A stretch of 15,654 nt of DNA from a virus (lineage: Duplodnaviria > Heunggongvirae > Uroviricota > Caudoviricetes): the IMG/VR virus record IMGVR_UViG_2585427782_000009; one strand, written 5' to 3'. A program made the translations under genes and the position numbers. Below are positions 1 through 15,654 of this stretch, piece by piece (positions within the stretch are counted from its first letter, which is position 1; every line of letters begins with the position of its first letter). A model generated the notes under the pieces. The model saw only the letters and a list, made by a program, of their open reading frames with translations, did no database searches and was not told the DNA's origin.

Positions 1-1362
1 ATGTTTAAACCGGAACTCCTTTCCCCGGCGGGAACGCTGAAAAATATGCGTTACGCTTTCGCTTATGGCGCAGATGCTGTTTATGCGGGCCAGCCGCGTT
101 ACTCCCTGCGTGTGCGCAACAACGAATTCAACCACGAAAATCTTCAGCTCGGCATCAATGAAGCCCACGCGCTGGGGAAAAAGTTTTATGTCGTGGTCAA
201 CATTGCACCGCACAACGCCAAGCTGAAAACCTTTATCCGTGACCTGAAACCGGTGGTGGAAATGGGGCCGGATGCGCTGATTATGTCCGATCCAGGGCTG
301 ATTATGCTGGTGCGTGAGCACTTCCCTGAAATGCCGATCCACCTCTCGGTGCAGGCTAACGCCGTAAACTGGGCGACGGTGAAATTCTGGCAGCAAATGG
401 GCCTGACCCGCGTGATCCTCTCTCGCGAGCTGTCGCTGGAAGAGATTGAAGAGATCCGCAATCAGGTGCCGGATATGGAGATCGAGATCTTCGTTCACGG
501 CGCACTGTGCATGGCCTACTCCGGTCGCTGCCTGCTCTCTGGCTATATCAACAAGCGCGATCCGAACCAGGGTACCTGCACCAACGCCTGCCGCTGGGAG
601 TACAACGTCCAGGAAGGGAAAGAAGATGACGTTGGCAACATCGTACACAAGTACGAGCCGATTCCGGTGCAAAATGTTGAGCCGACGCTGGGTATCGGCG
701 CGCCAACCGACAAAGTGTTTATGATCGAAGAAGCCCAGCGTCCGGGCGAGTATATGACCGCGTTTGAAGATGAGCACGGCACTTACATCATGAACTCGAA
801 AGATCTGCGCGCCATCGCCCATGTAGAACGCCTGACCAAAATGGGCGTGCATTCGCTGAAAATCGAAGGCCGTACTAAATCTTTCTACTATTGCGCACGC
901 ACCGCACAGGTTTACCGTAAAGCTATCGATGACGCCGCTGCGGGCAAACCGTTCGATACCAGCCTGCTGGAAACTCTGGAAGGTCTGGCGCATCGTGGCT
1001 ATACCGAAGGTTTCCTGCGTCGTCATACTCACGACGATTATCAGAACTACGAATACGGTTATTCAGTTTCTGACCGCCAGCAGTTTGTTGGTGAGTTTAC
1101 CGGTGAGCGCAAGGGGGACCTCGCGGCGGTAGCGGTGAAAAATAAATTCTCCGTTGGCGACAGCCTTGAGCTGATGACGCCGCAAGGCAACATTAACTTT
1201 ACCCTTGAGCACATGGAAAACGCCAAAGGTGAAGCGATGCCGGTCGCACCAGGCGATGGTTATACTGTGTGGCTCCCGGTCCCGCAGGATCTTGAGCTCA
1301 ATTACGCTCTGCTGATGCGTAATTTCTCCGGGGAAACCACGCGTAACCCACACGGTAAGTGA
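1..1362 (+). CDS. yegQ: U32-family peptidase-like protein YegQ (tRNA hydroxylation factor TrhP)
   Basis: ATG-initiated 453-aa ORF whose translation (MFKPELLSPAGTLKNMRYAFAYGADAVYAGQPRY...) I recognise as E. coli YegQ, which is also 453 aa. Conserved Cys-rich segment (CMAYSGRCLLSGY...CTNAC) typical of U32 proteins. Not verified by search. Confidence 0.93.
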   Translation: MFKPELLSPAGTLKNMRYAFAYGADAVYAGQPRYSLRVRNNEFNHENLQLGINEAHALGKKFYVVVNIAPHNAKLKTFIRDLKPVVEMGPDALIMSDPGLIMLVREHFPEMPIHLSVQANAVNWATVKFWQQMGLTRVILSRELSLEEIEEIRNQVPDMEIEIFVHGALCMAYSGRCLLSGYINKRDPNQGTCTNACRWEYNVQEGKEDDVGNIVHKYEPIPVQNVEPTLGIGAPTDKVFMIEEAQRPGEYMTAFEDEHGTYIMNSKDLRAIAHVERLTKMGVHSLKIEGRTKSFYYCARTAQVYRKAIDDAAAGKPFDTSLLETLEGLAHRGYTEGFLRRHTHDDYQNYEYGYSVSDRQQFVGEFTGERKGDLAAVAVKNKFSVGDSLELMTPQGNINFTLEHMENAKGEAMPVAPGDGYTVWLPVPQDLELNYALLMRNFSGETTRNPHGK

Positions 1363-1446
1363 TTAATTTCGATTATTTTTCCCGGATGGAAAATTCTTAG
1401 AAACCGATCACATACAGCTGCATTTATTAAGGTTATCATCCGTTTC

Positions 1447-1533
1447 GCTGAAAAACATAACCCATAAAATGCTAGCTGTACCAGGAACCACCTCCTTAGC
1501 CTGTGTAATCTCCCTTACACGGGCTTATTTTTT
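1447..1533 (+). ncRNA. cyaR: CyaR (RyeE) Hfq-dependent small RNA
   Basis: Sequence GCTGAAAAACATAACCCATAAAATGCTAGCTGTACCAGGAACCACCTCCTTAGCCTGTGTAATCTCCCTTACACGGGCTTATTTTTT matches my memory of E. coli cyaR, including the terminal hairpin (GCCTGTGTAA / TTACACGGGC) and U-tract. It lies directly downstream of yegQ as in K-12. Ends are approximate. Confidence 0.85.
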
Positions 1534-1534
1534 A
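1507..1534. repeat. attL core: 28-bp direct repeat (aatctcccttacacgggcttatttttta) shared with attR; overlaps the cyaR 3' end
   Basis: The same 28 bp occur at about 15137-15164. The two copies bracket a block of P2-like genes with int next to the right copy and ogr next to the left copy, which is the P2 prophage arrangement. Confidence 0.8.
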
Positions 1535-1597
1535 CGTACAACAAATTGAAATAAAAGGATTTATTTCTGGTCACGTCCACACATTGACCACATCGAC

Positions 1598-1624
1598 AAA
1601 AAAAGCCCCTCGACTGAGGGGCTT
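1598..1624 (-). terminator. Rho-independent terminator downstream of ogr
   Basis: On the minus strand, a GC-rich hairpin (GCCCCTCAGTCGAGGGGC) is followed by a run of 7 T, immediately 3' of the ogr stop codon. Confidence 0.6.
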
Positions 1625-1635
1625 TCTGTTTGTAA

Positions 1636-1854
1636 TTACATCCACATAATTTGCTGCCCTGACGGCAACGGGTGCGGCCTCACGGCGTGGACTTCTCCCG
1701 GCTTCACGATGTATCGCTGTACCGACTCATAAGTGATGAACGTGGCGCTGCAATTCACGTTCTGGCACTGGTGATAACGCTCTTTTGTCGTGTCAGTGAT
1801 ATAGCGGCTTGTACGCGCATGTGCGGCATGCTGGCATAAAGGACAATGAAACAT
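1636..1854 (-). CDS. ogr: Ogr, late-gene transcriptional activator (C4 zinc finger)
   Basis: The 72-aa translation MFHCPLCQHAAHARTSRYITDTTKERYHQCQNVNCSATFITYESVQRYIVKPGEVHAVRPHPLPSGQQIMWM matches my memory of P2 Ogr and E. coli OgrK. ATG at 1854 is preceded by a GGAAGAGGTG ribosome-binding site. The 93-aa track ORF is an upstream extension that I do not accept. Confidence 0.92.
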   Translation of the reverse strand: MFHCPLCQHAAHARTSRYITDTTKERYHQCQNVNCSATFITYESVQRYIVKPGEVHAVRPHPLPSGQQIMWM

Positions 1855-1935
1855 CGCGAGCACCTCTTCCGGTTTTGTTGATGGTGCCATTTTAGTTAAT
1901 TTATCCTTATAAAACAAACAGATAAAATAAAAACA

Positions 1936-2388
1936 TTACTCATCATCTTCTGTTTCGTACTCCACATCAGAAAGCCTGACCTCAAGCTCTAAGGACGTCG
2001 TGAAGCCGCTATTATTCAGAAAATGTGTCACCTTAGTGATTGTCCAGTCCTGCTCGTCTATGACGCGCTTAAAGCCTGACACTCTGACCGGTGTTTCCGT
2101 GTAAATATCAGCACGACCAGTGGCAAGGCTGATGGAGAACTCCGCAACGCCCCGTTGCAGTTTATCCCACTTCGCCTGAGCGGCGCGCATGGCCTGTGCT
2201 TTCGTGGCATATACCGTAGTCAGGGCAAAAACGTTGTCAGCTTCACCGGCCATGTATTCACCTTCGCGCGCTTCCGGTACTTTTGGCGCTTTCTTCTGCC
2301 TGACCGGTTTCGCTTTCGGGTGCTCCAGTGCGCGCAGGTGTTTTTCTTTCTTTTTGCGTTTCAGTTTTACCTTCTGCTTTTGCGGCTT
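1936..2388 (-). pseudogene. 3' fragment of tail gene D (gpD C-terminal region, 5' end deleted); comparable to K-12 yegZ
   Basis: The frame is open from 2388 down to the stop at 1936 with no credible start or RBS at its 5' end. It sits immediately upstream of ogr as D does in P2, and its translation ends ...EVRLSDVEYETEDDE. Assignment to D is from gene order and the K-12 ogrK/yegZ analogy; I cannot recall the P2 D sequence to confirm. Confidence 0.55.
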
Positions 2389-2861
2389 TCAGGGCTTAAT
2401 TTGAAGCGGTTCAGAGGGTTGTGTTTTGCCGTGCGGCAGAATTCCAGGTATTCCGTGCCGAGGCTTGCCGGGTCATCGGTGACGGCCAGCCCCACCAGAT
2501 AACATTTGCCGGTATTGGCAAAGTTCGGCTGAATTTCCATTGAGGTATAGACCTTCTGCGCGGCCTTGTTCATCGCGATAAGGTCATCGGTCGGGGTGAT
2601 TTTCGCAAACAGCGCCCATTTGCCTTTCAGCGCCGAATCATCGTCAATCTTTTCGGCCTTCAGTTCGACCACATCGCCATAACGCTTAAAAATACCGTCA
2701 GGCAGGATGCCGCGCAGATGTTCCAGGTTAATGCGGCAACCATAGACACGCGGGTCAAAGGTTTCGGCCATTTCCTGAATATCCTGCGCACTGATGACAC
2801 GCCCGTCACAGGTGTCACCCTCAACGCCGATACGAAAGAATTTTGAGACTTTTTTTGCCAT
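2367..2861 (-). pseudogene. Truncated capsid scaffold/protease gene O (N-terminal about 160 aa, then frameshifted into D-derived sequence)
   Basis: ATG at 2861 with an AGGA ribosome-binding site. Translation MAKKVSKFFRIGVEGDTCDGRVISAQDIQEMAETFDPRVYGCRINLEHLRG... matches my memory of the P2 gpO N-terminus (P2 gpO is about 284 aa). Here the frame ends after ...NRFKLSPE-SRKSRR, inside the D-derived segment. Confidence 0.75.
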
Positions 2862-3034
2862 TGTCAGGAGTCCTGAATAGTGATTAGAGGAGTCACATGT
2901 CGGCATCAGTTTCCCGACGATGCGCATCCTCCGCCATCAGTCCCGGATGGCTTATCACTGACACAACAGCACCTTAGCGAATCGCGGGGCGCGACTCAGT
3001 AGCCTTGCCGTGTATTCATCACGGCGAGGTATTC
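2862..3034. promoter_or_regulatory. Divergent intergenic region between O and P (expected position of the Ogr-dependent late promoters PO and PP)
   Basis: By position only: in P2 the divergent late promoters lie between O and P. I could not find a clean TGT-N12-ACA Ogr-site consensus by eye, so this call is positional. Confidence 0.35.
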
Positions 3035-4807
3035 ATGACCATCACCACAGACACCACTCTTTTACACGACCCGCGTCGTCAGGCGGCGCTGCTGTACTGG
3101 CAGGGATTTTCCGTGCCGCAGATTGCCGCCATGTTGCAGATGAAACGCCCGACGGTGCAGAGCTGGAAACAGCGCGACGGCTGGGACAGCGTTGCCCCCA
3201 TCAGCCGTGTCGAAATGAGTCTGGAAGCGCGGCTGACCCAGCTCATCATCAAACCGCAGAAAACCGGCGGTGACTTCAAGGAAATTGACCTGCTCGGACG
3301 CCAGATTGAACGACTGGCACGGGTCAACCGTTACAGTCAGACCGGCAACGAGGCAGACCTTAATCCGAACGTCGCTAACCGCAACAAAGGCGGGCGTCGC
3401 AAACCGAAAAAGAATTTTTTCAGTGACGAGGCCATCGAAAAGCTGGAGCAGATTTTCTTTGAGCAGTCTTTCGAATATCAGTTGCACTGGTATCGCGCCG
3501 GGCTTGAGCACCGCATCCGCGATATCCTGAAATCCCGCCAGATTGGCGCGACGTTTTATTTTTCCCGCGAGGCGCTGCTGCGCGCCCTAAAAACCGGTCA
3601 TAACCAGATTTTTCTGTCGGCCAGTAAAACGCAGGCGTATGTGTTCCGCGAATACATCATCGCCTTTGCCCGGCTGGTTGACGTTGACCTGACCGGTGAC
3701 CCGATTGTCCTGGGCAATAACGGCGCAAAACTGATTTTTCTCGGCACCAACTCCAACACCGCGCAGAGCCATAACGGCGACCTGTACGTCGACGAGATTT
3801 TCTGGATCCCGAATTTTCAGGTACTGCGTAAGGTGGCATCAGGTATGGCCTCACAGAGTCACCTGCGTTCGACCTATTTCTCCACCCCGTCCACACTGGC
3901 GCACGACGCCTACCCGTTCTGGTCGGGTGAACTGTTCAACCGGGGACGCGCCAGCGCCGCCGAACGCGTGGAAATCGACGTCAGTCATAACGCCCTTGCC
4001 GGTGGGCTTCTCTGTGCAGACGGCCAGTGGCGGCAGATTGTCACCATTGAGGACGCGCTGAAAGGCGGCTGCACGCTGTTCGACATTGAGCAGCTCAAAC
4101 GTGAAAACAGCGCCGACGATTTTAAAAACCTGTTCATGTGTGAATTTGTTGACGACAAGGCGTCGGTGTTCCCGTTCGAGGAGCTGCAACGCTGCATGGT
4201 CGACACGCTGGAAGAATGGGAAGACTATGCGCCGTTTGCCGCGAATCCGTTCGGCTCCCGCCCGGTATGGATTGGTTACGACCCGTCACACCGTGGCGAC
4301 AGCGCCGGATGCGTGGTACTGGCACCGCCGGTGGTGGCCGGTGGCAAATTCAGAATACTTGAGCGTCACCAGTGGAAAGGCATGGACTTTGCCACTCAGG
4401 CGGAATCCATCCGCAAACTCACCGAAAAATACAACGTCGAATACATCGGTATTGATGCCACCGGCCTCGGTGTCGGCGTGTTCCAGCTCGTGCGCTCGTT
4501 CTATCCCGCCGCGCGCGATATCCGCTACACACCGGAAATGAAAACCGCAATGGTGCTCAAGGCAAAAGACGTCATCCGCCGTGGCTGTCTGGAATATGAC
4601 GTCAGCGCCACCGACATCACCAGCTCGTTTATGGCTATCCGCAAGACCATGACCAGCAGCGGACGCAGCGCCACCTATGAGGCCAGCCGCAGCGAGGAAG
4701 CCAGCCACGCCGACCTCGCCTGGGCGACCATGCACGCCCTGTTAAATGAGCCACTCACCGCCGGTATCAGCACCCCGCTGACATCCACCATTCTGGAGTT
4801 TTACTGA
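3035..4807 (+). CDS. P: Terminase large (ATPase) subunit gpP
   Basis: 590-aa product from the ATG at 3035 (GAGG ribosome-binding site 6 nt upstream), beginning MTITTDTTLLHDPRRQAALLYWQGFSVPQIAAMLQ..., which matches my memory of P2 gpP in sequence and length. Divergent from O and followed by Q, as in P2. The track ORF starts at an upstream TTG (3005). Confidence 0.9.
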   Translation: MTITTDTTLLHDPRRQAALLYWQGFSVPQIAAMLQMKRPTVQSWKQRDGWDSVAPISRVEMSLEARLTQLIIKPQKTGGDFKEIDLLGRQIERLARVNRYSQTGNEADLNPNVANRNKGGRRKPKKNFFSDEAIEKLEQIFFEQSFEYQLHWYRAGLEHRIRDILKSRQIGATFYFSREALLRALKTGHNQIFLSASKTQAYVFREYIIAFARLVDVDLTGDPIVLGNNGAKLIFLGTNSNTAQSHNGDLYVDEIFWIPNFQVLRKVASGMASQSHLRSTYFSTPSTLAHDAYPFWSGELFNRGRASAAERVEIDVSHNALAGGLLCADGQWRQIVTIEDALKGGCTLFDIEQLKRENSADDFKNLFMCEFVDDKASVFPFEELQRCMVDTLEEWEDYAPFAANPFGSRPVWIGYDPSHRGDSAGCVVLAPPVVAGGKFRILERHQWKGMDFATQAESIRKLTEKYNVEYIGIDATGLGVGVFQLVRSFYPAARDIRYTPEMKTAMVLKAKDVIRRGCLEYDVSATDITSSFMAIRKTMTSSGRSATYEASRSEEASHADLAWATMHALLNEPLTAGISTPLTSTILEFY

Positions 4808-5841
4808 TGAGCAAGAAAAAAGGGAAAACACCGCAACCTGCGGCCAAAAAAATGACCGCCAGCGCCCCGAAAATGGAAGCATTCACCTTTGGCGAGCCGG
4901 TACCGGTACTCGACCGCCGTGACATTCTGGATTACGTCGAGTGCATCAGTAACGGCAGATGGTATGAACCACCGGTCAGCTTTACCGGTCTGGCAAAAAG
5001 CCTGCGTGCTGCCGTGCATCACAGCTCACCGATTTACGTCAAACGTAATATTCTGGCCTCAACGTTTATCCCGCACCCGTGGCTTTCCCAGCAGGATTTC
5101 AGTCGCTTTGTGCTGGATTTTCTGGTGTTCGGTAATGCGTTTCTGGAAAAGCGCTACAGCACTACCGGTAAGGTCATCAGACTGGAAACCTCACCGGCAA
5201 AATATACCCGCCGTGGCGTGGAGGAGGATGTTTACTGGTGGGTGCCATCCTTCAACGAGCCGACACCTTTCGCGCCCGGCTCCGTGTTTCACCTGCTGGA
5301 GCCGGATATCAATCAGGAGCTGTACGGCCTGCCGGAATATCTCAGCGCCCTTAACTCTGCCTGGCTGAATGAGTCGGCCACGCTGTTCCGCCGCAAGTAT
5401 TACGAAAACGGCGCACATGCCGGATACATCATGTACGTCACCGATGCCGTGCAGGATCGCAACGATATCGAAATGCTTCGCGAAAACATGGTGAAGTCGA
5501 AAGGCCGCAACAACTTTAAAAACCTGTTTCTCTACGCCCCACAGGGAAAAGCCGACGGTATTAAAATTATCCCGCTCAGTGAAGTGGCAACGAAGGACGA
5601 TTTTTTTAATATCAAAAAAGCCAGCGCCGCAGACCTGCTGGACGCGCACCGCATCCCTTTTCAGTTGATGGGCGGCAAGCCGGAGAACGTCGGGTCGCTG
5701 GGTGATATTGAGAAAGTGGCAAAGGTCTTTGTCCGCAATGAGCTTATCCCGTTACAGGACAGGATCCGCGAGATAAACGGCTGGCTCGGTCAGGAGGTCA
5801 TCCGCTTTAAAAACTACTCACTGGACACTGACAACGGCTGA
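4807..5841 (+). CDS. Q: Portal (capsid vertex) protein gpQ
   Basis: 344-aa ORF (MSKKKGKTPQPAAKKMTASAPKMEAFTFGEPVPVLDRRD...) with the same length as P2 gpQ. Its start overlaps the P stop (TGATG), indicating translational coupling. Lies next to cos as in P2. Confidence 0.9.
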   Translation: MSKKKGKTPQPAAKKMTASAPKMEAFTFGEPVPVLDRRDILDYVECISNGRWYEPPVSFTGLAKSLRAAVHHSSPIYVKRNILASTFIPHPWLSQQDFSRFVLDFLVFGNAFLEKRYSTTGKVIRLETSPAKYTRRGVEEDVYWWVPSFNEPTPFAPGSVFHLLEPDINQELYGLPEYLSALNSAWLNESATLFRRKYYENGAHAGYIMYVTDAVQDRNDIEMLRENMVKSKGRNNFKNLFLYAPQGKADGIKIIPLSEVATKDDFFNIKKASAADLLDAHRIPFQLMGGKPENVGSLGDIEKVAKVFVRNELIPLQDRIREINGWLGQEVIRFKNYSLDTDNG

Positions 5842-5846
5842 ACATC

Positions 5847-5868
5847 GCCGCCTGCGGGCGGCTTTTTT
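5847..5868 (+). terminator. Rho-independent terminator after Q
   Basis: GCCGCCTGCGGGCGGC hairpin followed by TTTTTT, 6 nt after the Q stop codon. Confidence 0.6.
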
Positions 5869-6010
5869 ACACCCCGTCATCACGCCCTCACACGCTCACC
5901 ACCGCACAAAACAGCCCGCATACACGCCAACGCCCCGGCGAACAATCTAAACGCCATCACGACGCGCTCAGACGCTGAAAAAATAAAATCAGCACCACCG
6001 CCAGCGCGCA

Positions 6011-6029
6011 GTGCTTTCCCCGCCTCGCC
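6011..6029. other. cos site: 19-nt cohesive-end sequence of P2/186/P4 type
   Basis: GTGCTTTCCCCGCCTCGCC is the reverse complement of GGCGAGGCGGGGAAAGCAC, which I recall as the P2 cohesive end. It is located just beyond Q, as in P2. Confidence 0.8.
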
Positions 6030-6157
6030 CGCCCGCTTCGTGGGGTGGTTTTCATGCAGTTGCATGAACTAGCCGAATCCGCGCCAGTATTGACATTGAC
6101 GTTTCGATATGGATTTGGCGTAAGCATGCAAATTAGGGCACTATCATGCTATTTTCT

Positions 6158-9100
6158 TTACAATGTTGGAGCATCAATCAGACACTTATCTCGCTCCACC
6201 TTTAGTGCCAAAAAACTCAGTCTGATTGATAAATATTTCATATCATCACCTCCTCCACTGATATCAAACTGTTGCTCATTCAACTCCTTAGCATATTCTA
6301 ACTCTTTATCATAAGATGAGGTTACACGCCAAATTACAGAACCACGCTTAAATAAGTAGTATAAGCCATTAACATCCCGATACGCTTTCATAAGCTGCCA
6401 TAACACATCGGTACATCTGTTAAAAAGCTCATCTAATCGCTGCAAGAACAAATAATCATAAACGGCCTTTAATTCCCTCACCCCCTCCGCATCAATTTTT
6501 TCAAACTCTCCGCAACGTACCAACTCTTCATACTTAACAAGTAACGCCCTGGCCTTAGTATACACTCCCCCTTCATTTTTTATGGCATTATCAATATATT
6601 TGAAAGATGAACCAGAAAACAAATAATGAAGTTTAATGCTAATATTATTAGCCAGCGTGTTATACCCAGCAGCTCGGGACTTTTTCTCGAGAGAAATAAG
6701 CTTATTAAGCCTTTTACCATGAGACAATTCGTCAGCCAAATGAACTTCAGCATTGATATAATAACTAGAAGACTTTGGAGCTATCTTTTTTAATTTTATT
6801 GCGTATTTTCGTGCTTTTTCATCATTATATTCAGAGCATGCCATCATAATATTATCAAGCATTTTAAAATAATATTCCTTTTGACAAAACTCTTTTGCCT
6901 CGAACTCATCACTTAAAGGCTCAATAAATTCAACACTTTGTTCAACCTCATCAATCATTCTTAAACTTGTAGCCAAAAAATACGCAGCCCTAAATTTATC
7001 AAGAATATCCAAATGAGAAATATTAGAATAAAGCATCCGAGAAAATGCGACGAGTTCTTTATAGTAACATGCACTCTTTAAAAAGATGCAATATCCTATA
7101 GAAACATGTATTAATGATTTAACTTCTCGATCATAATGATTAATATCTATTAATGAAAAGTATGAACTAATAGCTGAATGGACATTTCCAGGATAAAACT
7201 CCGGGCTTTCAAGCATCATCTTCACTGTAGGAGAGACTCTCACTTTCCCTGACATCCAATCGCTACCGATACAAAGTCCTAGGGATTTTTTTACAAGTTC
7301 ATACCGTTGGTTAGGATCCATACCCTGCTTTACAAAATCACTAACAACTGGTGATATCCTTAACATTTTATAATTATCCTTTGTAATTGTATAAATCAGA
7401 CCATATCTTTCTAGTTTTGCGAAATCATCAAAATGAAAATCATACGATGAATAATAAGAGCGAATATTTGTCAATTTCTCCCCATATTCAAGCATAGAGA
7501 AAATGCATAGTAATGAATATAGTTTTCTATTATCACTTCTAATCTCGTTTATTTGCTTGGATATGTAGTGTGGAATGTCCGTATTTGTTCCCTCTGCCGA
7601 AACAACAATATTTCCTGCATCAAGGACTTCATCAAATGACATTAACTCATAATACTCTTTAACCTTATCTAATTTTAAAGGTATTCCATTTGTTATTTCA
7701 TACAACCTATCAAGTTTCTCTCTTTTTATTTCAGTAATATCAGTGCCAACTTTAATATACTCCTTTATATCATCTAAAGATAAAGGCTGTAATTCCACTA
7801 TACCAGAGCATATCCCGTTACATGTCGCTGATACAAAAATAACTTTCACACCAGAACTAAGATCTGATGATAATTTCGCAATCTCAGAAAAGAAAGCTTT
7901 AGTTGATGGAGGAAGTCTGGCTATGTTATCAAGAATTAAAATCCGCTTTCCTAATCCATTATTAGATATGAAGGTTGCAATATCGATACCGATATCCTGT
8001 TTTATTTTAACTTCAATATCACGAGATTCAGTCAATCCATTGACATCACTATAATAACATGTAAAATCATAAAATTCATCATGAATAAAAGAATATAAAA
8101 AACCTGCTTTTCCGTATCCCCAACCAGAAACAAGCTCAAAATGATTGTTATTATTTAAATAATCAGTGGCTTTTTTTTGCTCTACTAATCTAATTATATC
8201 ATGCGCAGGCTCAACTGAAAGGTTATAGGGTCTCAGCGAAATAACTATGCTTTCTGTTATCGGCTGTAATCCAGTTTTTTTTACAACAAACTTACTTAAT
8301 TGTTTTTTTTTACTAATCTCAGCCAAAGCATCCTCAAAGTATGTATTACAGTCAACCCCAACATATCCTTGAAAACGAGCATTAACAAGCGCTGGTTGAA
8401 TAATTTCAATCAATCGTGAATGTTCTTTACTCACATCATCAATTGAGTTTTTATAAAAACCCCATCTAACATTATAACTTGGCTGAAACTCATGGACGAT
8501 GTTTCTTAACGCCTGTAGAAAAACATCATCCCAACCTGCATATCCAATAACATATAATTTACTTGTATCCAATATATTTTTTATTGACAACTCAATTTTT
8601 TTCCTCAATGAAGAAAGCTGAGTTTGAGTATGCATAGTATCTCCATCCCAAACTCCATGTAAATGCACTACGGGAATGGATTCGCCTGAATAGCTGGTAA
8701 CGCTACCAATTGGTTGATCTACAATAAGATTATGTACATTACAATTTCTATTTACTCTAAACAATGCCTCTTCAATCAATGGATCAAAATTTGTTGTAAG
8801 TATGCATTTTACTTTAATGCTAGTTTCTGAAATAAGCCTTGAAAAATCATCAAGTGATTTAGTAATTAACCATTTGTCGCCGCTCCTTGCATTATTCATT
8901 GCAAGAGCCATTATTTCTTTAACTTCATCTTGATCACCTACCTTCAAAAGGTATTCGAAACTTTTTTGATATTTATCAGTTTCACTTAAACCGATTATGT
9001 TACTTTCAAAGCCATCATAAATATCTAAATCAATCATATATTGCCGCAGAATATCATTCATCCCTGAAACGCCCGGTACCCCATTCCCCTCCGGCGAGCA

Positions 9101-9193
9101 ACTCACGGCTGACCCCAGAAGAAAACTAACGTCTTTACCTTTCCGAATATCCAATACCAAAGACTTTACAAATTCAGTATAAGAATTAAACAT
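6158..9193 (-). CDS. SIR2-like (SIR2_2-type) NAD+-hydrolase domain protein of about 1,011 aa with a long C-terminal region; candidate single-gene anti-phage defence protein carried as prophage hotspot cargo
   Basis: Long minus-strand ORF (track 6158..9286, TTG start). I place the start at the ATG at 9193 (MFNSYTEFVKSL...), which has an AAGGGA ribosome-binding site about 8 nt upstream. N-terminal motifs FLLGSAVS, ILTTNFDPLIEEAL, VVHLHGV and YVIGYAGWDD resemble the conserved blocks of bacterial defence sirtuins (ThsA, DSR1, DSR2). The gene is visibly AT-rich compared with flanking phage genes and has no partner gene in the hotspot. Confidence 0.8.
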   Translation of the reverse strand: MFNSYTEFVKSLVLDIRKGKDVSFLLGSAVSCSPEGNGVPGVSGMNDILRQYMIDLDIYDGFESNIIGLSETDKYQKSFEYLLKVGDQDEVKEIMALAMNNARSGDKWLITKSLDDFSRLISETSIKVKCILTTNFDPLIEEALFRVNRNCNVHNLIVDQPIGSVTSYSGESIPVVHLHGVWDGDTMHTQTQLSSLRKKIELSIKNILDTSKLYVIGYAGWDDVFLQALRNIVHEFQPSYNVRWGFYKNSIDDVSKEHSRLIEIIQPALVNARFQGYVGVDCNTYFEDALAEISKKKQLSKFVVKKTGLQPITESIVISLRPYNLSVEPAHDIIRLVEQKKATDYLNNNNHFELVSGWGYGKAGFLYSFIHDEFYDFTCYYSDVNGLTESRDIEVKIKQDIGIDIATFISNNGLGKRILILDNIARLPPSTKAFFSEIAKLSSDLSSGVKVIFVSATCNGICSGIVELQPLSLDDIKEYIKVGTDITEIKREKLDRLYEITNGIPLKLDKVKEYYELMSFDEVLDAGNIVVSAEGTNTDIPHYISKQINEIRSDNRKLYSLLCIFSMLEYGEKLTNIRSYYSSYDFHFDDFAKLERYGLIYTITKDNYKMLRISPVVSDFVKQGMDPNQRYELVKKSLGLCIGSDWMSGKVRVSPTVKMMLESPEFYPGNVHSAISSYFSLIDINHYDREVKSLIHVSIGYCIFLKSACYYKELVAFSRMLYSNISHLDILDKFRAAYFLATSLRMIDEVEQSVEFIEPLSDEFEAKEFCQKEYYFKMLDNIMMACSEYNDEKARKYAIKLKKIAPKSSSYYINAEVHLADELSHGKRLNKLISLEKKSRAAGYNTLANNISIKLHYLFSGSSFKYIDNAIKNEGGVYTKARALLVKYEELVRCGEFEKIDAEGVRELKAVYDYLFLQRLDELFNRCTDVLWQLMKAYRDVNGLYYLFKRGSVIWRVTSSYDKELEYAKELNEQQFDISGGGDDMKYLSIRLSFLALKVERDKCLIDAPTL

Positions 9194-9375
9194 TAAGCAA
9201 TCCCTTTCGTTATATGACGAAACTACAAGCAGAGAATTTCTGATAATTTTTACATTATGAAACCAAAGCATCAACACATAATACAAAACAAAAATAACTT
9301 ATTGATTTGTATATAATTTCCATTATAAGTCTACACGTAATGCTACAGGAGCATTTTGAAGACCACTCCCCGCTT

Positions 9376-11478
9376 TTATATAAAATCACCAATCATGAGT
9401 AAACATGAATCTAGGGAGCGAGCTGTGTCTCGCAGATAATTTTGTGTCCTTAGACCGTGTTTTAGTGCACCTCTGAGCGCCCTCACGACCTCCGGGTCAT
9501 TCCATTCGATAACACCGTCATCAACCAGATTAAGCACTGCTGCGGCGTGCTCAGAAGGCGTGGGAGCCGGTAACGAAGTATCACCACCGGTGAGCTTTCC
9601 ACAGTTATTGACAGGACTCCGAGGCGCGGCGATGCCGCTTTTTAAAGTCAAAGGCTCAACGACCGGAACTTTCGGCACAATGCGCCAATCCGTGGTTCTG
9701 GTGATATGAATATGACGCGCGCCGAGATGCGGTGCGTAAATGCCGACCACTCTCTCGACTTCTTCCTCGTACTCGTTAACGTCATCCGACGGGCTACGGG
9801 CGACTCTGACAGTCTGACAATCGCGCGGAACATTTGCCCCACCCTGCGCGCTGATATACAACGCAAAATCACCACTGTCTGCGGCGGCGCGTGCAGCCTC
9901 GACGCGCTCGTCAAACTCATCAGCAATGCTGACGCCGCGCGGCAATTTGCGTAGTTCACGGTAAGCCCCCATTGTCGGCAGGCCAACCGTTTTAAATTGC
10001 GGGATGCGCCACGTTGACGCCCATGCGGTAACAGCCGCTGCAGTGTCTTTCAGCGGCCTGCCGGTATCGTTATCGAGCTGACCATCCAGTGCATAGCCGT
10101 CGATGTTTTTTGAAATGTATTTCGCGATATATCCCGCAGCACCGCCCCGGTTAAGGTGTTTTGCCTGAAAACGGTTTCGCGCGGCTCCTCTTTCGTCGCC
10201 ATCCTCTTTGAGCGCATAGCGACGCATGATTTCGATAATCTGGTTGCGCTGGCGTGGATTACAAAAAAGCATCATATGCCAGTGCGGCGTTCCGTCGTGG
10301 TGTGGCTCGACGACACGCAAACCGTAGACCTGTAAATCATTATCCTTGAATGCCGTGCGCATCAGGCTCCAGATACGGCAGAGATAACGCTGCGCATCCT
10401 TTGGATTAAATGCCTCATCGTTCCAGCCGTGATTAAGCTGAACGGTTTTACTTTCGCCTTTTCTGACCTGACGTGTCGGGTGATACTTTGACGGCGCGGT
10501 CAGCGTGATAAACATCCCCACATCACCCTCTGCGGCAGCGTAACGCTCAATACCGGCGATGGTGTTCATCAGCTCCATCCGGCGAATTTCTGGATTAGAA
10601 ATACTGCCCATCACCTTACTGATAAGGTCGATGCGCTCGCCGGTTTCCCTGTTTTCGAGGTCACACGATTTAAGAAATTCCAGATTTGCCTGGCGGCGCG
10701 CACGCACATCACGAATGGCATGTTTACTGGCATAAGGAGAACGGTCTTTATTGACCTCCCCGACAGCAATCAGTAACGCCTCATGCCAGCGCATACGCTG
10801 GCCTTTAAGCTGATGAGTCCACCACTCATCGTTAAACAGGCGGGCAATGGCAGAATATGCCTGCCTCGTGGTCATCTGCCCTTTACGGTATTTTTTCCAG
10901 TAAAGCGGGGAAATATTGAAAGCACGTGCAGCGCCAGCAACATGACCATAGAGGTGAGCCTGCGCCTCATCCGTAAACAGCGATTCTTTTTCGCCATGTG
11001 CATCAACCCAGGCATCGCAGAGTTCCTCATACATCATGAAAAGCTGCGATGAGATACGGGCAGCAAACTTTTTCAGCTCCTTGTCATTCATCCCCGGCAG
11101 GCGCGCATACTGGTCGCGCTCTGCCAGAAACAGCAACGACGCGTCGGTGTTCATTTCATGGCGCTGATTCACACGCTCAATGCGCGGCCATAAACGACGC
11201 TGAAAAGTGGATGTGAGGAAATAAAACCCGTGCACCGGGCTTTTATTGCGCCGGATGTAGTCATAGCGTGAAGTAAACAGCGAGCGCAAAAAGTAAGGCA
11301 GACGGTTAATCGTGGATAAAACCCCTTGCACCTGACGCATCTCGTCACGTGTAAGGGGTCTTTCGCGCCCGACAGCCTCGCGTGGCGCGTTCCATGCATA
11401 AGCACCGGTAAACGCCTTACCGGTGCCTGCGGCAAATGCTGACGGAGGGACAAAACGCCCGGAGGCTTTAACGGCCAT
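9376..11478 (-). CDS. A: Replication initiation protein gpA (rolling-circle initiator)
   Basis: 700-aa product from the first ATG (11478; MAVKASGRFVPPSAFAAGTGK...), matching my memory of the P2 gpA N-terminus. The track ORF begins at an upstream TTG (11520). Last gene of the early operon, as in P2. Confidence 0.9.
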   Translation of the reverse strand: MAVKASGRFVPPSAFAAGTGKAFTGAYAWNAPREAVGRERPLTRDEMRQVQGVLSTINRLPYFLRSLFTSRYDYIRRNKSPVHGFYFLTSTFQRRLWPRIERVNQRHEMNTDASLLFLAERDQYARLPGMNDKELKKFAARISSQLFMMYEELCDAWVDAHGEKESLFTDEAQAHLYGHVAGAARAFNISPLYWKKYRKGQMTTRQAYSAIARLFNDEWWTHQLKGQRMRWHEALLIAVGEVNKDRSPYASKHAIRDVRARRQANLEFLKSCDLENRETGERIDLISKVMGSISNPEIRRMELMNTIAGIERYAAAEGDVGMFITLTAPSKYHPTRQVRKGESKTVQLNHGWNDEAFNPKDAQRYLCRIWSLMRTAFKDNDLQVYGLRVVEPHHDGTPHWHMMLFCNPRQRNQIIEIMRRYALKEDGDERGAARNRFQAKHLNRGGAAGYIAKYISKNIDGYALDGQLDNDTGRPLKDTAAAVTAWASTWRIPQFKTVGLPTMGAYRELRKLPRGVSIADEFDERVEAARAAADSGDFALYISAQGGANVPRDCQTVRVARSPSDDVNEYEEEVERVVGIYAPHLGARHIHITRTTDWRIVPKVPVVEPLTLKSGIAAPRSPVNNCGKLTGGDTSLPAPTPSEHAAAVLNLVDDGVIEWNDPEVVRALRGALKHGLRTQNYLRDTARSLDSCLLMIGDFI

Positions 11479-11743
11479 ATGAGCCAAAAGCCTCTGAACA
11501 ACGCCTGCTGAGTTGCTCAACCTGCGCGTTTAAATCAGCAAAAGACTTTGCGCTTCCGGTCAGAATATCGTGATGCATCAGGCCGGAAACGAGCTGGCTT
11601 AATTTCGGATAATAACCAACCACCGCCAGCCATTCCTGACCGGCGTTTTTACCGCTTTCCGCTCTCTTTTTCTCGTGGAGAATAAACTGAAAGCTGTCAC
11701 TGGTAACGACATAACGTTCGCCAATTTCAATACGAATACTCAT
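11468..11743 (-). CDS. Hypothetical early-operon protein (positional equivalent of P2 orf83)
   Basis: 91-aa ATG-initiated ORF whose start overlaps the upstream stop (ATGA) and whose end overlaps the A start. The orf numbering is by position only. Confidence 0.65.
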   Translation of the reverse strand: MSIRIEIGERYVVTSDSFQFILHEKKRAESGKNAGQEWLAVVGYYPKLSQLVSGLMHHDILTGSAKSFADLNAQVEQLSRRCSEAFGSYGR

Positions 11744-11964
11744 GCCGTTCTCCGGTAATGTTTGTTTTTTGCTTCAAAGACTGACTGGCAGGAAACACAA
11801 CGCGTGGCTGACGGATAAGCCGCACGACGGGCAGCAGGTATTGGCGCGTCACACTCTTCGCAAACCAGCGCAGAAGCACCGCAATGTTTTACCCTTGCCG
11901 CGTTAATCTGGCGCTCCAGTAATTCAGCCTGTTGTTCCTGAATGAAATCTACGTTGTCCGGCAT
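11740..11964 (-). CDS. TraR/DksA-family C4 zinc-finger protein (positional equivalent of P2 orf82)
   Basis: 74-aa ORF with a CxxC...CxxC arrangement (CEECDAPIP...CVSCQSVFE), characteristic of phage and plasmid TraR-like zinc fingers. Start overlaps the upstream stop. Confidence 0.7.
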   Translation of the reverse strand: MPDNVDFIQEQQAELLERQINAARVKHCGASALVCEECDAPIPAARRAAYPSATRCVSCQSVFEAKNKHYRRTA

Positions 11965-12266
11965 TACCAGTTCCTTTTGTCGTTCAGTTTCTTAAATTCA
12001 TCAGCGCAATAGCTGACGATTTCTGTCGTTAATTTTGTCAGTTCATCCACGGAGGAAATTTGCTTGTGGAATACAGCGCGTTTAACAAGTAAATTGACCA
12101 CATCAGACAGGAGGTTTAATTCATTCTGATAAATCGCGATAACAGATTCAGTTATGTCGCGTTTTTCTTTATCAAGACAAAGTTGAATAAGAGACAAATC
12201 ACCATTTCCCATAACGGCGATTTTTAAGGCGTTATTCAGTAATACAACTGAATGAGAACAGGACAT
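11964..12266 (-). CDS. Hypothetical early-operon protein (positional equivalent of P2 orf81)
   Basis: 100-aa product from the ATG at 12266, with a GGAGG ribosome-binding site 9 nt upstream. ATGA overlap with the preceding ORF. The track start is a TTG one codon upstream. Confidence 0.6.
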   Translation of the reverse strand: MSCSHSVVLLNNALKIAVMGNGDLSLIQLCLDKEKRDITESVIAIYQNELNLLSDVVNLLVKRAVFHKQISSVDELTKLTTEIVSYCADEFKKLNDKRNW

Positions 12267-12490
12267 CAAAGCACCTCCCCGCGAGACAATCCGATATTGT
12301 GAAATTTTTCCGACTCCTGACTGAGCAGCTCGACTATCTCCACGCGGGATAACTCCGCCTTTGTGATGTGGCGAATCATGGCGTCAAGATGAGAAGAAAA
12401 GCGCGTCGCAGCGTCGGCCTGTGCTTCGGTTCTGGCCTGTTGCAGCAGTAATGCGTATTTACCGCACTGATTTTCAGAAACTGTATGCAT
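12266..12490 (-). CDS. Hypothetical early-operon protein (positional equivalent of P2 orf80)
   Basis: 74-aa product from the ATG at 12490 (MHTVSENQ...), with a GGAGAAAG ribosome-binding site. The track ORF extends further upstream from a non-ATG start. Confidence 0.55.
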
Positions 12491-12553
12491 GACTTTCTCC
12501 AGGCAAAAAGAAACCCCGCACAATTAAGTGCGTTAAAAACTCTGGTTAATTAT

Positions 12554-13054
12554 TTAATGCAGATATTGCTCTGGTTTTACCGACGTCAGAATTGTCGGTG
12601 CATACTCAAACAGGCTGAATAATTCACGTAATGCACGGAATAAAGCATCACGCCAGTAACATGATTCTTCATTAATTCGCCAGTATGGCTGGTTAAATTC
12701 TTTTTCTGTCAGTCGTGCGTGCATAAATAAAGTACGGCGCTGACTGACGGTTAAAAAACTAATATATGCATACTCACTTGCGCCAACCTGACGGCGTTTT
12801 GAGAATGCCCCACGCAGTTCATCAATTGCACAAACCAGCCGTTCACGTTCGACGTCGTTCATTTCTTCAAAACGCATCGTTGCGTGACGTTGTTTTAACT
12901 GCGCATGAAAGCAAACTGTTAGCCGTTCGCGCTCCATCATCTGATTATAATAATCACATGTATCCTGCCAGCGAGGGACGGCAAGATGCTTACCAATTAT
13001 CCGGCGCATAGCTGCTGGCTGTTTTTCGACGAGATTGAGCGTCATCACTGTCAT
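12554..13054 (-). CDS. B: Replication protein gpB (helicase-loader-like)
   Basis: 166-aa ORF, the same length as P2 gpB, at the P2 position between cox/orf78 and the small ORFs. Start overlaps the upstream stop (ATGA). Confidence 0.85.
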   Translation of the reverse strand: MTVMTLNLVEKQPAAMRRIIGKHLAVPRWQDTCDYYNQMMERERLTVCFHAQLKQRHATMRFEEMNDVERERLVCAIDELRGAFSKRRQVGASEYAYISFLTVSQRRTLFMHARLTEKEFNQPYWRINEESCYWRDALFRALRELFSLFEYAPTILTSVKPEQYLH

Positions 13055-13221
13055 TTCCAGACCCTCCGGCTTTTCAGAAAGGTCAGAGCCTTTTTTAACG
13101 GACTCTGTTTTTTGGTGCGGATAATGATTCCCTTACGCCCCTTACCGTGGGTGATGGTGAAGTCAATCGCCCTGGGGCTTTCGTTACGCAATAACTGAGC
13201 AATACAACGAGGCTCATTCAT
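13051..13221 (-). CDS. Hypothetical small protein (positional equivalent of P2 orf78)
   Basis: 56-aa product from the ATG at 13221, which has a perfect AAGGAG ribosome-binding site 7 nt upstream. The track ORF begins at an upstream GTG (13245) overlapping the cox stop. Confidence 0.55.
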   Translation of the reverse strand: MNEPRCIAQLLRNESPRAIDFTITHGKGRKGIIIRTKKQSPLKKALTFLKSRRVWK

Positions 13222-13231
13222 ACGGTTCTCC

Positions 13232-13507
13232 TTAACGTGGTTCACCGAGACCTAACCACATCAACCAGCCGTCACGAATCTCTTTAGGACGGCTTTCATA
13301 AGCCAGTTTTAGTCCGTTATTCCATGCCGGAAGGTATACCCAATATTCACCAGCACGCCCCGATACTGACTGAGGGTCAGTAATCTCAATAACTGGTAAT
13401 TTCCCTTTCTCAATCATGCCCCTTACAGCTCTTGGAGTTTTACCAATGAGTTTTGCAAACTCCTGATAAGGCACGGCATCAGTCACGCTTACAAGCTGTC
13501 TATTCAT
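13232..13507 (-). CDS. cox: Cox (excision directionality factor and repressor of the lysogenic promoter)
   Basis: 91-aa ORF, the same length as P2 Cox, first gene of the early operon and divergent from C. The C-terminal portion (...GRAGEYWVYLPAWNNGLKLAYESRPKEIRDGWLMWLGLGEPR) matches my memory of P2 Cox. Confidence 0.85.
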   Translation of the reverse strand: MNRQLVSVTDAVPYQEFAKLIGKTPRAVRGMIEKGKLPVIEITDPQSVSGRAGEYWVYLPAWNNGLKLAYESRPKEIRDGWLMWLGLGEPR

Positions 13508-13532
13508 CTGCTACGATTCTCCCTTAGTGCTT

Positions 13533-13551
13533 CTAATGGCTCCTAATGGCT
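13533..13551. promoter_or_regulatory. Candidate immunity operator: two direct repeats CTAATGGCT spaced 10 bp apart in the cox-C intergenic switch region
   Basis: Read directly: CTAATGGCT at about 13533-13541 and 13543-13551. The P2 C repressor is known to bind direct repeats overlapping the early promoter. Functional assignment is an inference. Confidence 0.45.
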
Positions 13552-13628
13552 AATTATTGCCTAAAAGGATAACTCCAGAAGCACAACATTTCACACTATC
13601 AGCAAGAAATTACGCAATCGGAGTAATT

Positions 13629-13928
13629 ATGTCAATAGACGTTTCGGAGAAGTTGAAGCTAATCCGTGAATCTGAAAGGTTAAACCGTAAAGAATTCAGT
13701 GAATTAACTGGTGTAGCCTACAGCTCACTTTCGAGCTATGAGAGCCGGTCAAAAAACGCTGGAGTTGAAGCCATAATGAAGGTCTTACAACATCCTAGAT
13801 TTACTAAATATACTTTGTGGTTCATGACTGATCAGGTAGCTCCAGAAGCCGGGCAAATTGCGCCCGCTCTCGCACACTTTGGGCAAAACGAAACAACGTC
13901 GCCCCACTCCGGTCAAAAGACTGGTTAA
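13629..13928 (+). CDS. C: Immunity repressor C (P2 C family)
   Basis: 99-aa product from the ATG at 13629 (GGAG ribosome-binding site 7 nt upstream), the same length as P2 C. The C-terminal half (...FTKYTLWFMTDQVAPEAGQIAPALAHFGQNETTSPHSGQKTG) matches my memory of P2 C; the N-terminal half differs. The 123-aa track ORF starts at an upstream TTG. Confidence 0.85.
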   Translation: MSIDVSEKLKLIRESERLNRKEFSELTGVAYSSLSSYESRSKNAGVEAIMKVLQHPRFTKYTLWFMTDQVAPEAGQIAPALAHFGQNETTSPHSGQKTG

Positions 13929-14043
13929 CAATTTATCGTGAATATATTCATCACAAGTGCCTACTATTGGTGGCTAAATTTCAGCCACCACGAAAAAAGC
14001 GATTAGTAGTAGCAAAAAAAAGTACCACTCGGAGGGTTTTCTG

Positions 14044-15057
14044 ATGGCAATCAAAAAACTCGATGATGGTCGATATGAAGTGGACATCCGCCCTACTGGA
14101 CGTAACGGAAAACGCATCCGTAGGAAGTTTGATAAGAAAAGCGAAGCTGTCGCTTTCGAAAAATACACGTTGTACAACCACCACAATAAAGAATGGCTAT
14201 CAAAACCAACAGACAAACGACGTCTGTCGGAACTGACACAGATCTGGTGGGATTTAAAGGGTCAACACGAAGAGCATGGGAAATCTAATCTTGGAAAAAT
14301 TGAAATCTTCACAAAAATAACGAATGACCCATGCGCATTTCAAATCACGAAATCCCTTATCAGCCAGTACTGCGCCACCCGAAGAAGTCAGGGTATTAAA
14401 CCTTCGAGTATCAATCGTGATTTAACATGTATTAGCGGCATGTTTACAGCCCTGATTGAAGCGGAGTTATTCTTTGGTGAGCACCCTATCAGAGGGACAA
14501 AGAGGCTTAAGGAGGAAAAACCAGAAACAGGCTATCTCACACAGGAAGAAATTGCCTTACTGCTTGCAGCACTTGACGGCGACAATAAAAAGATTGCGAT
14601 TCTTTGCCTGAGTACAGGAGCACGTTGGGGAGAAGCAGCTCGTTTGAAAGCAGAAAATATCATCCATAACCGCGTCACGTTTGTTAAAACGAAAACAAAC
14701 AAACCACGCACCGTCCCGATTTCAGAGGCTGTTGCCAAAATGATCGCGGATAACAAACGAGGTTTTTTATTCCCTGATGCTGATTACCCTCGCTTCAGAC
14801 GAACAATGAAAGCAATAAAACCGGATTTGCCAATGGGGCAAGCCACACATGCACTAAGGCACAGCTTTGCCACTCATTTCATGATTAATGGAGGAAGTAT
14901 TATCACGCTACAACGGATACTAGGTCACACGCGGATTGAGCAAACTATGGTTTACGCTCATTTTGCGCCAGAGTACCTTCAGGACGCCATTTCTCTTAAT
15001 CCGCTAAGAGGTGGTACTGAGGCCGAGAGTGTCCACACAGTGTCCACAGTAGAGTAA
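14044..15057 (+). CDS. int: Tyrosine site-specific integrase (P2 Int family)
   Basis: 337-aa ORF (MAIKKLDDGRYEVDIRPTGRNGKRIRRKFDKKSEAVAFEKY...) with the same length as P2 Int. C-terminal catalytic-type residues are present (ARWGEA..., HALRHSFAT..., RILGHTRIEQTMVYAH). GGAGGG ribosome-binding site. The 3' end faces attR. Confidence 0.95.
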   Translation: MAIKKLDDGRYEVDIRPTGRNGKRIRRKFDKKSEAVAFEKYTLYNHHNKEWLSKPTDKRRLSELTQIWWDLKGQHEEHGKSNLGKIEIFTKITNDPCAFQITKSLISQYCATRRSQGIKPSSINRDLTCISGMFTALIEAELFFGEHPIRGTKRLKEEKPETGYLTQEEIALLLAALDGDNKKIAILCLSTGARWGEAARLKAENIIHNRVTFVKTKTNKPRTVPISEAVAKMIADNKRGFLFPDADYPRFRRTMKAIKPDLPMGQATHALRHSFATHFMINGGSIITLQRILGHTRIEQTMVYAHFAPEYLQDAISLNPLRGGTEAESVHTVSTVE

Positions 15058-15136
15058 CGTTTAAGGGCTTTCAGTGGTAATTTATGCCGCTCAAACCCGC
15101 ATTGTACCGTTGAAAGCCCCTACTGGTGACACCCTA

Positions 15137-15164
15137 AATCTCCCTTACACGGGCTTATTTTTTA
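15137..15164. repeat. attR core: second copy of the 28-bp direct repeat
   Basis: aatctcccttacacgggcttatttttta is identical to the copy at the cyaR 3' end. It is followed by ATGCATAAGCCC, which forms an inverted repeat with GGGCTTAT. Confidence 0.8.
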
Positions 15165-15321
15165 TGCATAAGCCCTATCCCTGGTCACCGTCTTCCATTG
15201 ACCACATCGATAGAATCTCCCTTCATAGCACGATGCCTTTCACGTAACGGCATCGTGCTCGCACAGGTTCCGGCTAAGCACAACCAGAACGCACATATTT
15301 GACGCTTACCAAAAAATATTC

Positions 15322-15639
15322 TCACTCTCCACATTTGAATGTCAGACGAGCGACACCATGTAATCCTACACCTTCTGTCTTCAGCTCAACTATTTGCATT
15401 TTTTTGCCCTGAGTAACACAGAAATGGGCTGCATCATTTTTTACTATATTTTCTGCACCAGATATTCTACCCCTGGCTAAAGAAGCTTCGGCTTCGGTGT
15501 AGTATTGGTTATCGAGTTTACGCTGAATATTACTTTTATATGCAAGGCCAAATTTACCGATACTTGTCTCATCATTATGCACAGCACAACCAGACATAAG
15601 AAAAACACTAATTAATGATATAGCAGCTATTTTATTCAC
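15322..15639 (-). CDS. yegR: Small lipoprotein YegR (uncharacterised)
   Basis: Signal peptide with a lipobox (AISLISVFLMSGC). The 105-aa product from the GTG at 15639 matches the length I recall for E. coli YegR. The track ORF runs to an ATG at the window edge (15654), so the true start is uncertain. Confidence 0.65.
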   Translation of the reverse strand: MNKIAAISLISVFLMSGCAVHNDETSIGKFGLAYKSNIQRKLDNQYYTEAEASLARGRISGAENIVKNDAAHFCVTQGKKMQIVELKTEGVGLHGVARLTFKCGE

Positions 15640-15654
15640 CTCACCTTCCCCCAT

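Follow-up and report, generated by a model that had tools for sequence, protein, structure and literature searches.

The attachment site at cyaR is listed among the integration sites of phage P2, and the same list already places there the 'ogr-D'' of E. coli K-12 and the defective P2*B of E. coli B (PMC3032704). Defective P2-like prophages commonly keep near-identical defence genes (bioRxiv 10.64898/2026.02.27.708500). Sp13, a P2-like prophage of O157:H7 Sakai, is without most morphogenetic genes, yet it is excised, amplified and packaged (PMC2669165).

We analysed a window of 15,654 nt, by which we mean the whole stretch of DNA under study. It is the yegQ–cyaR…yegR locus of E. coli 5-172-05_S4, with a P2-like prophage of 13.6 kb inside it. 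Over an 11-kb stretch the window is identical to NCBI contig JOQN01000001.1 (assembly GCA_000714105.1), and the contig that carries the window is 402 kb long, belongs to a draft assembly and has normal host flanks. The host features and attachment sites are listed below.

1..1362, plus strand: host gene yegQ/trhP, 3' part of the flank; 100% identity to the yegQ of many complete E. coli genomes
1445..1530, plus strand: CyaR (RyeE) sRNA gene; Rfam RF00112 at 100.7 bits, the gathering score being 47
1507..1534, no strand: att core at the ogr end (attR in P2 prophage terms); perfect 28-nt direct repeat with 15137-15164
15137..15164, no strand: att core at the int end (attL); perfect 28-nt direct repeat with 1507-1534
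15322..15654, minus strand: host gene yegR, flank; same position relative to int as the annotated yegR in FT130, UID2309220004 and STEC1588

Many E. coli chromosomes have a yegQ (trhP) region that is 100% identical to bases 1-1520, and the att core repeats are identical to the 27-nt P2 attP core. The CyaR gene has a terminator-like hairpin at 1498-1525. Its 3' end and this hairpin overlap the att core at 1507-1534, so that a phage-borne core rebuilds the 3' end of the sRNA upon integration.

Several features identify the element as a P2-like prophage: P2 gene order, with high nucleotide identity to P2 to the left and right of the joint described below, a tyrosine integrase, and a duplicated att core at a known P2 site. 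Its gene order, att core, cos and late promoter region, together with ogr, P, Q, int and its early operon, are the same as in P2 and in full-length prophages at the cyaR site (e.g. STEC1588), with identities of 97-100% at the DNA or protein level. Compared with P2, the window is without the capsid genes except Q, the small terminase gene M, and the lysis, tail and Z/fun genes; its C gene is of a different immunity type, and the old/tin/orf91 region is swapped for a SIR2 gene. The K-12 'ogr-D'' (ogrK/yegZ) and P2*B are likewise defective P2 derivatives at this chromosomal site. Judged by its name, the K-12 remnant consists of ogr and D' only, whereas the window holds 13.6 kb with both att cores, int, the early region, cos, Q and P. 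Sp13 resembles the element in being a P2-like prophage that misses most morphogenetic genes, but Sp13 carries a P4 epsilon-like gene, of which the window has none, and the mobility of Sp13 is experimental whereas the window is known from its sequence.

We compared the window with the P2 reference (NC_001895) by megablast and blastn, followed by base-by-base alignment. The blastn search returned five collinear blocks of 91.7-98.1% identity, which cover everything but the SIR2 cargo.

Window 1507-2388, P2 24382-23502: att core, ogr and the last 453 nt of D; 97.4% identity
Window 2384-6029, P2 3644-1: 5' part of O, the P-O intergenic region, P, Q and cosL; 97.5%, ungapped
Window 6011-6058, P2 33593-33546: right cos arm
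Window 9456-13485, P2 30056-26027: A to cox
Window 13799-15164, P2 25720-24355: 3' part of C, int and att

The original prediction had proposed a deletion joint near 2380-2400, between a truncated O and a 3' fragment of D. Both blastn and tblastn, together with the base-level alignment to P2, confirmed this joint, and we mapped it to three bases. The last base that matches O is 2387 (P2 3641) and the first that matches D is 2388 (P2 23502).

2386..2388, no strand: novel deletion joint, O nt 3641 to D nt 23502 in P2 numbering; mapped by alignment to P2, to STEC1588 and to two further D alleles
2367..2861, minus strand: O', truncated scaffold/protease gene, 164 aa; 98.7% identity to gpO 1-159 (tblastn)
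1936..2388, minus strand: D', 3' fragment of the tail gene D, codons 238-387 plus stop; matches P2 23502-23954 (blastn)

The joint has the form of a simple deletion: the O and D segments abut, each base at the joint could be assigned to O or to D, and the base-by-base alignment revealed no inserted or foreign sequence there. On the minus strand the sequence reads …AAGCCCTGAAA up to the joint and GCCGCAAAAGC… from the joint onwards. The deleted interval is 3642-23503 in P2 numbering (19,862 bp), and the equivalent interval in STEC1588 is 19,105 bp. The identity of both flanks to P2-type phages is 97-99.5% and extends as far as the joint itself. The protein and DNA matches that support the joint have E-values from 0 to 1e-97, and a chance match is therefore not in question.

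We also examined whether the breakpoints share short homology, as the original prediction had suggested. They do, to the extent of 2 nt (AA, at 2387-2388) and nothing longer. Megablast matches to D extended to 2397 or 2407 in some phages and genomes, which raised the possibility of an O/D repeat of 10-20 nt. Aligning two such D alleles ruled out longer microhomology, as there were scattered chance matches only and the shared stretch was again 2 nt. No long O/D repeat was found at the breakpoints in P2, STEC1588, 118UI or Z1323HEC0300, where only a patchy CCC.GAA..CC is shared, and the joint and its surroundings contain no IS sequence that would point to an IS-mediated deletion. The microhomology in the real parent could differ by 1-2 bases, the nearest full-length relative with the same cargo being ~98% identical.

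The translations show what the joint did to the two genes. O had been described as intact for about 160 codons before running into a different frame; the truncation stands, and its extent is 158 O codons followed by six out-of-frame codons (SRKSRR) and a stop at 2367-2369. An O' codon begins at 2387 and a D codon at 2388; because the O and D frames differ, O' stops after the six extra codons, and D' has lost its start. The predicted overlap of the two frames at 2367-2388 was confirmed by translation. O' matches the Pfam family Phage_GPO at profile positions 1-153 of 268 only, the N-terminal part, and a protein identical to O' has the accessions KEL31496/KEL41563/KEL64270. The derivation of the 1936-2388 frame from D also holds, since it corresponds to gpD 238-387; by tblastn it is 96.8% identical to gpD 232-387, and it matches only the C-terminal part of Pfam Phage_GPD. 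The D' frame is open over 2388..1936 and its first ATG is at 2253, its own start being absent at the joint. An in-frame O–D fusion protein is rejected, as the frames differ and O' ends at 2367-2369. The "fusing" of O to D in the earlier description is thus correct for the DNA and not for any joined protein; as read from the frames, the fusion is one of DNA and predicted transcript only.

Everything that P2 encodes between O and D was expected to be absent, and a tblastn search with all 41 P2 proteins bore this out. Nothing was found for N, M, L, X, Y, K, lysA, lysB, R, S, orf30, V, W, J, I, H, G, Z/fun, FI, FII, E, T or U, nor for orf91, tin and old; lysC is also among the genes gone from the O–D interval. 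None of the late operons (O, V, F) is complete, O and D being truncated, and the element is therefore a defective derivative and not a functional phage. In gpO, residues 1-141 form the protease domain and residues 195-284 the scaffold domain (PMC7552001). Given established P2 biology, capsids should no longer be possible with N and the O scaffold domain gone, cos cutting should no longer be possible with M gone, and the element should be unable to make tails or lyse its host. We infer from the absent genes, in agreement with the original prediction, that the element cannot form particles on its own; it would be a locked-in defective prophage. Immunity conferred by C may persist, and the SIR2 gene may still be expressed. 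Where Ogr is supplied, the promoter P_P would be expected to drive P and Q, and P_O to drive an O'-D'-ogr transcript as far as the ogr terminator; on the domain limits of gpO (PMC7552001), O' would hold the protease domain and nothing else.

The genes and sites on which these expectations depend, and the rest of the retained backbone, are as follows.

1636..1854, minus strand: ogr, late-gene activator; 72/72 aa identical to P2 Ogr (tblastn)
2862..3034, no strand: divergent late promoters P_O/P_P; 173/173 identical to P2 2994-3166
3035..4807, plus strand: P, terminase large subunit, full length; 590/590 aa aligned, 99.8% (tblastn)
4807..5841, plus strand: Q, portal protein, full length; 343/344 aa aligned, 99.1% (tblastn)
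6011..6029, no strand: cos, 19-nt cohesive-end sequence; equals the P2 cos 19-mer, with P2-like flanks on both sides
6158..9193, minus strand: SIR2-domain cargo gene, 1011 aa, at the position of the P2 old/tin hotspot; Pfam SIR2_2 at residues 130-238, within a recognisable SIR2_2 domain of about residues 111-306
9376..11478, minus strand: A', replication initiator; residues 1-680 of 761 at 97.9% (tblastn), then 20 unrelated residues
11468..13507, minus strand: early operon of orf83, orf82, orf81, orf80, B, orf78 and cox, full length; 83.5-100% (tblastn)
13629..13928, plus strand: C, immunity repressor, full length; 64.6% identity to P2 C (tblastn), with weak matches to HTH-type families
14044..15057, plus strand: int, integrase, full length; 337/337 aa aligned, 99.7% (tblastn)

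The ogr terminator hairpin at 1602-1625 is conserved with P2, and the Ogr activator site at 2941-2971 is identical to the annotated P2 site at 31/31 positions. The original prediction took int, C, cox, B, ogr, P, Q and cos to be intact, and each of them proved full length by tblastn or blastn against P2. The same claim made for gene A failed: only residues 1-680 of its 761 match P2. The immunity region (13232-13928) is unlike that of P2, with C at 64.6% and Cox at 83.5% against 99-100% for int, B and ogr, and P2 DNA homology is interrupted at 13486-13798. To judge from this divergence, the element is probably heteroimmune to P2.

A' has lost the last 81 codons of A and gained 20 unrelated ones, with the boundary at ~9439-9456, at the edge of the cargo. 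The DNA homology of A ends at P2 30056, where a low-GC insert starts. The equivalent of the ori nick site lies at ~9620, in an ori region that is 60/61 identical to P2. The same shortened A is found with the same SIR2 cargo in STEC1588, a prophage otherwise endowed with the full late gene set, in which NCBI PGAP flags A as a pseudogene 'missing C-terminus'. Exact copies of the 700-aa A' protein are encoded on 58 contigs. Because A' occurs on these contigs, STEC1588 included, the shortening of A is older than the O–D deletion. Among deposited phage genomes, none has this boundary between A' and SIR2. The A protein of phage 186 is naturally 694 aa long and diverges from P2 A across the same C-terminal region that A' lost, which shows that this region is not conserved in the family.

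No P2 DNA homology was detected by blastn across the insert (6059-9455), whose GC content is 32-38% compared with ~52-57% in the adjoining late and replication genes. PADLOC matched the SIR2 domain alone (Aga SIR2 / PDC-S65), and the NCBIfam and PDB sequence searches returned no match for the 1011-aa protein. A role in defence is likely for this gene, whose product may be a single-gene SIR2 defence protein.

We consider that the joint very probably arose by a single illegitimate deletion within a resident full-length P2-like prophage. A full-length P2-like (Peduovirus) prophage would first have integrated at the cyaR/yegQ–yegR attachment site. One intramolecular deletion of ~19-20 kb would then have broken O at codon 158/159 and D at codon 237/238, by illegitimate recombination at 2 nt of microhomology and with neither an IS nor a repeat involved. 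The 2 shared nucleotides, the lack of an IS and the lack of an O/D repeat in four alleles together point to illegitimate, microhomology-level recombination. A K-12-type remnant followed by integration of a new phage was rejected on geometry, as ogr-D' would then lie outside int, beside yegR, and not against O'.

We surveyed genome collections for the same deletion. A 191-nt junction query had no place with ≥80% coverage in 5,426 complete E. coli genomes, 1,601 of which match one side or the other of the query. The exact junction 33-mer was absent from the GTDB representatives (one genome per species), from IMG/VR and from the JGI metagenomes. An exact-protein look-up found O' only in three separately deposited sibling isolates and in Logan; two of the three sibling genomes are named, E. 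coli 5-172-05_S4_C2 and C3. The survey proposed earlier thus recovered the deletion in related isolates, namely these three siblings, and in none of the complete E. coli genomes, GTDB, IMG/VR or JGI metagenome sets. Since the junction occurs in the siblings and nowhere else searched, the deletion looks private to one clone.

Other remnants at the cyaR site have different structures. We describe three of them, with breakpoints in brackets.

FT130, cyaR site: D'(23803)–M'(5953-5588)–P'(2117)
UID2309220004, cyaR site: ogr'(24161)–M'(5364) plus an internal P deletion
FG92-1, cyaR site: D'(23765)–T'…FI'(20964-18220)–P'(2627)

These are independent of one another, with two late-region deletions each and breakpoints unlike those of the window. 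All three kept int, C, cox, B, A, hotspot cargo (reverse transcriptase, or SIR2 plus ATPase), cos, Q and all or part of ogr, and lost the lysis genes and most morphogenesis genes. P is damaged in 3/3, whereas it is intact in the window. The deletion in the window was probably a recent, clone-specific event, because P, Q and the late promoters show no damage and the joint was seen in no more than three colonies, all of one sample.

The case is one of ordinary strain-private prophage decay, one more example of a kind already described. It is improbable that the 13.6 kb element instead persists as a helper-dependent, cos-bearing mini-P2, which a P2-like phage that shares the cell or superinfects it could excise, replicate and package, and which would serve the SIR2 gene as a satellite-like vehicle. 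In favour of this, the element retains int and cox, the two att cores, cos, ogr, P, Q, the ori and the conserved core of A, and the excision, amplification and packaging of Sp13 provide a precedent (PMC2669165). Against this, the chromosomal site is identical to that of full-length relatives, A is altered at its C-terminus, and two genes are cut out of frame, as an accident would give. P is also destroyed in the other remnants at the site, and its retention here therefore looks like recency and not selection. When we looked for the hallmarks of a satellite (P4-like, PICI or cfPICI), the ORF-bearing DNA contained no genes for helper exploitation or capsid redirection and no replicon distinct from that of a helper, all of the DNA being P2 backbone or the single SIR2 gene. 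Nor is there a sign of spread over lineages, sites or virions, as the joint is confined to three sibling isolates and is absent from everything else searched, viral contigs included.

We give an equally low probability to the functional consequences that could follow, namely that the element works as a helper-dependent mini-P2, that O' induced by Ogr poisons the capsid assembly of an invader, or both. If this were so, Ogr arriving with a heteroimmune P2-like infection would activate P_O/P_P. Excision would use the element's own int/cox, and replication would start from its A'/ori. A 13.6 kb cos circle, perhaps as a dimer, would be packaged in helper capsids and would spread the SIR2 cargo. O', with a protease domain and without a scaffold domain, could poison the capsids of the invader.

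A very improbable origin for the joint is recombination between two P2-like genomes, for instance a resident prophage and a superinfecting phage or second prophage. The nearest database relatives on the O/P side are indeed not those on the D/ogr side: the best matches are fiAA91-ss and a Peduovirus P2 record (99.5%) for O, and P24C9, 10W and 11W (98.3-98.9%) for D. Such mosaicism is, however, normal in P2-like phages. With 2 nt shared the event would still be illegitimate, its product and consequences would be unchanged, and nothing in the window requires a second partner. An assembly artefact, which the draft status of the source assembly might suggest, is extremely improbable given that three sibling genomes, deposited separately, and Logan all contain the exact 164-aa O', that O and D have no common repeat able to mislead an assembler, and that the 402 kb contig has normal host flanks.

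Read as a single deletion in a resident prophage, the window captures an exactly mapped and apparently very recent first step in the decay of a P2 prophage, in which one deletion occurred and the remaining late genes are undamaged. Together with the other remnants at the cyaR site, it fits the described pattern in which late (lethal) genes are lost and the early region and hotspot cargo are kept. Beyond correct annotation the case is of little importance. For annotation, the 164-aa 'GPO family' and 105-aa 'GPD' products should be treated as fragments and the prophage scored as defective. For work on defence hotspots, it is the 1011-aa SIR2 protein beside cos that deserves more interest in this window.

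Two further open reading frames were noted. A 115-aa ORF on the plus strand (2155-2502) crosses the deletion joint, and a 61-aa ORF on the minus strand (5880-6065), which is a called gene in the public record, spans cos; neither has a family match on record. Both are probably spurious, since they lack such a match and lie antisense to or across known P2 features.

What the first reader, a model, noticed from the sequence alone, without database searches (positions are those of the whole stretch)
6158..9286. Cargo gene in the cos-proximal prophage hotspot encodes a roughly 1,000-aa SIR2-like protein: candidate single-gene anti-phage system
The interval between cos (6011-6029) and the 3' end of gene A (9376) is where P2 carries old and tin, and this position in P2-like prophages is a known hotspot for variable anti-phage cargo. 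Here it holds one long ORF whose N-terminal part carries motifs I associate with defence sirtuins (ThsA, DSR1, DSR2): FLLGSAVS, TTNFDPLIEEAL, VVHLHG and YVIGYAGWDD. There is no second gene in the hotspot, so this is not a Thoeris-like or SIR2-HerA-like pair. The expected mechanism would be NAD+ depletion and abortive infection, triggered by a phage component sensed through the C-terminal region. I cannot assign it to a named family from sequence alone.
Basis: partly seen in the sequence, partly recalled or inferred. Interest (0 to 1): 0.85.

Follow-up and report, generated by a model that had tools for sequence, protein, structure and literature searches.

The report
SIR2–NLR-like anti-phage gene in P2 prophage
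The variable cargo slot of a P2-like prophage holds one 1,011-residue protein built like a bacterial NLR immune receptor, with an NAD-destroying SIR2 head, an oligomerisation module whose ATP-binding motifs are eroded, and a repeat sensor tail; it is an untested, divergent relative of the known Avs5 anti-phage proteins, not a new kind of system.

Summary
A single intact gene fills the low-GC cargo block (6135-9438, 33.6% GC against about 54% in the phage genes to its left and 48% to its right) between the exact P2 cos 19-mer (6011-6029) and gene A. The true CDS is 6158-9193 on the minus strand, 1,011 aa.

A confident AlphaFold2 model (pLDDT 85.7) shows SIR2, then a STAND/NOD module (NBD-HD-WHD), then a TPR-like sensor. 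The best Foldseek matches are EfAvs5 (E=1.5e-14) and the AVAST5 filament.

It is not a sequence-level Avs5 member:
- It matches no nSTAND3 model and no PADLOC system model.
- Profile searches do not hit the solved Avs5 chains.
- Its nucleotide-binding motifs are non-canonical: GKA replaces GK[S/T], there is no sensor-1 Arg, and there is no WHD His.

The SIR2 catalytic Asn and His are invariant. All three parts are under purifying selection (dN/dS about 0.1). The same NOD+sensor chassis occurs elsewhere fused to TIR, SEFIR and calcineurin-like phosphoesterase heads.

Most likely mechanism: the sensor binds a phage protein, the protein oligomerises, the SIR2 NADase switches on and NAD+ is depleted. 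Function is untested. Verdict: a new variant of a known kind, of moderate interest.

The parts
6158..9193 (-). CDS of the SIR2-NOD-sensor protein (1,011 aa plus TAA stop at 6158-6160)
   Evidence: ORF list; ATG at 9193 with an upstream AAGGGA; same length as RefSeq WP_161993133.1; dN/dS 0.08-0.10 against the Citrobacter homologue
8309..9193 (-). SIR2 effector domain, aa 1-295
8789..8791 (-). Codon of the predicted catalytic Asn135 (TTNFD)
   Evidence: Invariant in 32 homologues. Its TTNFD motif aligns with the TTNFD motif of FAM118B, whose active-site Asn N163 is required for activity. Same motif class and near-identical position as N141 of EfAvs5, whose mutation abolishes defence; no direct alignment to EfAvs5 was obtained.
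8657..8659 (-). Codon of the predicted catalytic His179 (HLHG)
   Evidence: Invariant in 32 homologues. Its HLHG motif aligns with the HIHG motif of FAM118B, whose active-site His H206 is required for activity.
8210..8308 (-). Low-confidence linker, aa 296-328
   Evidence: pLDDT below 50 for aa 296-317; length-variable in the family alignment
7784..8209 (-). Nucleotide-binding-domain-like fold of the NOD, aa 329-470
8099..8128 (-). Non-canonical P-loop SGWGYGKAGF, aa 356-365
   Evidence: Aligns with the Walker A GGQGKS of SIR2-NB-ARC relatives. The S/T after Lys is Ala here. Lys is lost in 4 of 32 family members. It is replaced in many of the wider-clade representatives, where the residue after it is mostly acidic.
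7922..7942 (-). Walker B-like strand ILILDNI, aa 418-424
   Evidence: The acidic residue is D or E in all 32 family members; aligns with LLVFDNV of NB-ARC-type relatives and IIIIDDF of PH0952
7604..7783 (-). Helical domain with the GxP motif (GIPLKLD, aa 503-509, nt 7667-7687)
   Evidence: P505 invariant and G503 nearly invariant; aligns with GHPLW of NB-ARC-type relatives and GHPLML of PH0952
7316..7603 (-). Winged-helix domain, aa 531-626; carries LRISPVV at the position where the NB-ARC-type relatives have a conserved His
   Evidence: Model topology; hhalign without the SIR2 part gives 93% probability, E=2.7e-7, over aa 405-637; His absent in the family
6161..7315 (-). All-helical TPR-like sensor, aa 627-1011
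6135..9438 (.). Low-GC cargo block of the hotspot (33.6% GC)
   Evidence: Composition; P2-type homology ends at about 6134 and resumes at 9439
6011..6029 (-). cos cohesive-end 19-mer
   Evidence: Exact match; 0 expected by chance. The P2 cos sequence was supplied from memory.
9376..11481 (-). Gene A (replication endonuclease) with a replaced 3' end
   Evidence: The first 680 residues match a 762-aa Peduovirus gpA at 99% identity; the C-terminal ~82 residues are replaced by about 20 unrelated residues; RefSeq marks it incomplete

Best explanation
The gene encodes a single-protein, NLR-like anti-phage sensor-effector carried as cargo in the cos-proximal hotspot of a P2-like prophage.

**Shown here**
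- Three modules: an N-terminal SIR2 domain with an intact, invariant Asn/His catalytic pair; a central STAND-type NOD (NBD-HD-WHD fold with GxP motif and Walker B acidic residue); and a C-terminal TPR-like solenoid.
- The gene is always stand-alone and sits in mobile or variable loci.
- The NOD+sensor chassis is recombined in nature with other immune effector heads: TIR, SEFIR and calcineurin-like phosphoesterase.

**Inferred by analogy with Avs5 (EfAvs5, PaAvs5) and other Avs proteins**
- The solenoid binds a phage protein.
- Binding releases autoinhibition and drives NOD-mediated oligomerisation or filament formation.
- This brings SIR2 domains together and switches on NAD+ hydrolysis.
- NAD+ loss halts phage replication, through abortive infection or growth arrest.

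**Specific inference for this clade**
- The Walker A S/T, the sensor-1 Arg and the WHD His are not conserved.
- The NOD therefore probably acts mainly as an oligomerisation scaffold. It may bind nucleotide weakly or atypically and is unlikely to hydrolyse it.
For: **SIR2 head**
- SIR2_2 scores above the Pfam threshold.
- TTNFD and HxHG are invariant in 32 homologues spanning 25-78% identity.

**Three-domain architecture**
- AF2 model with pLDDT 85.7 and pTM 0.65, showing the three-module topology.
- Foldseek top hits are EfAvs5 9jap_A (E=1.5e-14) and the AVAST5 filament 9nc9 (E=5.5e-13). SAMD9, STAND-TPR 6mfv, CED-4 and Apaf-1 follow.

**Sequence-level STAND homology without the SIR2 part**
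- hhalign gives 93% probability, E=2.7e-7, to the NB-ARC-type SIR2-STAND-TPR group.
- The NOD-only profile hits STAND protein PH0952 (6mfv) at E=2e-4, running through Walker B, sensor-1 and GxP.

**Effector swapping**
- phmmer with aa 321-1011 finds 424 cluster representatives.
- Of the top 141, 74 carry a Metallophos-like head and 25 a SIR2 head by my local HMM classification. Of the rest, 29 have no N-terminal domain or are fragments, and 13 were left unassigned.
- Pfam on 9 of those 13 gave two TIR_2, one SEFIR, one weak DUF4062, three more Metallophos, one more SIR2_2 and one with no hit.
- The sampled TIR and SEFIR heads and some other sampled heads match PADLOC models ThsB-TIR, bSEFIR and PDC-S60.

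**Context and selection**
- Homologues at 78% identity (Citrobacter) and 64% identity (Pseudescherichia) sit in the same gpA-portal slot of P2-like prophages.
- Other members lie next to an integrase plus a HEPN gene, next to an AAA_15/21 ATPase, or on a Rep3 plasmid.
- The hotspot is a documented reservoir of defence genes (PMC9122126).
- dN/dS is 0.08-0.10 in each of the three parts.

**Mechanistic precedent**
- EfAvs5: filamentation-activated NADase (PMC11897194).
- PaAvs5: NAD+ hydrolysis on sensing a phage protein (PMC12931631).
Against: - There is no experimental evidence of defence, NADase activity or oligomerisation for this protein or any family member.
- No PADLOC v2 system model, NCBIfam model or Pfam STAND model matches it.
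- In Avs5, the Walker A Lys, the Walker B acidic residue and the sensor-1 Arg are each required for defence. Here the motifs are eroded, so the Avs5 activation scheme may not transfer.
- Global TM-scores to Avs5 are low (0.21-0.29). The similarity is per domain, and the domain arrangement differs.
- No consensus promoter was found upstream, so expression from the prophage is unproven.
- Gene A of this prophage is damaged, so the element may be decaying.
Confidence: 0.72

Rival explanations
1. It is simply a member of the characterised AVAST type 5 (Avs5) family and works exactly like EfAvs5 or PaAvs5. ATP binding at a functional P-loop would license sensor-triggered filamentation and NADase activity.
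For: - The best fold matches are the two solved Avs5 assemblies.
- The domain order is identical, and the key residues sit at nearly the same positions: N135/K362/D422 here against N141/K379/D426 in EfAvs5.
- Avs5 clades themselves share only 18-21% identity.
- Lys362 and Asp422 are retained in this particular protein.
Against: - Avs5 is described as SIR2 plus nSTAND3 (PF20720). That model does not match this protein. It matches one of 19 clade NODs, only at E=0.14.
- Profile searches with the whole family or with the NOD alone do not reach the Avs5 chains in the PDB.
- No AVAST model in PADLOC matches.
- The S/T after Lys, the sensor-1 Arg and the WHD His are not conserved.
- EfAvs5 has Asn at position 180, where other bacterial SIR2 proteins, and this family at the corresponding HLHG position, have His.
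- The accession is absent from the Avs5 homologue files held for PMC12931631.
Confidence: 0.15
2. It works like DSR2 or DSR1. The SIR2 NADase would be held inactive by a large non-enzymatic helical body that binds a phage structural protein directly, and the NOD-like region would be only a structural spacer with no oligomerisation switch.
For: - The nucleotide-binding motifs are eroded.
- The size (~1,000 aa) and single-gene layout resemble DSR2.
- Foldseek matches DSR2 complexes at E=2e-7 to 4e-7.
Against: - No PADLOC DSR1 or DSR2 model is hit.
- The DSR2 matches are about seven orders of magnitude weaker than the Avs5 matches.
- The middle region has a full NBD-HD-WHD fold with conserved GxP and Walker B and significant sequence similarity to STAND proteins.
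- That region is under the same purifying selection as the rest.
- The same chassis is reused with TIR and phosphoesterase heads, as in Avs/NLR families.
Confidence: 0.08
3. It is not an immune gene. It could be a prophage-borne sirtuin with another role, such as protein deacylation or ADP-ribosylation for host takeover or lysogeny control, or a decaying remnant.
For: - No functional data exist.
- About a quarter of P2-like phages carry a non-defence system (plasmid partitioning) in this hotspot, and others carry toxins.
- The prophage has a damaged gene A.
Against: - The ORF is intact, with dN/dS of about 0.1.
- The domain is of the SIR2_2 class. Its structural neighbours are defence NADases: ThsA, KomC, SIR2-HerA and Avs5.
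- Fusion to NOD plus TPR, and interchange with TIR and SEFIR heads, is the signature of immune NLR-like proteins.
- The family also occurs outside prophages, next to integrase/HEPN and AAA_15/21 genes.
Confidence: 0.05

Closest known systems
AVAST type 5 / Avs5 (EfAvs5 PDB 9jap; AVAST5 filament 9nc9; PaAvs5, EcAvs5)
   Same: - A single polypeptide of about 1,000 aa with the order SIR2, STAND NOD, helical repeat sensor.
- The best fold matches.
- Catalytic Asn, P-loop Lys and Walker B Asp at almost the same residue numbers.
- Expected output: NAD+ hydrolysis on sensing a phage protein.
   Different: - Only 11-14% identity, and no HMM-level match.
- The NOD is not nSTAND3.
- Walker A is GKA instead of GK[S/T], and sensor-1 is 'SAT' instead of 'TTR'.
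- The SIR2 keeps the catalytic His where EfAvs5 has Asn180.
- The predicted domain packing differs (TM 0.21-0.29).
Uncharacterised SIR2-NB-ARC-TPR and SIR2-nSTAND5-TPR proteins (alignments A4 and A3)
   Same: - The SIR2 domains are clearly homologous: hhalign E=1e-67 to 1e-74, about 31% identity over the SIR2 domain for A3.
- The NB-ARC group also aligns through Walker B, GxP and the WHD, and it shares the 'DN' Walker B.
   Different: - Those groups have canonical GxGK[S/T] P-loops, a sensor-1 Arg and a WHD His, and they match Pfam STAND models.
- This family has none of these features.
- There is no detectable similarity to the nSTAND5 group outside the SIR2 domain.
TIR-NLR of P4-like satellites (Rousset et al. 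2022, PMC9122126)
   Same: - A hotspot-borne single protein with an NAD-consuming head, a STAND NTPase and C-terminal TPRs.
- The paper notes that the TIR head can be replaced by SIR2 in other proteins of that P4-satellite hotspot.
- TIR-headed relatives of this very chassis exist.
   Different: - The head domain differs.
- No sequence comparison was possible, because the protein is truncated in the held supplement.
- No PADLOC model matched outside the SIR2 region.
DSR2 / DSR1 defence-associated sirtuins
   Same: An N-terminal SIR2 NADase on a single large helical protein that senses a phage protein; weaker fold matches.
   Different: Among the top fold matches, DSR2 ranks well below the STAND proteins (Avs5, 6mfv); from general knowledge DSR2 has no NOD module. 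There is no PADLOC DSR hit. Here the middle third is a STAND fold.
Human FAM118B/FAM118A (SIRal) sirtuins
   Same: - The closest solved structure by sequence to the SIR2 domain: profile E=1e-8, with TTNFD and HxHG aligned.
- FAM118B activity depends on filament formation.
   Different: The solved FAM118B chains are SIR2-only (298-371 residues) with no NOD or sensor, and FAM118B is a vertebrate protein.
Thoeris ThsA and SIR2-HerA
   Different: There is no SLOG domain, no ThsB or HerA partner gene in the locus, and no PADLOC ThsA hit.

Membership tests
SIR2_2 (PF13289) defence-type sirtuin domain | Pfam model matched above the gathering score | tested here: met
   31.3 bits against 24.5, E=2.5e-7, aa 130-238; all full-length homologues tested also match
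SIR2_2 (PF13289) defence-type sirtuin domain | Catalytic Asn (TxN) and His (HxHG) present and conserved | tested here: met
   N135 and H179 are invariant in 32 sequences. Their motifs align with TTNFD and HIHG of FAM118B, whose active-site residues N163 and H206 are required for activity.
STAND / NLR-like NTPase superfamily | NBD-HD-WHD three-subdomain NOD fold | tested here: met
STAND / NLR-like NTPase superfamily | Sequence-level homology of the NOD to recognised STAND proteins | tested here: met
   hhalign of aa 320-640 against the NB-ARC-type group gives 93% probability, E=2.7e-7. The NOD-only profile hits STAND protein PH0952 at E=2e-4. No Pfam STAND model is hit significantly.
STAND / NLR-like NTPase superfamily | Canonical Walker A GxxxxGK[S/T] | tested here: not met
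   The window protein has GWGYGKA. The family shows GK followed by A, S, T, F, L, M, Y, D or E, and Lys is lost in 4 of 32. In the wider clade the consensus is DWGxGx[D/E]GF and Lys is replaced in many representatives.
STAND / NLR-like NTPase superfamily | Walker B acidic residue and GxP motif | tested here: met
   D422 (D or E in all 32); G503 and P505 conserved
STAND / NLR-like NTPase superfamily | Sensor-1 Arg and WHD His ('MHD'-like) that contact the nucleotide | tested here: not met
   Sensor-1 position is 'SAT'; the WHD position is 'RISP'. The NB-ARC-type relatives have TCR and LHP at the aligned positions.
AVAST type 5 (Avs5) | SIR2, STAND, repeat-sensor single-gene architecture | tested here: met
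   no partner gene
AVAST type 5 (Avs5) | NOD of the nSTAND3 type (PF20720), as described for EfAvs5 and PaAvs5 | tested here: not met
   No PF20720 hit at E<=1 for the protein; 1 of 19 clade NODs matches, at E=0.14. Definition taken.
AVAST type 5 (Avs5) | Detectable sequence homology to characterised Avs5 proteins or a defence-database AVAST model | tested here: not met
   phmmer and two profile searches of the PDB do not reach 9jap or 9nc9. No AVAST model appears among the PADLOC hits. I could not verify independently that PADLOC v2 holds an Avs5 model.
AVAST type 5 (Avs5) | Phage-triggered NAD+ hydrolysis and defence dependent on SIR2 and P-loop residues | not testable with these tools
   Requires plaque assays, NAD+ measurement and point mutants
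DSR1 / DSR2 | Match to DSR models, and a non-NTPase helical body after the SIR2 domain | tested here: not met
   No PADLOC DSR hit; the middle region is a STAND fold
Thoeris (ThsA+ThsB) and SIR2-HerA | SLOG domain with an adjacent ThsB TIR gene, or an adjacent HerA gene | tested here: not met
   Single gene in the cargo block; no ThsA or HerA models hit
P2-like prophage cos-proximal (gpA-gpQ) hotspot cargo | Located between the portal gene Q/cos and replication gene A of a P2-like prophage, with foreign composition | tested here: met
   Annotation of the identical locus in E. coli GYB01; cos match; GC 33.6%; hotspot definition in PMC9122126

The most novel reading that the evidence does not exclude
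The protein represents a previously unclassified clade of bacterial NLR-like immune proteins. The clade has hundreds of 50%-identity clusters and carries SIR2, TIR, SEFIR or calcineurin-like phosphoesterase heads. Its NOD would have become a pseudo-NTPase: ligand-driven oligomerisation and effector activation would proceed without nucleotide binding or exchange. That differs from Avs5 and every other characterised Avs, in which P-loop residues are essential.
Probability: 0.3. Interest if true: 0.65.

Novelty: new variant of a known kind. Interest (0 to 1): 0.5.

Why it matters
- **Annotation gap.** If it defends, it adds a SIR2-NLR cargo to the P2 hotspot repertoire. It also identifies a NOD+sensor chassis that Pfam, NCBIfam and PADLOC v2 do not recognise, so it is probably under-counted in annotations that rely on these libraries.
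- **A test of what the NOD needs.** The eroded Walker A, sensor-1 and WHD motifs sit beside a perfectly conserved SIR2 active site. This is a natural test of whether a STAND module needs its nucleotide switch to license an immune effector. The same question is open for P-loop-independent plant NLRs.
- **A bacterial model for human SIRal sirtuins.** By sequence, the SIR2 head is closer to human FAM118B than to any solved bacterial defence sirtuin. The family could therefore serve as a tractable bacterial model for that clade.
- **Practical relevance.** The gene is rare, in 4 of 5,426 complete E. coli genomes, and all four isolates came from humans. It may shape the phage susceptibility of those lineages.

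Tried and rejected
- **NCBIfam:** no hit.
- **Single-sequence PDB search:** only spurious TOC75 matches at E=0.01.
- **PADLOC:** only SIR2-domain-level hits to Argonaute-associated SIR2 models and PDC-S65, and no named system. I therefore rejected DSR1, DSR2, ThsA, SIR2-HerA and SPARSA membership.
- **tblastn against 50,697 phage records:** no match. The gene is not known from sequenced free phages.
- **Accession look-ups:** WP_161993133 is absent from the supplements of the Avs5 paper and the P2/P4 hotspot paper. The single SIR2 gene tested there (pFR88, from a P4 satellite) starts with an unrelated sequence.
- **Comparison with the validated TIR-NLR protein:** not possible, because its sequence is truncated in the held supplement.
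- **nSTAND5-type relatives:** hhalign shows no similarity beyond the SIR2 domain.
- **Promoter scan:** the count is no higher than in shuffled sequence, and nothing lies upstream of the ATG. A candidate I read by eye turned out to be TAAAAA, not TAAAAT. Only an isolated TATAAT lies about 120 nt upstream.
- **Pfam scan of the 111-sequence alignment:** I replaced it with local HMM classification.
- **Diversifying selection in the sensor:** not seen. dN/dS is 0.08, the same as in the other parts, although dS is near saturation.

Full report
**1. The observation**

The window carries the late and early regions of a P2-like prophage: capsid, terminase, portal, then cos, a cargo block, and gene A through to the integrase. 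ORF 6158..9286 on the minus strand is real. The mechanical TTG start is probably wrong. An ATG at 9193 preceded by AAGGGA gives 1,011 aa, the same length as RefSeq WP_161993133.1, 'SIR2 family protein', annotated at the identical locus of E. coli GYB01.

In this AT-rich DNA a stop is expected at 8.3% of codons, so an open frame of this length has a probability of about 1e-38.

The P2 cos 19-mer, which I supplied from memory, matches exactly at 6011-6029. Homology to other P2-like prophages ends near 6134 and resumes at 9439. The block between has 33.6% GC, against 53.7% and 47.6% in the arms. It holds this one gene and nothing else of note.

**2. What the protein is**

*SIR2 domain.* Pfam SIR2_2 is matched above threshold: 31.3 bits against 24.5. 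NCBIfam gives nothing. PADLOC gives only SIR2-domain-level matches to Argonaute-associated SIR2 and PDC-S65 models, and no ThsA, DSR1, DSR2, HerA-associated or AVAST model.

*The family.* About 35 full-length homologues exist at 78% down to 25% identity, all in Gammaproteobacteria: Citrobacter, Serratia, Pectobacterium, Dickeya, Aeromonas, Shewanella, Vibrio and others. Beyond them, hundreds of proteins share only the SIR2 domain. These carry nSTAND5 or NB-ARC/NACHT domains plus TPRs. That was the first sign that the family belongs to the SIR2-STAND world.

*Structure.* An AlphaFold2 model built on a 32-sequence alignment is confident, with pLDDT 85.7 and pTM 0.65. It resolves:
- SIR2, aa 1-295
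- a disordered linker, aa 296-328
- an alpha/beta nucleotide-binding-type domain, aa 329-470
- a helical domain, aa 471-530
- a winged-helix domain, aa 531-626
- a helical solenoid, aa 627-1006

*Sequence-level support for the NOD.*
- With the SIR2 part removed, hhalign aligns aa 405-637 to the NB-ARC-type group at 93% probability, E=2.7e-7.
- A NOD-only profile of the clade hits the STAND protein PH0952 (6mfv) at E=2e-4. The alignment runs through Walker B, sensor-1 and the GxP motif.

**3. How it differs from Avs5**

Avs5 proteins are described as SIR2 plus nSTAND3. Their P-loop Lys, Walker B acidic residue and sensor-1 Arg are each required for defence. EfAvs5 holds ATP with K379/S380, D426 and the 'TTR' Arg453.

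In this family:
- nSTAND3 is not matched.
- Profile searches never reach the Avs5 chains in the PDB.
- The accession is absent from the Avs5 homologue files held for PMC12931631.

The nucleotide-binding motifs are eroded, as follows.

| Motif | This protein | Family (32 sequences) | Wider clade |
|---|---|---|---|
| Walker A | GWGYGKA | A, S or T after Lys only in the nearest subclade; F, L, M, Y, D or E elsewhere; Lys lost in 4 of 32 | DWGxGx[D/E]GF; Lys replaced in many representatives |
| Walker B | ILILDNI | D or E in all 32 | hhhhD[D/N/E/G] in most; the acidic residue is lost in some |
| Sensor-1 | 'SAT', no Arg | Arg not conserved | 'SR' or 'TR' in most Metallophos-headed members |
| WHD position | 'RISP', no His | His absent | 'LRVPRQV', no His |
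| GxP | GIPLKLD | conserved | conserved |

By contrast, the SIR2 motifs TTNFD and HxHG are invariant in all 32 sequences. dN/dS against the Citrobacter homologue is 0.08-0.10 in the SIR2, NOD and sensor parts alike. The NOD is therefore maintained by selection, but apparently not for canonical NTP binding or hydrolysis.

The SIR2 domain also belongs to a different subgroup from that of EfAvs5. It keeps the catalytic His where EfAvs5 has Asn180. Its best sequence match among solved structures is human FAM118B, at E=1e-8.

**4. Evidence that it is an immune module**

*Position.* The gpA-gpQ/cos locus of P2-like phages, where P2 has old and tin, is a documented hotspot rich in defence systems. 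For the equivalent hotspot of P4-like satellites, the same paper notes STAND-plus-repeat proteins whose TIR head can be replaced by SIR2 (PMC9122126).

*Recurrence in the same slot.* The 78%-identical Citrobacter homologue and the 64%-identical Pseudescherichia homologue sit between gpA and the portal gene of P2-like prophages.

*Other mobile or defence-like contexts.* More distant members lie beside an integrase plus a HEPN gene, beside an AAA_15/21 ATPase, as isolated insertions, or on a Rep3 plasmid next to ParDE. The gene is always alone.

*Effector swapping.* A phmmer search with only the NOD and sensor (aa 321-1011) against 1.84 billion representatives finds 424 relatives, 312 of them at E<=1e-10. 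My local HMM classification of the top 141 gives:
- 74 with a calcineurin-like phosphoesterase (Metallophos-like) head
- 25 with a SIR2 head
- 29 with no N-terminal domain, or fragments
- 13 left unassigned

Pfam on samples confirmed the Metallophos heads. Pfam on 9 of the 13 unassigned proteins gave two TIR_2, one SEFIR, one weak DUF4062 hit, three more Metallophos, one more SIR2_2 and one with no hit. In the sample scanned against PADLOC, heads matched the ThsB-TIR, bSEFIR and PDC-S60 models. The chassis itself matched no PADLOC model. Interchange of NAD-consuming and other effector heads on one NOD+sensor chassis is the signature of Avs/NLR-type immune proteins.

**5. Mechanism**

*Shown:* the domain architecture, the conserved SIR2 active site, the conserved NOD fold with GxP and Walker B, the TPR-like solenoid, the single-gene layout, the mobile contexts and the effector swapping.

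*Inferred from Avs5 and other Avs proteins:* the solenoid binds a phage protein. This relieves autoinhibition and lets the NOD oligomerise. The SIR2 domains are brought together, NADase activity switches on, and NAD+ loss stops the phage. The outcome for the cell, death or recovery, cannot be predicted; EfAvs5-expressing cells survive infection.

*Specific inference for this clade:* the NOD acts as an assembly scaffold with weakened or lost dependence on nucleotide. This protein still has Lys362 and Asp422, so some ATP binding cannot be excluded.

**6. Rarity and status**

The gene occurs in 4 of 5,426 complete E. coli genomes, always at this locus. Full-length relatives occur in 8 of 185,579 species-representative genomes. 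No sequenced phage record carries it. Its 90%-identity cluster holds 181 member sequences.

I found no paper or supplement that lists or tests it. The single SIR2 gene tested in the hotspot paper is unrelated in its N-terminal sequence.

**7. Verdict**

The central STAND module places the protein within a known kind: single-protein SIR2-STAND antiviral NLR-like sensors, whose characterised representatives are the Avs5 proteins. It fails the sequence-defined Avs5 criteria and has a non-canonical NOD, so I rate it a new variant of a known kind. Interest is 0.5. The architecture and location are what a specialist would expect. The unrecognised chassis clade with eroded nucleotide motifs and swapped heads is worth an experiment.

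Noticed in passing
window 9376-9438 (junction at 9438/9439), gene A 9376-11481 minus strand: Gene A matches a 762-aa Peduovirus gpA at 99% over its first 680 residues. Its last ~82 codons are replaced by about 20 codons read from the low-GC cargo DNA. RefSeq marks the gene as incomplete. The cargo exchange therefore cut into the replication gene, and the prophage may be replication-defective.
   Followed up: partly
window 5880-6065 minus strand: A 61-aa ORF annotated 'hypothetical protein' (WP_032304472.1) spans the cos 19-mer. Terminator-like hairpins flank it at 5847-5862 and 6029-6048 (+ strand). It may be an annotation artefact over the packaging site.
   Followed up: no
window 8309-9193 (SIR2 domain): Among solved structures, the best sequence-level match of the family's SIR2 domain is human FAM118B (profile E=1e-8), ahead of every bacterial defence sirtuin. 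This suggests the clade lies close to the bacterial relatives of vertebrate SIRal/FAM118 proteins.
   Followed up: partly
proteins P0139, P0140, P0185, P0243 and 70 others (relatives of window aa 321-1011): The NOD+sensor chassis is fused to a calcineurin-like phosphoesterase (Metallophos) head about three times more often than to SIR2. It is also fused to TIR_2, SEFIR and possibly DUF4062 heads. Neither Pfam STAND models nor PADLOC v2 recognise the chassis. Some heads match the N-termini of the PADLOC candidate PDC-S60.
   Followed up: partly
L002:6001-9120 and L003:998-4117: A 35%-identical paralogue (P0014, 1,039 aa, cluster of 85 sequences) sits in E. coli on a Rep3-type plasmid next to ParD/ParE toxin-antitoxin genes and an integrase. 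The family therefore moves on plasmids as well as on P2-like prophages.
   Followed up: partly
L009:8001-11035; proteins P0010, P0013, P0019, P0121: The Scandinavium homologue is split into 295-aa and 696-aa ORFs at the SIR2/NOD boundary. Several database entries of about 700 aa lack the SIR2 part. These could be frameshifts, assembly fragments or genuine head-less forms.
   Followed up: no
L001 (E. coli GYB01 prophage, identical cargo): In that assembly the terminase ATPase, capsid scaffold and lysozyme genes of the same prophage are annotated as frameshifted. In the window the terminase ORF 3005-4807 is intact (600 aa). The cause could be assembly errors in that record or strain-specific decay of the prophage.
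   Followed up: no
window 9194-9438 minus strand (upstream of the CDS): The consensus scan found no sigma-70-like promoter in the 245 nt between gene A's new stop and the ATG. There is only an isolated perfect TATAAT about 120 nt upstream. The gene might be co-transcribed with the early operon through gene A or use a non-consensus promoter.
   Followed up: partly

Follow-up and report, generated by a model that had tools for sequence, protein, structure and literature searches.

The window, the whole 15,654-nt stretch of DNA analysed here, is a P2-like prophage of E. coli that adjoins yegQ/trhP. Its genes include a truncated GPO scaffold gene, terminase, the portal gene gpQ, the replication gene gpA, cox and an integrase. 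The prophage appears internally deleted. In P2-like phages, the interval between gpA and gpQ is the main defence hotspot (PMC13586616), and the sole cargo of this slot in the window is a single gene annotated as a SIR2 family protein.

4807..5841, plus strand: P2-type portal gene gpQ, bordering the defence hotspot on one side
6158..9193, minus strand: whole coding sequence of the SIR2 gene, 1011 aa plus stop codon (6158-6160), single-gene cargo; RefSeq WP_161993133.1, 'SIR2 family protein'
9376..11520, minus strand: P2-type replication gene gpA, the other border, a hotspot position as in PMC13586616

The open reading frame itself spans 6158-9286 on the minus strand. Its likeliest start is the ATG at 9193, where RefSeq also places it and with which homologous N-termini agree; this gives the coding sequence 6158-9193. 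With a GC content of ~32%, compared with ~54% in the flanking prophage backbone, the gene has the character of hotspot cargo, a variable and compositionally foreign gene between A and Q. A promoter and terminator scan of the locus returned nothing informative for the SIR2 gene.

Domain architecture and predicted fold

To describe the encoded protein, we used a full-length AF2 model built on an alignment of 27 full-length homologues (26-78% identity), together with a model of the NOD alone. Mean pLDDT is 83.9 for the full-length model and 87.9 for the NOD-only model. The chain divides into an N-terminal effector, a linker, a central NOD and a C-terminal solenoid.

8309..9193, minus strand: SIR2 effector domain, aa 1-295, with the TTNFD and HLHG catalytic residues
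8789..8791 and 8783..8785, minus strand: catalytic residues N135 and D137 (TTNFD)
8657..8659, minus strand: catalytic residue H179 (HLHG)
8219..8308, minus strand: linker, aa 296-325, of low confidence and poorly conserved
7784..8218, minus strand: NBD of the NOD, aa 326-470, with a P-loop NTPase fold
7274..7783, minus strand: helical domain and winged-helix domain of the NOD, aa 471-640, with GxP at G503-I-P505 (7679-7687) and Ser611 (7361-7363) at the MHD-His position
6161..7273, minus strand: TPR-like alpha-solenoid, aa 641-1011, of ~16 helices, the presumed sensor

The SIR2 head matches Pfam SIR2_2 (PF13289, E 2.5e-7), and its closest PDB sequence match is human FAM118B (E 1.4e-8). N135, D137 and H179 are invariant across the full-length homologues at 26-78% identity. 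The linker that follows has pLDDT below 50 over aa 296-318 and retains 0-20% identity in most homologues under ~50% overall identity.

In the AF2 model, residues 326-640 form a strand-loop-helix at GWGYGK and a strand ending in ILILD; after these come more strands, then a bundle of helices, and last a winged helix that includes a beta hairpin. This order of strands and helices identifies the middle segment as a STAND NOD, with the three subdomains (NBD-HD-WHD) of the STAND/NLR-like NOD superfamily. Residues 641-1011 fold as a solenoid with pLDDT ~90, and Pfam TPR matches occur in relatives. The structure prediction called for by the initial annotation thus yields a predicted P-loop NTPase fold in the middle and a predicted TPR-like repeat fold at the C terminus. 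All three parts of the layout proposed there (SIR2, P-loop-like, helical) were found, although the range to which it was assigned, 6158-8125, omits the SIR2 head at 8309-9193. The helical C-terminal region had been put at roughly 450 aa rich in Tyr, Lys and Leu. Its composition (Leu 10.9%, Lys 9% and Tyr 7.7% over aa 581-1011) and its helical repeats agree with that description, but the NOD reaches aa 640 and leaves a sensor of ~370 aa (641-1011).

A Foldseek search with the whole model placed EfAvs5 first (9jap, E 1e-13), along with AVAST5 filaments (9nc9) and a STAND-TPR protein (6mfv, E 1e-10); DSR2, CED-4, ThsA and Apaf-1 were the next matches. Fold searches with the NOD alone and with the C terminus alone returned STAND and TPR proteins. 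Neither the full-length sequence nor the NOD by itself gave any Pfam or NCBIfam match besides SIR2, and a few relatives gave sub-threshold matches to AAA_14, AAA_22, KAP and AAA_16. A single-sequence phmmer search against the PDB produced one match, to TOC75, which we discarded as spurious.

The matches to ThsA fit the SIR2 head alone, since the NOD-only and C-terminal searches find STAND and TPR proteins instead. No SLOG/STALD domain of the ThsA kind was detected in the query by Pfam or by fold, and the neighbours are gpQ and gpA, with no thsB. The protein is therefore not ThsA, a distinction that the initial annotation had anticipated.

Nucleotide-contact motifs in the query and its family

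Three short motifs mark the NBD.

8177..8203, minus strand: STAND 'hhGRExE'-like motif HDIIRLVEQ, aa 331-339, which aligns to GRxxE of SIR2-NB-ARC proteins
8099..8125, minus strand: degenerate Walker A loop GWGYGKAGF, aa 357-365, with Lys362 present and the Mg-binding Ser/Thr replaced by Ala363
7925..7942, minus strand: Walker B strand ILILDN, aa 418-423, with Asp422 kept and Asn423 as the second acid position

The second and third had been picked out from the letters as a Walker-like pair about 60 aa apart, and both are real at these positions: ILILDN starts 61 aa downstream of GWGYGKAGF. The reported Ala in place of Ser/Thr after the Walker A Lys is Ala363. The Walker B strand had been said to lack its acidic pair, which holds for the second acid (Asn423) and not for the first, as Asp422 is kept. 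On its own the pair is weak evidence, because G.GK followed 40-95 aa later by hhhh[DE] arises in 3.4% of shuffles of the query protein. The AF2 models, however, place GWGYGK in the loop between a strand (351-356) and a helix (362-373), and ILILD at the end of a strand (417-424). In HMMER and hhalign alignments, both motifs fall on the Walker A and B of ATPases of the ClpB and NB-ARC types, and the NOD profile matches a ClpB-type chaperone in each of its two nucleotide-binding domains, over Walker A/B (E 2.8e-5). GWGYGKAGF and ILILDN are thus the true Walker A and B positions, and their placement in the fold is no accident.

The alignment to SIR2-NB-ARC-TPR proteins, whose NTPase is recognisable, extends this correspondence. 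With hhalign, the match reaches probability 100 over columns 5-669, with Walker A, Walker B, GxP and MHD all aligned; the NOD alone still aligns, from Walker B as far as the WHD (probability 83%, E 8.8e-6). The paired segments, query first and SIR2-NB-ARC-TPR second, are as follows.

Walker A: LVSG-WGYGKAGF and FITGLGGQGKSAL
Walker B: ILILDNIA and LLVFDNVDQ
GxP: NGIPLKL and GHPLWV
MHD region: LRISPVVSDF and LGLHPIIREF

The gap in the first pair might suggest a P-loop one residue short. This was rejected, as the ungapped ClpB alignment (S356-GWGY-G361-K362-A363) gives a loop of normal length in which the first Gly has become Ser. A second G.GK in the protein (GLGK, aa 413-416) was also rejected as a P-loop; it sits just before the Walker B strand. 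A conserved sensor-1 Arg was dropped from consideration: the aligned position holds Ser, Thr or Gly, a basic residue lies 1-2 positions further on in some members only, and the alignment there is uncertain. The query segment SGWGYGKA departs from the canonical Walker A pattern [AG]x4GK[ST], and Ser611 stands where an MHD-type His would be.

We then followed these positions across the family. An exhaustive HMMER search with aa 321-1011 gathered 424 clusters at 50% identity, 312 of them at E <= 1e-10, and motif statistics were taken over 134 full-length members. The Walker A Lys362 is kept in 70 members (52%) and lost in 64, and GK[ST] occurs in 5%. Residue 363, normally Ser/Thr, is Asp/Glu in 68, Leu in 16 and Ser in 10. 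Only five of the 134 fit the PROSITE pattern [AG]x4GK[ST], all of them close relatives of the query (64-66% identical, with AGWGYGKS). The MHD-His position carries Pro (75), Asn (23) or Ser (19) in most members and His in three. The first Walker B acid fares better, being Asp in 110 and Glu in 15 (125/134); it is followed by Asn in 66 and by Asp/Glu in 42. An Asn after the first acid is found in the canonical sister group too (D-N-x-D), and it is the third-position Asp that the query has lost (Ala425).

The residues that define the STAND class behave differently. The hhGRExE motif upstream of the P-loop and GxP in the helical domain are both present, with R335 conserved in 98% of the 134, H331 in 90%, E338 in 87%, and Gly503 and Pro505 (GxP) in 95%. 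Phe365 (98%), Trp358 (91%) and Gly571 (100%) are similarly constant. In the two sister SIR2-STAND groups, by contrast, the P-loop is canonical in 13/13 and 22/22 members, and there is no variation at the Walker B, sensor-1 and His residues. As these sister families carry the same SIR2 head and keep all of those residues, constraint on the nucleotide contacts has been lifted specifically in the family of the query. At the level of sequence, the degeneracy is a family-wide trait that the sister SIR2-STAND proteins do not share, and this lends support to the suggestion in the initial annotation of a possibly inactive nucleotide-binding module. The fold and the STAND-specific motifs are kept, while the nucleotide-contact residues are no longer constrained in the family.

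NLR and STAND immune receptors of animals, plants and bacteria are generally thought to be ADP/ATP switches. In this family the Walker A Lys and Ser/Thr, the sensor-1 Arg and the MHD His are not conserved, so that the NOD most likely switches independently of canonical ATP binding or hydrolysis, as far as its motifs can tell. The query itself offers a counterpoint, as it retains Lys362 and Asp422. Within its sub-clade the loop WGYGK[A/S/T]GF is invariant and probably still has some role; because five close relatives fit the PROSITE P-loop pattern, the sub-clade may bind some nucleotide or phosphate.

These observations bear on a different reading of the same architecture and defence role, in which the NOD binds ATP/dATP or another phosphorylated ligand non-canonically and without hydrolysis, as a structural cofactor or metabolic brake, in the manner of EfAvs5. 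The NOD of EfAvs5 binds ATP without hydrolysing it, and its SIR2 filaments deplete NAD+ (PMC11897194). Defence by both EfAvs5 and PaAvs5 needs Walker A (PMC11897194, PMC12931631), the Walker mutants of EfAvs5 losing defence, so a NOD that works without nucleotide would depart from the nearest characterised systems. Gly359, Gly361, Lys362 and Asp422 of the query, the invariant WGYGK.GF of its sub-clade with the five pattern-fitting relatives, and the Walker B Asp/Glu of 125/134 members all suit a bound ligand. Set against them are the loss of the Lys in 64/134, the usual Asp, Glu or Leu in place of the Mg-binding Ser/Thr, the lost MHD His, and sister families with the same SIR2 head that keep every one of these residues. 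We regard a nucleotide cofactor as conceivable but rather unlikely, and favour a switch that does without canonical ATP binding or hydrolysis.

Effector heads, distribution and defence context

The NOD and sensor form a chassis that carries several kinds of effector. Among 176 relatives, the head is Metallophos (calcineurin-like) in 80 and SIR2 in 58, with one further divergent SIR2; TIR (2), SEFIR/TIR (1), DUF4062 (1) and a head of no known kind (1) also occur. The remaining 32 have N-termini shorter than 80 aa and are probably fragments.

Orthologues at 64-66% identity occupy the same gpA-gpQ slot in P2-like prophages of Serratia and Pseudescherichia. A relative at 35% identity lies on an E. 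coli plasmid, adjoining toxin-antitoxin genes, and another stands beside an integrase next to smpB, in an integrase island. Relatives were further found on 16 PLSDB plasmids, mostly conjugative. The SIR2 gene itself is rare, with four carriers among 5426 complete E. coli genomes, and tblastn against 50,697 phage records gave no match. At the loci inspected there is no conserved partner gene, and the SIR2 gene and its relatives always stand alone.

Defence genes are typically marked by effector swaps, such as those to TIR and Metallophos here, and by placement in sites such as the P2 hotspot and plasmids, all of which favours a defence role. From sequence, fold and context, we infer that the SIR2 gene acts in antiphage defence, and likewise that its output is NADase activity and that it oligomerises. 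Given this footing, the rarity of the gene in E. coli (four genomes) and the apparent internal deletion of the prophage could also be taken to mean that it has no antiphage role and is either a remnant in decay or a SIR2 enzyme that does something else for prophage or host. Yet the 1011-codon reading frame is intact, full-length homologues at 26-78% identity keep an invariant SIR2 catalytic triad, and the chassis extends over 424 clusters at 50% identity with the swapped heads and mobile placements described above. A non-defensive protein therefore seems very improbable, and we retain the defence reading.

Of this family, Pfam, NCBIfam and PADLOC recognise the effector head and nothing more, and its members are annotated only as 'SIR2 family protein' or 'metallophosphoesterase'. 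Censuses of defence systems in P2 hotspots and plasmids probably undercount it.

Relation to known systems and a proposed mechanism

Avs5 (EfAvs5 9JAP, PaAvs5 9NC9) offers the closest comparison. Like the query, it is one polypeptide that starts with a SIR2 NADase, continues with a STAND NOD and ends in a sensor of helical repeats, and its structures are the best whole-protein matches to the query (Foldseek E 1e-13 to 3e-12). EfAvs5 and PaAvs5 form SIR2-STAND filaments and hydrolyse NAD+ on sensing a phage protein (PMC11897194, PMC12931631). The effector-NTPase-sensor layout of Avs-type STAND proteins, first proposed for this gene from its letters, is thus borne out by the top Foldseek match to EfAvs5, the NBD-HD-WHD fold and the hhalign match to SIR2-NB-ARC-TPR proteins. 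The query shares with Avs5 the N-terminal SIR2 domain (PF13289). However, nSTAND3 (PF20720), the NTPase domain of Avs5 (PMC12931631, PMC11897194), was not found in the query by Pfam, and no Avs model of PADLOC v2 matches the query or eight relatives. The only PADLOC v2 matches cover the SIR2 region and come from pAgo-associated and PDC-S65 models (E <= 1 for the query, E <= 0.001 for the relatives). In the NOD fold search the query lies nearer NB-ARC and CED-4 than EfAvs5, and Walker A, which Avs5 requires, is not conserved in its family. The query is Avs-like and structurally closest to Avs5, yet it is no member of Avs5.

The closest SIR2 heads belong to two uncharacterised, metagenomic groups with the same three-part layout, SIR2-NB-ARC-TPR and SIR2-nSTAND5 (hhalign E 1e-67 and 2e-75). 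The NOD of the query is homologous to that of the NB-ARC-type group. It is not an nSTAND5, as hhalign finds no similarity between it and the NOD of SIR2-nSTAND5 proteins. Both sister groups keep an invariant Walker A GxGK[ST], a DNxD Walker B, a TCR sensor-1 and an MHD-type His, unlike the family of the query.

The idea of a decayed Walker module has a precedent in KpAvs8 (Avs8, PD-lambda-4). The legend of Extended Data Fig. 11 in PMC13581612 calls its Walker A/B degenerate, 'suggesting a lack of ATPase activity'. That same legend contrasts EcAvs8 with KpAvs8, which suggests that the degeneracy is perhaps not a trait of the whole Avs8 family, here compared with the query by description only.

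Plant sensor NLRs such as RRS1 and RGA5 resemble the query in retaining the NOD fold while canonical P-loop function is dispensable. They pair with a P-loop-competent helper, whereas the query is a stand-alone gene with its own effector.

DSR1 and DSR2 are likewise single proteins in which a SIR2 head precedes a long helical C-terminal sensor. They deplete NAD+ once a phage structural protein has bound; for DSR2, the activator is a tail-tube protein. A DSR2-like mode of action would make the decayed NOD a rigid spacer in a constitutive oligomer, with a phage protein at the helical C terminus opening the SIR2 site allosterically and no NOD-driven assembly. Structures of DSR2 are significant Foldseek matches to the query (E ~4e-8 to 1e-7, over more than 1100 alignment columns). 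PMC13581612 describes DSR proteins as lacking a STAND NTPase domain and Avs7-type sensors as common to Dsr1 proteins of this kind, which shows that a SIR2 head and a sensor can work without a NOD. The query differs in its clear NBD-HD-WHD module at aa 326-640. Its NOD fold is intact, and few residues of the chassis are better conserved than the hhGRExE Arg (98%) and GxP (95%); an inert spacer would hardly be expected to keep them. No DSR model is among the PADLOC matches. We thus consider the spacer improbable. The presence of the NOD, where DSR proteins have no NTPase fold between SIR2 and sensor, means that the query is not DSR1 or DSR2, and it refutes the other option raised at the outset, a DSR-like SIR2 and sensor without any NTPase.

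We therefore return to a single-protein, NLR-like (Avs-type) antiphage sensor whose NOD switches without canonical ATP binding or hydrolysis, to which we assign a probability of about 0.6. The model draws on the anatomy of the protein and on its characterised relatives EfAvs5, PaAvs5 and DSR2. The TPR-like C-terminal solenoid would bind a phage-made protein, and this binding would free the protein from an autoinhibited state. The central NOD (NBD-HD-WHD) would then drive oligomerisation, acting as a ligand-gated assembly scaffold. As the N-terminal SIR2 domains meet, their proximity would turn on NAD+ hydrolysis and the infection would be aborted. A bolder form of the model, which we advance tentatively, has the NOD of the family as a true pseudo-NTPase. 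Here assembly and effector activation might be gated solely by ligand on the TPR sensor, with the conserved Trp358 and Phe365 of what was once the P-loop, together with Arg335, replacing nucleotide as an internal 'latch'.

A literature search under the WP accession, SIR2-STAND/NLR names and a metallophosphoesterase-STAND-TPR system found neither a published description of the family nor any experimental work on it or on the query. Prokaryotic STANDs were surveyed in 2026, with 90 sensor clusters defined (PMC13581612). What we describe is an NLR family of Avs-like character that swaps effectors and whose P-loop has decayed throughout, and it could still fall within those 90 sensor clusters or within Avs22-24 of the same survey. 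The family keeps the NOD fold, the STAND-specific motifs and a predicted live effector, but in hundreds of its lineages and under several kinds of effector head the nucleotide-contact residues have been lost. The SIR2 gene offers a simple, single-gene E. coli system for asking whether a NOD can switch without nucleotide. On the pseudo-NTPase reading, if true, nucleotide-switched Avs proteins and NOD-less SIR2-sensor proteins like DSR1 and DSR2 would have a natural intermediate in this family.

Conservation around the former P-loop

Across all versions of the protein, which join the NOD and sensor to SIR2, Metallophos, TIR, SEFIR/TIR or DUF4062 effector heads, Arg335, Trp358 and Phe365 are 91-98% conserved, whereas the Walker A lysine is retained at only 52%. 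The segments concerned lie in the NOD of the SIR2 gene:

8177-8203, hhGRExE-like motif containing Arg335
8099-8125, former P-loop, flanked by Trp358 and Phe365
7955-7966, GLGK (aa 413-416), a second G.GK tetrapeptide directly ahead of the Walker B strand

A pair of bulky aromatic residues within or adjoining a P-loop, as formed here by Trp358 and Phe365, is unusual. The model places the GLGK tetrapeptide in a loop that is not a P-loop; it could present a false lead for motif-based scans.

Relationship of the SIR2 head to FAM118B

Among solved structures, the top sequence match of the SIR2 head (window 8309-9193) is human FAM118B (SIRal; E 1.4e-8, aa 8-232), which outscores every bacterial antiphage SIR2 of solved structure. 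The SIR2 clade of the head is shared with SIR2-nSTAND5 and SIR2-NB-ARC proteins and may be the bacterial group nearest the vertebrate FAM118 sirtuins.

The hotspot and the prophage left end

A stretch of high GC (window 5845-6127) separates the portal gene from the SIR2 gene. Rather than a gene, it may be the non-coding, cos-proximal part of the P2 backbone. It contains the following features:

5847-5862, hairpin terminator-like site
5880-6065, minus strand, 61-aa ORF, a hypothetical protein in RefSeq
6029-6048, hairpin terminator-like site

In the orthologous locus of a Serratia P2-like prophage (L004), the gpA-gpQ hotspot carries, upstream of the SIR2 gene, two extra genes (6353-7811) that encode 243 and 225 aa. 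Neither has a match in Pfam, and neither occurs in the E. coli or the Pseudescherichia locus; the pair may constitute a second, unrelated cargo system.

At the left end of the window, two segments meet:

up to ~2388, yegQ/trhP and ogrK/gpD-like DNA
2367-2927, minus strand, truncated GPO scaffold gene (186 aa)

The first segment directly abuts the truncated scaffold gene at a junction near 2388, and the prophage appears to have undergone an internal deletion here (region 1-3100). No complete E. coli genome covers at least 80% of window 1-3100 in one place. Unlike the window, complete E. coli genomes bearing the SIR2 gene contain a full-length prophage.
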